Shown piece after piece: positions 1 through 51,932 of a DNA stretch of 51,932 nucleotides; the first letter of the stretch is position 1, and every line of letters begins with the position of its first letter. The stretch lies in the IMG/VR virus record IMGVR_UViG_3300035002_000025, positions 1 through 51,932 of that record; one strand, given 5' to 3'. The position numbers and the translations under genes are program-made. The DNA is from a virus. Taxonomy: Duplodnaviria; Caudoviricetes. The notes under the pieces were generated by a model. That model saw only the letters and a list, made by a program, of their open reading frames with translations, was not told the DNA's origin and did not search any database.

Positions 1-1086
1 CTATCGTTTCCGGCCTGAGCCCCGCACCTTTCCACCCGGTGCGGGGATAGAAGTTGCCTGCACGTTCTTTGCCATCAGCGGCGCTGCGTCTCTCGCGAGC
101 TTCTCGCGGTTAGCCGAACGGGTGTAGAGCGAGGCCATCCCGCCACCGCTCCAGCCGAAGATCGCCTCCAGTTGGGCTACCGTCGCGCCGTTGTTGGCGG
201 CCCTGGTGGCGCCGGCCTTCCTGAGCCCGTGGGCTGACTTGCGAACGCCACCGGCGCGGCAGGCTTCCGAGAACCAGTTCCCGAACGCCTCTTTGGTCAT
301 CGGAGCGCCCTTCTCCCCTACGATGTAGGCGAGGTCGCCGGTCGGCCCCTTTTCAAGGGCAATCGAGAGGTCGGGCAGAATCGGGATTGCTACCTCGATG
401 CCCGTCTTCTCGGTTCGGAGACGAAGGATGCCGTCGCGAACGTGCTGCCGGCCTACGCGGACGGCATCGCCGCGCCGAAGCCCGGTGTAGAGCAGAAGGG
501 CATAGGCGACCCGCTGGCGCGTCCCCAAGGCCCACTTACGCTCGAAAGCGTCCATGTCCTCGTCGGTCCAGACCGGGAAGCCCTTGGTCTTGGAGGCCGG
601 TGGCTTCACGCCATCCGTGGGGTCGGCCTTAACTAGGTCCGCATCTACGGCCCATTGGAAGATGCCTCGCATGGTGTCGAGGAAGTGCCGGGCCTGAGCA
701 GGGGTGGCGCGGCGTCTGTCCCGCCCAGCGACGACTTCCTTGCGGCCGATTTTCTCGATGGACTGATGGCCGGCGGTTTCGAGAACCGGGCGCAGGATGT
801 TTTCCCGCTGCTTGCGGGTGGCGAGCGAAAGGCTCGTCCACGCTGAGCTGTCCCGGTAACGCTCGACAAGCCAGCGCAGCGAACCAGACGCCGCCTTGCT
901 GTTGTCGGTAGATGCCTTGCCTTCCAGCGCAGCTTGATAGGCCGCCTTGAACTGTGGGCTATCGTATTCGCCACGGATGCGGATGCGCGGTCCATCGCCC
1001 TTGCGGACGTACCAGACGGGGTTTCCGTGGCGGTTGATCTCCCGCAGGAGATAAGGCGGGCGAGGCTTGGGCATGCTGTCGATCAC
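1..1086 (-). CDS. int: Tyrosine recombinase / phage integrase
   Basis: Catalytic motifs TGLRRGD (R), EKTG (K), HGLRK (HxxR), IFGW, ASLYTR (Y); N-terminal arm-binding-like region. Confidence 0.96.
   Translation of the reverse strand: MIDSMPKPRPPYLLREINRHGNPVWYVRKGDGPRIRIRGEYDSPQFKAAYQAALEGKASTDNSKAASGSLRWLVERYRDSSAWTSLSLATRKQRENILRPVLETAGHQSIEKIGRKEVVAGRDRRRATPAQARHFLDTMRGIFQWAVDADLVKADPTDGVKPPASKTKGFPVWTDEDMDAFERKWALGTRQRVAYALLLYTGLRRGDAVRVGRQHVRDGILRLRTEKTGIEVAIPILPDLSIALEKGPTGDLAYIVGEKGAPMTKEAFGNWFSEACRAGGVRKSAHGLRKAGATRAANNGATVAQLEAIFGWSGGGMASLYTRSANREKLARDAAPLMAKNVQATSIPAPGGKVRGSGRKR
20..46. repeat. 9-bp perfect inverted repeat in int 3' end (candidate Int binding site or hairpin)
   Basis: CCCCGCACC (20-28), 9-nt spacer, GGTGCGGGG (38-46). 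Confidence 0.5.
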
Positions 1087-1271
1087 AACACGACCTCCTC
1101 GACCGGCTCAACAGCGCCCGCAGTGGATTGCGGGGACGCTGGAGCCGCAAAGGGCACCCACAGCACGGTATTGCCCACTCGCACCTCGACGCCCGGCGCA
1201 CCGGCCTGCCGCGCCGCGCGGATCACGCGGGCAACGTCAGCCTGTGTCAGGTTTGCCGGGGTGCGCGCCAT
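1083..1271 (-). CDS. Probable excisionase-like small protein
   Basis: MARTPANLTQADVARVIRAARQAG; directly upstream of int with 4-nt overlap; start moved to ATG 1271. Confidence 0.6.
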   Translation of the reverse strand: MARTPANLTQADVARVIRAARQAGAPGVEVRVGNTVLWVPFAAPASPQSTAGAVEPVEEVVL

Positions 1272-1272
1272 C

Positions 1273-1647
1273 TCAGCCCTCATCCTGTAGAGCTGCGCGG
1301 CCTGCTTCATCCGGCCGGTCCATTAAATCATCGAAAGTGAAGACCTTTTTGAGGGGCCACCACTTCCACCCTTGAGGATGGGTCTGCGGGCTTTCAGGCG
1401 CTTGAACACGGGCCGCGCGAAGATCGGGCGGCGGTTGAGGACCCGGCGGAATGGCCGGATCGATCAAGGCCGTCCACCCATCGCACTTGATGCAGTGTTT
1501 CGGGTCGTCTTTCACATCCCAAAGCAGATAGGCCGGTGCGGTATCGATCTCGAACCGATCCATCTGGCAATCGCCGGCCTTCGTCTGGAATTCCAGCGGC
1601 GCGCCGCAGTGGGCGCATGGCGCGTAAATGCTGTCGAAGAGTCCCAT
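1273..1647 (-). CDS. Hypothetical phage protein with two CxxC motifs
   Basis: MGLFDSIYAPCAHCG...CIKC; packed in leftward operon. Confidence 0.7.
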   Translation of the reverse strand: MGLFDSIYAPCAHCGAPLEFQTKAGDCQMDRFEIDTAPAYLLWDVKDDPKHCIKCDGWTALIDPAIPPGPQPPPDLRAARVQAPESPQTHPQGWKWWPLKKVFTFDDLMDRPDEAGRAALQDEG

Positions 1648-1911
1648 CTACCCCTCCACCATGGCCTTAAGGGAGAGGATGGCGGCGCGGCCGGACTCTT
1701 CAACGCCCAGGTTGCCCATGATCCCTAAGCCGCACTGGGCGCCTACGTGCATGGCCACGCCCTCATCCTCCGCAGCCGCTTCAAGGAAGGCGCGGATGGC
1801 GAGCCTGGATCGCTCGGTGTAGCGCCCGCGGTCATGCCGGCTTAGCGCGTCGAACGTGCGCCCATCAAAAGCAGCATCGGAACGCGCAGCCGCCTCTATC
1901 GCTTTGCTCAT
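1648..1911 (-). CDS. Hypothetical phage protein
   Basis: Abuts or overlaps both neighbours in leftward operon. Confidence 0.65.
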   Translation of the reverse strand: MSKAIEAAARSDAAFDGRTFDALSRHDRGRYTERSRLAIRAFLEAAAEDEGVAMHVGAQCGLGIMGNLGVEESGRAAILSLKAMVEG

Positions 1912-2171
1912 GGCTTGGGCTCCTTGCGGGCGATGAGCATGGCGTCGGCATATCCGTGGGCAGCCCTGGCAACCCGTTTCGCAAAAGCTTCTGCGGTTTC
2001 GCCCCGTCCGGGGACTGCTTTCGGATCAGAAAGCAAGGCGGCCATTGCCTGCCCAGCGAACCAGTCCCGCAGAGACATGCCCGGAGAGCCCTGCATGATG
2101 CCGCAACCCGTCACGGGATCGCGCTCGTCAGGGATCGGGAGAGCCGGTCCGCCGTTGGTAATCTCGCTCAC
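1908..2171 (-). CDS. Conserved hypothetical phage protein
   Basis: GGPALP...GMSLRDWFAGQAM...ADAML pattern typical of lambdoid early proteins. Confidence 0.75.
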   Translation of the reverse strand: MSEITNGGPALPIPDERDPVTGCGIMQGSPGMSLRDWFAGQAMAALLSDPKAVPGRGETAEAFAKRVARAAHGYADAMLIARKEPKP

Positions 2172-2214
2172 TTCGCGCTCCTGATAATCTTGCGGGCCTC
2201 GGTTTCGTCGCCTG

Positions 2215-2589
2215 TCATGGCGCTGACTTCTCGTATCGACCGGCGCGCCAGTTGAACTTCGTGCCCGCCGGCTTGTTCAGCTTCGACGGCTTCTTGATCC
2301 CCAGGTGGCGCTTGCGGATGCGGTCAATCTTGGCGCGCTCAGCAACGTCGGCTGCCGTCTTCTCGCGGTGCTTGTCGCGGAGGGCAGGGGCGAGGTTGGA
2401 TTCACGGTTCTCGCCACCGTTCGTCAGCGCGACGACGTGATCGCAGTCCCATGCGTCCGAAGGCATGATCTTGCGTTTGCTAATGTGGCAGACACCCTTG
2501 TGGCGCTCGAACACCCGGAGCCTGACGCGCGGGGGGATCGCGCTGTCTGGCGATGCGCCAATCCATTCCTCGACCTCGCGCCCGATCAT
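2215..2589 (-). CDS. HNH endonuclease
   Basis: DCDHVVALTNGGENRESNLAPALRDKHREKT. Confidence 0.85.
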   Translation of the reverse strand: MIGREVEEWIGASPDSAIPPRVRLRVFERHKGVCHISKRKIMPSDAWDCDHVVALTNGGENRESNLAPALRDKHREKTAADVAERAKIDRIRKRHLGIKKPSKLNKPAGTKFNWRAGRYEKSAP

Positions 2590-3092
2590 GCAGCCCTCGC
2601 GCGATCGAGCTCCCGGCGGTCGACGCCGATCAGCTCGGAAATGATATCGAGGACGGCTTCCTTGCTCGCCTGGAAGTCCTTCTTGCCCATAGCGCGTTCG
2701 GACTGGCTCTTGGCGGTGAAGCGGGTGACGGCGCAGCCCTCGACGGTGACAATCGAGAATTCGTCGATCGGCCGAAGGAACGCAGCGATATCCCGCGCGG
2801 AAGCTGCCGAGCGCGCAATCAGCGTCTGGCTGTCGCAGTAGCCGGCCTTGATGAGGGCGTACTTGCGGAGGTGTTCCGAGGTCGGCAGGCGCAGTGCCCA
2901 GGATTCCGGGAGATTGTTATGGGCCTCCGCGACCGAGGCGAAATAGTGCCGGTGGCTGGCGGCAGAACGGTCCTCGCGCGGAACGAGCGTGTACGTCTCG
3001 CCGATGACGAAGTGACGATCGGCCAGCCGGGAGTGTGCCGGTACCATGGCTTCGCCGTCCCATTGAAAGACGAGGGGCGGAATCGACGTCAT
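2586..3092 (-). CDS. Phage recombination-associated protein (NinB/DUF1367-like)
   Basis: Start MTSIPPLVFQWDG at ATG 3092 overlapping exonuclease stop; RSAASHRHYFA...LRKYALIKAGY; lies between exonuclease and HNH. Confidence 0.6.
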   Translation of the reverse strand: MTSIPPLVFQWDGEAMVPAHSRLADRHFVIGETYTLVPREDRSAASHRHYFASVAEAHNNLPESWALRLPTSEHLRKYALIKAGYCDSQTLIARSAASARDIAAFLRPIDEFSIVTVEGCAVTRFTAKSQSERAMGKKDFQASKEAVLDIISELIGVDRRELDRARAA

Positions 3093-3718
3093 GCCGCCTC
3101 CCTTCGTTCGAACTTGTCGGAGAGGGCGCGGACCTTCTCGTCCAGTTCTTTCAGGAACGTGGCGACTTCGGAAAGCATTTCGGCGGTCAGTGCCGGATCC
3201 CGGTCGACGCGCTTCATGAATACCTGCATCGACAACGGCAGGCGTGGATCGAAGCTGACGAAGTCGCACCAGTCGCGGCCGCAGCACTCCATTTGCCAGT
3301 GCATCTGCAGGATGTAGCGGCGGTCGATTGAGCCGGAGAGCAGCGTTTCGATGTGGGTGGCCGTGGACGGACACTTGATCTCCAGCATACCGCGTTCGCC
3401 GACCAGGCCGTCAGGAGACGCTCCGGTCATTGCGACGGACGGATGCGGGATGAAGCCGACCTGGACCACGTCGGAGCCCGACAGGAATTCGTAGGCGGCA
3501 CGCGCCTCCGGCTCCTTGTCGTGGCCCCACTGCATGGCGGCGTTGGTGAATTTCTCGGCCGGCTCGCCAGTCAGGCGCTCGGCGATCAGTTCGGCCATGT
3601 AGTTGGCGCGCGAGGCGCCATAGCCCGTTTTCGTGCGGGCCATGAGGTCGCCCATGCGCGACGCGGTGACCTTGCCGCAGCGCTCTGCCAGCCATTCGGA
3701 GGTGCCTTGGGTGCTCAT
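3089..3718 (-). CDS. YqaJ / lambda-exonuclease family recombination nuclease
   Basis: QGTSEWLAERCGKVTAS, GASPDGL, LEIKCP, YILQMHWQM. Confidence 0.95.
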   Translation of the reverse strand: MSTQGTSEWLAERCGKVTASRMGDLMARTKTGYGASRANYMAELIAERLTGEPAEKFTNAAMQWGHDKEPEARAAYEFLSGSDVVQVGFIPHPSVAMTGASPDGLVGERGMLEIKCPSTATHIETLLSGSIDRRYILQMHWQMECCGRDWCDFVSFDPRLPLSMQVFMKRVDRDPALTAEMLSEVATFLKELDEKVRALSDKFERREAA

Positions 3719-4545
3719 GCCTTCTTCCTCCGGCTTTCGATGCCCGCTACGGCATCGCGGAAATTTTTCGCTGGGATGTCAGCAATCGACTTCACCCCAG
3801 CCCATTTGAGGAATTGGGCCTTGAGCGCCTCGGCGTTGGAACCGCCGACATCGTCGATGATCGCCTGGAGTTCTGCGACCTGGTCCTCGGTGATCATCTT
3901 GGAGGCGGGCGCCGGCTCGTTGCCGTCCCGGTCCTCTTCGCCGACGGCGATGTTGAAGATGCCCTTCAGCAGGTAGCGCGCGCCGTAGGACGCCGCCGCC
4001 CCGGTGGCGTGCGTCTTGGTCATGACGTCGCCGCCCTTGGCGCCCTTGCCGTCCGCAGGCATGTCCTTGCGATAGGTACGGGTGTGCCCGGCCTCGTGGG
4101 AGACGTAGCAGACGACACGGATGTGGTCGGGCTTCGGGCAGTCCTGCTCGTCAAAGCTCAGGGAGAAGCCGTGGCGCGTGTAGATCGGGCGCAGTTCTCG
4201 ATCGAGCTTGTCGTAGGTCGCGTATCGACTGCGCGTTTGCGGGTTGACGGCGTTCGCTCCGATGGGGCGCATCTCGGCCTGGGCTGATCGCATGGCCGCG
4301 GCGAACGCCCGCTCGGCCTCATCAGCGACCATTTCCTTCCGCATCCGGATCAGGCGTTCCATCTTGTCGAGATCGACGGCCGGATCGCGGGACGCTCGCT
4401 CGATCATGCTGATGATGGCGGCGGTTTCGGAGGGTGTAACTGCCGGCGCGGGCGAGACCACAGCGGTTGTCTCGACCGGGAGCGTGGACGAAGGTGCCGC
4501 GAGCGTGCTTACCTCGGTCGGCGAAAGTTCGATTGCGGACTGCAT
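3715..4545 (-). CDS. erf: ERF-family single-strand annealing protein
   Basis: NPQTRSRYATYDKLDRELRP, GAAASYGARYLLKGIFNI, EDRDG; paired with exonuclease. Confidence 0.9.
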   Translation of the reverse strand: MQSAIELSPTEVSTLAAPSSTLPVETTAVVSPAPAVTPSETAAIISMIERASRDPAVDLDKMERLIRMRKEMVADEAERAFAAAMRSAQAEMRPIGANAVNPQTRSRYATYDKLDRELRPIYTRHGFSLSFDEQDCPKPDHIRVVCYVSHEAGHTRTYRKDMPADGKGAKGGDVMTKTHATGAAASYGARYLLKGIFNIAVGEEDRDGNEPAPASKMITEDQVAELQAIIDDVGGSNAEALKAQFLKWAGVKSIADIPAKNFRDAVAGIESRRKKA

Positions 4546-4556
4546 CGGTTGGACCC

Positions 4557-4784
4557 TCAGAAAGGAATGCCGTCGTCGTCGGCACGAAAAGTGATCACGT
4601 CGAATTCGCGCTTCGCGATTGCTGCGACAGCCTCCAGCACGACGAAGAACGAACCGGGGTTCTCACGCGCCAGGCGCTTGGCCTCGCGCTCGGCGTCCGC
4701 CTTTGACCAATGCTGCTTGGTCGGGCAGCCGCGGCCGATGCCGTAGACCATCCAGAATTTGTCGGGCGCTCTATCGCAGTTCAT
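4557..4784 (-). CDS. Hypothetical phage protein
   Basis: MNCDRAPDKFWMVYG...AEREAKRLARENPG...DDGIPF; ATGA overlap. Confidence 0.65.
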   Translation of the reverse strand: MNCDRAPDKFWMVYGIGRGCPTKQHWSKADAEREAKRLARENPGSFFVVLEAVAAIAKREFDVITFRADDDGIPF

Positions 4785-4978
4785 GCGGCGAGTTCCTTCT
4801 TGAGACGTTCCGTCACGGCCTTGCGGCGGGCGAGGGCGGTAGAGGTGAAGCGGCCGGCGTGGTCGCGAGCCTTGGGCGGGATTGCCGCGATCTCCGGGCA
4901 GGTCCGGTGGACCCGTCGGCGAGCGCGCCAGAGCTTCCATCCCGTGACCACACGAACCATGAGGCGGTGGAAGGTCAT
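4781..4978 (-). CDS. Hypothetical protein
   Basis: MTFHRLMVRV...ELAA; ATGA-coupled at both ends. Confidence 0.55.
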   Translation of the reverse strand: MTFHRLMVRVVTGWKLWRARRRVHRTCPEIAAIPPKARDHAGRFTSTALARRKAVTERLKKELAA

Positions 4979-5067
4979 GTCCGCTCCGACTTGAGCCAGA
5001 GAAGGTACCGGGCGAGCGGCCACGCCTTCTCGGCGATAGCGGCATCGATGCGCTGGTCGAGGGTCAT
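4975..5067 (-). CDS. 30-aa hypothetical peptide (not in ORF track)
   Basis: MTLDQRIDAAIAEKAWPLARYLLWLKSERT; ATGA overlaps at both ends, AGGAGG upstream. Confidence 0.5.
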   Translation of the reverse strand: MTLDQRIDAAIAEKAWPLARYLLWLKSERT

Positions 5068-5297
5068 GCCGCCCTCCTGAGGATCGCGAGGGCCTGCCGG
5101 CGCTGCTCGACGAGGGACGTACTGTCCCGACGCGCCTTGCGGGCCATTTCCGCCGTGATCTCGGCGATCTGCTCGTCCGTGAAGAACGACAGTCCGCCGT
5201 GTTCTGCGATGACGCGGCCAAGCGCGCGGTCGAACTCGCGGAACTCGGCCGTGTCGTGGTCGTCGATGAACTTCTCCTGGCGGGCGCGAGTGCTCAT
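5064..5297 (-). CDS. Hypothetical protein
   Basis: MSTRARQEKFIDD...RRAA; ATGA-coupled. Confidence 0.6.
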   Translation of the reverse strand: MSTRARQEKFIDDHDTAEFREFDRALGRVIAEHGGLSFFTDEQIAEITAEMARKARRDSTSLVEQRRQALAILRRAA

Positions 5298-5695
5298 GCC
5301 GCCCTCGCCAACCGGAGGACTTCGCTGTTGCCGGGCGGGTCGATGACGACGCACGAGCGCTCGAAGAACAGCGCGCCGACGTCTACACCGAGCCCCCAAG
5401 GGCCGTAGTAGGCCGTGATGTCCTCGGCACCCTCGCCGCGAGCCCATGCCCGCGCAGCGTCCTCGCCATGATCGTTGGCGATGCATCCGAAGCACTGGTC
5501 CGCGAAGGAGCGGGAGAAGACGAGGAACGCCGGCCGGCCCTCGCGCAGGGCGCGCACGGCCTTGAACTGGTGGCCGGTGTCGAAGGACCGATCACCGATC
5601 CGCTCGGCGATCTCCCGCGAGGCCCAATCCTCGCAGCGATACATCGACAGAAGCTCTGCATTGGTCGGGTCGGGACGAAGGGGAGGGGGAAGCAT
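5294..5695 (-). CDS. Hypothetical protein, first gene of leftward early operon
   Basis: MLPPPLRPDP...; GGAGAG RBS; downstream of PL-like promoter. Confidence 0.6.
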   Translation of the reverse strand: MLPPPLRPDPTNAELLSMYRCEDWASREIAERIGDRSFDTGHQFKAVRALREGRPAFLVFSRSFADQCFGCIANDHGEDAARAWARGEGAEDITAYYGPWGLGVDVGALFFERSCVVIDPPGNSEVLRLARAA

Positions 5696-5719
5696 GGGCG
5701 CTCTCCGTTGATAGGAGGC

Positions 5720-5771
5720 ACCATAGAATGGGAATAATCCCACTGTCAATAGGATAATGGGAAATTACCCA
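5720..5771 (-). promoter_or_regulatory. PL-like sigma70 promoter with two repressor operators (OL)
   Basis: Minus strand TTGACA (5749-5744), N18, TATGGT (5725-5720); operators TGGGAATAATCCCA (5729-5742, in the spacer) and TGGGAAATTACCCA (5758-5771). Confidence 0.75.
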
Positions 5772-5843
5772 CGATAAGCGTTTATACGTATCCGAATCAC
5801 TTGGCGTCGGGACTCGACTCTCCGACCCGTTCCCGCAATATGT

Positions 5844-5858
5844 GAACGAAAGAAGAAC
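5844..5858 (+). promoter_or_regulatory. Alphaproteobacterial LexA (SOS) box
   Basis: GAAC-gaaagaa-GAAC, 24 nt upstream of ATG 5883. Confidence 0.8.
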
Positions 5859-5882
5859 ATTGGGGCCACGCAGGAGGACTGA

Positions 5883-6134
5883 ATGACCGATGCCGAGTTG
5901 ATCGAAGTGCATGGCGTAGCAGCTCGGTTCCGGCTCCATCTCAGGTGCGACTTCTGCCTGATCGACAGCGAGCGTGTCATCGACGTGCCGGCGGTCGAGG
6001 ATGCCCCCGAGGACATCGATAGCCTCATCGAGAGCGGCTTTCTGGGCCGCCAGAGGTTCCAGTGCAGCAAGTGCGAGAGCCCGATCGCAACCCTTGTCGG
6101 CGCAACGCAATTCCGTCGCCGAGACGCAGCGTAG
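5883..6134 (+). CDS. Small Zn-ribbon protein
   Basis: CDFC...RFQCSKC; AGGAGG RBS. Confidence 0.7.
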   Translation: MTDAELIEVHGVAARFRLHLRCDFCLIDSERVIDVPAVEDAPEDIDSLIESGFLGRQRFQCSKCESPIATLVGATQFRRRDAA

Positions 6135-6145
6135 GAGTGATGCAG

Positions 6146-6466
6146 ATGACGAGCGTGGTGACATTCAGGCCGGTGCCGAAAATCGGCGGCGCCAAGCGCG
6201 TGATGGACCGGGGCAGAGCGGAGGCCATGGCTGTCCAAGTTCTCGGCTACATCGCCTCAGACGACGACACGCTGGCCGCGTTCATTCACGCCAGCGGCTT
6301 CGATCCCAAAGGGCTCCGCAAAATGCCGCAGCGCGATCTGCTGGTGGGCGTGGCGGACTTCCTGATGGGATCAGACGACCTGATCCAGGAATATGCCGGC
6401 CGGATGGACCTCGACCCGAACGAGATCGCCACGGCGGCCCGCATTCTGTCACCCGTGCAGCACTAG
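6146..6466 (+). CDS. DUF3572-like protein
   Basis: AEAMAVQVLGYIASDDDTLAAFIHASG...LVGVADFLMGSDDLI; AGGAG RBS before ATG 6146. Confidence 0.75.
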   Translation: MTSVVTFRPVPKIGGAKRVMDRGRAEAMAVQVLGYIASDDDTLAAFIHASGFDPKGLRKMPQRDLLVGVADFLMGSDDLIQEYAGRMDLDPNEIATAARILSPVQH

Positions 6467-7182
6467 ATCGGCAGGTCGTTCGTCACTCGGCGCACGATCG
6501 CGATCACTTCCACGGTGCGCCCGTCGTCGGCGTGCAGATCCTTCTTGACCACGATCGGCTTGTGCTTCGGATTGGACGATCGCGGGCAGAACTCGATCCG
6601 GTCCTCGTAGAGCTCGACCTGCTTGATAGATCGCTCCCGGACATGGCCGCCGGCCAATGTCTGCTCAACCACGACCACCATGCCGTCCCGCAGCAGGAGC
6701 CGGCCGCGCAGGTCGTCGTAATCGATGCAGATGGCTCGGTCGCCCTCAAGGATAGGCCGCGGCTTGAGCGCGTTCATGCTGTCGCCGGCCACGTCGAAGT
6801 AGGCTTGGCGAGCGTCTGGAAATCGCCGGTCGCGGGGCTCGAATAATTCCTCGAAGTCGCCCTCGTCCTCGAACTCATCAACCCGACGGAACGCGCCTGC
6901 CTCGACCACGCCTGCTCGCCGCACCGGGACCAACTGCTCTGTCCCAGCAATGACCTGACTGTAATCAGGATCACGACCGTCCAGCGCGGCTGCAAGTTGC
7001 GGGGCTGTCCAGCGAAGCGCCCTGGCCAAGCCCATCATGCTCTTCTGCCGAACCGATTCCTTGCGCCCTTCTACGATGTCGCGAATGAAGGTCCGCTCGA
7101 TGCCGGCTTCGGTCGCGGCTTCGATCGGGCCTTGATTGATCTCCGCCAGGCGAGCGGACACGACTTCTCTGAGCGATGGCAT
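6463..7182 (-). CDS. cI: CI-like repressor (HTH plus S24 autopeptidase)
   Basis: N-terminal HTH, Ala-Gly site (VEAG), GDSM serine motif, SIKQ lysine; divergent from cro; start moved to ATG 7182 (possibly leaderless). Confidence 0.9.
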   Translation of the reverse strand: MPSLREVVSARLAEINQGPIEAATEAGIERTFIRDIVEGRKESVRQKSMMGLARALRWTAPQLAAALDGRDPDYSQVIAGTEQLVPVRRAGVVEAGAFRRVDEFEDEGDFEELFEPRDRRFPDARQAYFDVAGDSMNALKPRPILEGDRAICIDYDDLRGRLLLRDGMVVVVEQTLAGGHVRERSIKQVELYEDRIEFCPRSSNPKHKPIVVKKDLHADDGRTVEVIAIVRRVTNDLPI

Positions 7183-7187
7183 GGCGA

Positions 7188-7265
7188 TGGGGATAATCCC
7201 ATTCCGGCCGCGTGACGGCGAATGGGTAAAATCCCCTTGCAAAGTGGGAAAAACCCCACTATCAG
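7188..7265. promoter_or_regulatory. OR region: three operators and PR-like promoter
   Basis: TGGGGATAATCCCA (7188-7201), TGGGTAAAATCCCC (7223-7236), TGGGAAAAACCCCA (7245-7258); TTGCAA (7237-7242), N17, TATCAG (7260-7265). Confidence 0.8.
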
Positions 7266-7273
7266 TTCCGTGC

Positions 7274-7531
7274 ATGGAACAAGACCTGCGTTCTCACCTG
7301 CTTGCTTCCGCCGAGGCATTCATCGCCTCGAAGGATCGGATGTCCTTCACCACCGTCGGGCGGCTGGCCGCGGGCGACTGGCACTTCTTCATCCGCATCA
7401 GGGACGGTGCGTCGTTCACCGCCCGAAAGTACGACGAGGTCATGGCCTGGTTCTCCGGGAACTGGCCGAGTGACGCTGTCTGGCCGGCTGACGTGCCTCG
7501 CCCTCTCGCCCAACCGCAGGAGGCCGCATGA
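7274..7531 (+). CDS. cro: Cro-like protein
   Basis: MEQDLRSHLL...SFTTVGRLAAGDWHFF...WFSGNWP..WPADVPRP; divergent from cI. Confidence 0.8.
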   Translation: MEQDLRSHLLASAEAFIASKDRMSFTTVGRLAAGDWHFFIRIRDGASFTARKYDEVMAWFSGNWPSDAVWPADVPRPLAQPQEAA

Positions 7532-7641
7532 CCTCCGCTCTCATTGCCATCGGCATGCTGATTGGCGTCGGCATTTTCGGCGCAGTCCTCGGCATCATCG
7601 TGGACGCCCTGTCGCCCCCTCGCGTGAGGGGAAAGCGATGA
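7528..7641 (+). CDS. 37-aa single-TM peptide (not in ORF track)
   Basis: MTSALIAIGMLIGVGIFGAVLGIIVDALSPPRVRGKR; ATGA overlap with cro, GGAGG RBS. Confidence 0.55.
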   Translation: MTSALIAIGMLIGVGIFGAVLGIIVDALSPPRVRGKR

Positions 7642-7775
7642 TGCGGCTCCCGCCCGACTGCCCGCCTGTCAAGCCGCGTCCGTCGCGTGCTGGCGCGCCC
7701 TGGTGGGCATGGCCCATCGCCGTGCTGATCGCCGCTTTTGTCCCTTCGCTCATCGTCTGGGAGGTCATGCGATGA
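7638..7775 (+). CDS. 45-aa membrane peptide
   Basis: MMRLPPDC...WWAWPIAVLIAAFVPSLIVWEVMR; ATGA-coupled at both ends. Confidence 0.5.
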   Translation: MMRLPPDCPPVKPRPSRAGAPWWAWPIAVLIAAFVPSLIVWEVMR

Positions 7776-8074
7776 AACAATCCCGCGTTGCCAAGCTTCG
7801 CGAGGTCCGCCGGCTGCTCCGCGCGGGTTGGGCAGTCGCCGAAATCACCCGCACCGTCGGCATAGACGGCGGCCAGATCGCCAACCAACGCAAGTTGATG
7901 GCGCTGACCGACAGGGTTCGCTCCATGAGCGTCGCCGAAGCGGCCCGCGGTCTCAACAAGGGCCGCCACGGTCGCTTCAAGGGGCGGGCCGAAGTCTCCG
8001 GCGACCTCTGCGACATCTTCGCGGCCGGCGCGTCCCGGGGCGACCTGCGCTTCGCCTTCGCCGGCTCCGACTGA
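7772..8074 (+). CDS. Putative HTH protein
   Basis: LLRAGWAVAEITRTVGIDGGQIANQR; GGAGG RBS. Confidence 0.55.
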   Translation: MKQSRVAKLREVRRLLRAGWAVAEITRTVGIDGGQIANQRKLMALTDRVRSMSVAEAARGLNKGRHGRFKGRAEVSGDLCDIFAAGASRGDLRFAFAGSD

Positions 8075-8183
8075 CGGAATCTCAAACCCCCGCTCCACCG
8101 CGATACGCGCAACCAGTCTCGCGGCGAGCTCGGAAATGTGTGCAACGCGACCCAACGTACTCATAGGCCGAAGGAATTGCCCG

Positions 8184-8693
8184 ATGGGCTTTCACGAGCA
8201 AACGAAACAGTTTCGGGATGCAGTCCCGCGGGAGAACTGGGCCAAGGTGAAGCTCGCCATCCGCGAGACTGTCGCCCATGCCGGCGGCGGGGAGGCGGTC
8301 GCCGCCCGGTTCAAGGAGCGGCAGGACAACTTCAACGGCGGCCGCATCTCCGAATGGTGCAATCCCGACATGGTCACGTCCATGCCGACGCTCTGGCAGA
8401 TCGCCCAGATTGAAGCGTTCGCGGGCGTCGACTGGATCACCCAGGCCATGTGCGACCTGCACGGTGCCGACCTCGTCAAACGCGGCCGTGCCGACAACGA
8501 CAGTGATGTCCTCGCTCGCATCGGCCTCGCGGCGAAGGAAAGCGGAGAGGCACTGGCTATCGCTGCTGCACTGCTCGCCAACCCTCAGTGCGCCCGGTTG
8601 GCGAAGCAGGCTCTCGGCGAATGTGACGACGCGATCCGGGCGAAGAAGACCCTGCGCGCCGCGCTTGAGGCGCTGATCGGGGAGGCGGCCTGA
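8184..8693 (+). CDS. CII-like phage regulatory protein
   Basis: Position after cro; ISEWCNP...MPTLWQIAQIE...LAAKESGEA pattern. Confidence 0.65.
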   Translation: MGFHEQTKQFRDAVPRENWAKVKLAIRETVAHAGGGEAVAARFKERQDNFNGGRISEWCNPDMVTSMPTLWQIAQIEAFAGVDWITQAMCDLHGADLVKRGRADNDSDVLARIGLAAKESGEALAIAAALLANPQCARLAKQALGECDDAIRAKKTLRAALEALIGEAA

Positions 8694-9310
8694 TGTCTGA
8701 AACCAGCATTCCGTCCGACGAACTGCTCAAGTCGCTGACCGACCGCATCCTGCGTCTCCGTGAGGAGGAAGACGCGATCAAGGCCGACGTCCGCGACGTT
8801 TACGCGGAGGCGAAGTCGCACGGCTTCGACAAAACCGTGCTCGGCAAGGTCGTCGCACGGCTGCGCGCCGAAGAGAAGGACGGCGACAAGCTGGCCGAAA
8901 CCGAAACCCTTCTCGATCTCTACCTGAGCGCCTACAAGGGCGCCTCGCGTACGCACACGCATGGGCATGCGCGTGAAGCATCCCAAAAGGCTCCAGCCCA
9001 GAAGGTGGACGCGGCGCCGGCTACGGTCATCGAGCCTGCGGTTCCTGTGGTCGAACCTGACGCTGCTGCCGAGGCCCGCATTAATCTCGACGTTCCCGGC
9101 CCTGCCGCGCCGGCTCCGTCCGAAGTCGCGCCGGTTGCCGAGGCGCTCGTCGTCATCGACGCGTCAGTTTCACCGGAGCCGATGACCGCTGCCTCTGTCG
9201 CCCGCTCGCTTCGCCCACTGTGCAGGAAGCCTGACAACTGCAGCGGCTACGGCCGGAACACCTGCCATCCCTGTCTGTCCGCGGCGCAGGTCGCCGAGGA
9301 GGCGGCATGA
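8693..9310 (+). CDS. GapR/DUF2312-like DNA-binding domain with Ala/Pro linker and C-terminal Cys4 motif
   Basis: LKSLTDRILRLREEEDAIKADVRDVYAEAKSHGFDKTVLGKVVARLR; C-terminal CRKPDNCSGYGRNTCHPC. Confidence 0.85.
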   Translation: MSETSIPSDELLKSLTDRILRLREEEDAIKADVRDVYAEAKSHGFDKTVLGKVVARLRAEEKDGDKLAETETLLDLYLSAYKGASRTHTHGHAREASQKAPAQKVDAAPATVIEPAVPVVEPDAAAEARINLDVPGPAAPAPSEVAPVAEALVVIDASVSPEPMTAASVARSLRPLCRKPDNCSGYGRNTCHPCLSAAQVAEEAA

Positions 9311-9813
9311 TCCGGGACAAGCAGTTCGTTTCGCCGACATTTGTGATGAAGGCGGGCGTCACCCACGCCAACCACACTCGGCACTTCACCGGTGATCAGG
9401 CCCGGTGTCACTATTGCGGGCGGGCAACGTTCGATCATCGGACGCCGGAGGCCCACAGCGTCCCGAAGGCCACTCGAACGGTCGACCACAAGTGGCCGAG
9501 GGCTCACGGCGGCACGAACGCGACATGCGTCGTCGCGTGCACCTGCTGCAATGGCTTGAAGGGCGACACACCCTACGAGCTGTTCTGCGCATGGTTCCGT
9601 CTGCCGGGTGCCGATAGCTGGAACAACCGGGCGGAGATATCCTATCGGCGTTTCGTCTTCGATTGCGCCCGCGCCGGCCTTGAGGCTGCACGACAGCTTG
9701 CGCGCTGGACGAAGGAAGAGGCCGAAATCGGCGTTGAGCGCGAGCGACATCGCGAGGCCGTTGCAGCAGCCTACGAGCAGTTCCGCGGCTCTCGCATGAG
9801 GGCTGCCTCATGA
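9307..9813 (+). CDS. HNH endonuclease
   Basis: CHYCG...TVDHKWPRAHGGTN...VACTCCNGLKG. Confidence 0.85.
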   Translation: MIRDKQFVSPTFVMKAGVTHANHTRHFTGDQARCHYCGRATFDHRTPEAHSVPKATRTVDHKWPRAHGGTNATCVVACTCCNGLKGDTPYELFCAWFRLPGADSWNNRAEISYRRFVFDCARAGLEAARQLARWTKEEAEIGVERERHREAVAAAYEQFRGSRMRAAS

Positions 9814-10256
9814 TGCGCCTCTCCCACGACACCCTCATCAACAAAGGCCAGCGGGTCCAGGTCGTCCGCAAGAAGGCGAGGGGCCTTTCCCTCGACCATG
9901 CCTTCCCGGTCGATGAGACGAAGATCCACTGCAGCATCGTCCAGTGGCTGGAAGCTGTCGTCCCGTGGGCGGAGGTCCATCACTCGCCGAACGGCGGCAA
10001 GCGCTCCGAGGTCGAGGCCGCCAAGTTCAAGCGCATGGGCACCCGTGCCGGCCGGCCGGACATCGAGATCGGACTTCCCGAGGGCCGGACCCTGTTCTTG
10101 GAAGTGAAGACCCAGGCCGGCGACCTCTCCAAGGACCAGAAGGACTGCATCGGCCGGCTCAAGAAGCTCGGCTTCCCCGTCGGCGTAGTGCGCTCGATCG
10201 ACGAGGCGCGGTCGTTCCTGCGCACCCACGGCATCGAAACTCGTGAGGCCGCGTGA
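9810..10256 (+). CDS. VRR-NUC domain nuclease
   Basis: HSPNGGKR, GRPDIEI, FLEVKT, LSKDQ. Confidence 0.9.
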   Translation: MMRLSHDTLINKGQRVQVVRKKARGLSLDHAFPVDETKIHCSIVQWLEAVVPWAEVHHSPNGGKRSEVEAAKFKRMGTRAGRPDIEIGLPEGRTLFLEVKTQAGDLSKDQKDCIGRLKKLGFPVGVVRSIDEARSFLRTHGIETREAA

Positions 10257-10729
10257 TGCAGACCGCCGCCGAACTCCGCGCCCATTACGATGCCGTCCGC
10301 GCCCGCCTGTTGAGACCCTTGCCGAAGCCTCCGACCGCGATCCTCGCGCTCAAATCCAAGCGCCCGCCGATCATCTATCCCGAGCGCCTGCGCCGATACC
10401 CACAGCCTATCGGGCCCGTGAAACCGATCCGCAGGGCTATCAGCCTCCGCTCGATCGTTGATGCCGTGTCGCTCCAGACCGGAATCGATGTTCGCGAACT
10501 GACCGGCCAGCGCCGGCTTCAGCCTTTGGTCGATGCTCGACAGGTTGGCTTCTACGTCGCGCGCAAACTGACCGGAAAATCCTTCCCGCAGATCGGCCAG
10601 GCCTTCGGCGGACGGGACCCCACGACGGTTCTCCACGGCTTCTACAAGATCGAGCAGCTGCTTCCCACCAACACGGCGCTCCGGTCTCAGATCGAGGCGA
10701 TCACCGAACTGGCGGAGGCGCGCCAGTGA
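10253..10729 (+). CDS. DnaA domain IV (Bac_DnaA_C)-like HTH protein
   Basis: ARQVGFYVARKLTGKSFPQIGQAFGGRDPTTVLHG, close to the DnaA C-terminal signature. Confidence 0.85.
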   Translation: MMQTAAELRAHYDAVRARLLRPLPKPPTAILALKSKRPPIIYPERLRRYPQPIGPVKPIRRAISLRSIVDAVSLQTGIDVRELTGQRRLQPLVDARQVGFYVARKLTGKSFPQIGQAFGGRDPTTVLHGFYKIEQLLPTNTALRSQIEAITELAEARQ

Positions 10730-11073
10730 CCCGCCAGCAGCAAGCCTTGCTCACCTTCATCCGCGAACACGTCGGCAGGAGCGGCTTCGCGCCGTCTTAC
10801 CGCGAGATGGCGGATGCGCTGGGGCTCCGGTCCAAGGCAGGGGTTCACCGCCTGGTGGTTGCTCTCGAAAAGCTCGGCCATATCCGGCGCCTGCCGAACC
10901 ATGCACGCAGCGTGGAACTGATCGAGGTCGATCAGCCGGACAACGTCGTCCGCAACCTGATCCCGGTGGACCCCGTCACCTACCATCGTGCGGTCTCCAA
11001 GGCCGCTGAAGCTGGCATGACCCTGGCCGACTTCGCGGCAACGGCTCTCAACTCCATGGGAGTGCAGCGGTGA
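10726..11073 (+). CDS. LexA DNA-binding-domain protein lacking the peptidase domain
   Basis: MTRQQQALLTFI...PSYREMADALGLRSKAGVHRLVVALEKLGHIRRLPNHARSVEL; 115 aa, short RHH-like C-terminus. Confidence 0.85.
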   Translation: MTRQQQALLTFIREHVGRSGFAPSYREMADALGLRSKAGVHRLVVALEKLGHIRRLPNHARSVELIEVDQPDNVVRNLIPVDPVTYHRAVSKAAEAGMTLADFAATALNSMGVQR

Positions 11074-11279
11074 GCACGGCTATCGGCCTTCAGCATCAGT
11101 GCCTCGACACGCTCATCAAGAAGCGAGCGATCGAGAAGCTGCGCCGAGCCGGCGACCTGTCGCACGAGCAAGCCAAGCACATGAACGATTGGCTCGAAGA
11201 CGCCCGGCGCTCGATCCAACTTTTCCGCGACCACGAAAACGCAGTCCGTGAATGCCTTCGCAAGGAGATGGGCAAATGA
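11070..11279 (+). CDS. Hypothetical protein
   Basis: GTGA/ATGA coupling within operon. Confidence 0.6.
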   Translation: MSTAIGLQHQCLDTLIKKRAIEKLRRAGDLSHEQAKHMNDWLEDARRSIQLFRDHENAVRECLRKEMGK

Positions 11280-11587
11280 TCGGGTCACCGAACCTGATGG
11301 GTGCATTGCCGTGCCTGCAAGAGAAGATCGATGCAACGATTCCCGGAATGGCGCATTTCGCCGAGCTCGACGGTCGCATCTGCGGCACGTGCATTTTCTG
11401 GGGCGGAAAGCGGCCACGGGAAGCTCAGCCTTCACGATGCGCGAAGGCTCGCCGCATGGGGTGCAAGGTTGCTGCCGGCCTGCCGCACGATACCCCCGCC
11501 TGCAAGCACCATGAGCCTCGTCCTCAGGCGGCGGCGAAGGCCCGCGGGCCGCGCCCGATGCGCCTCGACGGCGTCAGCGCGTCATGA
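11276..11587 (+). CDS. Cys-rich hypothetical protein
   Basis: CGTCIFW...RCAK...ACKHH; ATGA-coupled. Confidence 0.6.
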   Translation: MIGSPNLMGALPCLQEKIDATIPGMAHFAELDGRICGTCIFWGGKRPREAQPSRCAKARRMGCKVAAGLPHDTPACKHHEPRPQAAAKARGPRPMRLDGVSAS

Positions 11588-12246
11588 CCGCTGCGGTCGA
11601 AAAGAGAGCCCATATCTGGGAGCGCGACGGTCTGGACTGGTACGTCGAGCCGCCCGGCGCGACCGAGGCGCTCCTAAGAGCTGAGCGCTTCGTTGGCCCC
11701 TGTTTCGACCCGTGCTGCGGAGGGGGCAACATCGTCGAGGCGCTGCGTGCTGCTGGCTATGATGCCGCAGGGTCTGACGTGGTCCGCAGGACTTCGGCTG
11801 GTTGGTTCTACGGCGTCGCGGACTTCCTCGGCACGGACTATTCGGCGCACCGCGCTCGGCTCGCCAACATCGTAATGAACCCGCCGTTCTTCCGCGCAAA
11901 GGGAGCCGAATCATTCATCCGCAAGGCCCTTGAGGTCGCGACCGGCAAGGTCTGCGCCTTCGTCGACATCAAGTTCCTCGCCGGCACTGGCCGGGCCAAT
12001 GGCCTGTTCGCCGAGCATCCTCCGCACCGGGTCTGGGTCATCACTCCCCGTCCGTCCTGTCCGCCGGGGGAGTTCCTGGCCGCAGGTAACGAGGCCGGCG
12101 GCGGCACTGCGGACTGGTGCTGGCTGGTCTGGGACAAGACGGCGCCGGCCGGCCGCGCCGAGTTCGGTTGGCTTCGGAAAGCCGGTGCTGTGACGGCAAT
12201 TCGCGAGGATGCGATGCCCGTCGCCGAACCCTCGGAGGCAGCATGA
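11584..12246 (+). CDS. DNA adenine methyltransferase (orphan)
   Basis: SAM motif FDPCCGGG and catalytic NPPF; DWYVEP N-terminus. Confidence 0.85.
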   Translation: MTAAVEKRAHIWERDGLDWYVEPPGATEALLRAERFVGPCFDPCCGGGNIVEALRAAGYDAAGSDVVRRTSAGWFYGVADFLGTDYSAHRARLANIVMNPPFFRAKGAESFIRKALEVATGKVCAFVDIKFLAGTGRANGLFAEHPPHRVWVITPRPSCPPGEFLAAGNEAGGGTADWCWLVWDKTAPAGRAEFGWLRKAGAVTAIREDAMPVAEPSEAA

Positions 12247-12611
12247 CCGCGCTCTCCAGCCTCACCGCCAACTACAGCGACGTGCGGCGCCGTCTTTATC
12301 GGCCCTCCCAAACCCAACCGCTTGCCGTGCTCGTCTATGAACCGCCTCGCATCGGGCTTGCCACGGGATGCCATCTTACCGGCGTCGACGGCATCCTAAG
12401 ACCGGTCGGCTTCTCCATGGACGACGTGCGCAGCCGGCGCCGCGATCCCGCCCTGCTAAGCGCCCGCGCCCGTGTCTGCCATTACCTGAATGATCTTGGC
12501 TGGAGCGCGGCAAGGATCGGCCAGCTCATCGAGCGCGACCCGACGTCCGTCTTCTATCTGCTTCGCGTCCGTAGGCCCGACGGCACACAGCGCAGCGAGG
12601 CCCAGACATGA
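12243..12611 (+). CDS. Second, divergent DnaA domain IV-like HTH protein
   Basis: LSARARVCHYLNDLGWSAARIGQLIERDPTSVFY; N-terminal YSDVRRRL resembles YDAVRARL of 10253. Confidence 0.7.
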   Translation: MTALSSLTANYSDVRRRLYRPSQTQPLAVLVYEPPRIGLATGCHLTGVDGILRPVGFSMDDVRSRRRDPALLSARARVCHYLNDLGWSAARIGQLIERDPTSVFYLLRVRRPDGTQRSEAQT

Positions 12612-13291
12612 CCGACTGGTTCCGCCTCTGGCATGGCGCTCCGACTGATCCGAAATGGCGCACAGTGGCCCGTAGAGCCTCCGTAAGGCCGGGCGACGTT
12701 TGGGCCGTCGTGACATGCCTCTATGACCGCGCATCGCAATCTCCCGACCGCGGCAACGTCACCGGCTATGACGCCGAGGTGATCGCCGACGCCTTGGGCT
12801 TCGAGACTGACGAAGTCGAGCGGATCATCGCGGCGCTCAACGACAAGGGCATCATCGATGGTGGCCGCATCGCCGCATGGGAGAAGTACCAGCCGAAGCG
12901 CGAGGACGGTTCCGCCGAACGCGCAAAAGCGCACCGCGAACGCAACCGAACGCAGGCGAACGCAACCGAACCGGATCGACCGCTAGAGACAGATACAGAG
13001 GTAGAGGGAGATTCAGAGAAGAAAGATGGATCAATCATCCATCTGAACTCCAGCGCTCCACCCCGCCAGCGCACGGCAACGAAGCCGTTTCCCTCTGACG
13101 GCTCGATCTGCTTCGGCCACTGGGCAACCGTCGCCCGACAGGCCCGCAGCGGCATCGACCCAGACGCGCTCGCCGATCCGTTTCGCCAGTTCTGCCGCAA
13201 CCACGATCCACCCATCCCGCTCGATCATGAGCTGATCGAGAAGCGGTTCATCGGCTTCGCTAAGTCGCACCGGTTCAGCCGCAGAGCCTAA
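12608..13291 (+). CDS. Phage replication initiator (replisome organiser-like)
   Basis: MTDWFRLWHGAPTDPKW...WEKYQPKRED.SAERAKAHRER; internal iteron-like repeats. Confidence 0.75.
   Translation: MTDWFRLWHGAPTDPKWRTVARRASVRPGDVWAVVTCLYDRASQSPDRGNVTGYDAEVIADALGFETDEVERIIAALNDKGIIDGGRIAAWEKYQPKREDGSAERAKAHRERNRTQANATEPDRPLETDTEVEGDSEKKDGSIIHLNSSAPPRQRTATKPFPSDGSICFGHWATVARQARSGIDPDALADPFRQFCRNHDPPIPLDHELIEKRFIGFAKSHRFSRRA
12915..13030. repeat. Iteron-like 10-bp repeats and purine-rich tract (candidate replication origin)
   Basis: gcgaacgcaa ccgaacgcag gcgaacgcaa ccgaaccgga (12936-12975), one more ccgaacgc at 12915, then an AG-rich tract. Confidence 0.55.
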
Positions 13292-13335
13292 CCCCAGCGT
13301 ATCGCGTCAGATCGAAGAACAAGCAGGAGGCCTCA

Positions 13336-13869
13336 GTGGGCAAGCGTGGACCGAAGCCGAAGAATGCAGCGGTGATACTGGACAAGGGGCTCTCTCCGGC
13401 CCTCGTGCGGCGGACTGTGGACGAAGCCGTCCGCGGCGCACGGGACCCAAATCTCGCAACCCCGATCGGCGTGATGCACCTCAATGGCTATATCGACGCC
13501 GAGCACCTCGCCGCGGCCGTCTGGATGCACACGCTGAGGTGCGTCCTAGACGCTGCACAGAGCTTGCCGCCACGCTCGACCCCGGCGATCGACTACAACC
13601 GGGCTCGCGGCATGGCGCTGATCGACACGGCCGACCCTGCCGAGGCCCGTCGTCGCCGCCAGAACCTGGAGCGCGCGTGGTCCTCTCTGGAGGAGGACAT
13701 CGGCGTCGGAACCCGCGCGCTCGAAATGCTCAAGCACGTCGTCATCGAGGAGAAGGCGCCTATCGGATGGGAGGCGAGGCTGATCCTGAACTCCGCGCTA
13801 GGGGCACTGGTCGAGCACCGGAAGAAGGCCCAGATGCGTCTGGTCGTCGGGGGCAAGAAAGCCGCATGA
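13336..13869 (+). CDS. Putative late-gene regulator (Q-like position)
   Basis: Last early gene before a promoter-terminator pair and packaging genes; GGAGG RBS before GTG. Confidence 0.55.
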   Translation: MGKRGPKPKNAAVILDKGLSPALVRRTVDEAVRGARDPNLATPIGVMHLNGYIDAEHLAAAVWMHTLRCVLDAAQSLPPRSTPAIDYNRARGMALIDTADPAEARRRRQNLERAWSSLEEDIGVGTRALEMLKHVVIEEKAPIGWEARLILNSALGALVEHRKKAQMRLVVGGKKAA

Positions 13870-13888
13870 GGTCGCAGAAATGGGCCCA

Positions 13889-13917
13889 TTGACAAATCAG
13901 GCGAATATGCGGAAATA
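13889..13917 (+). promoter_or_regulatory. Putative late promoter
   Basis: TTGACA at 13889-13894; no canonical -10 at the expected spacing. Confidence 0.45.
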
Positions 13918-13944
13918 GCCGAAATCCTGTTCAGTCGATAATTG

Positions 13945-13969
13945 CGCCCGGCACCCGCTGGGCGTTTTT
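13945..13969 (+). terminator. Intrinsic terminator (tR'-like)
   Basis: Stem CGCCCGGC/GCTGGGCG, 4-nt loop, TTTTT. Confidence 0.7.
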
Positions 13970-14003
13970 GCGTTGAGCTCCAACTCCGTCGGAGGCCGCG
14001 CCC

Positions 14004-14291
14004 ATGCTGCCGGCACTCGATCGTGGGCCCGTTCCACCCGTCATCTATGGCCAGTGGCAGACAATCGATTCAGCGCAGCGTGTCACATATGAAACGGTGG
14101 CGCTTCTGCGAATGCGCAACGGCCGGGTCTATCGAGCGGCGTGGCACTATCGCGGTCGGGGATGCGCTTGGTGGCCCGACGAGGGGCAACAGCGGCAGCG
14201 TGCCATTGGACTTTACGAACCAACCCACTGGAAGCCGCTGGCCATAGGCATCGGGCAGGCTAGGCGGGGTAACATCTCGCGGCCTCGGTGA
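14004..14291 (+). CDS. Hypothetical protein (DUF551-like)
   Basis: WQTIDSA...PTHWKPL; GGAGG RBS. Confidence 0.6.
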   Translation: MLPALDRGPVPPVIYGQWQTIDSAQRVTYETVALLRMRNGRVYRAAWHYRGRGCAWWPDEGQQRQRAIGLYEPTHWKPLAIGIGQARRGNISRPR

Positions 14292-14297
14292 GGGAAC

Positions 14298-14933
14298 ATG
14301 AGCGTCATCCGCCTTGGCTCACACCGTCGTCCGGTTCCTCCTGAGGACATCCGAACCGAAGGGCCGACCTTCATCCCCTCAACCGAACTGGCTGACTGGG
14401 CCAACGCGGTCTTCATCGAAGAGGACGCGACACTCTGCAATGAGGACCACGCGCACCTTCGCCTCGCTGACATCGGCTTCCTCTGGACCAATGTCGAGAA
14501 CGCCCGCCAAGGCCGCCGCATCGTAGGGCAGGCTGAAGGCGCCGAACCCCAGGGAGCGATGGGCAAGTGGGCCAAGGCCCGCATCATCGCCCAGGTCTAT
14601 GGATGGTTCGGCCGGATGCCGGACTTCATCATTACAATCGACGCCCTCCATGCGCTGGAATGCAGGGACGCCGACTTCTGCGCTTTGATTGAGCACGAGC
14701 TTTACCACTGCGCCCAGCAGCGGGACGAGTTCGGCCTACCGAAGTTCAAGAAGTCCGGGCAGCCTGTCTGGGCCATCCGCGGCCACGATGTCGAGGAGTT
14801 CGTCGGCGTAGTCCGGCGCTATGGCGCTTCAGCCGCCGGCATTACCGCAATCGTCGAGGCTGCAAACCGCGCGCCTGAGATTGCCGCGGCCCGCGTCGCT
14901 CGTGTCTGCGGGACATGCCAGAGCGCGGCTTAG
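14298..14933 (+). CDS. Putative phage metallopeptidase
   Basis: LIEHELYH (HExxH), HDVEEFVGVVRRYG; upstream of terS. Confidence 0.85.
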   Translation: MSVIRLGSHRRPVPPEDIRTEGPTFIPSTELADWANAVFIEEDATLCNEDHAHLRLADIGFLWTNVENARQGRRIVGQAEGAEPQGAMGKWAKARIIAQVYGWFGRMPDFIITIDALHALECRDADFCALIEHELYHCAQQRDEFGLPKFKKSGQPVWAIRGHDVEEFVGVVRRYGASAAGITAIVEAANRAPEIAAARVARVCGTCQSAA

Positions 14934-14965
14934 CGCATCGGCCCTGACTGGAGCCTGACACCACA

Positions 14966-15436
14966 ATGGCAAAAGGCAAGCTCTCCGAGGGCGTGAAGAC
15001 GTACATCGTTCAGGCACTGGCTTGTTTCGATACGCCGTCGGTCGTCGTCGAGGCGGTCAGGAAGGAGTTCGGCGACACGATCGCTCGTCAGTCCGTCGAG
15101 GGTTACGATCCCACGAAGAAGGCAGGCGCGGTGCTGGCCCCGAGATGGCGCGCCCTTTTCGACGAGACCCGGAAAGCCTTCCTCGAAGATACCGCCGCCA
15201 TTGCCATCTCTCATCGCGCCGTCAGGCTCCGGGCTTTGCAGCGCATGGCAGAGAAGGCCGAGAGCGTCGGCAACATGGCTCTGGCTGCACAGCTTCACGA
15301 GCAGGCCGCGAAGGAATGCGGCGATGCCTATTCCAACCGGCACAAGCACGAGCACACCGGGCGAGACGGTAAAGACCTTCCAGCCCCCGCGGCGCCGGTG
15401 ACCATCTTCCAGTTGCCCGACAATGGGAGAGCCTAA
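14966..15436 (+). CDS. terS: Terminase small subunit (DUF2280-like)
   Basis: IVQALACFDTPS..V...YDPTK; C-terminal EHTGRDGKDL; overlaps terL. Confidence 0.85.
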   Translation: MAKGKLSEGVKTYIVQALACFDTPSVVVEAVRKEFGDTIARQSVEGYDPTKKAGAVLAPRWRALFDETRKAFLEDTAAIAISHRAVRLRALQRMAEKAESVGNMALAAQLHEQAAKECGDAYSNRHKHEHTGRDGKDLPAPAAPVTIFQLPDNGRA

Positions 15437-16838
15437 GGCGGGGCAGGTTGCCCCCACGATCATCCGGCCACAGCCGGGACCGCAGACACAGTTCCTCGGA
15501 ACGTCTGCCGATATCGCGATCTACGGCGGCAGCGCGGGGGGCGGGAAGACGTGGGCTCTGCTCATGGAGCCGCTTCGGCACGTCGCGAACCCGCAGTTCG
15601 GCGCGGTATTCTTCCGACGCAACCTGACGCAGGTCCGGAACGAAGGTGGCCTCTGGGACGAGAGCGAGAAGCTCTATCCCAACCTCCATGCCCAGCCGCG
15701 TAGCGCGCCGGACATGGCGTGGACGTTCCCCGGGGGCGCATCGGTCGGCTTCGCCCATTTGGAGCACGAGAAGACCGTCCTCAACTGGCAGGGCGCGCAG
15801 ATCCCGCTCATCTGCTTCGACGAGCTCACGCATTTCACGGCCAAGCAGTTCTGGTATCTGCTCAGCCGCAACCGCTCGATGTGCGGCGTCCGCCCCTACG
15901 TTCGAGCGACCTGCAACCCTGATGCCGATAGCTGGGTCGCCGAGTTCATCGGATGGTGGATCAATCAGGAAACGGGCCTTCCGATACCAGAGCGTGCCGG
16001 CGTCCTGCGCTGGTTCGTCCGCATCGGCGACAAGATCATCTGGGGCGACACACCCAAGGAGTTGAGCCAGTTCACCGCGCCGGACGAGAACGGCGAAGAC
16101 AAGCCGATCCCGCCGAAGTCGGTGACCTTCATCCCGGCCAAGCTCAGCGACAACAAGGCGCTGATGGCGGCCGACCCCGGCTATCTCGCCAACCTCATGG
16201 CGCTGCCGACTGTCGAGCGGGAACGCCTACTCGGTGGCAACTGGAAGATCAGACCGGCGGCTGGGCTGCTCTTTCAGCGCGGCTGGTGTCAGGTCGTTGA
16301 TGCGGTACCTGCGAACATCATTCGTTGGATGCGCGGCTGGGACCTTGGCGCCACCCCGAAGACTGAAGGCAACGATCCCGACGCTACAGCGGGCACGAAG
16401 ATCGGGAAGTTGGACGACGGGCGCTTCATCGTCGCTCATCACTGCACGGGGCACCTGACGCCATCGGGCGTCGAGGCGCTGATCAAGAACGCCGCATCTG
16501 CGGATGGCAGGCTGACCGACATCTCGCTACCCCAAGACCCAGGGCAGGCCGGCAAATCGCAGGTCGCGAGCCTGACGAAGATGCTTGCCGGCTTCAATGT
16601 GCGCGCATCGCCAGAGAGCGGCGACAAGATCACGCGGTTTAGCCCGTTTTCGGCGCAGGCAGAGGCCGGAAACGTGCTGGTCCTTCGCGGGCCATGGAAT
16701 GACGGGTGGTTCACGGCCCTTGAGGGCTTTCCTGAGGCAACCCACGACGACGACGCCGACAGCACGAGCCGCGCCTTCAACGCTCTGTTGAATGAGCCGG
16801 CGCGGGCCGCCGTCTTCCTGACATCGAGGAATCGCTGA
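15423..16838 (+). CDS. terL: Terminase large subunit
   Basis: Walker A YGGSAGGGKT, Walker B ICFDE, ATCNP, nuclease GWDLG and HDDDAD. Confidence 0.95.
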   Translation: MGEPKAGQVAPTIIRPQPGPQTQFLGTSADIAIYGGSAGGGKTWALLMEPLRHVANPQFGAVFFRRNLTQVRNEGGLWDESEKLYPNLHAQPRSAPDMAWTFPGGASVGFAHLEHEKTVLNWQGAQIPLICFDELTHFTAKQFWYLLSRNRSMCGVRPYVRATCNPDADSWVAEFIGWWINQETGLPIPERAGVLRWFVRIGDKIIWGDTPKELSQFTAPDENGEDKPIPPKSVTFIPAKLSDNKALMAADPGYLANLMALPTVERERLLGGNWKIRPAAGLLFQRGWCQVVDAVPANIIRWMRGWDLGATPKTEGNDPDATAGTKIGKLDDGRFIVAHHCTGHLTPSGVEALIKNAASADGRLTDISLPQDPGQAGKSQVASLTKMLAGFNVRASPESGDKITRFSPFSAQAEAGNVLVLRGPWNDGWFTALEGFPEATHDDDADSTSRAFNALLNEPARAAVFLTSRNR

Positions 16839-18211
16839 TGGGCTCCCTGCGACTGGTCGTGAACAACGCGCAGCGAAGCCTCGCGGCGCTGTTCCCCGGC
16901 TTCTTCCATGGGGCCAAGCACAATCACTATGCCGACTTCGGCTACCCCGAGACGCTGACCTTCAAGCAGTTCTTCGACATGTACGCCCGCAACGGCCTTG
17001 CGCGGGCGGGCGTTGAGCGGACCATTCTCACGACGTGGCAGGACGCCCCCTGGCTTCTGGAAAAGGAGCGGGACGGCAGTCAGGGCGCAGTGAAGGACGA
17101 GACCAAGCTTGAAAAGGAGGTCCGTCTTCGTTTCACGACCCTGCGGCTCTGGCAGCATTTGGCGGAGGCCGACCGTCGGTCCCTTGTCGGTGGCTATGCC
17201 GGCGTCATCCTGCGGCTCGCTGACAACAAGTCCTTCGACCAGCCAGTGGAGCGCGTCCCCGGTGGCCTGGATGGATTGGTCGAGACCATCCCGGCATGGG
17301 AAGGCCAGCTCACGGTTTCATCGTGGGAGGACGATCAGAAATCCGAGCGCTACGGACAGCCCAAGCTGTTCGGTTTCAATGAGGCGGCGGTCGATGCCGG
17401 CCGCTCGCAGCCGCGGTCCTTCAACATCCACCCTGACCGGGTGGTGGTCTGGTCCAAGGACGGCACGGTCCACGCTCGCTCGCTTCTTGAGCCGGGCTTC
17501 AACGACCTGATGACGCTGGAGAAGATCAGCGGTGCCGGTGGCGAGGGGTTCTGGAAGAACGCCAAGTCGGCCCCGGTTCTGGAGGTCGATGCCGAGGCGA
17601 ACATCGGGGCCATGGCTGAGGCGATGGGCGTGAAGCCCGAAGAGATCGCCGACAAGATGGCCGCTCAGGTCGAGGGCTGGAACAAGGGCTTCGACAAGCT
17701 CCTGATGATGCAGGGCATCCAAGCAAAGACCCTGGGGATCACCCTGCCGAGCCCGGAGCACTTCTTCGCCATCGCGATGCAATCCTACGCGGCTTCGATC
17801 CCGATCCCGCTGAAGATCCTCGTCGGCTCTCAGAGCGGAGAGCGCGCCAGCACAGAAGATGCCTCGGAATGGGCCCGGACGATCATGTCCCGGCGCACCA
17901 ACCAGATCGTGCCGAACACGATGGAAATGGTCGAGCGCCTCGTGCGCTTCGGCATCCTTCCCGAGAAGGACTGGCATCTGGACTGGTCGGATCTGACCGA
18001 AGCCTCGATGGCCGACAAGATCGACCGGGCCAACAAGATGGCCGACGTGAACCAGAAGATGAAGGACACCGGAGAATTCATCTTCACGCCGGAGGAAATC
18101 CGCGCCGCAGTCGATCTGGAGCCGCTCTCCGACGCTGAAAAGCTCAGGGACGAGCCGGAAGACGCCGATCCCATCGGCGCCATGCCCGGCGAGCCCGAAC
18201 CGAAGGCCTGA
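16838..18211 (+). CDS. Portal protein (DUF1073-like)
   Basis: Follows terL; 457 aa; IHPDRV, GGEGFWKNA, LVGSQSGERASTED. Confidence 0.85.
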   Translation: MGSLRLVVNNAQRSLAALFPGFFHGAKHNHYADFGYPETLTFKQFFDMYARNGLARAGVERTILTTWQDAPWLLEKERDGSQGAVKDETKLEKEVRLRFTTLRLWQHLAEADRRSLVGGYAGVILRLADNKSFDQPVERVPGGLDGLVETIPAWEGQLTVSSWEDDQKSERYGQPKLFGFNEAAVDAGRSQPRSFNIHPDRVVVWSKDGTVHARSLLEPGFNDLMTLEKISGAGGEGFWKNAKSAPVLEVDAEANIGAMAEAMGVKPEEIADKMAAQVEGWNKGFDKLLMMQGIQAKTLGITLPSPEHFFAIAMQSYAASIPIPLKILVGSQSGERASTEDASEWARTIMSRRTNQIVPNTMEMVERLVRFGILPEKDWHLDWSDLTEASMADKIDRANKMADVNQKMKDTGEFIFTPEEIRAAVDLEPLSDAEKLRDEPEDADPIGAMPGEPEPKA

Positions 18212-18244
18212 CGGCCTCCCCACAATCTGACCTTGGAGGCGGCT

Positions 18245-19363
18245 GTGAAGCAGGTCCGCGTCAACATCCGCTCGCTCGCCAACACGAAGGCGGTACGGAA
18301 GGAAAAGCGCAACGGCCGGGACGTCGTCATCGTCCCCAGCGCCACGCTCCCCGACGGCATCGTGATGAACGACATCATGTACCCGAAGGACGAGATCGCG
18401 AAGTCGTTCGCGTCTCTGAACCGCACGCCGGCACCTTTCGGTCATCCGACCATCAACGGCAAGTTCGTCTCGGCCCGCGATCCCGAGGGCATCAACATCG
18501 GCTGGATCGGAGCGTGGAACGAGAACGTCCGGCAGGAGAATGGTCGGGTCTTCCTCGACAAGGTGATCGACGTCGAGCGCGCCAACCAGACCGAAGGCGG
18601 CAAGCGGGTGCTTGAAGCCATCGAAAAGGGCGAGCCTGTCCACACCTCGACCGGCCTCCTCTGCATGCTGGAGGCCGCCAACGGGGACGTCGAATACAAG
18701 CACATCGCTCGCGACATCGCGTTCGACCACGACGCCATCCTCCTCGACGAGGAGGGCGCTGCCACCCCCGATCAGGGCGTCGGCATGCTGGTCAACGCCA
18801 ACGGCGAGCACGAAGAAATCGAGGTCATCAACTCGGCCATGGATATGGCGGAGAACGACCTGGATTGGGCGGTGGATTCACTGTCCCGCGCTCTCGAACG
18901 CCGGCAGCGCGCCGGCTTTCTGGAGCGAATGAAGACCGCAATCATCGAAGCCTTCGGCTCCGAGCGGGCACCCTCTACCAACCACCAGGAGAACGACATG
19001 TCTGGTCCTACCAAGGAACAGTTCGATGCGCTTTCCGCAGAGGTCAAGACCCTCTCGGACGGCATGAAGGACATCGGCAAGACGATCGGTGACGCCATCA
19101 CGAACGCGGTCAAGCCGCTGGTCGATGCCCAGGCCACCGCGGCCGCCAACCAGAAGGCCAAGGACGACGCCGAGCTTGACGAGCTTCGGACCAAGATCGT
19201 CAAGGCCAACCTGATGGACGAGGCCGCCGCGAAGGAGCTCACGCTGAACGCCGCCCGCGCCCTCGCCAAACAGGCCGAGCCCGGTAAGGCCGCGTCGCTC
19301 AACGGCGCATTCAAGCCGGGTGGCGACAAGCCCTCCTTCAAGCTCCCCAAGGCGGAGGCCTAA
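18245..19363 (+). CDS. Prohead protease/scaffold protein (DUF2213-like)
   Basis: PAPFGHP, HTSTGL, DHDAILLDE.GA; helical scaffold-like C-terminus; GGAGG RBS before GTG 18245. Confidence 0.75.
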   Translation: MKQVRVNIRSLANTKAVRKEKRNGRDVVIVPSATLPDGIVMNDIMYPKDEIAKSFASLNRTPAPFGHPTINGKFVSARDPEGINIGWIGAWNENVRQENGRVFLDKVIDVERANQTEGGKRVLEAIEKGEPVHTSTGLLCMLEAANGDVEYKHIARDIAFDHDAILLDEEGAATPDQGVGMLVNANGEHEEIEVINSAMDMAENDLDWAVDSLSRALERRQRAGFLERMKTAIIEAFGSERAPSTNHQENDMSGPTKEQFDALSAEVKTLSDGMKDIGKTIGDAITNAVKPLVDAQATAAANQKAKDDAELDELRTKIVKANLMDEAAAKELTLNAARALAKQAEPGKAASLNGAFKPGGDKPSFKLPKAEA

Positions 19364-19366
19364 TCA

Positions 19367-19828
19367 ATGGCGCGCTACAACAAGATCTATCTCGGCCCGG
19401 TCGAGAAGACGAAGCCGCAGGTCCGCGAGCTGATCGCGAACGCTGCGCTGAAGCCCGGCCGTCTCGCGGTCATCTCGTCCGGCAAGTTCGTTCTGGCCGG
19501 CGCCACGACGATCGGCAAGCTCTGGCTGATCCAGGATAACTATCTCGCCCAAAAGGGCGTGGACGACGATTGGGCGGCGGACTCGCTGGCCATCGGCATC
19601 GAGATGCAGGACGACTGCCTTTACGCGGCTCGCGTCGCCAACGGCGTCAACGTCTCGGCCATCGGCACCGCGCTCACGCCCGGCGCCAACGGCACTCTGG
19701 CCATCGCCAGCACGTCGGACCTCGTCGTGGCGTATTCCGAGGAGGTCTACAACAACAATTCCGGCAGTGAGCAGCTCGTCCGTGTCCGCCCCGCGGGCTC
19801 GCAGAGCTACCTGTCGGCCGCCTCCTGA
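19367..19828 (+). CDS. Head decoration protein
   Basis: 153 aa, beta-rich, between scaffold and capsid. Confidence 0.7.
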   Translation: MARYNKIYLGPVEKTKPQVRELIANAALKPGRLAVISSGKFVLAGATTIGKLWLIQDNYLAQKGVDDDWAADSLAIGIEMQDDCLYAARVANGVNVSAIGTALTPGANGTLAIASTSDLVVAYSEEVYNNNSGSEQLVRVRPAGSQSYLSAAS

Positions 19829-19841
19829 GGAGACAGCGACA

Positions 19842-20906
19842 ATGCGCTACTTCGACGACACCCTTGTCGCCAGCTCTCGGCCGCACGCGGCTTGGTGGGG
19901 CGATCTTTCCGTTGCCCGCGAGCATTTCCACCGCGTCGAGGAGGGGCACGCCTCTCTGGCGGGCGAACTTCTGGGCAATGCCGCGGCCATCCTGCCGCGC
20001 GACGCATGGCTCGATCTCGACGGCATCACCCGCCGCGTGATGCGCAACGACGAAGGTCAGGTCTACATGGCCGACCTGATGCCGCTGGCGAAGGCGGTCA
20101 ACATCGGCAAGCTGGTCCACATGACCCGCGTGTCCGGTGATGCCGGCATGGTCGTTCGCTCGATGAGCGGTCAGGTCGCCGTGCCGCTGGACAAGGTGGC
20201 CTACGACTATCGCGGCGTTCCTGTGCCGATCTTCGCCACGGCCTATGGCCGGGAATGGCGCGAATGGAACACCCTGCAGTCCGAGAACTTCGACGCTCTC
20301 GCCGACGACCAGGAAGCCCACACCGCCAAGATTCGCCGGAACATGGCGCAGTACGTCCTCGACGGCGACGCTTCGATCGTCTTCCAGGGCTATGCCGCAG
20401 CCGGCATCCGCACCTCCTCGCTGTCCAAGGTGATCAACCTCGGCTCGGCGGGCGGCGGCGCCAACATCGACCTGACCGCGGCGAACACCACGTCGGACGC
20501 CATCGACGCGTTCTTCACCCAGACGCTGGGCGCGATGCTAGACAACAACCTGATCACGGGCAAGGTGAACATCTACGTCTCGCCCGAGATCGGCCGGAAC
20601 CTCGACCGCTCCTATTCGGGCTCGGCTGGGTTCAAGGGCGGCACGCTGATGAGCTACCTGCTCACCAACCGCCGCATCGGCAAGATCGCCGTCACCTACG
20701 AGCTGTCGGGCAACCAGTTCTTCGGCTTCGTGCCGAGCAGCGACTTCATCCGCCCGCTCGTCGGCATGGCTGTGAACACCACGGCGATGACCCGCCTCAA
20801 CCCAACCGACAACTACCAGTTCCTCGTCATGGGCGCGCTGGGGCTGGAAATCCGGGCGGACATCAACGGCAAGGCCGGCGTGTTCTACACGACCGACGTC
20901 GACTGA
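19842..20906 (+). CDS. Major capsid protein
   Basis: 354 aa, AGGAG RBS, position, strongly biased codon usage, followed by hairpin. Confidence 0.85.
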   Translation: MRYFDDTLVASSRPHAAWWGDLSVAREHFHRVEEGHASLAGELLGNAAAILPRDAWLDLDGITRRVMRNDEGQVYMADLMPLAKAVNIGKLVHMTRVSGDAGMVVRSMSGQVAVPLDKVAYDYRGVPVPIFATAYGREWREWNTLQSENFDALADDQEAHTAKIRRNMAQYVLDGDASIVFQGYAAAGIRTSSLSKVINLGSAGGGANIDLTAANTTSDAIDAFFTQTLGAMLDNNLITGKVNIYVSPEIGRNLDRSYSGSAGFKGGTLMSYLLTNRRIGKIAVTYELSGNQFFGFVPSSDFIRPLVGMAVNTTAMTRLNPTDNYQFLVMGALGLEIRADINGKAGVFYTTDVD

Positions 20907-20912
20907 CCTCGC

Positions 20913-20934
20913 GGCCTCGCCTTCGGGCGGGGCC
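20913..20934 (+). terminator. Hairpin after capsid gene (weak terminator or stabiliser)
   Basis: GGCCTCGCC-TTCG-GGCGGGGCC with cUUCGg loop; no strong U tract. Confidence 0.55.
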
Positions 20935-20961
20935 TCATCCCTTCCTGATGAGGAGCGCGCT

Positions 20962-21288
20962 ATGCGCATCAAGATCACGAAGCCCGGCATCTACAATGCC
21001 AAGGGCGAAGAGATCGCGGTCGGTACCGAACTGACCGTGAAGAGCGAACCGGCTGGCTGGGCGGGTCGCTACGAGGTCATTTCGGGCAGCGATGGCGACA
21101 AGACCGCCGTCACCAATCCGAAGCCCTCCGCCGTCAAGGCCATCCACCACGGCGGCGGCAAGTTCAACGTCGTCGATGGCGACGAGGTTCTGCTGCCCGG
21201 CCTCTCCAAGGCTGACGCGGACTCGTTCAACGACATGTCGGACGAGGACAAGGCCGCCTACGTCGCCGCCGAGAAGGCGAAGGCCTGA
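20962..21288 (+). CDS. Hypothetical virion-associated protein
   Basis: GAGGAG RBS; within head module. Confidence 0.7.
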   Translation: MRIKITKPGIYNAKGEEIAVGTELTVKSEPAGWAGRYEVISGSDGDKTAVTNPKPSAVKAIHHGGGKFNVVDGDEVLLPGLSKADADSFNDMSDEDKAAYVAAEKAKA

Positions 21289-21291
21289 CCG

Positions 21292-21780
21292 ATGGCCGGC
21301 TACGGTGCAGACGATGGGTTCACGGCCTGGCTCGCCGGGGAGGGGCTCACTCTCCCCGGCGATGCCCCGGCCGTAGCAGTCCTTCGCCAGCGCGGTAGCC
21401 GGTACATCGACGCCACCTACGGCAGCCGGTTCTCCGGCTCGCCGACGGGTGGCATAGACCAGGAACGGGCATGGCCTCGGTCTGGAGCCTGCGCATACGG
21501 GGTCTCGATTGCGGACGACGTGATCCCAGATGCCGTTGTCGAGGCCAGCTATTTCGCGGCCTTCCAGGAGGCCAAGTCTCCCGGAAGTCTCTCCGCGGCA
21601 GTCGCCGGCTCTAAGCAGGTGAAGCGGCAGAAGGTCGAGGGCATCGAGCGCGAGTTCTTCGAAAGCGGCTCCGGCGACGCGGTCGACGATGCCCGTCTGA
21701 AACTGACGGATGTCGAAGGTCTCCTCGCGCCATTCCTGACGGCCGATGCTGCCGGCGCCCCCTGGCTGATGGTCGTCTGA
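21292..21780 (+). CDS. Head-tail adaptor (DnaT-like family)
   Basis: YIDA...QERAWPR...IPDAVVEA...KVEGIEREF. Confidence 0.75.
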   Translation: MAGYGADDGFTAWLAGEGLTLPGDAPAVAVLRQRGSRYIDATYGSRFSGSPTGGIDQERAWPRSGACAYGVSIADDVIPDAVVEASYFAAFQEAKSPGSLSAAVAGSKQVKRQKVEGIEREFFESGSGDAVDDARLKLTDVEGLLAPFLTADAAGAPWLMVV

Positions 21781-22136
21781 TGACGTTCTACGAGGAGATG
21801 CAGGGCGTCGCGAGCGACCTGCTCGGCGAGTTCCGGCAGGGCGTGGTGATCCTCACCAAGACCGTCACGGCTCCGGGCCCGAATGACTGGACGCCGGGCA
21901 CCGAGACCTCGACCGACTATCCGCTGGATGCCGTCGTTCGCGCGGTCGAGGACAAGTACGTCGACGGCACGACGGTCCTCACGACCGATCGGCAGGTCAC
22001 CTGCTCCGTTCTCGCTGTCGAGATTGAGCCCGGCGACCGGCTGGCGATCGACGGCAAGGCAGTGACACTGGTCAAGGTCATGCGCATCCCGGCCGCTGGG
22101 ATGGCGGTCGCGTGGAAGATGATCGTCAGGGGCTGA
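21780..22136 (+). CDS. Head closure protein
   Basis: 118 aa; YVDGTTV...IEPGDRLAIDG; position. Confidence 0.7.
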   Translation: MTFYEEMQGVASDLLGEFRQGVVILTKTVTAPGPNDWTPGTETSTDYPLDAVVRAVEDKYVDGTTVLTTDRQVTCSVLAVEIEPGDRLAIDGKAVTLVKVMRIPAAGMAVAWKMIVRG

Positions 22137-22418
22137 TCAGTCCGGCGGGGTTCGGATCGCGGAGAGCGGCGATGCCGTCTCGATCACCTCTTCGCCACCC
22201 TTCTTCGCGTTCCGCAGATCAACCTCATGGTCTGCGGCTTCCTGCTCCATCGACTTCACTGGGGCCGGCTTGTCGCGGGGCGGCGGCTCCTCGATCTCGC
22301 GCTTGTCGGCAGGGTCTCGGCGATCATCGCCAGGCGCTTCCAGCGGCTTGTGGTCGGGGTTCGTGTCGGGTTCCGGCGGTCGGTCGGTGCCGGGATCTTT
22401 TCTTTCGGGGTGGCCCAT
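22137..22418 (-). CDS. Moron: small charged, Pro-rich disordered protein
   Basis: MGHPERKDPGTDRPPEPD...; AAGGAG RBS; antisense to late operon; own EcfG-type promoter. Confidence 0.7.
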   Translation of the reverse strand: MGHPERKDPGTDRPPEPDTNPDHKPLEAPGDDRRDPADKREIEEPPPRDKPAPVKSMEQEAADHEVDLRNAKKGGEEVIETASPLSAIRTPPD

Positions 22419-22444
22419 CGATGTCTCCTTCGCTGCGTGAAGTG

Positions 22445-22469
22445 AACGAGGGGCGAGGGGGCATGTTCC
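22445..22469 (-). promoter_or_regulatory. EcfG/sigmaT-type general stress promoter
   Basis: Minus strand GGAAC-N16-CGTT, 26 nt upstream of ATG 22418. Confidence 0.75.
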
Positions 22470-22470
22470 T

Positions 22471-23478
22471 TTGCTGAACCGCTGGGACCAGTTCATCCAG
22501 TCGTGGGAGCCGGCGCTTCAGAAGGCCTTCCTCGACGGGGTCTACCGGATCAGGGATGGAGCACAGATCGCGCTGATTGCAGAGCGGATGGAGCGGGGTG
22601 ATGTCGAGGGCGCCATTCGTGCGGTAGGCCTCGACCCGACCAAGTTCCGCGAGCTCGATGCGAAGCTGGCAGAGGCCTTCGCCGCTGGCGGCCGCTACAC
22701 CGAGGGCAGGATTCCCGCGACCCGCGATCCCAGCGGTTTCCGCTTGGACATTCTCTTCGACATCCGCAACCCGCGGGCGGAAAGCTGGCTGCGGGATCAC
22801 TCTTCGACGCTGATCCGGCAGATAACCGACGACCAGCGCAACATGGTCCGACAGGTTCTGACGCAGGGAATGGTGGAGGGCCGGAACCCTCGCATGGTCG
22901 CGCTGGAACTCGCCGGCCGGCTCAACCGAGCCTCGGGACGCAGGGAAGGCGGGCTCATCGGCCTCACGGCCACCCAGCAGGACTGGGCGAGGAACTACGC
23001 TCGGGAACTCGCGACGGGCGATCCCAAGGCGCTGGAGCGCGCCCTTCGCGACAAGCGCTTCGACGCCACGATCCGGCGAGCCATCCGCGAGGGTAGGGGG
23101 CTCACGAAGGAAGAGGCGCTCCCGGTCTTCCGATCCTACCTGAACCGGGCCCTACGCCTTCGGGCAGAGACGATCGCACGCACCGAGGCCATGGCAGCGC
23201 TCCACAAATCGTCTCAAGAGGCGATGCAGCAGGCCATCGACGCCGGACAGGTCGATGAGGCCGCGGTGACGAAGGTCTGGCACAGCGCGCGCGACAGGCG
23301 CGTCAGGGACACGCACCGGGCCATGAACGGCCAGTCGGTCGGGTTCCGGGCGGAGTTCGTGTCGCCTTCCGGCGCTCGGCTTAGGTTCCCAGGCGATCCG
23401 TCGGCGCCAGCCGAAGAGATCATCAACTGCCGCTGCTGGGCGGACTACTCGGTGGATTTCCTGCGGGACGTGGACTGA
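22471..23478 (+). CDS. Head morphogenesis protein (Mu gpF / SPP1 gp7-like)
   Basis: RAETIARTE, KVWHSARDRRVRDTH, FPGDP...INCRC. Confidence 0.9.
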   Translation: MLNRWDQFIQSWEPALQKAFLDGVYRIRDGAQIALIAERMERGDVEGAIRAVGLDPTKFRELDAKLAEAFAAGGRYTEGRIPATRDPSGFRLDILFDIRNPRAESWLRDHSSTLIRQITDDQRNMVRQVLTQGMVEGRNPRMVALELAGRLNRASGRREGGLIGLTATQQDWARNYARELATGDPKALERALRDKRFDATIRRAIREGRGLTKEEALPVFRSYLNRALRLRAETIARTEAMAALHKSSQEAMQQAIDAGQVDEAAVTKVWHSARDRRVRDTHRAMNGQSVGFRAEFVSPSGARLRFPGDPSAPAEEIINCRCWADYSVDFLRDVD

Positions 23479-23894
23479 TGGCCGTCTCGAACCTCTCCTT
23501 CAGCGCTCAGGTCGAGGCGCTGGTGAAGAAGACCGAGCGAAACATGGAGGCGGTGTTTCGGGAGGCCTCCCGGCGCGTGATCACCGAGGCACAGACCAAT
23601 GTTCCGGTCGATACCGGGTTCCTGCGCTCATCGCTGCAGGTCGGCGTCAATGTCCCGGTGCCGCCGGCCAGTCGGCCACAGACCACGCCAGGGGCGGTAC
23701 CAAGCATCTCGGCGGTGATTGCCGGCGCCAGCCTCGGCGACACGATCACCGCCGGGTACACGGCGAATTATGCCCTCTATGTCGAGTATGGCGCCCGCGG
23801 TAGGCCTCCGGTCCGCTTTGTCGGCCGGGCCGTCTCGCAATGGCAGTCAATCGTCAACCGGGTGGTGGCCGAGGTGAATGCTCGGGGCCGGTAA
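23478..23894 (+). CDS. HK97 gp10-like tail completion protein
   Basis: PVDTGFLRSS, YALYVEYG. Confidence 0.85.
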   Translation: MAVSNLSFSAQVEALVKKTERNMEAVFREASRRVITEAQTNVPVDTGFLRSSLQVGVNVPVPPASRPQTTPGAVPSISAVIAGASLGDTITAGYTANYALYVEYGARGRPPVRFVGRAVSQWQSIVNRVVAEVNARGR

Positions 23895-24081
23895 GGCCCT
23901 CGATCCGGCTGGCGTTGTCTTCCATCGCCTTCACCAATCCGAACTGCAGCAGGGTCAGCATCTGACGGCCGGCCTCTAGGGCGGTGTTCCCGCGCGTCGT
24001 CTCACCGATATCGGTCCCAAGCGCTTCCACGGCGGCACAGAGCCGCTCGTGAACTTCCTCGTCCGTCAACTCGATCACCAT
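23854..24081 (-). CDS. Moron: small hypothetical protein, probably leaderless
   Basis: Fills gap between tail genes; minus-strand TTGGTC-N17-TAGGCT ends 6 nt before ATG. Confidence 0.55.
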   Translation of the reverse strand: MVIELTDEEVHERLCAAVEALGTDIGETTRGNTALEAGRQMLTLLQFGLVKAMEDNASRIEGLTGPEHSPRPPPG

Positions 24082-24134
24082 GCCGGAAGCCTATCAGCGA
24101 CCGGCATAGGGACCAACCGAAGAAGGTTCGGCTC

Positions 24135-24554
24135 ATGGCAACAGCGGTCGAGACCAAGATCGCCGAGGCCCTGTTCGCGCACCTCAAGGCGCTGGTGTTC
24201 TCGCCGGTCCTCCGGATCGCCTTCCCGAATATGGAGTTCGAGCCCCCAGCGGACGGTAAGTGGCTCCGGGCGACATTCCATCCTGTCACCGGCGGAGACC
24301 GGCTGATCGGGTCCGATGATCCCTCGCGCATCGGCGGCTTCATGCAGGTGTCGGTGTTCTGGCCGTTGAACCGTGGCGAGGGGGAGCCGCGAGATGTCGC
24401 GGGCCAGATCGCCAGCCATTTCGCAGTCGACCTGCGGCTCGAACCTTCCGACGCGTCGGTGCGGATCATACGCCGACCCGACGTCGGCCCCATGCTCGTC
24501 GAGAACATCGGCGTGCAAATCCCGGTCTCGATCTATTTCGAGGCCTTCGCCTAA
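24135..24554 (+). CDS. Tail terminator protein (DUF4128-like)
   Basis: IAFPN..FEPP..GKWLR...GFMQVSVFWP; precedes tail tube. Confidence 0.8.
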   Translation: MATAVETKIAEALFAHLKALVFSPVLRIAFPNMEFEPPADGKWLRATFHPVTGGDRLIGSDDPSRIGGFMQVSVFWPLNRGEGEPRDVAGQIASHFAVDLRLEPSDASVRIIRRPDVGPMLVENIGVQIPVSIYFEAFA

Positions 24555-24594
24555 GGCCCGCCTGGGCTCCCTCACAACCAAATAGGAGGTCGCG

Positions 24595-25326
24595 ATGGCG
24601 ACGCTGTACCCTGTTGCGGGCTGCAAGATCTATATCGGCGCCGCGATCGAACTGCCGGATGGTGACGCGGTCGAAGCGGATTTCGCATCTGTTTCGTGGA
24701 CCCGAATTCGCAAGTGGCAGCAGATGGGCGACTTCGGCGACACCGCCGCCCTCATCACGTCCCAGATCATCGACGAGCAGCGGGATATCAAGCAGAAGGG
24801 GTCGAGAAACGCCGGCCAGATGCAGAACGTGTTCGCTGCCGCTGCTGAGGACGAAGGCCAACTCGCACTCATCGCCGCCGAGAAGACGCACCACAACTAC
24901 CCGTTCAAGATCGAGCTGAACGACATCCCGGCTCCGCGCGCGTTCGCAGCGACGATCTCGCAGGCATCCCCCGGGGTCGTGACGAAGGTCGATCATGGCC
25001 TTGCGGTCAACGACGCTGTGGTCTTCTCGACGACCGGCGCGCTCCCGACCGGCCTGACCGCCGGCGTGACCTACTATGTCCGGACGGTTCTGGACGATGA
25101 CACGTTCACCGTCTCTGCGACGAAGGGCGGCTCGGCCATCAACACGTCGTCGGCCGGGTCCGGCACGCACACCGTCACCACCTCGCCCACGGCATCCCAG
25201 CGGATGTTCATGGGCCTCGTGATGACTGCTCAGGAAACGGGCGGCGCGGCCAACACCACCCGCAATCTCAACGCCACCGTCGAGATCAACAGCAACATCG
25301 TCCGCGTCGAGCCGACCGGCGCCTGA
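24595..25326 (+). CDS. Major tail tube protein with inserted beta domain
   Basis: MGDFGD...KQKGSRNAG...GQLALIAA...YPFKIELND and C-terminal FMGLVM...NATVEINS flank an approx. 80-aa insert. Confidence 0.85.
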   Translation: MATLYPVAGCKIYIGAAIELPDGDAVEADFASVSWTRIRKWQQMGDFGDTAALITSQIIDEQRDIKQKGSRNAGQMQNVFAAAAEDEGQLALIAAEKTHHNYPFKIELNDIPAPRAFAATISQASPGVVTKVDHGLAVNDAVVFSTTGALPTGLTAGVTYYVRTVLDDDTFTVSATKGGSAINTSSAGSGTHTVTTSPTASQRMFMGLVMTAQETGGAANTTRNLNATVEINSNIVRVEPTGA

Positions 25327-25760
25327 TGCCGCGAACCACTGAAGGGGGAACGCCCGTGAACACTCCGAAGGCCTTTGACCTGGCCGATTTCGACTCCTTG
25401 ATCTCTTCGCAGGAGGAGGGCTTGGACGTCGAAATCGTCCATCCGAAGACGCGCGAGCCGCTCGGCATTTCCATTCGAATTGCCGGGCCGGACAGCAAGC
25501 GCCAGCAGGACGCGGTGAATCGTCAGATCGATGCGCGCCTGCGAACCCAGAGCGCGGAGCCTCTCACAGCCGAGGAGACGCGGGAGAACAATCTGCGACT
25601 CCTGGCGTCAAGCGTAATCACATGGAGCGGTGTCGTGCTCGATGGCAAGCCGCTGGACAGCACGATCGACAACGCCGTCCTCGTGTTCCGCCGCTTCCCC
25701 TTCATCAAGGAGCAGGTCGACGCGAAGGCGGGTAACCGTGCGGCTTTTTTGACGGCCTGA
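25326..25760 (+). CDS. Tail assembly chaperone (gpG-like)
   Basis: IRIAGPDSK...FPFIKEQVD...NRAAF; follows tail tube. Confidence 0.8.
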   Translation: MPRTTEGGTPVNTPKAFDLADFDSLISSQEEGLDVEIVHPKTREPLGISIRIAGPDSKRQQDAVNRQIDARLRTQSAEPLTAEETRENNLRLLASSVITWSGVVLDGKPLDSTIDNAVLVFRRFPFIKEQVDAKAGNRAAFLTA

Positions 25761-26101
25761 TCGTCGCGCTCAAGGGCGCGGTTCGGACGGATCAGGCAGG
25801 CTCCAATCCTTATCGGGGCCTGCCAGCGGCCGCCGAGCACGTATGGCTCTGGTTCCGAGAATTGGAGTCGGCCCGGAGCGGGAACGGCTACGGGCCGAAC
25901 CCCATCAGCTATTCCGAGATTGCTGCTTGGTCGAATCTCACCGGCCGCGCGCCTCGGCCGTGGGAGGTGTCGGCGCTCCGCGCCATGGACGACACGCGCA
26001 TAGCGCTGTTCAGCGCGAAACAGGGCGCCGCCGATGATGACGCCCCCCCGACTTCCCAGCGCGAACTGACGCCCGCACTCTTCGACGCGCTGTTCGGGTG
26101 A
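25745..26101 (+). CDS. Tail chaperone -1 frameshift extension (gpGT-like)
   Basis: Slippery T TTT TTG (25745-25751); -1 frame open to 26101 encoding HVWLWFRELESAR..G.GPNPISYSEIAAW...WEV.AL..MD. Confidence 0.75.
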   Translation, partial: FFDGLIVALKGAVRTDQAGSNPYRGLPAAAEHVWLWFRELESARSGNGYGPNPISYSEIAAWSNLTGRAPRPWEVSALRAMDDTRIALFSAKQGAADDDAPPTSQRELTPALFDALFG

Positions 26102-26143
26102 AATGGCGAAAACAAGCCATTTCGAGAACAATGTTGCATGTAT

Positions 26144-26158
26144 GTTCTCTGTATGTTC
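26144..26158 (+). promoter_or_regulatory. Alphaproteobacterial LexA (SOS) box
   Basis: GTTC-tctgtat-GTTC in AT-rich gap upstream of dprA-like gene; TTGCAT at 26134-26139. Confidence 0.75.
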
Positions 26159-26230
26159 TTATGCCTGCATGTTTCCAGTTGACGCGGAAACCGAATCTCC
26201 TTGGATGAGTTTTGTGGGGGAGGACACGCT

Positions 26231-26980
26231 ATGGGAGTGCACGCATTGGCGCGCAGCGCTGCCTCCTCGTACCGCCGCCGATATGCCGCGCCGGACCTCG
26301 TCCAACACACCACTCTTACCCGCGTTCTAGACTTCCTTGGCAAGCCGCCACTGGAAGGTGTCCAGACATCGCTCCTCGATAGCAACCAGAGCAAGTCGGA
26401 CACGCACATTTTCTATGCCGGGGCCTTAGACCTGCTGAAGCGTCCATCGGTGGCCATCGTGGGTTCTCGCGAGGTTTCTGAAGACGGCGCCGCTCGCTCA
26501 CGGCATCTGTCAAAGAGGCTCGCAGAGAACGGCGTGACAGTCGTTTCCGGATTGGCCAAAGGCGTCGACGTCAATGCCCATCGGGCGGCGATGATCGCGG
26601 GCGGTCGAACCGTTGCAGTTATCGGCACGCCGATCGATCAAGCCTACCCCGCGGAGCATGGCGAACTGCAGTCCGAGATTGCCAGCGATCATCTGCTAAT
26701 CTCGCCATTTCCTGTTGGCTCAAAGGTCTACCCGGCGAATTTTCCGAAGCGCAACCGGGTGATGGCGGCACTTACAGACGGCACCGTGATCGTTGAAGCC
26801 GGAGATACCTCCGGCACGCTTCATCAGGCAGTCGAGTGCGAAAAGCTCGGTCGTTGGCTGTTCATTCTCCAGTCGGTCTACGACAACAAGGCTCTTGAGT
26901 GGCCCAAGCGTTACGCCAAGTATGAGCGCGTGAGAATCGTCTCCTCCGTGGAGGACGTGCTTGGCGCTCTTGGACTTTAA
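26231..26980 (+). CDS. dprA: DprA/Smf-family Rossmann-fold protein
   Basis: VAIVGSR, VVSGLAKGVD, AVIGT...YP.EH, FPKRNRVM, VEAG..SGT; GGAGG RBS. Confidence 0.93.
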   Translation: MGVHALARSAASSYRRRYAAPDLVQHTTLTRVLDFLGKPPLEGVQTSLLDSNQSKSDTHIFYAGALDLLKRPSVAIVGSREVSEDGAARSRHLSKRLAENGVTVVSGLAKGVDVNAHRAAMIAGGRTVAVIGTPIDQAYPAEHGELQSEIASDHLLISPFPVGSKVYPANFPKRNRVMAALTDGTVIVEAGDTSGTLHQAVECEKLGRWLFILQSVYDNKALEWPKRYAKYERVRIVSSVEDVLGALGL

Positions 26981-27626
26981 CTTTGAGACTATACCGCTTC
27001 ATGCCCGCGTAGCCTATCCATCGTGGGATTTTCAGGCCGTTCCATTCCGTGAAGTAGATCACAACGCACATTTCTATACGCACGCGGTGAAAAACGACGC
27101 GAAGAAGATCGGGACGCGAACGAAGAACCTGAAGGTGGGTGTGAACGGTGAGAGCGTGCTGGTTAGCGCGTCGAACCTCATCGTGGTTCAGAGGCATTTT
27201 GCCAGGTTCGTGGCTCGAACAATCAAAGATGCTGGCATAGCTGACCCTGTGATCATCGCGATTCCCAATCGGGATGCGCTGCGGACCATTGCCGACTTCA
27301 ACACTGCGCGGCTCGCCGCGCTTGCCGCTGAGGCCTTCGGTTCGGGTGCTCAGCCGTATGCAGGTCTTCGCTTCAAAAAGCTCATCCCTAAGACCGAAAA
27401 AAGGCGTCTCCGCCCCGATGACCTTGCGCCAAACATGGAGATGGTCACGGATCTACCGAAGGGCACCTTGGTTCTGCTCGACGATGTCTACACTCAGGGC
27501 CATCACGTCCGGGCGTCCTGCAAAGTGTTGGACTGCAAGCCCGTGCTAGTTTGTGTCGCGGCGAGGACCGAGAACGAGCCCTTGCCGAACATGACCAAGC
27601 CAAGGGCTCTGGAGCACACTGTTTAG
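26961..27626 (+). CDS. Phosphoribosyltransferase-fold (ComFC-like) protein, partner of DprA
   Basis: PRPP-loop-like LVLLDDVYTQG; IIAIP; overlaps dprA, GGAGG RBS before TTG. Confidence 0.75.
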   Translation: MALLDFNFETIPLHARVAYPSWDFQAVPFREVDHNAHFYTHAVKNDAKKIGTRTKNLKVGVNGESVLVSASNLIVVQRHFARFVARTIKDAGIADPVIIAIPNRDALRTIADFNTARLAALAAEAFGSGAQPYAGLRFKKLIPKTEKRRLRPDDLAPNMEMVTDLPKGTLVLLDDVYTQGHHVRASCKVLDCKPVLVCVAARTENEPLPNMTKPRALEHTV

Positions 27627-27684
27627 TCTCTTAGCCGGGGTGGGAGCGGAAGAGTCGAGTCAGAGCCCGCCCGCGCCGCAGTTT

Positions 27685-27709
27685 GGAACGCCCGCCACCC
27701 AGTCTCGTT
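27685..27709 (+). promoter_or_regulatory. EcfG/sigmaT-type general stress promoter
   Basis: GGAAC-N16-CGTT, 22 nt upstream of ATG 27732. Confidence 0.78.
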
Positions 27710-27731
27710 GCCTCCTCAACAGGAGGACAGC

Positions 27732-27944
27732 ATGTCGAAGAACCGAGAGTCTCCCCACGCGCCTGAGGTGCCCGACCAGCCGGCGGGTACACCGGATCGG
27801 ACGCAACCGCCCAACGAGGCCTTTGAGCGCGACGTGGACGAAGGCGACGGACGTCACCAGGAGCCCGAGGGCAGCTCGCCCGTCGGCGGGGCCGGCAAGA
27901 CGACGCCAGACGGCTCGGTGGTGAAGCCGGGCAAGGAGAAGTAG
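27732..27944 (+). CDS. Moron: 70-aa hydrophilic disordered protein
   Basis: MSKNRESPHAPEVPDQP...; AGGAGG RBS. Confidence 0.72.
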   Translation: MSKNRESPHAPEVPDQPAGTPDRTQPPNEAFERDVDEGDGRHQEPEGSSPVGGAGKTTPDGSVVKPGKEK

Positions 27945-27979
27945 GCTGGGCGTCAGAGCCCGCAGGCGGCGCGCTGGCG

Positions 27980-28360
27980 CTACTCCATGCCCTTCTTTCG
28001 GCGGCTGGCTCGGATGCTCTCGGGCAACTCTGTAAGCCGGTTCCGGCGGGTGGTCTTGTCCTCGACCGATCCGGCTTCCTTGGCCAAGGCGCTGTCGACG
28101 CCCTTGCGTGCAGTCGCTTTGACCGTTGCGGCGGAGATTGATTGCTCGCCGGGGGAGCGCTCATCCGGTCCAGAGGGATCGGGCAGGTAGCGGTGCGAGA
28201 TCAGCCAGTCGCGCAGGATGCGGCGGACGGCCTCGGGCCGTGCAATCGACTGCTCGGCGGCAAAACGATCAAGGGCGGACAGGTCCGGCTCTTTGACGCG
28301 AGCTTTGATCGGATCGGAGTTCACAGGAGGCCTGCCACGAGACCGCTTGGGCCGATCCAT
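27980..28360 (-). CDS. Ribbon-helix-helix (CopG-like) regulator with C-terminal extension
   Basis: RGRPP...IKARV...LSALDRFAAEQSIARPEAVRRIL. Confidence 0.7.
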   Translation of the reverse strand: MDRPKRSRGRPPVNSDPIKARVKEPDLSALDRFAAEQSIARPEAVRRILRDWLISHRYLPDPSGPDERSPGEQSISAATVKATARKGVDSALAKEAGSVEDKTTRRNRLTELPESIRASRRKKGME

Positions 28361-28516
28361 TGACGTCATAGTGTGGTGGTCCCGTAAATGATCGAGCCAG
28401 GCAAGGGATTGCCCATCCTGATCGAATGCGCGGAGGAGTCGAGTCAGGGGCGTCGGCCGATCGGCTGCTCTCGGAGTGCGGGTGTGCTGCGCTCCACATC
28501 TTGGTAGGCGCCGGCG

Positions 28517-28975
28517 CTAGCTTATGCCGCAAGCCATCTTCAGGACGTGAAGGCGGTCTTGGATTTGCTGAAGGGGGACTGACACTTCTGAGCTTCCAAC
28601 ACGGAAGTGCGCGGAGGTCCCATTCAACATCTGGTTCAACAGTTCTCGGGCATTATAGCCGGCGACATAAGCTTGATCTCTGCTGATCAACCAAAGACGG
28701 CTCGTAACCTCGCCCCGGTCAATTCGCATTAGCACGTCTGTCGACGTCCCCAACGACAGAACTTCACGGGCCATCAATCCCGCTGCGGCTGTGCCACCCT
28801 GACAGTTGATCACGAAGGCCAAACGCGCGCCCTCGAAGCGCGCGCGAAACTCTTTGCGGTCATCGATCGGAGAAGTCGCCTCTTCAATTTGCCAGCCCTG
28901 TTGGCTGAAGGCCGCATCGCTAGATGCCTTCGCCCAGAGCGCCAAGACCAAACCTATCGCCAGCACGAATCTCAT
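28517..28975 (-). CDS. Moron: secreted/periplasmic protein
   Basis: Signal peptide MRFVLAIGLVLALWAKA; WQIEEATSPIDD; two Cys; GGAGG RBS. Confidence 0.7.
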   Translation of the reverse strand: MRFVLAIGLVLALWAKASSDAAFSQQGWQIEEATSPIDDRKEFRARFEGARLAFVINCQGGTAAAGLMAREVLSLGTSTDVLMRIDRGEVTSRLWLISRDQAYVAGYNARELLNQMLNGTSAHFRVGSSEVSVPLQQIQDRLHVLKMACGIS

Positions 28976-29030
28976 ATCGGCCTCCCGCCAACCGGCGAGG
29001 GGACAATAGCGCTCACTTTGGGATTGTCGA

Positions 29031-31820
29031 ATGGACCTCGCTCGCCTCGGCTTGGAAGTCGATAGCCGCCCCGTCGAGCGCGCGCGCGATGCGCTCGGTC
29101 GGTTCGTCAGCGCGGCCAAGCAGGCGGAACTGGCCGCTGGTGGGCTGGCAAAGGGCGTTGAGGCTGGCTCTGCCGCGATGGGGCGGCAGGTCGATAATGC
29201 CGTGAACGCCGCCAACCGCTTGATGGGGGCAAACGACAACATCGCCAAGTCCGGTCGGTTGGCCCGACATGAGTTGATCAACCTCAGCCGTCAGATTCAG
29301 GACGTCGGCGTGTCGCTGGCGTCTGGACAGTCGCCATTCATTGTCCTCGTGCAGCAGGGCACGCAGATCGCCGACGTGTTCGCTTCCTCGGAAGCCACGC
29401 TCCGGGGGTTTGGATCGCAGGTGGCGAGCGTGTTCACGCCAGCGCGTGTAGGTATCGTCGGGCTCTCTGCCGCTGTACTTGCCGGCGCGGTCGCCTGGGC
29501 GCAGTACGATTCCACTCAGCGCGAAGCTGCGCGCGCCTTGACCGGCATGGGGCGTGACGCTGGGCTGACCGTCGCCAAGATCAATGAGGCGGCAAATGCC
29601 GCGGCTCGACTTCAGGGCATATCGATCGGTCAGACCCGAGACACGGTCGGGGCGCTGGCAAACACCGGCCGCATCAACGCCACGATGCTCGTGCCGATCA
29701 CCGCCTTGCAGCGTAACCTCGCCGCGACCCTGGGCGTCGATGGCGTCGAGGCGAACAAGCTTCTCGCTGCCAGCTTTTCCGATCCGGTCCGTGGCGCCGA
29801 GCTTCTCAATGACCGCGTCGGAGGGCTTACCGAACGGACGCGGCAGTATGTCGCCGAACTCATGGCAAGCGGCAAGGAGCAGCGAGCCCAGCAGGTCCTG
29901 ATCGACACGTTTGGTCCTCGCCTGGGCCGAGCCGCTGAGCTGACCTCCGTCTGGGCCCGCGCGTGGGAGGCGGTCAAGGCGAAGTCCGCCGAAGCCGGCG
30001 AGGCCGTCGGTCGTGCCATCGAAAAGGGTCTGGCTGCCGGAACGGGCAAGACCTTCCTGCGCGAGGCCGAAGAGCGCCTGGCAGCGCTCGATGCGCAGGC
30101 GCAGGGAATGGTGGTCGACCGCACGAACGGTCGAGTGCTTGGCAATCGGTCCGCCTTCGGCATCACGCAGGAAGAGCTTCAGCGGGAGGAGGGCGGCCGC
30201 AAGAGGGTCTCAGCGGAGCTTGAGCTTCAGCGCGCGGCGATTCACGCCATCCGCATGGGCCAGGAGTCCGTCAATCTGGCCGTGGAGCGACAGGCAGGCC
30301 TTGAGGCCGAGATCGCCAGGAACCGACGACTTGTCGACCGCGGCACAGAGGCTGCCCGCGATCTTGGGCTTCCCGAGCGCCGTCAGATCGACGACCTCAC
30401 CACTCTGATCAACAAGTATCGCGACCTAGTGGGCGCGCGCGACGCGGCTTACCAGAACCAGGGCGCCGAAGGCGGGTTCGAGACCTACCGCCGGGCCCAG
30501 CGCGACCTACTGGAAGGCCAACGCGCCCTCCGGTCGGCGTTGCTGGACAATGGGCGGGGGGTCATCGGCCGCGACGGCGCGCTTCTTCTGGAGAACAACC
30601 AGATCCTCGATCGGCGGTTGACCCTGACCGACCAATTGAACCAGCGCACGCAGGTCGACCGCCAGCAGATGACAGCGGTCACGGCAGCGCAGCAGGCGGC
30701 CGCCGCCGCCGCGCGCGAGCATCAGCAGGCAAGGGAGCAGGGTGCGTCTGCCGGAAACGCCGAGTTGGTCGCCGCTCGGGCGCTCGCCGCGGCTGAGACG
30801 GTTCGCGTTGGGATAAATCACCAGCTTCTGCAGGCCGCACGGGAACGCATCCGCTCGACCGAACTGCAGATCGGCGCTGTGCGCGCCGAGACCGCCGCAA
30901 TGGGCGGTTCGATCGGTCTTCAAGAAAAGGTGCGCCTTGAAACCCAGCTTCTGAATGACGCCCGGCGCGAATACGCCCGGCTCGGCCTTCAGATGCCGCA
31001 GGCCGAAATCGACCACTACAAGCGTCTGGCTGAGGCAATGGGGCAGGCCCGCCAGCAGCAGGCCGAGATGAGGATGCTGCGCGACCTGGGGTTCGATCGG
31101 CAGACGATGTTCATGTCCGACAGCGAACGGGGCATCGCCACACAGCTGCGCAGCATCTACGGCGACGCGTGGTCGCAGCAGATGAACGGCGCCATCGCAT
31201 CCCAAATGCGTTTCAACGAGCAGCTTCGGCTCACCAACGATCTGGCGATGGACTTCGGCCGGACCTTCGCCAACGACGTCATGAACGGCAAGAGCGCGAC
31301 GGAAGCACTCGGCAACGCGGTGAAAAACCTTAGTGCCAGGCTGATCCAGATGGCCATGGATCAGGCAATCAAGCAACTTCTCGGCGGCCTGATGGGTTCT
31401 TTCGGCGGGTTCGGCGGGCTGTTCGGCGGTGGAGCGATTTCTCCCTTCGGGCTTTACGCGAATGGTGGAGCGTTCTCAGGCGGCATCCAGACCTTCGCGC
31501 TCGGCGGAACTTTCACAAACTCGATCGTCAGCAAGCCGACGCTGTTCCCCTTCGCGAACGGCACGGGCCTGATGGGCGAGGCAGGCCCGGAGGCCATCAT
31601 GCCCCTGCGCCGGGGACCGGATGGCCGGCTGGGCGTCTCCGCGCCGGGTGGCGGTGGCAACGTCGTTCGCATGGGCGACACGCACATCACGATCCAGGGC
31701 AACGCGGACCGGAACACGATCGCCATGATGAAGGCCGAGCTCGACCGTCGGGATGCTCAACTGAAGGCGGAGATGCCGGGCGTGATGGCCAAGGCTCGCC
31801 GAGACGGGATTGCCGCCTGA
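29031..31820 (+). CDS. Tail tape measure protein
   Basis: 929 aa Ala-rich helical; QIQDVGVSLASGQSPFIVLVQQGTQI; C-terminal FANG.G.MGEAGPEAIMPL. Confidence 0.95.
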   Translation: MDLARLGLEVDSRPVERARDALGRFVSAAKQAELAAGGLAKGVEAGSAAMGRQVDNAVNAANRLMGANDNIAKSGRLARHELINLSRQIQDVGVSLASGQSPFIVLVQQGTQIADVFASSEATLRGFGSQVASVFTPARVGIVGLSAAVLAGAVAWAQYDSTQREAARALTGMGRDAGLTVAKINEAANAAARLQGISIGQTRDTVGALANTGRINATMLVPITALQRNLAATLGVDGVEANKLLAASFSDPVRGAELLNDRVGGLTERTRQYVAELMASGKEQRAQQVLIDTFGPRLGRAAELTSVWARAWEAVKAKSAEAGEAVGRAIEKGLAAGTGKTFLREAEERLAALDAQAQGMVVDRTNGRVLGNRSAFGITQEELQREEGGRKRVSAELELQRAAIHAIRMGQESVNLAVERQAGLEAEIARNRRLVDRGTEAARDLGLPERRQIDDLTTLINKYRDLVGARDAAYQNQGAEGGFETYRRAQRDLLEGQRALRSALLDNGRGVIGRDGALLLENNQILDRRLTLTDQLNQRTQVDRQQMTAVTAAQQAAAAAAREHQQAREQGASAGNAELVAARALAAAETVRVGINHQLLQAARERIRSTELQIGAVRAETAAMGGSIGLQEKVRLETQLLNDARREYARLGLQMPQAEIDHYKRLAEAMGQARQQQAEMRMLRDLGFDRQTMFMSDSERGIATQLRSIYGDAWSQQMNGAIASQMRFNEQLRLTNDLAMDFGRTFANDVMNGKSATEALGNAVKNLSARLIQMAMDQAIKQLLGGLMGSFGGFGGLFGGGAISPFGLYANGGAFSGGIQTFALGGTFTNSIVSKPTLFPFANGTGLMGEAGPEAIMPLRRGPDGRLGVSAPGGGGNVVRMGDTHITIQGNADRNTIAMMKAELDRRDAQLKAEMPGVMAKARRDGIAA

Positions 31821-32476
31821 TGCCCAGCTTCGACCTGATGAACCTGTTGCAGGGCACCGGCGCCAACCGCATCCTGCGGACGGTCCGGTTCCTGCCGGAC
31901 GTAGCTCAGGAAACCTCCGGCCAGGCCGGGGGCCAGGTGAGGGTGCGAGACCTTCGCTCCCCGCTCTGGCGGATACGCGTGAGCGCGCCGACGATTGCTC
32001 TGCCGAACAAGCAGGATGTGGTGGCCCTCATCGAGGCCATGGGCATCTCCATTGGCACCTTCTACGCTTGGAACCCGGAGCGCCGATATCCGAAGGCCGA
32101 CCCGAGCGGGACCATTTTGGGGGTCTCGGCGCCTGAGATTCGGACCGTGGGCACCAACAACAAGTCACTGAGCCTGTCGGGCCTGCCGGCCGGGTACGTC
32201 CTCAGCCGCGGCGACATGCTCGCCTTCGATTACGGGTCGCCTTCCAGCCGTGCGCTGCACCGCGTCGTGACACCGACGGTCACCGCCGACGGTGATGGGG
32301 AGACGGCAGAGTTCGAGATCGCCCCGCACTTCCGGCAAGGGGTGGAGGAAGGGCTTGGGGTGACGCTCGTCAAAGCCTCCGCCGAATTCTGCATCATTCC
32401 CGGCACCTATGAGCCGGATGCCGACGGCCTGTTCGGCTCGATCTCGTTCGAGGCAATCCAGGTGGTGAACGGATGA
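31820..32476 (+). CDS. Distal tail protein
   Basis: Immediately after tape measure; 218 aa. Confidence 0.7.
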   Translation: MPSFDLMNLLQGTGANRILRTVRFLPDVAQETSGQAGGQVRVRDLRSPLWRIRVSAPTIALPNKQDVVALIEAMGISIGTFYAWNPERRYPKADPSGTILGVSAPEIRTVGTNNKSLSLSGLPAGYVLSRGDMLAFDYGSPSSRALHRVVTPTVTADGDGETAEFEIAPHFRQGVEEGLGVTLVKASAEFCIIPGTYEPDADGLFGSISFEAIQVVNG

Positions 32477-33156
32477 GGCTTCTCGATGCCGCCGAACTGA
32501 CCGCCATCCGGGGCAGGGTGGTCGTCAAGCGAGAGTTCGCCTGGATCACCGCGAAGACCCGTGATCCCGAGCCCGCGCCTGTCGCCGTCGGCTTCTGGTC
32601 CGATGCCGGACGCTTCACCTGTGAGGTCAAGGACGGGCTGTCTGGAACACTGGTAGAGCGGACCTTCAATGGCGCCGAGGCGGTCCAGTTTCCCGACGTA
32701 TCGCTTATCTCCGATATCTCGGTTCGGACGGCCGATCTTGTGCTCTCGGGCATCGGTGCTGCCGCGGAAGCCACCTTACGGACCAATGAGTGCCGCTCGG
32801 CACCGATCCAGATTTACCGCGGGTTCTTCGATCCTGAGACCATGCTGCTCGTCGCGCCGCCGAAGCCGCGCTTCATCGGGTTCGTGGACGAGGCCCCGAT
32901 CTTCACAGCCGCTGCCGGTGGCATGTCGACGATCACGATGTCCTGCGCCTCGCACACTCGCGAGCTGCTGCGGAAGAACGCCGACGTCCGCTCGCACGAG
33001 AGCCAGATCAAGCGAGCGCCGGGCGACACCTATCTGAAAGACGTCAACGTGGTCGGTGACTGGGACATCGCATGGGGCGAGCATCGCCAGCGGGTCGGGT
33101 CCGCATCGAACCAAAACCAGCCGGATAGTGGAGTGTTCTTCGGTGCATCGAATTAG
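32473..33156 (+). CDS. Minor tail/baseplate hub protein
   Basis: Position; ATGA-coupled; RSHESQ..R.PGD. Confidence 0.7.
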   Translation: MRLLDAAELTAIRGRVVVKREFAWITAKTRDPEPAPVAVGFWSDAGRFTCEVKDGLSGTLVERTFNGAEAVQFPDVSLISDISVRTADLVLSGIGAAAEATLRTNECRSAPIQIYRGFFDPETMLLVAPPKPRFIGFVDEAPIFTAAAGGMSTITMSCASHTRELLRKNADVRSHESQIKRAPGDTYLKDVNVVGDWDIAWGEHRQRVGSASNQNQPDSGVFFGASN

Positions 33157-33559
33157 CGGCTGGCGGACCGCCCTCCATGAAGAGATCGAGCGGCACCGTC
33201 GGGTGCCGTTTTCGTTTGAGGACGGGGCCGACTGCGCGATATTCCCGGCCGATTGCGTGAAGGCCATGACCGGCGTCGATCTCGCGGCGGGCTTCCGCGG
33301 GCGCTACCGCACGCTGAAGGGAGCGCTGCGCGCGCTTCGGTCTGCTGGGCACTCCCACCTTGTCGAGGCCGTGGCCGCCAAGCTGGAGCCCATCTCCGTC
33401 CTGAAGGCGCGGGCAGGTGATGTCGCCGCATTCCAGAGCGACGACGTCTTCGGCTGGTCGCTGGGCGTCGTCATCGGGCCGACGGTGGTGGTGCGGCGCC
33501 CGGAAGGGCTTGGCTGGATGCATCTCGACGCTGTGACGAAGGCTTTCCGCGTCCCATGA
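33143..33559 (+). CDS. NlpC/P60-like tail-associated protein (DUF6950-like)
   Basis: PFSF..GADCAIFPADCVKAMTGVD...FRGRY, ARAGDV; GTG start with GGAG. Confidence 0.75.
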   Translation: MHRISGWRTALHEEIERHRRVPFSFEDGADCAIFPADCVKAMTGVDLAAGFRGRYRTLKGALRALRSAGHSHLVEAVAAKLEPISVLKARAGDVAAFQSDDVFGWSLGVVIGPTVVVRRPEGLGWMHLDAVTKAFRVP

Positions 33560-36500
33560 ACCTCCTGATCGCTGGCCTGATTGCCTTGGGGCTCGTCCTC
33601 GGGACGACGACGCACGCCTCGGCAGGGCCGCTGATCGCGGCCGGCTTGATGTTCCTCATTCCCACGCTCGGCGCGACTGCGGCAGCAGTTCTTGGCTCGG
33701 TTCTCGCGCTGACCATTGGCCTGGGGATGTCGTACCTCGCCCAGAAACTGCTCTCAAAACGTCCCGAGCAGAATGTCGGCGGTACGACTGGCCGACTTCA
33801 GACCGGGGGTGTGGTCTCCAGGTCGTTCCCGTTCGGCGAAAAGGCGATTGTCTCCCAGTCGGTCCCCTACGCAAATTCGTTTGGGCAGGACGGCAAGACC
33901 CCTAACGCCTACTACGTCATGGACCTCGCTCTCGCGGACCTTCCAGTCGGCGGCGGGAACGACTGCCTCGCTGAGCTTTGGGTCAACGGCTCCAAGGTCA
34001 CGTGGAACCCCGCCGGAACTCCTGGCCCCGACGGCATCGCCATTCCCGAGTTCAACAAGGATGGCAAGGACCATCTGTGGGTCCGGGTCTATGACGGGAC
34101 GCAGACGACGGCGGACGCCCGCCTCGTCGAGCTTTTCGGCGGCGATCCTGACCGCCCCTATGACGCCGGCCGGGTCGGGACCGGCATGGTCAAGGCGGTG
34201 GTCACCTTCCGACTTAACCGCGAGGTCTTTGGCGGCGTGCCGTCCTTCAAGTTCGTGGTGCGCGGCGTGCCGCTCTACGACCTGCGCGAGGACGACACGG
34301 CCGGCGGGGACGGGGACCAGCGCTGGAACAGCCCGGAGAAGTGGAATCTCGCGCCCGGGAACAACGGCGTCGTTCTGTACAATGTCCTTCGCGGCATCAG
34401 GTACGACGGCAAGTGGTTCTTCGGCGGCCAGACCGTCTCCGGCCAGCAGATTCCGGCCTCCGCTTGGGCAGCGGCCATGAATGAGGCCGACATCCCCACC
34501 GAGAAGGCCGACGGGCAGTTTGAGCCGCAGTTCGCTTGCTCCGGTGAAATCCGCCTCGACATGGAGCCGGCGCAGGTCGTCAAAGACCTACTCATGGGCT
34601 GCAATGGTCGGCTGGCCGAGGTCGGCGGCGTCTACAAGCCGCACTTCGGCGCCGCCGGCTCGGCGGTCATGTCGATCACGGACGACGACATCCTGATCAC
34701 CGAGGGACAGACCTACGAGCCGTTCAAGTCGATGGCCGAGCAGGTCAACGCGGTCACGGCCAAATACATCGAGCCCGGCGAGGGATGGACCGCGAAGGAT
34801 GCGCCCGCACTTTATGACGCCGACCTTGAGTCGGAGGACGGCGGCCGGCGCCAGAGCGTCGATGTCGCCTATGACTATGTGGTCTCTGGGACGCAGGTAC
34901 AGAGGCTCATGGCCTCGGCGCTGGCGGAGGCGCGTCGCGAGCGCCGGCATTCCATCCAATTGCCGCCGGACGCCTACCCGCTGGAGCCGAACGACTTCAT
35001 CGTCTGGTCGTCGGAGCGCAACGGCTATGTGAACAAGCTGTTCCGCATTGATGCGGTCCAAGACCTCGCGAACGGCAACGTCGCCCTGAACCTCACAGAG
35101 GTCGACCCCTCCGACTACGACTGGGATGCAGACACCGACGAACAGCCGATCGTCATCTCGCCAACCCCTATCGTCTTCCCGCCATCGCAGGGCATTGCCG
35201 GGGCCGATATCGAAGGCGTGACGGTCCAGGGACAGGGGAGCCGCGCTAAGGCCGGCGCGCGGCTTCTTTGGAACGGCACGGACCAGGACGACGTCCGGGC
35301 AGTCGCGTTCCAAATCCGGCTCAACGGCGAAACCGACCTCGTCTACGAGGGAGAGACCACGGAGGCGTCGGTCGCCGAAGGCGAGTATATCGTCACGGCC
35401 AACCTGCTCGGGGCTACCGCTTATGAGGGCCGGCTGAAGTTCGTGCCGTTCTCCGGCCGGGCGACAGTCTGGTCCGACTGGATTGACTTCACGACGCCTG
35501 ACGTGCGGGTCAGCTACGAAGAATTCGATAGGCGCTTCCGACAGGCGAACGAACTGACGGCGGGCTTCATCCGCGATCTCAACGCACGGCTCGACAACCT
35601 TGGTGGCGCGGTTGCCTCGATCGAAAGCCACACCACGACCGCCGACCTTGACCAGGTCGAGCGTGCGCGAAGGATTTCCGCCAGCCTCGGCGCGGCCAAG
35701 GCATCTGTGAAAGTTGTCGAGCAGGCGGTCGCCACACTCGATCTGGCCTTCGCGCTATTTCAGGTGGAGACCGAGGCTAGCATCGACGCCATCTCGGCGG
35801 AAGGGTTGCTCGAATTCCAGCAGGTGGTGTCGCCCCCCACAGGAGCGGTGTCCGGCGCGAGAATGCTGGTCAAAGCCACCGACAGCGGCCTTTTCGCCGA
35901 AGCGGGCCTAGAGGCTTATGCGCTCGCGGGAATGGGTGGCTCGCCGAGCGGTCGCGTGGTTCTCGTCGGCGAGAAGGTGTTTGCTCGCGACGGCATTGGC
36001 GGCGACCCGTTTCCGATCCTCGATGTCTCCGGCCGCATGCTCTATACGGGCTTGATGCCCGGCTCGACTGTGAGGGTCGTAAACTATCCCCGCGACCGCA
36101 TAGCCACGGGGAACGTTGCGGTCGGCAGCGGAAACACCGCTGGCGGTGCCGGACAGAACAGCCTTCGCGAAGTGCTGATGGGATCGATCGATCTTCCGGC
36201 CAACACCGAAGCGATCTCCGGCGGTACGGGCAATAAAGTGCCCGTCGAAGTGAATGCTCGGATCGATACGGACGGTCAGTTCGGCCCCTATGCATCAACG
36301 TCCTCGGCTACGTTCCCCTATATCCAGTGGAGAGTCATCGCGCGGCCTACCGGCGGCGGGTCCGATGTCGTTCTCATCGACGATGTCATGGGCGCGACGG
36401 CTGCCACGTTCGGCAGCAGCACGACGACCGCGTGGTATCATCACGGCCAGACAATCGGCACCGTATTCTATCCCAAATGGGAAAAGTCCAATGACGCGGT

Positions 36501-36642
36501 GATCGATGCGGGCAACTACGACATCTACGTTCAGTGGAGAGTCGGCGGTTGGGTCGGGTTTGTCATTACTGGCCAGCCCGACACCCTGATCTCCGGCTTC
36601 AAGTGGGGCGGAAACGTCAACGTCAAGGGTTACATCCGCTAG
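33556..36642 (+). CDS. Tail tip / host-specificity protein (gpJ-like)
   Basis: 1028 aa; VRGVPLYDLR, AAMNEAD, LEPNDFI; coiled coil then variable C-terminus. Confidence 0.88.
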   Translation: MNLLIAGLIALGLVLGTTTHASAGPLIAAGLMFLIPTLGATAAAVLGSVLALTIGLGMSYLAQKLLSKRPEQNVGGTTGRLQTGGVVSRSFPFGEKAIVSQSVPYANSFGQDGKTPNAYYVMDLALADLPVGGGNDCLAELWVNGSKVTWNPAGTPGPDGIAIPEFNKDGKDHLWVRVYDGTQTTADARLVELFGGDPDRPYDAGRVGTGMVKAVVTFRLNREVFGGVPSFKFVVRGVPLYDLREDDTAGGDGDQRWNSPEKWNLAPGNNGVVLYNVLRGIRYDGKWFFGGQTVSGQQIPASAWAAAMNEADIPTEKADGQFEPQFACSGEIRLDMEPAQVVKDLLMGCNGRLAEVGGVYKPHFGAAGSAVMSITDDDILITEGQTYEPFKSMAEQVNAVTAKYIEPGEGWTAKDAPALYDADLESEDGGRRQSVDVAYDYVVSGTQVQRLMASALAEARRERRHSIQLPPDAYPLEPNDFIVWSSERNGYVNKLFRIDAVQDLANGNVALNLTEVDPSDYDWDADTDEQPIVISPTPIVFPPSQGIAGADIEGVTVQGQGSRAKAGARLLWNGTDQDDVRAVAFQIRLNGETDLVYEGETTEASVAEGEYIVTANLLGATAYEGRLKFVPFSGRATVWSDWIDFTTPDVRVSYEEFDRRFRQANELTAGFIRDLNARLDNLGGAVASIESHTTTADLDQVERARRISASLGAAKASVKVVEQAVATLDLAFALFQVETEASIDAISAEGLLEFQQVVSPPTGAVSGARMLVKATDSGLFAEAGLEAYALAGMGGSPSGRVVLVGEKVFARDGIGGDPFPILDVSGRMLYTGLMPGSTVRVVNYPRDRIATGNVAVGSGNTAGGAGQNSLREVLMGSIDLPANTEAISGGTGNKVPVEVNARIDTDGQFGPYASTSSATFPYIQWRVIARPTGGGSDVVLIDDVMGATAATFGSSTTTAWYHHGQTIGTVFYPKWEKSNDAVIDAGNYDIYVQWRVGGWVGFVITGQPDTLISGFKWGGNVNVKGYIR

Positions 36643-36711
36643 CCCGCCGACCTCACCCGACATCCTTCGCTCCTGACGATCTTCCGCCCCCTCGGCGAGG
36701 AACACTGACCC

Positions 36712-38559
36712 ATGGCCAATCTCTACCCAGTCGGCTCGCAGCAGGCCTCGATCGCCAATGGCGCGACTGCGCTGACGATCACGGGGATTCTGCTGGAGCT
36801 TTCCGACGTCCTGCCGGGCGACGAGTTCTGCACGTCCGGGGCCTCGGCGCCGATCGCGACCGTCGATGACACCGGCGGCCACGCGTTGGCGATCCCGTGG
36901 CAGGGGACGACGGTTACGAGCTCCACCGCGTGGTGGATCAGGCGCGTCTCAGACCTGCGCTATTCCGGGTTTTTCATGGCACAGCAGGCGGCGATCGGCG
37001 CGGCGCGGCTGGCTAAGGTCATGGCGCAAGCGGTGCCGTGGGCCATCCTGTCGGAGACGAACACGCCGCCAAGCGATCCCGAAGAGGGCGATCGGCATTT
37101 AGTCAGCACCGCGCCGACCGGCGCATGGGCATCGAACGCGAAGAACATCGCGACCTGGCAGAACGGCGCGTGGGTCTTCGTCGCTCCGCGCATCTGCGAT
37201 CAGGCGAGCAACGGCGCAACGTCGATCATCAAGGTGTTCGACGGGTCCGATTGGAACGCGGCGTCCTCCGCGGACATCACCGATCCCGAGCTTCTCGCTC
37301 TGGCAGGGCTGACGTCGGCGGCGAACAAGCTGCCCTACTTCACGGGCAGCGGAACGGCCGCGCTGACCGATCTGACCGCTGCCGCGCGCGCGTTCCTCGA
37401 CGACGCCAGCTCGTCGGACATGCTGACGACGCTAGGCCTGTCTGCCAATGGCAAGAGCCTTGTGGCCGCCGCCAACTATGCCGCGATGAAGGTCTTGCTG
37501 GCCTACGCCGGGTCAGAGATCGCGAACACACCCGCTGGTACTGTTGCGGCCACGACGGTGCAGGCAGCCATCAACGAACTGGATGGCGAGAAGGCTTCAA
37601 AGGCCGGCGACACCTTTACCGGTCTCGTGACGATTAACACGAGCGGCCTCACCGCGCCTGCACCCCAAGCCAACACCGGCTCTCATATTGCGGGCCTTGC
37701 CGGATCTGTAGCGCGCGTGCTCGTCGACGCTGCCGGCAACCAAGCCTTTTACTCGCTGCGCCGTGTGAACGGATCCTTCGCCGCGCCGACAGGCCTTTTG
37801 GCCAGCGACACGATCGGCGGCTTTGGCTTCTCCGGCTATGATGGCGTGGCCTATGACATAGGCTCTCGCTGCAGCATCCGCGGCTTGGCGACCGAGAACT
37901 GGGGTGCGACGGCGAAGGGCACAGCCCTCATTATTCGGACCACCGTTAACGGCACGACGACCGAGGTCACGAGGGTTCAGATTGACAATAACGGCGACAC
38001 GACGCCGGGGGTCGACAATACCCAGAAGCTCGGTTCTGCGTCGTTCCGGTGGTCGGAGGTCTTCGCCGGCACAGGCACGATCAACACGTCGGACGAACAT
38101 GAGAAACATTGGCTAGGAGAGATATCCGCCGCCGAGATGCGCGTCGCCCGCCGCCTCTCCGGGCTGATGGGCATGTACCAGTGGAAGGATAGCATCGCCG
38201 CGAAGGGCGATGCGGCCCGCCGGCACATCGGCGTCACCGCGCAAGCGGTTGCTGCCGCCTTCGTCGCCGAGGGCCTCGACCCCGCCGCCTACGCCGTGTG
38301 GTGCCAGGATGAAGTGTACGACGTGCTGGTGTCATTCCGGCCTGGCATGCGCCAGGCCGTTGGCGATGATGGCAAGCCGCTGGTCGATGACAATGGCGTG
38401 CCGGTCCTCGATGCGTACGAGGAAGAGGTCATCGAGCGGGTGCCAACCGACCGCGTCCGCCAAGGCATCCGCTACGACCAGCTCTATGCCTTCGTGACGT
38501 CGGCTGCGCTTGCCGAGATGCGGGCTCTGTCCGATCGAATTGCAGCACTGGAGGGCTAA
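36712..38559 (+). CDS. Tail fibre with DUF2793-like and C-terminal S74 chaperone domains
   Basis: TPPSDPEEGDRHLV...GAW...WQNGAWVFVAP; NKLPYFTG repeat; TSDEHEK, HIGVTAQ, GIRYDQL. Confidence 0.88.
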   Translation: MANLYPVGSQQASIANGATALTITGILLELSDVLPGDEFCTSGASAPIATVDDTGGHALAIPWQGTTVTSSTAWWIRRVSDLRYSGFFMAQQAAIGAARLAKVMAQAVPWAILSETNTPPSDPEEGDRHLVSTAPTGAWASNAKNIATWQNGAWVFVAPRICDQASNGATSIIKVFDGSDWNAASSADITDPELLALAGLTSAANKLPYFTGSGTAALTDLTAAARAFLDDASSSDMLTTLGLSANGKSLVAAANYAAMKVLLAYAGSEIANTPAGTVAATTVQAAINELDGEKASKAGDTFTGLVTINTSGLTAPAPQANTGSHIAGLAGSVARVLVDAAGNQAFYSLRRVNGSFAAPTGLLASDTIGGFGFSGYDGVAYDIGSRCSIRGLATENWGATAKGTALIIRTTVNGTTTEVTRVQIDNNGDTTPGVDNTQKLGSASFRWSEVFAGTGTINTSDEHEKHWLGEISAAEMRVARRLSGLMGMYQWKDSIAAKGDAARRHIGVTAQAVAAAFVAEGLDPAAYAVWCQDEVYDVLVSFRPGMRQAVGDDGKPLVDDNGVPVLDAYEEEVIERVPTDRVRQGIRYDQLYAFVTSAALAEMRALSDRIAALEG

Positions 38560-40487
38560 CGTTCGGCCACACGCGGCACGGTTTGGATTTGCGCGATCCA
38601 TGCGACCCACGTCGGATCGCGAACGAGATTCTCACCCACGCGCCGCGCTCCCGCAGGCGCCAAGTGGACGTGATCGTGCATCAGGGGCTCTGAGCCGACG
38701 AATGCGCCGCATGGGTTCTCTGAACACAGCAGGCGGCTTGCATCGATCACGGGCACGCCGGCCGCGCGGAAGACGGCAAGCGAGCGCAGATGTGCATCTA
38801 ATTCTTCCCGGTCGTAGCCTATATCAGCCAGCGGCAGCCCCTCACGAACGTGCCGTGCAATCCGGTCGCGAAAGTCGCGAAATGGCGGCATGCCGGAAAT
38901 CACGAGGATCGGGATGCCGGATGGTCCCCAATAGTCGATGATCGCCTGCTGTTCTTCGGGTGGGATCGGGCCGCGCCAGTTGCTCGACAGGACGATGCCA
39001 TCAACCTGCTTGTTCAGGGCCAGCGCCATAGCGGCCGCAAGAATTTGCTCGCATTGAGGTCTGACCTGCGGGCCGGAGCGAACCCTGCAACTCGCACCGC
39101 CGAGATTGGCCGCCGGGAAACCGGCCAGTCGCATAGCCCACGCCTTGTCGGAGGCCATGCTGTCGCCGACCGTGAGGATGCGTGGCCGAAAGTCGCCGAT
39201 GTCCGAAAGGCAGTTCCACTGCGCGACGAAGACCTCGACCGGGGCGCCGATCGATTGCCAGTGGCACCTATCCATGCGGATACCGGCGTGTCTCGTCACA
39301 CGGGCCGCATCAATGCGCGCGAAAGCCGCAGAGACCGCCCCGTCCATTCGGCCCGGAAAGCCGTCGCGTAATTGGGTAGCGACTGACGCAGCACCGAGCA
39401 GGAGGGTCGAAGCCGCTGCCGCAACCGCGAAAGGCTTGAGCCGCAGCGATTGCGCGCGTCGAGCCGGCTGCTCAACGTAGCGCCACGACAAACCGGCGGC
39501 TGCGACTGCAGCCATGAGGGCCGCGGCGGTCTCGGGCGCGTCCAGGGGCCTGGCGAGCCATATCCGCGCGAAGGCCAGTACCGGCTGATGGAACAGGTAG
39601 AGAGAGTAGGAGATCAATCCAACCGCCACGACGGGCCGCGTAGAGAGCAGCCACCCCGCCGATTGGCGGCTCGATCCGAAAGCGATGATTGCGCAGGTTG
39701 CGAACACCGGGCCTAGCGTGGCGAAGCCGGGGTGCGAGCCTTGCGGCCAGACGCTCATCGCACTGGCGACGATAACACCCAACCCGACGGCGGAAATCCA
39801 CGGCGCCGAGGCCATTGACGAGAGGTCGGGTGATCCGGCCGTTCGGCGGCGCAGCTCGCCGACCGCCAGCAGCGCGCCGGCCGTCAGTTCCCACAGCCTG
39901 GTCGGCAGAAGGTAGAACGAGGCGTCAACGCTTCGGCTCGTCAGCACCGCAGCTGCGACGAAAGACGCTGCGGCTAGCGCCGCGAGCAGCGCGATTTTGG
40001 TTTGATCCGACGCGCGGCCGATGGCCAGCAGCGCAAGCGGATACACGAGATAGAACTGTTCCTCGACCGCGAGGCTCCACGTATGGAGCAGGGGCAGGAG
40101 CTGCGCGCTGGTGGCGAAATACTCGGCCTGAAGCCAATAGACGATGTTCGAACCGAACAGCAGCGCGGCGGCGAGGTGGCCGGCGAACTCGACCAGCACT
40201 GGCGGCGCCATGATGAACCATGCAGCGACCAGTGACAGCCCGCAGGTCAGCAGCAGCGCCGGCAGGATGCGTCGAGCGCGCCGCTCATAGAAATGCGCGA
40301 GCGAAAAGCGACCGGCTTGCAGGTCTGTCCAGATGAGCCCGGTGATCAAGTAGCCACTGATCACGAAGAAGACGTCGACGCCGAGGAAGCCGTTGGCGAA
40401 GCCGGGCACACCGGCATGAAACAGGACGACCGCGGCGACCGCCACGGCGCGAAGACCATCAATTTCTGGCCGGTAAGGCGCGCTCAT
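38556..40487 (-). CDS. O-acyltransferase (Acyl_transf_3 plus SGNH; OafA/OatA-like)
   Basis: YRPEIDGLRAVAV, GVDVFFVISGYLI, HTWSLAVEEQFY; SGNH VGDSMA and DHVHL; about 10 TM segments. Confidence 0.93.
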   Translation of the reverse strand: MSAPYRPEIDGLRAVAVAAVVLFHAGVPGFANGFLGVDVFFVISGYLITGLIWTDLQAGRFSLAHFYERRARRILPALLLTCGLSLVAAWFIMAPPVLVEFAGHLAAALLFGSNIVYWLQAEYFATSAQLLPLLHTWSLAVEEQFYLVYPLALLAIGRASDQTKIALLAALAAASFVAAAVLTSRSVDASFYLLPTRLWELTAGALLAVGELRRRTAGSPDLSSMASAPWISAVGLGVIVASAMSVWPQGSHPGFATLGPVFATCAIIAFGSSRQSAGWLLSTRPVVAVGLISYSLYLFHQPVLAFARIWLARPLDAPETAAALMAAVAAAGLSWRYVEQPARRAQSLRLKPFAVAAAASTLLLGAASVATQLRDGFPGRMDGAVSAAFARIDAARVTRHAGIRMDRCHWQSIGAPVEVFVAQWNCLSDIGDFRPRILTVGDSMASDKAWAMRLAGFPAANLGGASCRVRSGPQVRPQCEQILAAAMALALNKQVDGIVLSSNWRGPIPPEEQQAIIDYWGPSGIPILVISGMPPFRDFRDRIARHVREGLPLADIGYDREELDAHLRSLAVFRAAGVPVIDASRLLCSENPCGAFVGSEPLMHDHVHLAPAGARRVGENLVRDPTWVAWIAQIQTVPRVAER

Positions 40488-40777
40488 CAAGGCGACTTGT
40501 AGCGCGCTACCCGGCCCCTCGTCACGAGGCACCCTTGCACAGCCCTGACGTTGCCGCCGCGCTGGTCACCGACCCGGCGCTGAGGTCTTTGCACGTCAGA
40601 TGGCTTCATTCGTTCGCATGACGGAAACGACGGCAGATTGCCGCATGTTCTCAGGGTTGAGCGAAAGCCCCACCCCAACTCTCGCTCGACTGACCATGCC
40701 AGGGATCGGCGAATTGCAATGGGTTTCGCTGCTCCTGCGACCCGTCCGATGCTCGCGCCTCGGGCGGGTTTCGCGTG

Positions 40778-40897
40778 TCAGCGCCAGTAGGTTGCGGCCT
40801 CCGCCGCGAGCGGCAGCAACAGCGCCAGCCCGCCCATCAGTAGGTTCGCCAGCCGCTCGCGCGACCACCAGCGCGGTCGCTCGCTCTTACTCTTCAT
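40778..40897 (-). CDS. Possible 39-aa membrane peptide
   Basis: MKSKSERPRWWSRERLANLLMGGLALLLPLAAEAATYWR; GGAG RBS. Confidence 0.4.
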   Translation of the reverse strand: MKSKSERPRWWSRERLANLLMGGLALLLPLAAEAATYWR

Positions 40898-40951
40898 CAT
40901 GGTCTCCAGCCCCGCCGCGAACCTAGCGTCCCGCTGCCCGCAGGCAACCCC

Positions 40952-41059
40952 ATGGACCGCATAGCCATCATCGCCACCGGCCTCGCGGTCGGGGGAGCGC
41001 TCCTGTTCTGGGCGCTCGACCAGGCGCGACTTCTTCACAACCGAAAGGACGAGCCATGA
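40952..41059 (+). CDS. 35-aa single-TM peptide coupled to endolysin (not in ORF track)
   Basis: MDRIAIIATGLAVGGALLFWALDQARLLHNRKDEP; ATGA overlap with endolysin start. Confidence 0.5.
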   Translation: MDRIAIIATGLAVGGALLFWALDQARLLHNRKDEP

Positions 41060-42234
41060 CCACGTGGCCCCAGCAGAAGGACTGCGACCGCTTCTACGGC
41101 AACCCGCGCGGCTTGAACGGCGGGCCGTCGGCGAAGTGGGAGGCGGCCAACCTCGTCTCGATCAAGCCGCCATACCGCATGACTTATGCCGGCAAGCCGA
41201 TCTCCGGGATTCGCGTCCATAAGAAGTGCGCCGAAAGCCTGAAGAACGTCCTCGACCGCATCTGGGAGGCCGCAGGCCAAGACCAAGCGACTGTCGACCG
41301 TTGGGGCGCGTCGATCTATGGCGGGGCCTACAACTACCGCCTGATGCGCGGCGGCAATTCGCTGTCCATGCATTCGTGGGGCTGTGCGATCGATCTCGAC
41401 CCGGCCCGCAACGGGCTCGGCGATCAGACCCCGCATTTCGCCAACGTTCCGGAGGTGCTGGAGGCATTCGCGGCCGAGGGCTGGGAATGGGGCGGCGACT
41501 GGTCACGCCGTGACGGGATGCACTGGCAAGCGGCGTGGACGCGGGCTCAGCCCGCACGGGTCGGTCGCTCCACGCCGATGCGCGCGTTCAGCGTGCGGGC
41601 CGAAGACGTCGGCGTGGTCGAGGAGGAGCCGGCTGACGCGCTGGCAGGCGTCGAGCCCGGCATGGCCGACGATGTTCAGGTGATCCCGCAGGCGCCATTG
41701 CGTGTTCGGCAGTGGACCAAGGAGCAGGTCGAGGAGTTCCAGCGAAAGCTCGCCGATCTTGGCTATGACCCGGGCGGTATCGACGGCCGGCCTGGCACCC
41801 TCACGAAAGGCGCTGTCACCCGAATGCAGGCCGTCAACGGCGTGTTCCCCGCCAGTGGCGAGCTCGATGTGGCAACCGTCGAGCTGCTGATGGGCCCGAC
41901 CGTCAAGCCGATGCAGGTCTCGGCCGAACGCGCCGCGGCGACGTCGGCGCAGATCGCTGCCAAGGTGCCCGTCGCTCGCGAGGTTCGGCGGTCCTGGCTG
42001 GCGCAGGGCTGGGCCTATGTCACCGGTCTCGCGGCATACGGTGTCGCCAACGTCCGCCAGCAGGTCGGCGACGCGATCGAGACCGTGAAGCCGTTCACCG
42101 ATTGGCTGGGAACCAACGTCACCCCCGGCATGGTGATCGGCGCCGTCGCGGTCGTCGCGCTGTTCGGCACCTATCAGGCATGGCGCGCGAACAGCCGGGC
42201 GGATGACGCCTACAAGACGGGCAAGCTCGGATGA
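41056..42234 (+). CDS. Endolysin: M15 peptidase, PG-binding domain, C-terminal hydrophobic helices
   Basis: SMHSWGCAIDL, WGGDW..RDGMHWQ; LGYDPGGIDGRPG..T..AV..MQ. Confidence 0.9.
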   Translation: MTTWPQQKDCDRFYGNPRGLNGGPSAKWEAANLVSIKPPYRMTYAGKPISGIRVHKKCAESLKNVLDRIWEAAGQDQATVDRWGASIYGGAYNYRLMRGGNSLSMHSWGCAIDLDPARNGLGDQTPHFANVPEVLEAFAAEGWEWGGDWSRRDGMHWQAAWTRAQPARVGRSTPMRAFSVRAEDVGVVEEEPADALAGVEPGMADDVQVIPQAPLRVRQWTKEQVEEFQRKLADLGYDPGGIDGRPGTLTKGAVTRMQAVNGVFPASGELDVATVELLMGPTVKPMQVSAERAAATSAQIAAKVPVAREVRRSWLAQGWAYVTGLAAYGVANVRQQVGDAIETVKPFTDWLGTNVTPGMVIGAVAVVALFGTYQAWRANSRADDAYKTGKLG

Positions 42235-42584
42235 TCGGCGCGCTCCTCGGGCGCTTCATTGCGCCCTTCGCAATGCCACTGCTCGGCGTCGCCCTAGCGG
42301 CGACTCCCGTCGTCTATGTGAAGGGCCGGATCGACGGCGTGCAGATGGAGCGCGCTCGGAGCAACGTCGCGGCGTTGCGCGCGGCGCTGGCCACCCGCAC
42401 CGCCGACCTCGCCATCGCCAACAACCTCGCCGAACAGGCCGCCCGCGACCGGCAGGCCGAGCGAGACGCTGTCACCGCCCAGGAGGACAAGATCCGTGAC
42501 TACGAACGCGCTCTCGCGACACGCCCGGCCGGCGCTTGTCGCCTTACTGACGACGATGTGCGGCGCCTGCGCTCACTCCGGTAG
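42231..42584 (+). CDS. Rz-like inner spanin
   Basis: N-terminal TM, coiled coil, C-terminal Cys; follows endolysin. Confidence 0.7.
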   Translation: MIGALLGRFIAPFAMPLLGVALAATPVVYVKGRIDGVQMERARSNVAALRAALATRTADLAIANNLAEQAARDRQAERDAVTAQEDKIRDYERALATRPAGACRLTDDDVRRLRSLR

Positions 42585-42789
42585 CCCGGCGCCGACGACG
42601 CGATCGATGCCATCCGAGACGCAGCTGGTCGGCGACCAGGTGCCGAGGCCGGAGCCGCGGGCGGGCGAAGACGCTCGAACCCACGCCGGCCGGCTGCGAA
42701 TTGCGCTCAACGTCTGCAACGACCGGCTCGGTGCGTCGCGGGTGCGCGTTGGCCAGGTGCGTCGGGCCTTGGCGGGTCAGGGAGGCTGA
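42496..42789 (+). CDS. Rz1-like outer spanin lipoprotein
   Basis: Overlaps Rz in another frame; hydrophobic leader ending CGAC; Pro-rich body. Confidence 0.6.
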   Translation: MTTNALSRHARPALVALLTTMCGACAHSGSPAPTTRSMPSETQLVGDQVPRPEPRAGEDARTHAGRLRIALNVCNDRLGASRVRVGQVRRALAGQGG

Positions 42790-42790
42790 C

Positions 42791-43258
42791 ATGGCGATTT
42801 ATGCGCAGATCCACCGTGGCGTGGTCGACCACTTTCCGGCCCGCGTCTCCGAATGGATCCTCGCCGGCGTGATGGTCTCGTGGGGCTGGCGGGTGCTCCA
42901 GCCGGGCGAGATGTTCGCCGCGACGCCAGCTTTCCGGGAGATGGCCCGCATGGCACCCGAGGAAGTGTGGGGGCTTGCCGCCATCGTCATCGGCCTGGTG
43001 CGGCTCGCCGCCCTGGTGATCAACGGCACCTTCGCCAGCACATGGTACGGCCGGTGGTCGCCTCACGTCCGCGGCGTCATGTCGGCCCTGTCGATGTTCA
43101 TCTTCGTATCGATCAGCATCGGCCTCTGGCTCTCGGGGGCGGAAAACACCGGCATGGCAGTGTATCCGTGGCTGGCGGTGCTCGACTTCTGGAATGTCCG
43201 CCGCGCCTTTCAGGATGCCGGCGGTCTCGACGAGGGCCGCCGAAATGGACCTGCTTAA
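42791..43258 (+). CDS. Multi-TM membrane protein, putative holin
   Basis: 3-4 TM segments; GGAGG RBS; in lysis cassette. Confidence 0.6.
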   Translation: MAIYAQIHRGVVDHFPARVSEWILAGVMVSWGWRVLQPGEMFAATPAFREMARMAPEEVWGLAAIVIGLVRLAALVINGTFASTWYGRWSPHVRGVMSALSMFIFVSISIGLWLSGAENTGMAVYPWLAVLDFWNVRRAFQDAGGLDEGRRNGPA

Positions 43259-43613
43259 TCTCCCCGCGCAGCAGATCGTCATCTACCTCGCGATCGGGAT
43301 CGGCACGGCGATCGCCGCCGCCTTGTCCTACCAGAAGGGGAAGAAGGAGCAGGCGGAGCCGGCGAAGGACGTCATCATCCGCGAGGCGTCGATCGCCGAC
43401 TGGGGCGTGATGCGCGAGATCGCCACCCACGCCAAGGCGGGCAACGCGCTGCTCGGTGAGATCCGCGGGATGCTGGCCGAGGAATTCCGCAAGCGTGCCG
43501 AGCGCGAGGAAGAGGCACGCGATGCCGAGCTGGCCCGCCTGCGGCAGGTCGAAGCCGAGATGAAGGCCAAAGAAGCGCGCGAGGGCTTCCGACCGCCGCG
43601 ACGCGGCAGGTGA
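43245..43613 (+). CDS. Single-TM coiled-coil protein of lysis cassette
   Basis: IVIYLAIGIGTAIAAALSY followed by charged coiled coil. Confidence 0.6.
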   Translation: MDLLNLPAQQIVIYLAIGIGTAIAAALSYQKGKKEQAEPAKDVIIREASIADWGVMREIATHAKAGNALLGEIRGMLAEEFRKRAEREEEARDAELARLRQVEAEMKAKEAREGFRPPRRGR

Positions 43614-43652
43614 TAGCAACGTCCCCTCCAGCAGTGCATGACCTCCCGACTG

Positions 43653-43686
43653 GCCCGCCGTCCCTCCTGGGGCGGCGGGCTTTTTC
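43653..43686 (+). terminator. Intrinsic terminator ending late operon
   Basis: 12-bp stem GCCCGCCGTCCC/GGGGCGGCGGGC then TTTTT. Confidence 0.85.
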
Positions 43687-43692
43687 GTTCGC

Positions 43693-43717
43693 GGAACCGG
43701 AGGGCCGCCTGCGCATT
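43693..43717 (+). promoter_or_regulatory. EcfG-type promoter
   Basis: GGAAC-N16-CATT immediately after terminator, 28 nt upstream of GTG 43746. Confidence 0.6.
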
Positions 43718-43745
43718 GAGTCGCGAATCGTCGGAGTAGCGTGTG

Positions 43746-44138
43746 GTGGCGTCTTGGGATGTCGAGTTGGCGGAGCCGATTGCGCTGAAGCGCGGGGGTG
43801 GCCGATTCCGAACGTTGCGCGACGCGGCGGTCTTCCTCCACGAGCGCCATAGCACGAGCCGCAGCGGTGCCCTGTCGGCTGCGCTGCGGGGTCTGATGGC
43901 CGCGGCCTAGGGTCCGACGCCGGCGGCAGTTCAGCGCGCCACCGACCAGTTCGCCGCCTTCCTGTCGCAGGAAGGTCTCGCCGAAGGGCGTGCACCGAGT
44001 GTCTCGGGCGGTACCGACCTAAAGAGCCGGATCAGGGCCATGCTGATGGGCAAGCCGCTGTCGGCCGCGGCCAAGGCGGTGCGCACCGTCGGGAGAACGG
44101 CAAGGAAAAAGCCCGCCCGCGGTCCTCGGAGAGGTTGA
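43746..44138 (+). pseudogene. DUF982-like gene interrupted by an in-frame TAG
   Basis: MASWDVELAEPIALKRGGGRFRTLRDAAVFL...LMAAA*GPTPAAVQRATDQFAAFLSQEGL...; TAG at 43908-43910; GGAG RBS. Confidence 0.6.
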
Positions 44139-44224
44139 GGTGCCGACGGGCCGACCTCGGCGGCCAAGCCCCCGGCGTCACTTGCGCACCGGAACGCGCG
44201 GCAGGATAGCCCGTTCCATCCAGC

Positions 44225-44461
44225 CTACACTTGGCGCTCGCGAACGATCTCGGTGGCCTTGGCGCGAGCTGCCGCTTCCGCATCCGGCAACGAGTGTCCG
44301 GCCTGCGCTTGAGCCATCAGCGCTTCGGCGATCCGGTCGCGTGCTTCCTTATCGTCGAGGCCGAAGTGGAAGTCCTCGCAGACGCGCTCGAATACATGCT
44401 GCATGAGCGAGAACTGGGCGGGGGTCAGAAGGTTGGGAATGAAGGTCGACGTGTTCCGCAT
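44225..44461 (-). CDS. Small hypothetical protein of a Rhizobiales-type family
   Basis: LTPAQFSLMQHVFERVC...ARDRIAEALM..AQAG; GAGG RBS. Confidence 0.65.
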   Translation of the reverse strand: MRNTSTFIPNLLTPAQFSLMQHVFERVCEDFHFGLDDKEARDRIAEALMAQAQAGHSLPDAEAAARAKATEIVRERQV

Positions 44462-44525
44462 GAGCCGCCTCACATGAAATGAAACGGCGCATAGATAGGC
44501 AGCGAATGGAATTTGAAAAGACCCC

Positions 44526-44774
44526 TTAGCCGCGATCTGACTTGAGTGTTTCGTCAGTGAGCGAGGAGGTGAAGCGCGCGAGCGACCGGCGCAAATTCGC
44601 GGCGTCGCGTTGTCCGCTGACCACCAAGGCGATCAGAAAGTCCTCGGCGAGATGCAGCGCGGTGGGCGACATGGTCGCGCTGGCTTCCTCCAGGACTGCC
44701 ACGATCACAGCGACATCGGCTGCGGGAATGACAGCATCGTTGGTCACGAGGCAGAGGTCAGTTGTTTCGCCCAT
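44526..44774 (-). CDS. Small hypothetical protein
   Basis: AEDFLIALVVSGQRDAANL; TACCTT 7 nt before ATG suggests leaderless. Confidence 0.55.
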   Translation of the reverse strand: MGETTDLCLVTNDAVIPAADVAVIVAVLEEASATMSPTALHLAEDFLIALVVSGQRDAANLRRSLARFTSSLTDETLKSDRG

Positions 44775-44947
44775 GCGGCATAAGGTACACCCAGCCGGAG
44801 CGAAGCGGTAAAAAATCGCAGTTATTCAATGCTGTAGCATGCGCCGGCGGCGGCGCTGGCGGCAAATGAGTAACGCTTCGGCAAGCGCTGTTGTGGCCTG
44901 GAGCGCTATTCTGTTCCCTAGCCGATCGGCATCAGGGTGTCAGCCAG

Positions 44948-45184
44948 TTAGATCAGCCCGCCCGGCGGCTTCGGGCCCCATTCCACGGTGAAGCTGAACT
45001 TGTCGGACTGGCAGCTCGTGCAGCGCATCCGCGAGTGCTCGAAGACCTCGGCGAAGACAGCATCGTCGCCGGCGCGCAGCTGCGCGAAGGAGAGCTTGGC
45101 GCTGTGCCGGCAGAACCGGCACGAGACGATCGCGCCGATGGCGCCGCGCGCCTTCAGGTGGTGGACTGTTGGGCGCTCGGCCAT
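44948..45184 (-). CDS. Zn-ribbon protein (paralogue 3)
   Basis: PTV..LKARG..GAIVSCRFC...RMRCTSC. Confidence 0.7.
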   Translation of the reverse strand: MAERPTVHHLKARGAIGAIVSCRFCRHSAKLSFAQLRAGDDAVFAEVFEHSRMRCTSCQSDKFSFTVEWGPKPPGGLI

Positions 45185-45193
45185 CTGCGCCGC

Positions 45194-45466
45194 TCAATCA
45201 ATGTCGAGGACGGCCAGCCGCATCTCGTGCAGCAAAGCGAGCGTCACCGGCGTCTCGCGGTCCTTCGCGACTTCCATGTATGTCTTCAGCAACTCGGCGA
45301 CCTCGCCGCGATCCAGCAAGCCGCGCCGCTCCATGGCGAGCACGAGCACCTGATAGGCTGCCGTTGTTGCGGCAATGTGGGCCGAAAGCACTTCGGGATC
45401 GGCCGGCGGGCGAGGTGGCTTGTTCGAAGGCACCTTACCGACGAGTGGAATCTTCCTGTCCTTCAC
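45194..45466 (-). CDS. Hypothetical protein
   Basis: GTGA overlap with SRAP; helical. Confidence 0.6.
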
Positions 45467-46110
45467 GGCGCCTCATCCTTCTTTCCGCCCTTCGCCACGA
45501 TGACGAGCGATCCGTCGGGGAGGGGGCGCTGCAGCACCTTCGCTTCGTCCCACGGTGCGCGCAGCCAGACATCTCGCTCCTCGGCCGTCGTGAGGATCAC
45601 CGGCATGGCCTTGGGATGGATAGCCTTCACTTCCGCGTTCGGATCTGTCGTCAGGAAGCCGTAGAGGTCGGTGGTCACCTCGCCCTCTGCCTTCTTGCGG
45701 ACGCTCGTCCAGGTCGTCCACACGCCGGCGAAGGTGGCGAGAGGACGATCTTCAGCGAACGCGAACCAGATGTCCCCGCCGGCCTCCTTGTTGAACTCGG
45801 AGAATGAGGTGAAGGGGACGAGACATCGGCTCTCCGGCTTCAGCCAGCGCCGCCAGTGGGGCGAGGCGGTGTTGCGGATGTTGGTCACGCCCTTGTCGAC
45901 CGACTTGCCTTCCAGAGCAAAGGTCGGGGAGGGCATTCCCCACCGCGCCATCGCCAGTTCTCGCCCATTCGGTCCCTCGCGCACGATCGGCGCGGAATAG
46001 TCCGGGAAGATGCCCGGCATCGACGGGAGGTTGCCGGTGCGGTCGGCGATGGCGCGCGCCAGTTCGATGATGGCCTGCTGGCTCTTGGTCAGGCTGTAGA
46101 GATTGCACAT
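45463..46110 (-). CDS. SOS response-associated peptidase (SRAP/YedK/HMCES family)
   Basis: N-terminal MCNLY (Cys2), [21 protein letters not shown]. Confidence 0.95.
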
Positions 46111-46144
46111 GGCGGCACGCTATCAGGTCAGGGGCGGTCGGACA

Positions 46145-46465
46145 TCATAATGGGCCGGGGCGCTTCTGGTGGGTGGCATCAGGGACGATGTGGAAGCGCT
46201 GGCAGCCGCATTTCGTGCACCGAGCCCGGATGGAGTGGGCGATCTGGGGAAAAGGCAACTCTGGCGGCAGGTTGACGTCTTCCCAGAGGATCACTTTCCA
46301 GTTGCCGCATCGCCTACCGCTCGGAAGGGTGCCGTTGCAGCAGACGTGGAAACCGATGCAACCCTCGGCCTTGCAGTCGGCGATCGTAGGCGGCGGGCCC
46401 CGCACATGCGCCGCCCGGCGTGCATCGTCTATCCAGCGCTCATCTTCCGGTTCCAATCGCTTCAT
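46145..46465 (-). CDS. Zn-ribbon protein (paralogue 2)
   Basis: Start MKRLEP at 46465; PTIADCKAEG..GFHVCC...RRC...RARCTKCG. Confidence 0.7.
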   Translation of the reverse strand: MKRLEPEDERWIDDARRAAHVRGPPPTIADCKAEGCIGFHVCCNGTLPSGRRCGNWKVILWEDVNLPPELPFPQIAHSIRARCTKCGCQRFHIVPDATHQKRPGPL

Positions 46466-46695
46466 GGCTCGCCTCCGCTTGGCACTGCCGGCCGGATGCT
46501 GAACTCTCGCCCGCCACATGCCGTGCATCGCATCCGCAGCCGGTAGGGAACCAAGTCGAGGTCTTCCCATATCGACACCCGCATCTCGGACCAGGTCAGC
46601 CACCGTCTGCGAAGGCAGTTTCGACACATCACCCGGGCACCCGTGACCCCGCCGCTCATGCACATGAAGATGAAGACGCGACGCTTCGGGCTCAT
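46462..46695 (-). CDS. Zn-ribbon protein (paralogue 1)
   Basis: GVTGARVMCRNC...RMRCTACGGREF; ATGA-coupled. Confidence 0.7.
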   Translation of the reverse strand: MSPKRRVFIFMCMSGGVTGARVMCRNCLRRRWLTWSEMRVSIWEDLDLVPYRLRMRCTACGGREFSIRPAVPSGGEP

Positions 46696-46913
46696 GGCAG
46701 CTTGAGCGTATCCATACCCATGTAGACGCGGCCCCGAAGATACCCCCGGCTGGTCGTCCGAACGTTGTCCAGCGCCAGCGTCGCAATGTCCTCGAACAGA
46801 GCGCGAATTGCGCGCCGCGGGTCGCCATCGAACTCAGCGAGCACGTCCTCAACGTCCTGATCGGTGATGACTTCGGACACGATTTCTCGATCCGAGCGGC
46901 GTGGCGCGGTCAT
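46692..46913 (-). CDS. Small conserved alphaproteobacterial protein, first gene of SOS-boxed operon
   Basis: VLAEFDGDPRRAIRAL...SRGYLRGR; GGAG RBS. Confidence 0.75.
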   Translation of the reverse strand: MTAPRRSDREIVSEVITDQDVEDVLAEFDGDPRRAIRALFEDIATLALDNVRTTSRGYLRGRVYMGMDTLKLP

Positions 46914-46940
46914 ATTCGTCTCCGGTGGACGGCATGGATC

Positions 46941-46955
46941 GTTCCTGTTATGTTC
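46941..46955 (-). promoter_or_regulatory. Alphaproteobacterial LexA (SOS) box
   Basis: GTTC-ctgttat-GTTC, 27 nt upstream of ATG 46913; shares flanking ATGTGAAC with the 5844 box. Confidence 0.82.
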
Positions 46956-46992
46956 ACATCATCCGGCGCGTGGCAAGCGGGGGTGTGGACAG

Positions 46993-47244
46993 GTGGTGAA
47001 GTTCACGGAAACCGAGACTGAGCAAGGCGGGTGGGACATCATCGCCGTGCCCGAGAACGAGGCTGACATGCGTTTCCTCGCGGAGGACAGCCCGTCGTCC
47101 GCCCTGGGCTATGTGAAGCTGGTTCTGCGGCACGCCATAGAAGCCGCGGGAGACGTGGACGCGCCGAAGTTGACGGCGGCGATCGAGGATGCGCTTCAGG
47201 CGGCCCATGAGGTGAAGGTGCCCACAACGGCAGGCCAGAAGTAG
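46993..47244 (+). CDS. Hypothetical protein divergent from the SOS operon
   Basis: MVKFTETETEQGGWDIIAVP...; fills gap. Confidence 0.55.
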   Translation: MVKFTETETEQGGWDIIAVPENEADMRFLAEDSPSSALGYVKLVLRHAIEAAGDVDAPKLTAAIEDALQAAHEVKVPTTAGQK

Positions 47245-47247
47245 CGG

Positions 47248-47427
47248 TTAGCTGTCCGAGGGTGCATCTGGGCGGGCCTTCCTGAGCGCGTTCCGGCTAG
47301 TGACCATTCGATAGCCGTCCTCGAATTCCACGCAACAGGAGTTCATCGTGCCGCGGGCGGTGACCATGCAGCGCTGGCCTTTGCGTCCCTGGCGGTCCCA
47401 GCGGTAGATGTAGGCCGCACTAGCCAT
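47248..47427 (-). CDS. 59-aa hypothetical phage protein (not in ORF track)
   Basis: MASAAYIYRWDRQGRKGQRCMVTARGTMNSCCVEFEDGYRMVTSRNALRK; AGGAGG RBS. Confidence 0.65.
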   Translation of the reverse strand: MASAAYIYRWDRQGRKGQRCMVTARGTMNSCCVEFEDGYRMVTSRNALRKARPDAPSDS

Positions 47428-47803
47428 CCACCCCTCCTACTGCTCCTGCGCGGACCATGGCGCGGTAGTCGCGGGCCATCTCGGCAACCATTGCGCACGA
47501 CTCGCTCAAGTGGGTTGGCGGCAGCCTGCTAACGACCGCTGCGGCGCTGTCGATGTCTGTTTGCGAAGGCTCGTCGGTCGTCACCAGGATGGTCGCAATC
47601 AGAACATCCTCGCTCGCCTCCTTCGGCACCACCGCCATCCCGGCGGCTGAGATGGCCTGACGGACGGCGCGGGCGCGCCTCCTGTAGGTCTCGCGATGGG
47701 ATTGCGAGGCTTGGTCCCAATCGTTCCATCGGCCGGCGGCAACCTTGCGGTCGTCTTCGCGCATCGCCCTCGCGATCACCTCGTCCAGTTCGTCAGCGGT
47801 CAT
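47420..47803 (-). CDS. Hypothetical phage protein
   Basis: Coupled leftward operon. Confidence 0.65.
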   Translation of the reverse strand: MTADELDEVIARAMREDDRKVAAGRWNDWDQASQSHRETYRRRARAVRQAISAAGMAVVPKEASEDVLIATILVTTDEPSQTDIDSAAAVVSRLPPTHLSESCAMVAEMARDYRAMVRAGAVGGVDG

Positions 47804-48023
47804 GGGTGGGGCTCTCCGGCAGGACGGAAACGGTTACGCGGACGCGGACGGGCTTGAATTTGGCCGGGTCGGAGCCAGGGAGACGCGCCACCTCTCGATC
47901 AGCATAGGCGCGCGCCTGCTTCTCGGTCTGGAACGTCTCTGGCGACCACAGATCGCCCCAAGGGTTGAGGATGCCCCAGCGCCAGTTCGCGCGGTACGGC
48001 TTCGGCTTGCGCTTCTCCGTCAT
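47793..48023 (-). CDS. Hypothetical phage protein
   Basis: MTEKRKPKPYRANW; ATGA overlap. Confidence 0.6.
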   Translation of the reverse strand: MTEKRKPKPYRANWRWGILNPWGDLWSPETFQTEKQARAYADREVARLPGSDPAKFKPVRVRVTVSVLPESPTHDR

Positions 48024-48250
48024 CTGTCCTGCTCCAGGGCTGCGCGGCCGGCGGGGGTGATGCGGAGGATGAAGTCGTCGCCGCTCCATCCAGGGCCAGA
48101 CTGCTCGGCTAGCCCGCTCTCGAAAAGCTGGTTCCACGTGTCCGGGTTGCCGTCGTCAGAATACTGATCGACCCTCGGATCATCCGCACCGACGCTGCCT
48201 TCTATTGACAGAAGCTGCAGCGCGCCCCTCTGCGCCTCACTCAGCCTCAT
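48020..48250 (-). CDS. Hypothetical protein (winged-helix-like)
   Basis: MRLSEAQRGALQLL...LFESGLAE...RITPAGRAALE. Confidence 0.6.
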   Translation of the reverse strand: MRLSEAQRGALQLLSIEGSVGADDPRVDQYSDDGNPDTWNQLFESGLAEQSGPGWSGDDFILRITPAGRAALEQDR

Positions 48251-48698
48251 CGGCGGCCTCCCGGATGGCTTTGGCGATGACCGCCGCCTCGTCTGCTTTG
48301 TTGATGAAAATTGCGTAGGCAGTTGTACCGCGCTGAACCGCATCGGCCTCTTTCAGCCAGCGCTCGCATTCTGCATCCGCAATCCTCGCCGCCTCCTCGA
48401 ACGCTGCTCTGCGGGCGTCGGGGGAGGGGTGGGCGTAGAGGGGGCGAACCTCGACATATGGGCTAGGCTGCCCTCCTGTCGGGTGATGTCGCTGACATTG
48501 CCAGTCCTCGGCAGGAGGATACCGAAAATCCCACGCCACCGGCACCGCCTCCTGCGGCTCTAGGGCGGCGGAGAGGGCCGCTCGCATGCTGGCGCGGGCT
48601 TCCTGATCGATGTCCACGCTGCATCCGAGCAGGCGTCCATCATAGCCGTCTCCGAAGTATGCCTTCAGCGCCCGCTCAACCTGTTCTTCGGTAATCAT
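48237..48698 (-). CDS. Hypothetical phage protein
   Basis: MITEEQVERA...PVAW...VRPLYAHP...AFEEAARIAD. Confidence 0.65.
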   Translation of the reverse strand: MITEEQVERALKAYFGDGYDGRLLGCSVDIDQEARASMRAALSAALEPQEAVPVAWDFRYPPAEDWQCQRHHPTGGQPSPYVEVRPLYAHPSPDARRAAFEEAARIADAECERWLKEADAVQRGTTAYAIFINKADEAAVIAKAIREAADEAE

Positions 48699-48907
48699 GG
48701 GGTGGGGTCCTCGATCCTGAGAATGGCGTGCTGCTCGCCGGTCGCCTCCCGCCAACGCTGCTGCATCTCGATACGGAGGGCCTCCCAAAGGTGAGGCGGC
48801 AGCAATTCGCGAGATCGATGCGGGGTGTGTCGGAAATAAGCGTCGGCTGCGAGTGAAACGGCGGCTTCTTCGACCTGACGCAATAAATCGATTCCCATGT
48901 CGCTCAT
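48695..48907 (-). CDS. Hypothetical protein
   Basis: ATGA overlaps at both ends. Confidence 0.55.
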   Translation of the reverse strand: MSDMGIDLLRQVEEAAVSLAADAYFRHTPHRSRELLPPHLWEALRIEMQQRWREATGEQHAILRIEDPTP

Positions 48908-49179
48908 CGTTCCGTGTCCTTAGAGAGTGCGCGCAGACGCGATGCGGCACGCGTGCGAGAGGCATCGGTCCTGGTGTAGTAAGGGATGGCGCTGCCAACC
49001 CCGTGCGCGTTGCTGGGCGGCCAGAACACGCGCCACGACCCCGGAGACCGACCGCTCAATCCGATCCGGCTCACACGCCGCACCTGGCCGCCAAGGGCTT
49101 CCGCAACCTCGTAGTCGAGATCGCGATCAGGCTTGCTTCGCCCCTCCACTCTCTCCGCCAGCGCGATAAGGGTGGTCAT
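48904..49179 (-). CDS. Hypothetical phage protein
   Basis: LAERVE...PDRDLDYEVA...IPYYT. Confidence 0.6.
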   Translation of the reverse strand: MTTLIALAERVEGRSKPDRDLDYEVAEALGGQVRRVSRIGLSGRSPGSWRVFWPPSNAHGVGSAIPYYTRTDASRTRAASRLRALSKDTER

Positions 49180-49388
49180 GTCAGCACCGCCCAGATCAGC
49201 CAGACGATGACGGCGAGCAGGGCCATGACGAGGTAGCCACCGGCCTCCAACATGCCGCCCGCTGCATCGGGGAACATACCGCCGTTGTTGGGTTGCATCC
49301 GAACGCCGAAAAGGCGCCAGGCCGTGAACAGCGCTACGGTGATCACGGCGGGGGCAATCCACCAGCCGAGCGAAAGTGCGATGTTCAT
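49176..49388 (-). CDS. Small two-TM membrane protein
   Basis: LGWWIAPAVITVALF...LLAVIVWLIWAVL. Confidence 0.65.
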   Translation of the reverse strand: MNIALSLGWWIAPAVITVALFTAWRLFGVRMQPNNGGMFPDAAGGMLEAGGYLVMALLAVIVWLIWAVLT

Positions 49389-49837
49389 GGCGTTTCTCCG
49401 GTAAGGCGGGCGACTTCTCGTTTGTGGTCCTCGCGCTCCCGCTGATCGCATTCCGCGATCCATGCGCGCTCTTCTGACGTCAGTTCAGCGAGTGGTTTGA
49501 GCCAAAGTTTTTGCGGGCTGCTGACATAATCGCCGTGGAAGACGTATTGCCCGTCCTCGGCATAGTGACCCGTCCACATGCCGGTGGAGCCAGTTTCGGC
49601 GACGGCGCAATCGTCGCCGCGCCTCACGCGCAATCCGCCGCCCTTCCACCAGCCAAGCTCTTTCAACCGCTGCTCGGCCTGAATGAGCGCCGAGAGGGCA
49701 TCCTTAGCGGTCGGCATATCGGAGGCACGTTTTGCCGCAGCAGCGTCCACCCAATCGCGGATAGCCTGCGCCTCGTCCTTGGTCAGCGGCTGGTGGCTGC
49801 CGTCTGCCAGCGTCTTATGTCCGTAGTAGCCAGCCAT
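49385..49837 (-). CDS. Hypothetical phage protein
   Basis: MAGYYGHKTLADG...RLKELGW; TGATG coupling. Confidence 0.65.
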   Translation of the reverse strand: MAGYYGHKTLADGSHQPLTKDEAQAIRDWVDAAAAKRASDMPTAKDALSALIQAEQRLKELGWWKGGGLRVRRGDDCAVAETGSTGMWTGHYAEDGQYVFHGDYVSSPQKLWLKPLAELTSEERAWIAECDQREREDHKREVARLTGETP

Positions 49838-50505
49838 CACCCGCGCTCCTTGTCCGCCTTCACGGCTGCGAGGCGTTCGTAGTGCTTCGGGTAGTTCAGT
49901 CGCACCCACTCCTCGGCCCCGCGCTTGAAGGCGACCTCAACGGCGCTGTCTAAGTCGGCCTCTAGTCCCTCGATCTTGTCGGCCTTCTGCTCGGCGTCCT
50001 CCGCCAGCCCCTTCACCTGCTGGGCGAGGGTGTCGCGCTCGGCTTCGGTTGCCTTGCGTTTGCGCCGCTCAAGCACGCTGGCCTGCCACCAGTCGGCCGT
50101 GATGCCGCCGCGCGGCGCTGGCTTCCATTCGGTTGGAACGTCGGCCAACGCTGCCTCGGTGCGCTCGAATAGCCCGCTATCGGAGTATTCAGAGCCGTTG
50201 TCGATCTCGATCCAGCCGCCGTCGCCGTCCTTCAAGCCGATCTCACCAACCGCAAGATGATGGTCGTGATGCTCGCGCAGGAGCTTCTTCACCCGCGCGA
50301 CCTCGGCCTCTAGCTCTGTGAGGCGGGCGGCGGGGACATACGCGATCTTCTCGCGCTCCAATTGGCGCGCCGTGAAGAGCGACCTCGCTGTGTCGTCCGG
50401 CGTCCAGGTCCAGTCGTCGGGATGCTGACCATGGATGCGGTCGATCCAGATTTTTGCCGGCGTCGCCTTCTCCGCCGCCTCACGCAGCGCCTTTACGTCA
50501 GTCAT
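49837..50505 (-). CDS. Ead/Ea22-like protein
   Basis: N-terminal ALREAAEKATP; coiled coils. Confidence 0.55.
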   Translation of the reverse strand: MTDVKALREAAEKATPAKIWIDRIHGQHPDDWTWTPDDTARSLFTARQLEREKIAYVPAARLTELEAEVARVKKLLREHHDHHLAVGEIGLKDGDGGWIEIDNGSEYSDSGLFERTEAALADVPTEWKPAPRGGITADWWQASVLERRKRKATEAERDTLAQQVKGLAEDAEQKADKIEGLEADLDSAVEVAFKRGAEEWVRLNYPKHYERLAAVKADKERG

Positions 50506-50508
50506 GGA

Positions 50509-50712
50509 TCAGTCCTCGCCCCAATAGCTCATGTCGGCGTCTGCGCACTCTTCAGGCCCATCTTCGCGCTGGTGAGGGTCGTCCCAGTATGTTGGGCCTG
50601 CTTGGTCGGCGTATTCGGCGATGCTCTCCCCGTCTGCGAAGGTCGGTCCGGCGATCGTCAGCATTCGGGCTTTGAAGCGGGCGCAGAAATCTTCCTTGGT
50701 GATGTCACTCAT
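50509..50712 (-). CDS. Small acidic hypothetical protein
   Basis: MSDITKEDF...GPEECADADMSYW; AAGGAG RBS. Confidence 0.6.
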   Translation of the reverse strand: MSDITKEDFCARFKARMLTIAGPTFADGESIAEYADQAGPTYWDDPHQREDGPEECADADMSYWGED

Positions 50713-51094
50713 GGCCGACTCCTTTGGCGCGGGTGAGAAGGGCGCTGGCTCGATCAAACGTGCGCTTTTTCACCAGTTGGCCGTCATTGGACCACCTGCC
50801 ATCAACGGTGAATTCAGCAGCGCACTCGGATACCAACGGCTCCAACCCCGCCACCACCTCATCCACCAGCGCGGAGAGGCGTGCGTTGTCGGCTTCGGCG
50901 GATCGGCGCGCTACGTCACATTTAACCCAGCCGGTCCATTGTCTCTCTCCCGATGCTTGCGCCTCACGCAGTTCGGCTTCCAGCGCGTCTATGCGGGCTA
51001 GAGCATCGCGAGCCAAGACGCGGTCGGCCGTCAAATACGCGGACACGCTGCCGTCCCGCAGCCTCTCCTTGAGGTCGGGCGAGGAGGGGGTCAT
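50705..51094 (-). CDS. Hypothetical phage protein
   Basis: DLKERLR...ALARIDALEAELR. Confidence 0.6.
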   Translation of the reverse strand: MTPSSPDLKERLRDGSVSAYLTADRVLARDALARIDALEAELREAQASGERQWTGWVKCDVARRSAEADNARLSALVDEVVAGLEPLVSECAAEFTVDGRWSNDGQLVKKRTFDRASALLTRAKGVGHE

Positions 51095-51387
51095 CAGAAA
51101 TCTCCGTCACCGATAAGCGCATGGCCACTCAAAGCCACAAGCTGCTGCTGCCCACGCTCGCGGCTGTCGTGAGGCGATCCGAGCATGAGATTGAACCCGC
51201 CAGACGCGGTGTAATATTGCGCGTCAGGGAAGGTCTTCTGGACATCGTGGAGTAGGGCGCGGATAGCCTTATCGACAGCCTTGAACCGGCGCCTGGCCTG
51301 CGGGCAGTGAAGCATCAGCAGGTCGTAGGCGTCGAACTCACCAGAGGCGATGAGGCGGAGACACTCAGCTTCGTTGAACTCGCCCAT
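51094..51387 (-). CDS. Hypothetical phage protein
   Basis: MGEFNEAECL...FPDAQYYTASGGFNLMLG...IGDGDF; GGAGG RBS. Confidence 0.65.
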   Translation of the reverse strand: MGEFNEAECLRLIASGEFDAYDLLMLHCPQARRRFKAVDKAIRALLHDVQKTFPDAQYYTASGGFNLMLGSPHDSRERGQQQLVALSGHALIGDGDF

Positions 51388-51932
51388 CACCCGCCCTCCT
51401 CGTTGGAGGGGGCTTGGAGGGTGGCGGGCTTCATGAACACCACCCAGTGAGATTTGGCCGTCTTGCCGCAGCGGTTGCCGAAAAGCGGCTTCTCGGGGGT
51501 GAGGCTCAAGACCTCCGAAACGCGCACCTCGTGCTCGTTCCACTTGAATATCAGCGTGCCATTCGGGCGAAGGACGCGGAAACACTCCCTAAATCCCCCC
51601 GCCAGGTCTTCCCGCCACGAATCGCCCAGACGCCCATACTTCTTTGCGAGCCAGCCGGTGCGGCCGTTCTGGACGAGGTGCGGCGGATCGAAGACCACGA
51701 GGTGGAACTGACCGTCAGCGAACGGCAACGCGCGGAAATCGAGTTCCGCGTCCGGCTCGATGATCAGTTCCCGCGTTCCGCCCGTGCTGGACTTATCGCG
51801 GAGAGAATGGCGCTCGCGGCGGATGTCGCCAAAGACCGCACGATCATCTGAGCGGTCGAACCAAAACATCCGGCTTCCGCAGCAAGGATCAAGGACCCCC
51901 GCCGTCTCGGCGCAGTGCTTGTCGGAGGTCAT
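51387..51932 (-). CDS. SAM-dependent methyltransferase (probable amino-DNA MTase)
   Basis: LDPCCGSRMFWFD, VVFDPPH, FRVLRPNGTLIFKW. Confidence 0.85.
   Translation of the reverse strand: MTSDKHCAETAGVLDPCCGSRMFWFDRSDDRAVFGDIRRERHSLRDKSSTGGTRELIIEPDAELDFRALPFADGQFHLVVFDPPHLVQNGRTGWLAKKYGRLGDSWREDLAGGFRECFRVLRPNGTLIFKWNEHEVRVSEVLSLTPEKPLFGNRCGKTAKSHWVVFMKPATLQAPSNEEGG

Follow-up and report, generated by a model that had tools for sequence, protein, structure and literature searches.

Phage layout and early operon

The 115-aa protein described here is encoded in a provirus record of 51,932 bp, which was analyzed over its whole length and is called the window below. The record, complete or nearly so with 98% completeness estimated by CheckV, is organized in the manner of a lambda-like temperate phage, and the host is alphaproteobacterial. 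The features discussed are collected in Table 1. The immunity region is flanked by five 17-nt TGGGA-N5-TCCCA operators in all, and TGGG-N6-CCCA is the commonest dyad in the intergenic DNA of the window. The translation of the CI-like repressor gene has an S24-type C-terminal part with a GDSM...K motif, in line with an earlier sequence-only reading of this DNA, which took CI to be of the cleavable type. The rightward early operon is followed by packaging, head, tail, and lysis genes, and the right arm consists of minus-strand accessory genes, with a DNA methyltransferase gene last.

The order in the rightward operon is CII-like, GapR-like, HNH, VRR-NUC, DnaA domain IV and LexA-domain gene, with two small ORFs, a methyltransferase gene and the replication initiator gene lying 3' of the latter. 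The GTG start of the LexA-domain gene shares nucleotides with the stop codon of the upstream gene (GTGA), and the stop codon of the LexA-domain gene in turn overlaps the start of the ORF that follows. Together with the GGAGG sequence, these overlaps form the pattern of translational coupling in an operon, and the place of the gene in this operon agrees with the sequence-only reading, which had put it among the rightward early genes. From this position, the protein would be made after CI loss or early in infection. A look-up of positions 9800-11600 gave no RNA run and two DNA runs that contain this DNA, one of the two being the possible source. No Pfam match above the gathering score was obtained for the two ORFs that come after the LexA-domain gene.

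Table 1. Coordinates of the features of the window considered in this work.
Feature	Position	Strand	Evidence or remarks
Integrase gene			Left end of the window
ERF and YqaJ recombination genes			Leftward operon
Two further CI-type operators, TGGGA-N5-TCCCA	5727-5772		
LexA box 1, GTTCTTCTTTCGTTC	5844..5858	-	PWM 20.8 bits
CI-like repressor gene	6463..7182	-	PF00717, E 3.2e-4 (below cut-off); phrog_4, E 2.4e-6
Three CI-type operators, 17 nt, TGGGA-N5-TCCCA	7186..7259		Between the CI-like gene and the first rightward gene; repeat family D1/D2
GapR-like DNA-binding protein gene	8693..9310	+	PF10073, E 7.6e-18; same operon as the LexA-domain gene
Stand-alone DnaA domain IV (HTH) protein gene, 158 aa	10253..10729	+	PF08299, E 6.9e-21; coupled to the LexA-domain gene
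Ribosome-binding site, GGAGG	10714..10718	+	7 nt 5' of GTG; read from the sequence
LexA-domain protein gene, 115 aa	10726..11073	+	GTG start; GC3 0.80
LexA-type winged helix-turn-helix, residues 1-66	10726..10923	+	PF01726, model, Foldseek
Linker, predicted disordered, residues 67-77	10924..10956	+	pLDDT <50 at residues 69-75
RHH-like tail, residues 78-115	10957..11070	+	Presumed dimerization module
LexA box 2, GTTCTCTGTATGTTC	26133..26158	+	PWM 26.1 and 14.6 bits
LexA box 3, GTTCCTGTTATGTTC	46941..46955	+	PWM 15.0 bits

A LexA-type winged helix without the S24 domain

Residues 1-61 of the protein matched the Pfam family LexA_DNA_bind (PF01726) with an E-value of 1.2e-16 and a score of 60.7 bits (cut-off 23.7). 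The NCBIfam lexA model TIGR00498 aligned with residues 1-72 only, at 58.7 bits, which is under its equivalog cut-off of 110.95. Pfam returned no Peptidase_S24 match in the 115-aa protein, and the ORF stops at residue 115. A full-length AF2 model, made from a nine-row alignment (mean pLDDT 82.8), has a winged helix at residues 1-65 with a pLDDT of about 90. When this model was submitted to Foldseek, the best ten rows were all LexA entries, led by chain B of the E. coli LexA-DNA structure (3jso_B; rmsd 0.9 A over 66 columns).

For the comparison with host LexA, genomes were scanned with alignment A3, keeping one genome per species and the best 80 loci; this narrower alignment gave relatives in genomes and viral contigs, where single-protein locus scans had found none. 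All of the best 80 loci encode full-length canonical alphaproteobacterial LexA of 209 to 255 aa. Identity of residues 1-68 to these proteins ranged from 49 to 59%, with a median of 53%. The canonical set is at least 95% invariant at 37 of the 68 columns, and the query also matches at 28 of these 37. Mismatches at invariant columns are L to M at position 1, K4Q, K29A, S38A, I40V, E49K, R50L, F52H, and A62S.

The recognition region follows one pattern in 80 of 80 canonical LexA proteins, ending in [NH][RK]ARALEV, and reads SKAGVHRLVVALEKLGHIRRLPNHARSVEL in the query; the wing is RRLPNHAR versus the canonical RRLP[NH][RK]AR. Residues Ser39, Asn41, Ala42, Glu44, and Glu45 of E. coli LexA are the residues through which it contacts DNA (PMC3091678). 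A gap-free alignment brings these positions to residues 36, 38, 39, 41, and 42 of the query, which are S, A, G, H, and R, against S, S, G, H, and R in canonical alphaproteobacterial LexA, four of the five agreeing. At position 38, aligned to the base-contacting Asn41, no less than 95% of the canonical proteins have Ser, and the query has Ala. Judged from its sequence, the domain belongs to the LexA-type winged helices of alphaproteobacteria, with one contact-equivalent position changed. Both the resemblance of residues 1-65 to the alphaproteobacterial LexA winged helix and the loss of the S24 protease domain had been claimed by the sequence-only reading and are confirmed by these analyses. Because the catalytic domain is absent, RecA*-stimulated cleavage of the protein is not expected.

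The linker and the C-terminal tail

The linker that follows the winged helix differs in length between family members. The model of the tail consists of an extended IPVD stretch, a helix at residues 83-95, a G-M-T turn and a second helix at residues 100-114, with a pLDDT of about 90; the tail folded alone gave a pLDDT of 85.8. An A96-G97 pair lies within the predicted turn. Searching Foldseek with the tail alone returned almost exclusively RHH-type chains, at TM values of 0.64-0.74 but E-values of 0.4-5, including Arc, CopG, the PutA RHH domain, ParG, NikA, MatP, AmrZ, FitA, and type II antitoxins. When a profile of the tails was compared with the PDB, the Arc repressor was the sole match (E 0.64), aligned at the helix-turn-helix junction. 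No score of the tail is significant alone because the domain has only about 40 residues. Pfam gave nothing significant for the C-terminal tail of the query or for those of seven relatives, the best scores being those of L009 with PSK_trans_fac (E 0.036) and L002 with VapB_antitoxin (E 0.21), and an ESM Atlas search with residues 70-115 gave no usable match. These weak lines of evidence, namely the modeled helices, the Foldseek rows and the Arc match, suggest that the tail is RHH-like, and the same class had been proposed by the sequence-only reading.

The tail is conserved in P0010, P0011, and P0013 (107 aa), which align with query residues 1-111 to 1-115 at 52-58% identity (48-58% when counted over the full length), and more distant members of the tail family are P0052, P0093, and P0143. 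The tails of two other phage LexA-domain proteins, those of L009 and L002, are unrelated to it, show the same strand-helix-G-x-S/T-helix pattern, and give faint hints of RHH families.

RHH proteins share with the tail the succession of strand, helix, G-x-T turn and helix. In Arc and CopG, the DNA-reading strand carries polar and basic residues, whereas the presumed strand of the tail, NLIPVD, has none of these, so that pairing seems a likelier role than DNA reading. Judging by its fold class only, the tail is probably a pairing module through which two chains would dimerize. A homodimer prediction (two copies, alignment A2) scored 0.15 against a mark of 0.42 and weighs neither way.

LexA boxes in the window

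A perfect GTTC-N7-GTTC was found at most 250 nt upstream of the gene in 73 of 77 lexA loci (the 77 of the 80 that have enough upstream sequence). The motif agrees with the Caulobacter box as published (PMC9578287). A LexA matrix was built from 65 distinct lexA-upstream sites, which were picked for perfect cores.

The window has five perfect GTTC-N7-GTTC matches, where 1.33 are expected and 2 of 100 shuffles reach five. Three of them (5844 on the minus strand, 26144 and 46941) are intergenic, and those at 22359 and 34005 are in coding sequence. Intergenic DNA makes up 5,606 nt, or 10.8% of the window, for which a rough estimate of chance matches is about 0.14. The three intergenic boxes rank at the top of the window with the matrix (26.1, 20.8, and 15.0 bits). 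A fourth match of 14.6 bits overlaps box 2, the next unrelated site has 6.7 bits, and the two perfect matches in coding sequence stay below 1.6 bits. The top matrix score in 20 mononucleotide shuffles was usually 7-13 bits, with two above 15. The sequence-only reading had counted three perfect boxes in this phage: all three exist, are intergenic and have operator-like scores, but the total for the window is five.

Each of the three boxes lies a short distance upstream of a gene. On the plus strand, box 1 ends 24 nt 5' of the ATG of a small Cys-rich gene (5883-6134) that encodes two CxxC-type motifs and is followed by a DUF3572 gene. A related record, L007, has a box at the equivalent position, upstream of a comparable small Cys-rich gene that converges with the CI-like gene of L007. 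Box 2, with a third half-site (GTTG) overlapping it 11 nt upstream, precedes a dprA-like gene (26231-26980; DNA_processg_A, E 1.3e-53) that is flanked by the tail-chaperone and tape-measure genes and lies in a region of lower G+C. Box 3 is in a divergent promoter region, and the minus-strand operon that starts at 46913 includes a SRAP gene (45463-46110; PF02586, E 6e-23). No sigma-70 consensus site came out of promoter scans of the DNA around these boxes, and the scans are uninformative.

Leaving the CI operator aside, GAAC-N7-GAAC is the sole AT-containing 4-mer dyad that is present three times intergenically. A search of the intergenic DNA of the window for other repeated operators gave none besides the CI operators and the LexA boxes, and no LexA-like repeat was found in the region before the packaging genes (13870-14297). 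Taken together, the sequences and positions of the three intergenic boxes make them credible candidate targets of host LexA.

Short LexA-domain genes in other viral contigs

Using two peptide patterns, we found 159 confirmed relatives in IMG/VR. The best 80 of these 159 are complete ORFs of 67-136 aa, with no room for an S24 domain, and many viral homologues are bare domains of 67-74 aa without a pairing module. The PHROGs entries of the family are phrog_3502 (unknown function) and phrog_362 (transcriptional repressor). The gene has an early-operon position in all eight high-GC loci that were annotated, where genes for recombination and replication surround it. The order CII, GapR, DnaA domain IV, LexA domain recurs in L009, and the LexA-domain gene is the second after a Cro-like gene in L004 and L008 and the third in L007.

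The recognition helix is essentially invariant in the 80 canonical LexA proteins, whereas it varies among the phage proteins, from SKSGIHRL (L003, L004) to SKSSAHRL, SKSNIAAL, SRTSGHRL, and SSTAAFYM (L261). Most high-GC phage copies keep S-K-x-x-x-H-R-L. This variability suggests that the host box does not constrain all of the homologues.

In a separate low-GC marine lineage, a copy of 73 aa is encoded 3' of a CI-like gene and in the same orientation. Records of this lineage (L016, L017, L026, L045, L047) have perfect boxes, arranged in pairs, between the genes for the small and large terminase.

Gene and boxes across related phages

The sequence-only reading had proposed, as a check, to compare the occurrence of such genes with that of SOS boxes across alphaproteobacterial prophages. 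We compared gene and boxes in a capsid-related set, made of the 42 of 80 records that reach at least 40 kb, the shorter 38 being left out. A PF01726 match was present in 7 of the 42 and absent in 35. The 42 records contain 144 GTTC-N7-GTTC matches versus 58 for the control, a 2.5-fold excess. Those with the gene account for 17 matches (control 12; 2.4 per record, n = 7) and those without it for 127 (control 46; 3.6 per record, n = 35), and the counts did not differ significantly between the two groups (Mann-Whitney p = 0.27). Boxes with at least five A/T in the spacer were counted by hand; 4 of the 7 records that have the gene, and 20 of the 35 that lack it, contain one or more. Gene and boxes are thus not associated in this set. 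Since boxes are common in the 35 records without the gene, they work without a LexA-domain gene, and their abundance regardless of the gene weighs against an obligatory internal circuit. The absence of an association between gene and boxes bears nothing on host targets.

A second set was made of nine high-GC viral records (358 kb) that share a related LexA-domain gene. They gave 15 box matches versus 8 for the reversed control pattern, with plausible intergenic boxes in four of the nine. A whole-record search found no TGTTC-N7-GTTC in three of the five near-complete records of this set. On the flanks of eight high-GC relative loci (137 kb), the LexA matrix had no site of at least 14 bits.

Proposed function and alternative explanations

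We tentatively propose, at somewhat less than even confidence, that the protein forms a RecA-insensitive dimer occupying LexA-type GTTC direct-repeat boxes; dimerization, DNA specificity and repression are the parts that we infer. The gene would encode a phage-borne truncated LexA homologue in which an RHH-like tail replaces the S24 domain for dimerization and self-cleavage. The tail would pair two chains, and the two winged helices would then occupy GTTC direct-repeat operators of the host-LexA type. As the protein lacks the Ser/Lys catalytic residues, RecA* could not inactivate it, and it would be an SOS repressor that DNA damage does not remove. During lytic growth, the host SOS genes and the three LexA-boxed modules of the phage would be damped. 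This proposal is based on contact residues and a wing that are near-canonical, on a layout resembling that of LexA, on early expression, and on the LexA box being the only repeated operator-like motif besides that of CI. Counted against it are S38A, the precedent of gp6 from phage GIL01, the variable recognition helices, the bare-domain homologues, the lack of association between gene and boxes, and the non-significant RHH scores.

In a close rival explanation, the protein would be an early regulator specific to the phage and similar in kind to gp6: a LexA domain captured long ago would have drifted to a private operator, where it would activate or repress phage genes, for instance from a middle or late promoter, and leave the host SOS regulon unaffected; we regard it as a real possibility that stays on the doubtful side. 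Its precedent is GIL01 gp6 (PMC6182141). Such a drift would fit the variation of the recognition helix among phage homologues, S38A at a position equivalent to a DNA contact, and an identity of only 49-59% in a domain with so many invariant columns in the canonical set. The same holds for the lack of association between gene and boxes across the 42 relatives, the three of five near-complete related records without TGTTC-N7-GTTC, and the placement of the gene close after Cro-like genes in L004 and L008. However, four of five contact-equivalent residues and the wing of canonical LexA have been kept, and the intergenic DNA of the window offers no alternative repeated operator, although a single site could escape the search.

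A third explanation, which we consider improbable, is that of an accessory factor of the replication origin that binds GAAC repeats of 10 bp within the initiator gene, together with the DnaA domain IV protein. Four 10-bp units, CGAACGCA(A/G)(C/G), are found at 12936-12971, with an extra GAAC at 12915, and are followed by a purine-rich and more AT-rich stretch. They lie in the middle of the initiator gene, where the protein sequence is not repeated, and the LexA-domain gene is among replication and recombination genes both here and in relatives. Nevertheless, the spacing is N6 and not N7, and the repeats have flanks that depart from TGTTCT, the consensus of the LexA matrix. Moreover, iterons within an O-like gene are, in lambda-type origins, normally bound by the initiator itself. 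Lastly, an inert remnant of a captured host lexA with no function of its own is very unlikely, for only the missing catalytic domain speaks for it, against an intact frame with a GC3 of 0.80, a GGAGG sequence and coupled start and stop, a tail conserved at 48-58% identity in three relatives, and short forms widespread in viral contigs (all of the best 80 of 159).

Returning to the RecA-insensitive dimer, the stand-alone GapR and DnaA domain IV proteins of the same operon fit a theme of copied host DNA-binding domains. In a broader version, which we put forward as speculative and rather unlikely as a whole, the early operons of temperate alphaproteobacterial phages would contain a kit of stand-alone domains taken from host master regulators, represented here by GapR, DnaA domain IV, and LexA within a single translationally coupled operon. 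The LexA copy with its RHH dimerizer would act as a RecA-proof SOS super-repressor, shutting down host SOS, LexA-controlled rival prophages and SOS-linked defenses in lytic growth. Should the protein bind host SOS boxes, a virus would be switching off the DNA-damage response with a natural LexA that cannot be cleaved, and this would explain the abundance of short LexA-domain genes in viral contigs. If it binds a private operator instead, it would represent a second lineage of gp6-type regulators, with a new domain fusion. With either reading, the three LexA-boxed modules (the SRAP operon, the dprA-like gene, and the small Cys-rich gene by the CI-like gene) are cases in which the coupling of phage cargo to the host SOS signal can be tested.

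Comparison with known systems

Canonical alphaproteobacterial LexA has the same layout of domain, flexible linker and dimer-type module. The protein described here differs from it in having neither the S24 Ser/Lys domain nor the cleavage region, in its length (115 versus 209-255 aa), and in the location of its gene, which is in a phage early operon with no operator of its own in front. In non-inducible (Ind-) E. coli LexA mutants, the SOS regulon stays repressed despite RecA*. These are laboratory point mutants of full-length LexA, and their likeness to the phage protein is one of functional analogy only.

The closest precedent, and the only one that has been studied, comes from the Betatectivirus GIL01. 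Its gp6 is a truncated phage LexA homologue that recognizes a palindrome unlike the host box and activates the late promoter (PMC6182141). In common with the present protein, gp6 is a phage-encoded LexA winged helix without S24, an early-gene product, and part of a lytic program, and GIL01 also carries host-LexA boxes (PMC6182141). In GIL01, as in the low-GC marine lineage, host LexA boxes come with a phage LexA homologue, the boxes and gp6 meeting at the late promoter (PMC6182141). We found, as in the gp6 type, a phage-borne LexA domain without S24 among early genes, and tblastn gave the LexA-like gene of tectivirus AP50, which is related to GIL01, at 33.7% identity. In contrast, gp6 is a bare domain from a Bacillus tectivirus, whereas the present protein is of the alphaproteobacterial type, has an RHH-like tail and keeps a near-canonical recognition helix.

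GIL01 gp7 is reported to enhance LexA binding and to inhibit RecA-mediated self-cleavage of LexA (PMC4551915). Unlike the present protein, gp7 is not a LexA homologue and acts via host LexA, which limits the likeness to functional analogy; if our preferred reading of a RecA-insensitive dimer is true, the two would be counterparts that take different routes. In the open-access literature, we found neither a fusion of a LexA domain to an RHH module nor an uncleavable phage LexA repressing SOS, and the related proteins in that search were GIL01 gp6, gp1, and gp7 only; a further candidate paper (PMC9044938) contains no mention of such a protein. Truncated phage LexA homologues are already known from GIL01 and related tectiviruses, and the fusion to an RHH-like tail would be the new part.

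LexA boxes in other phages

The capsid-related group to which the phage of the window belongs seems to make use of the host LexA as a rule, because, across the 42 capsid-related viral records of at least 40 kb (G010-G051), the pattern GTTC-N7-GTTC was 2.5 times commoner than its reversed control (144 versus 58 occurrences).

In low-GC marine phage contigs (L045, but also L016, L017, L026, and L047), a 73-aa LexA-domain gene lies downstream of a CI-like gene and in line with it. The same contigs have two perfect GTTC-N7-GTTC boxes approximately 125 nt apart (3717-3864 in L045), and these paired boxes separate the small terminase gene from the large one.

Immunity region

Directly behind LexA box 1 lies a gene whose small product has two CxxC-type motifs. 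A DUF3572 gene comes next, and this pair (5883-6466) is convergent with the CI-like gene. The Cys-rich module is a candidate for an SOS-controlled antirepressor or a similar component of the switch. L007, a viral record with a related LexA-domain gene, has a small Cys-rich gene with a box at the equivalent position (8300-8612), and it also has operators similar to those of the window (see table). The motif ACTCGACTC occupies three intergenic sites in the window (5811, 27652, and 28436), one of which is close beside box 1, and it likewise neighbours the L007 box, at about 8275.

Features of the window outside the LexA-domain gene
Feature	Position	Strand	Remark
17-nt operators, TGGGA-N5-TCCCA type (five)	5727-5772; 7186-7259		two left and three right of the immunity region
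GapR-like protein, stand-alone	8693-9310		early operon of the LexA-domain protein
DnaA domain IV protein, stand-alone	10253-10729		early operon of the LexA-domain protein
Replication-initiator gene	12608-13291		10-bp repeats mid-gene
Extra GAAC	12915		near the four 10-bp units
10-bp repeat units (four), CGAACGCA(A/G)(C/G)	12936-12971		
dprA-like gene and 221-aa ORF, with the half-sites ahead of them	26133-27626		DNA_processg_A, E 1.3e-53 (dprA-like gene)
acyltransferase_3 and SGNH gene	38556-40532	minus	after tail-fibre genes
SRAP (PF02586) operon	45463-46913	minus	behind LexA box 3

Early operon and replication

The trio of GapR-like, DnaA domain IV, and LexA-domain proteins was found again in L009 (771-1942), another record with a related LexA-domain gene. 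Within the initiator gene, the repetition is in the DNA and is absent from the protein sequence, and past the 10-bp units comes a stretch that is purine-rich and has a higher AT content. The phage origin and its iterons are probably located in the region 12915-13040.

Accessory genes

The dprA-like gene and the 221-aa ORF form an insertion that separates the tail-chaperone from the tape-measure genes. This stretch has a reduced G+C content (0.60) and is preceded by three GTTC-type half-sites that are in phase, at a spacing of 11 nt. Genes of the acyltransferase_3 plus SGNH kind are often tied to prophage modification of surface polysaccharide. The SOS-response-associated peptidase (SRAP) has known phage copies (phrog_1599, E 1.3e-39).

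Follow-up and report, generated by a model that had tools for sequence, protein, structure and literature searches.

Does a phage SRAP protein act together with the small zinc-ribbon proteins encoded around it, or do these proteins only share its SOS operator? The question is raised by a gene cluster located in a 51,932-nt stretch of DNA from a virus of the Caudoviricetes (IMG/VR record IMGVR_UViG_3300035002_000025), named below the window. SRAP/HMCES proteins are conserved guardians of abasic (AP) sites, and both the targeting and the removal of their DNA-protein cross-links are unsettled. In the ORF list of the window, the cluster is composed of six tightly packed ORFs on the minus strand (44948-46913), all co-oriented. 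The first three encode small73 (46692-46913, 73 aa, with the motifs GDPRRAIRAL and SRGYLRG) and the zinc ribbons ZnR1 (46462-46695, 77 aa) and ZnR2 (46145-46465, 106 aa). They are followed by SRAP (45463-46110, 215 aa), helical90 (45194-45466, 90 aa) and a third zinc ribbon, ZnR3 (44948-45184, 78 aa). GC3 values lie between 0.73 and 0.92 in all six genes, a bias typical of coding DNA. Start and stop codons overlap by 4 nt at three junctions, namely small73/ZnR1, ZnR1/ZnR2 and SRAP/helical90 (where the GTG start of helical90 overlaps the SRAP stop), and helical90 and ZnR3 are separated by 9 nt. The start of small73 is preceded by the Shine-Dalgarno sequence GGAGA, 5 nt 5' of the ATG. The 34-nt gap between ZnR2 and SRAP is devoid of a clear ribosome-binding site and contains the sequence TAGCGT-N6-ATG, as an earlier note on this DNA had observed when it placed TAGCGT 6 nt before the SRAP start. 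The same note had described one SOS box at the head of six co-oriented genes, one of them a SRAP; this arrangement is borne out by the ORF list, by the exact match of the operator motif and by the SRAP analysis given below.

The SRAP of the cluster matches the Pfam family PF02586 (E 6e-23, 81.9 bits for a cut-off of 27.1, positions 1-199 of 214) and phrog_1599 (E 1.3e-39). Its nearest relative of solved structure is the Agrobacterium pAT protein AGR_pAT_140 (PDB 2AEG, E 2.7e-52). The protein starts with MCN, the Cys being placed directly after the initiator Met, and the residues C2, N77, E105 and H165 do not vary among 34 relatives; we take them to be equivalent to C2, N75, E105 and H160 of YedK. 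The full-length Pfam match, the Met-Cys start and the invariant Asn, Glu and His are thus shared with YedK and HMCES. With its catalytic set invariant, the enzyme looks active, and its chemistry would be the cross-linking of AP sites in ssDNA, through the thiazolidine described for SRAP proteins in the available parts of PMC9436759 and PMC6821365. In contrast to the housekeeping SRAPs, the protein is short and divergent and belongs to a phage-borne clade: it reaches about 82 bits with the Pfam model, whereas the housekeeping copies of the same order reach about 230-264 bits. It is also LexA-boxed and linked to zinc-ribbon and small73 genes, and the housekeeping copies are not.

The three zinc ribbons are paralogous, with pairwise BLASTP E values of 9e-9, 1e-6 and 2e-9, and have in common the residues G16, G19, V22, C24, R54, R56, C57, T58, C60 and F65. 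The paralogy proposed in the earlier note therefore holds, but its second shared motif has to be corrected to R.RCT.C....F, with four residues before the Phe instead of three. In an alignment of 49 sequences, C24, C27 and C60 are conserved without exception, and C57 in at least 90% of sequences. ZnR1 contains four Cys and has a net charge of about +9; ZnR2 carries an N-terminal helical extension and a first knuckle widened to C-x9-C. The AF2 model of ZnR1 (pLDDT 89.3; strands 19-24, 30-34 and 65-70) predicts two Cys knuckles on beta hairpins. Fold comparisons recovered only generic zinc ribbons, on one hand with Foldseek (best E 0.088; HypA and the MCM N-domain) and on the other hand with VIA (best Z 3.6), and a search of the PDB sequences with the ribbon profile gave nothing under E 0.16. 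The ribbons have no match above any cut-off in Pfam, PHROGs, NCBIfam or PADLOC, PADLOC detected no defence system among nine proteins, and in the Protein Atlas ZnR1 and small73 fall only in clusters of "hypothetical protein". A word-index homology search with ZnR1 gave no candidate, a pattern scan of viral contigs gave 83 matches of which none was confirmed, and no match was obtained when ZnR1 was compared with 50,697 phage records by tblastn; these three results reflect limits of sensitivity, since profile searches did find relatives. A scan of genome contigs returned only two loci. Elsewhere in the window, the protein encoded at 5883 contains two CxxC pairs and its gene is preceded by a box (5844-5858), as had been noted. 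Its proposed homology with the ribbons is unsupported, as hhalign gave a probability of 62% over 15 columns only and the protein is absent from the three matches in its own window, so that a fourth paralogue is unproven.

Homologues of small73 are found in 17 other loci, where they adjoin SRAP or a ribbon. The AF2 model of small73 (pLDDT 72) comprises helices 18-27 and 32-58 and a disordered tail bearing the conserved motif, and the only Pfam matches, weak and below threshold, are with UBA-like families (E 0.015 and 0.061); as the model consists of just two helices and a disordered tail, no fold is claimed. For helical90, phmmer detected no relative in any of the loci compared (self-match only), and no match was obtained in Pfam or in the PHROGs.

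The alphaproteobacterial LexA motif GTTC-N7-GTTC, listed for Caulobacter in Table 1 of PMC9578287, is perfectly matched at positions 46941-46955 (letters GTTCCTGTTATGTTC, which read GAACATAACAGGAAC on the strand of the cluster), 28 nt upstream of the first ATG, that of small73. This box is included in the 82-nt divergent intergenic region separating small73 from a plus-strand ORF (46996-47244, 82 aa, GC3 0.81), for which PHROG and other family profile searches gave no match. Owing to this position the box may control both directions, and the divergent ORF is possibly co-regulated with the cluster. A putative promoter can be read on the minus strand at 46947-46976, with TTGCCA (46976-46971), a spacer of 18 nt and CATAAC (46952-46947), the -10 element falling within the LexA box; it is given as putative because no strong sigma-70 site emerged from a consensus scan. 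Judged from these sequence elements, the cluster would be repressed by LexA and its six genes would be co-transcribed. Among sequencing runs, two DNA runs, one of them possibly the source, and no RNA run were listed as containing the DNA. The window contains five perfect sites for 1.33 expected, a number reached in 2 of 100 shuffles, and three of the five precede a start codon by 25-43 nt. An identical or near-identical box precedes homologues of small73 or of the ribbons in L006, L007 and L011, and a perfect box lies within 400 bp of a gene of the module in 28 of 53 related loci. In the vicinity of module genes boxes occur at 0.34 per kb, as against 0.068 per kb in the remainder of these loci (Poisson P 2e-12), the background being 0.022-0.026 per kb according to the window expectation and to the housekeeping SRAP control. 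Finally, the 1.5 kb upstream contain a perfect box in 26 of the 36 SRAP-anchored phage loci, for 1.4-3.5 expected.

The earlier note had named the genomic association of the ribbon family with SRAP and SOS boxes as a test, and the neighbourhood analysis is positive on both counts. Around the best zinc-ribbon matches in 401 Hyphomicrobiales genomes, 40 loci were compared; SRAP is present within 4 kb in 14 of them, for about 0.1 expected (a rough value, derived from 513 SRAP places in the 401 genomes). The 40 loci include three near-identical loci of G320, two of which are among the 14. The ribbon-linked SRAPs fall into four lineages with identities as low as 26-31%, mutually and to the SRAP of the window, and at least three of them are decayed. 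The order of the ribbon and SRAP genes is variable, co-directional or divergent, and translational coupling or a gap of at most 10 nt is observed in L028, L043, L045, L078, phi2LM21 and Rivra. Five loci keep the adjacency of ribbon and SRAP without any LexA box, even when one mismatch is allowed, and the pair is also found in non-prophage islands and in IS-rich regions. Starting from SRAP, a ribbon or small73 is present in 19 of the 36 phage loci, of which four are cultured phages: phi2LM21, Rivra and Ssp-JY39 have box, ribbon and SRAP, and Pyei1 has an ORF that is ribbon-like by eye. The profile itself detects a ribbon in only 11 of the 36 loci, several more being ribbon-like by eye only. As control, the loci of the 20 top-scoring housekeeping SRAP genes contain no ribbon with the original profile (one marginal with the iterated profile), no small73, and three boxes in 134,620 bp, none of them upstream of SRAP. 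In the ribbon-anchored set, SRAP is absent from 26 of the 40 loci; these have varied contexts with no recurrent neighbour, and some of their ribbon copies (L002, L004, L020 and L022) still have a LexA box, so the ribbon may take part in the SOS response independently of SRAP.

The observations to be explained are the gene order and coupling, the paralogy of the ribbons, the conservation of the box and the linkage of ribbon and SRAP in deeply separated SRAP lineages. They are best accounted for, with a probability of about 0.5, by a LexA-repressed mobile cassette in which SRAP shields AP sites and the ribbons and small73 act in the same process. The six genes would constitute a mobile cassette repressed by the LexA of the host, and the phage would be a temperate one of Alphaproteobacteria that carries them in its right arm, among accessory genes. 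During lysogeny, LexA would occupy the box overlapping the promoter; after DNA damage, its removal would allow the six genes to be made together from one transcript. SRAP, with its Cys2, Asn, Glu and His, would most likely act as YedK and HMCES do, by attaching covalently, through a thiazolidine, to abasic sites in ssDNA, and this link would prevent replicating phage or host DNA from breaking. The small, basic, four-Cys ribbons, and probably small73 too, would serve the same process, perhaps as accessory factors binding nucleic acid or SRAP which target, restrain or release it; this activity of the ribbons is a guess, as are the damage sensing, the resolution of cross-links and the protection against base-removing defences suggested in the earlier note. 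An analogy of function for such a role is given by the Zf-GRF zinc ribbons of APE2, NEIL3 and TOP3A, small ssDNA-binding ribbons that serve enzymes at abasic sites or ssDNA; these are fused domains of eukaryotic enzymes, and no homology is claimed. A more specific version, tentative and possible rather than probable, is that ribbons and small73 form a set of cofactors dedicated to mobile bacterial SRAPs, recognising ssDNA or the SRAP-DNA cross-link and controlling the attachment or release of SRAP. Phages would then multiply and diversify the ribbons (three here) to tune the protection of replicating DNA during SOS-triggered induction, possibly against base-excising defences.

Tum of coliphage 186 is a LexA-controlled antirepressor, and the main rival of the cassette reading is that the ribbons and/or small73 play a comparable part, as LexA-controlled antirepressors or switch regulators of prophage induction (like Tum, the Gifsy antirepressors and SPbeta Sar), SRAP being cargo that shares the SOS operator. 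We consider this rather unlikely, although several features agree with it. The small genes stand behind a LexA operator, and no Peptidase_S24 repressor was found in the window, so that SOS sensing must run through the LexA of the host; in the search for a repressor, the ORF 5294-5749 gave no family match. The second box (5844-5858) lies in the immunity region, before the two-CxxC protein at a cro-like position, and units of box and ribbon occur without SRAP. The ribbons are also small, fast-diverging and multiplied, as are the antirepressors in the accessible parts of 10.1101/2025.11.27.690993 (SPbeta Sar) and PMC3121763 (Gifsy), and those modules likewise combine small, poorly conserved phage proteins, a host LexA operator and a prophage devoid of self-cleaving repressor. 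However, no sequence relation to them was found, nor any match to an antirepressor family of PHROG or Pfam. Moreover, the adjacency of ribbon and SRAP spans the SRAP lineages of 26-31% identity, the five box-less loci and the locations outside prophages; as the pairing persists in diverged and box-less loci, a shared operator does not explain it.

Less probable again, and in our opinion doubtful, is that the ribbons are independent SOS effectors (RecA/LexA modulators, replication or division inhibitors, ssDNA binders) co-selected with SRAP and not acting on it. The SRAP-less majority of the ribbon loci and the strongly basic character of ZnR1 (counted from the sequence) agree with this. So does a further, unrelated Zn-chelating small protein that clusters with SRAP in six loci: a second family of this kind beside SRAP suggests a loose guild and not a fixed complex. 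Against it, the coupling or the gaps of at most 10 nt seen in diverged loci are more typical of cooperating proteins. A reading in which the box matches by chance and the cluster is a set of unregulated phage accessory genes is highly improbable, for although shuffled windows sometimes reach five boxes and the scan found no sigma-70-like promoter, dozens of diverged loci have this box in the same position and the comparative data come close to refuting the reading.

The cassette reading can be compared with two described neighbourhoods. The Sinorhizobium prophage phi2LM21 possesses the same module, with box, small73-like p63, ribbon-like p59 and SRAP p58. In the part of PMC5537653 that describes it, its SRAP is an "extra gene" in the right arm, after the lysis genes and with an m6A methyltransferase further along, the same map place as in the window; only SRAP is named there and its neighbours are called hypothetical. 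The two modules differ: that of phi2LM21 includes one ribbon and is flanked by two genes for DNA ligase, whereas three ribbons but no ligase are encoded in the window. In the available part of Aravind et al. 2013 (PMC3765255), one sentence is devoted to two uncharacterised Zn-ribbon-like domains in SRAP and Ku neighbourhoods, and that part contains no analysis of LexA boxes or phages for these domains. By description, the only basis of the comparison, SRAP stands there beside small Zn-ribbon-like proteins as it does here, where two distinct Zn-chelating small families are also present; Ku was not found in the window, and ligases occur only in phi2LM21. Apart from this sentence, no partner of a bacterial SRAP was found described in the literature searched. 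As far as the Pfam, PHROG, NCBIfam and PADLOC models go, the partners thus qualify as undescribed, with the sentence in PMC3765255 as a reservation.

The partnership, which recurs in many related phages, is a hint of helper proteins dedicated to bacterial SRAP, which would be the first of their kind, and its conservation across SRAP lineages provides a short list of proteins of 70-110 residues as candidates. The phage phi2LM21 and Sinorhizobium sp. LM21 represent at least one cultured phage-host pair, non-pathogenic, that contains the module and is open to genetics. These alphaproteobacterial prophages appear to read the host LexA directly and not via a self-cleaving repressor, and accessory cassettes under presumed SOS control are added to their repertoire as a defined class.

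The six ORFs announced by the earlier note were recovered on the minus strand at 44948-46913, with a coding-like GC3 of 0.73-0.92, in the order small73 (a 73-aa helical protein), ZnR1, ZnR2, SRAP, helical90 and ZnR3. Neighbouring ORFs overlap by 4 nt at three junctions; the other two are gaps of 9 nt and, before SRAP, 34 nt. The LexA operator (box) said to head this cluster is present as a perfect site, GTTCCTGTTATGTTC, at 46941-46955; the form GTTC-N7-GTTC is tabulated as an SOS operator for Caulobacter in a review (PMC9578287). The box sits in an 82-nt divergent spacer bordered on the other side by a plus-strand ORF (46996-47244), and is one of five perfect boxes in the window (1.33 expected). 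A minus-strand TTGCCA-N18-CATAAC, recognized by reading, is a putative promoter whose -10 element falls within the box; a simple promoter scan reported none.

The SRAP protein (45463-46110) matches PF02586 (E 6e-23) and phrog_1599 (E 1.3e-39); among proteins of solved structure, it is closest to one from an Agrobacterium plasmid (PDB 2AEG, E 2.7e-52). The residues Cys2, N77, E105 and H165 are kept in 34 of 34 aligned relatives, and its chemistry is taken, from sequence, to equal that of YedK/HMCES. The likeness of the three small Zn-ribbon proteins (ribbons) was borne out by mutual BLASTP (E 9e-9, 1e-6 and 2e-9), and a profile built from them matches only ZnR1-3 in the window. Against 1.84 billion proteins, this profile recovered 96 cluster representatives at E up to 1e-3, eight of them at E <=1e-10, counts limited by the fast divergence of the family. 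No model of Pfam, PHROG, NCBIfam or PADLOC matches the ribbons, which share the signature PPT(I/V)..L...G..G..V.C..C ... RFRC..CG with four conserved Cys. ZnR1 is basic (about 15 Arg/Lys and 6 Asp/Glu, counted on the sequence), and the fold of its confident AlphaFold model (pLDDT 89.3) matches generic Zn ribbons only. The architectures include stand-alone ribbons, ZnR2-like proteins with a helical N-extension and longer proteins with an N-terminal 'ERPGR..LRHGARV' domain. This domain, ERPGR..LRHGARV(I/V)R, has no Pfam match; it is carried by or precedes many chromosomal ribbon genes (comparison loci L004, L005, L008-L010, L013, L022 and L023) and forms a separate ORF in L002 (4655-4939).

The window spans an entire IMG/VR provirus record (51,932 bp; estimated completeness 98%; GC 65%) and begins with a minus-strand integrase gene (1-1086) at its left end. 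ERF and YqaJ recombination genes are followed by a rightward early operon (including GapR-like, VRR-NUC and DnaA-C genes), then by the genes for terminase, portal, tape measure and tail. A minus-strand gene (38556-40532) located between those for the tail fibre and for lysis encodes an AT3 + SGNH acyltransferase (PF01757, PF19040) and is likely to serve lysogenic conversion by modifying surface polysaccharide. The 8-kb right arm consists of minus-strand accessory genes, including the SRAP cluster and ending with a DNA methyltransferase; it matches in layout the 'extra genes' arm of the Sinorhizobium prophage phi2LM21, which also has an SRAP, according to its description (PMC5537653).

The linkage between ribbons and SRAP proposed earlier was upheld from the ribbon side. 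Among 401 genomes of the Hyphomicrobiales, the order to which a Methylobacterium MAG belongs, ribbon profile matches were found in 48, with 63 places listed; the best 43 places, one at E 4e-5 left out, gave 40 loci. Fourteen of these 40 loci have an SRAP no more than 4 kb away (L003, L006, L007, L009, L010, L011, L012, L015, L059, L061, L070, L071, L073 and L078), against a roughly estimated chance expectation of about 0.1 given some 513 SRAP places in the sample; the compared loci are phylogenetically non-independent, L059, L061 and L062 being near-identical copies from a single genome. Two additional loci (L005 and L013) retain an N-terminal SRAP fragment. Decayed ribbon-linked SRAPs occur in chromosomal remnants: L006 9860-10414 (Cys2 replaced by Trp, truncated), L010 8115-8750 (internal stop) and L015 5092-5725 (frameshift). 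Many ribbon loci are prophages or mobile remnants, as indicated by portal, terminase, integrase, resolvase or IS genes. In a Rhizobiales MAG (L001 1-340), a truncated ZnR1 end (73% identity, 30 aa) and a ZnR2 start adjoin a tRNA-Thr gene, as if a related prophage had left a stump at an attachment site.

From the SRAP side, the window protein recovered 32 IMG/VR loci (46-87% identity) and eight phage records, four of which were inspected (phi2LM21, Agrobacterium phage Rivra, Paracoccus phage Pyei1 and 'Synechococcus' phage Ssp-JY39). The SOS-box linkage also held: a perfect box lies within 1.5 kb upstream of SRAP in 26 of these 36 loci (1.4-3.5 expected), upstream sequence being shorter than 700 bp in seven. 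Profile-detected ribbons occur in 11 of the 36, small73 homologues in 13 and either in 19; neighbours in L024, L040, L042, L043, L051 and Pyei1 are ribbon-like by eye, under the profile threshold. Close relatives of small73 also occur in a Phreatobacter MAG. Over 53 loci, 30 boxes, counting perfect sites only, fall within 400 bp of module genes (5.9 expected; 5x denser than elsewhere; P 2e-12). A second, unrelated small Zn-chelating family (HYC..GC.KWG ... W.C.EH), absent from the window and including phi2LM21 p61, stands beside or just after SRAP in L045, L047, L049, L055, L056 and L058. The last (PP438429), deposited as a Synechococcus phage, has a GC of 61% and carries the ribbon-SRAP module along with LexA boxes of the alphaproteobacterial type, so its true host possibly deserves a second look.

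SRAP was named from SOS neighbourhoods by Aravind, Anand and Iyer (2013), who noted prophage SRAPs and, in SRAP+Ku neighbourhoods, two uncharacterised Zn-ribbon-like domains (PMC3765255). The ribbon and the second family may be these 'two Zn-chelating domains'. No Ku was found in the window. Full-text searches (SRAP/YedK with zinc ribbons, prophages, partners or LexA boxes) found no description of the module.

Three results say that the ribbon-SRAP link exceeds a shared operator or one travelling cassette. First, ribbon-linked SRAPs split into four lineages, among them the window's own MCNLY clade; identity to the window protein is 26% for L003, 31% for L059/L061 and 27% for L070, and about 40% among these three. 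Second, gene order varies: in some loci box, small73, ribbon and SRAP follow one another on one strand, whereas in others ribbon and small73 are transcribed away from SRAP, with the box in between. Third, ribbon and SRAP are adjacent in L048, L059, L061, L070 and L078 without a box, even with one mismatch, allowed solely in this check. As a control, the surroundings of the 20 top-scoring SRAP genes of housekeeping type in the 401 genomes were examined: the original profile found no ribbon and the iterated one a single marginal match (E 6.6e-4, 2.1 kb off), small73 was absent, and of the three boxes in 134,620 bp none preceded SRAP.

No Peptidase_S24 protein was found in the window, so the phage probably senses DNA damage via host LexA. 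Three of the five window boxes directly precede genes, at 5883 (immunity region), at 26201 (DprA-like) and at the SRAP cluster. In the immunity-like divergent region (5294-6134), the box (5844-5858) lies 25 nt before the gene of an 83-aa two-CxxC protein at a cro-like position; the leftward ORF, of 151 aa, matches no family, and host LexA may control the lysis-lysogeny switch directly. The early operon also encodes a LexA DNA-binding domain alone (10726-11073; PF01726, E 1.2e-16; E. coli LexA residues 5-73), without the cleavage domain; such a protein could mimic LexA at these boxes while escaping cleavage. A perfect box at 26144-26158 precedes by 43 nt a DprA/SLOG-like gene (26201-26980; PF02481, E 1.3e-53); the next ORF overlaps this gene, has 221 aa and shows, by eye, a PRTase-like motif (region 26144-27626). 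As the pair lies in an island of lower GC (56-59%, against 65%) between tail genes, it looks like an SOS-controlled accessory pair.

In the main rival explanation, the small proteins would be antirepressors under LexA control, a class that a recent preprint (10.1101/2025.11.27.690993) describes as small, poorly conserved and phage-specific. Such a function agrees with the absence of a self-cleaving repressor, with ribbons that are multiplied and evolve fast, and with the box + ribbon units without SRAP (L002, L004, L020 and L022), but it leaves the box-free pairs across deep SRAP lineages unexplained. In a looser 'guild' reading, the ribbons may be independent SOS effectors; the second Zn-chelating protein found at SRAP in six loci would fit this.

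As the ribbons are basic and their genes are coupled to that of SRAP across many diverged loci, the favoured reading is that they have an accessory function, exerted either on DNA or on SRAP. With damage probably sensed via host LexA and boxes before genes, the cassette is expected to be on at damage induction of the prophage. It would then be expressed at a time when abasic sites are present in the template and replication leaves them in single-stranded DNA. For this whole picture, with the ribbons as accessory factors on DNA or on SRAP, we estimate a probability of about one half.
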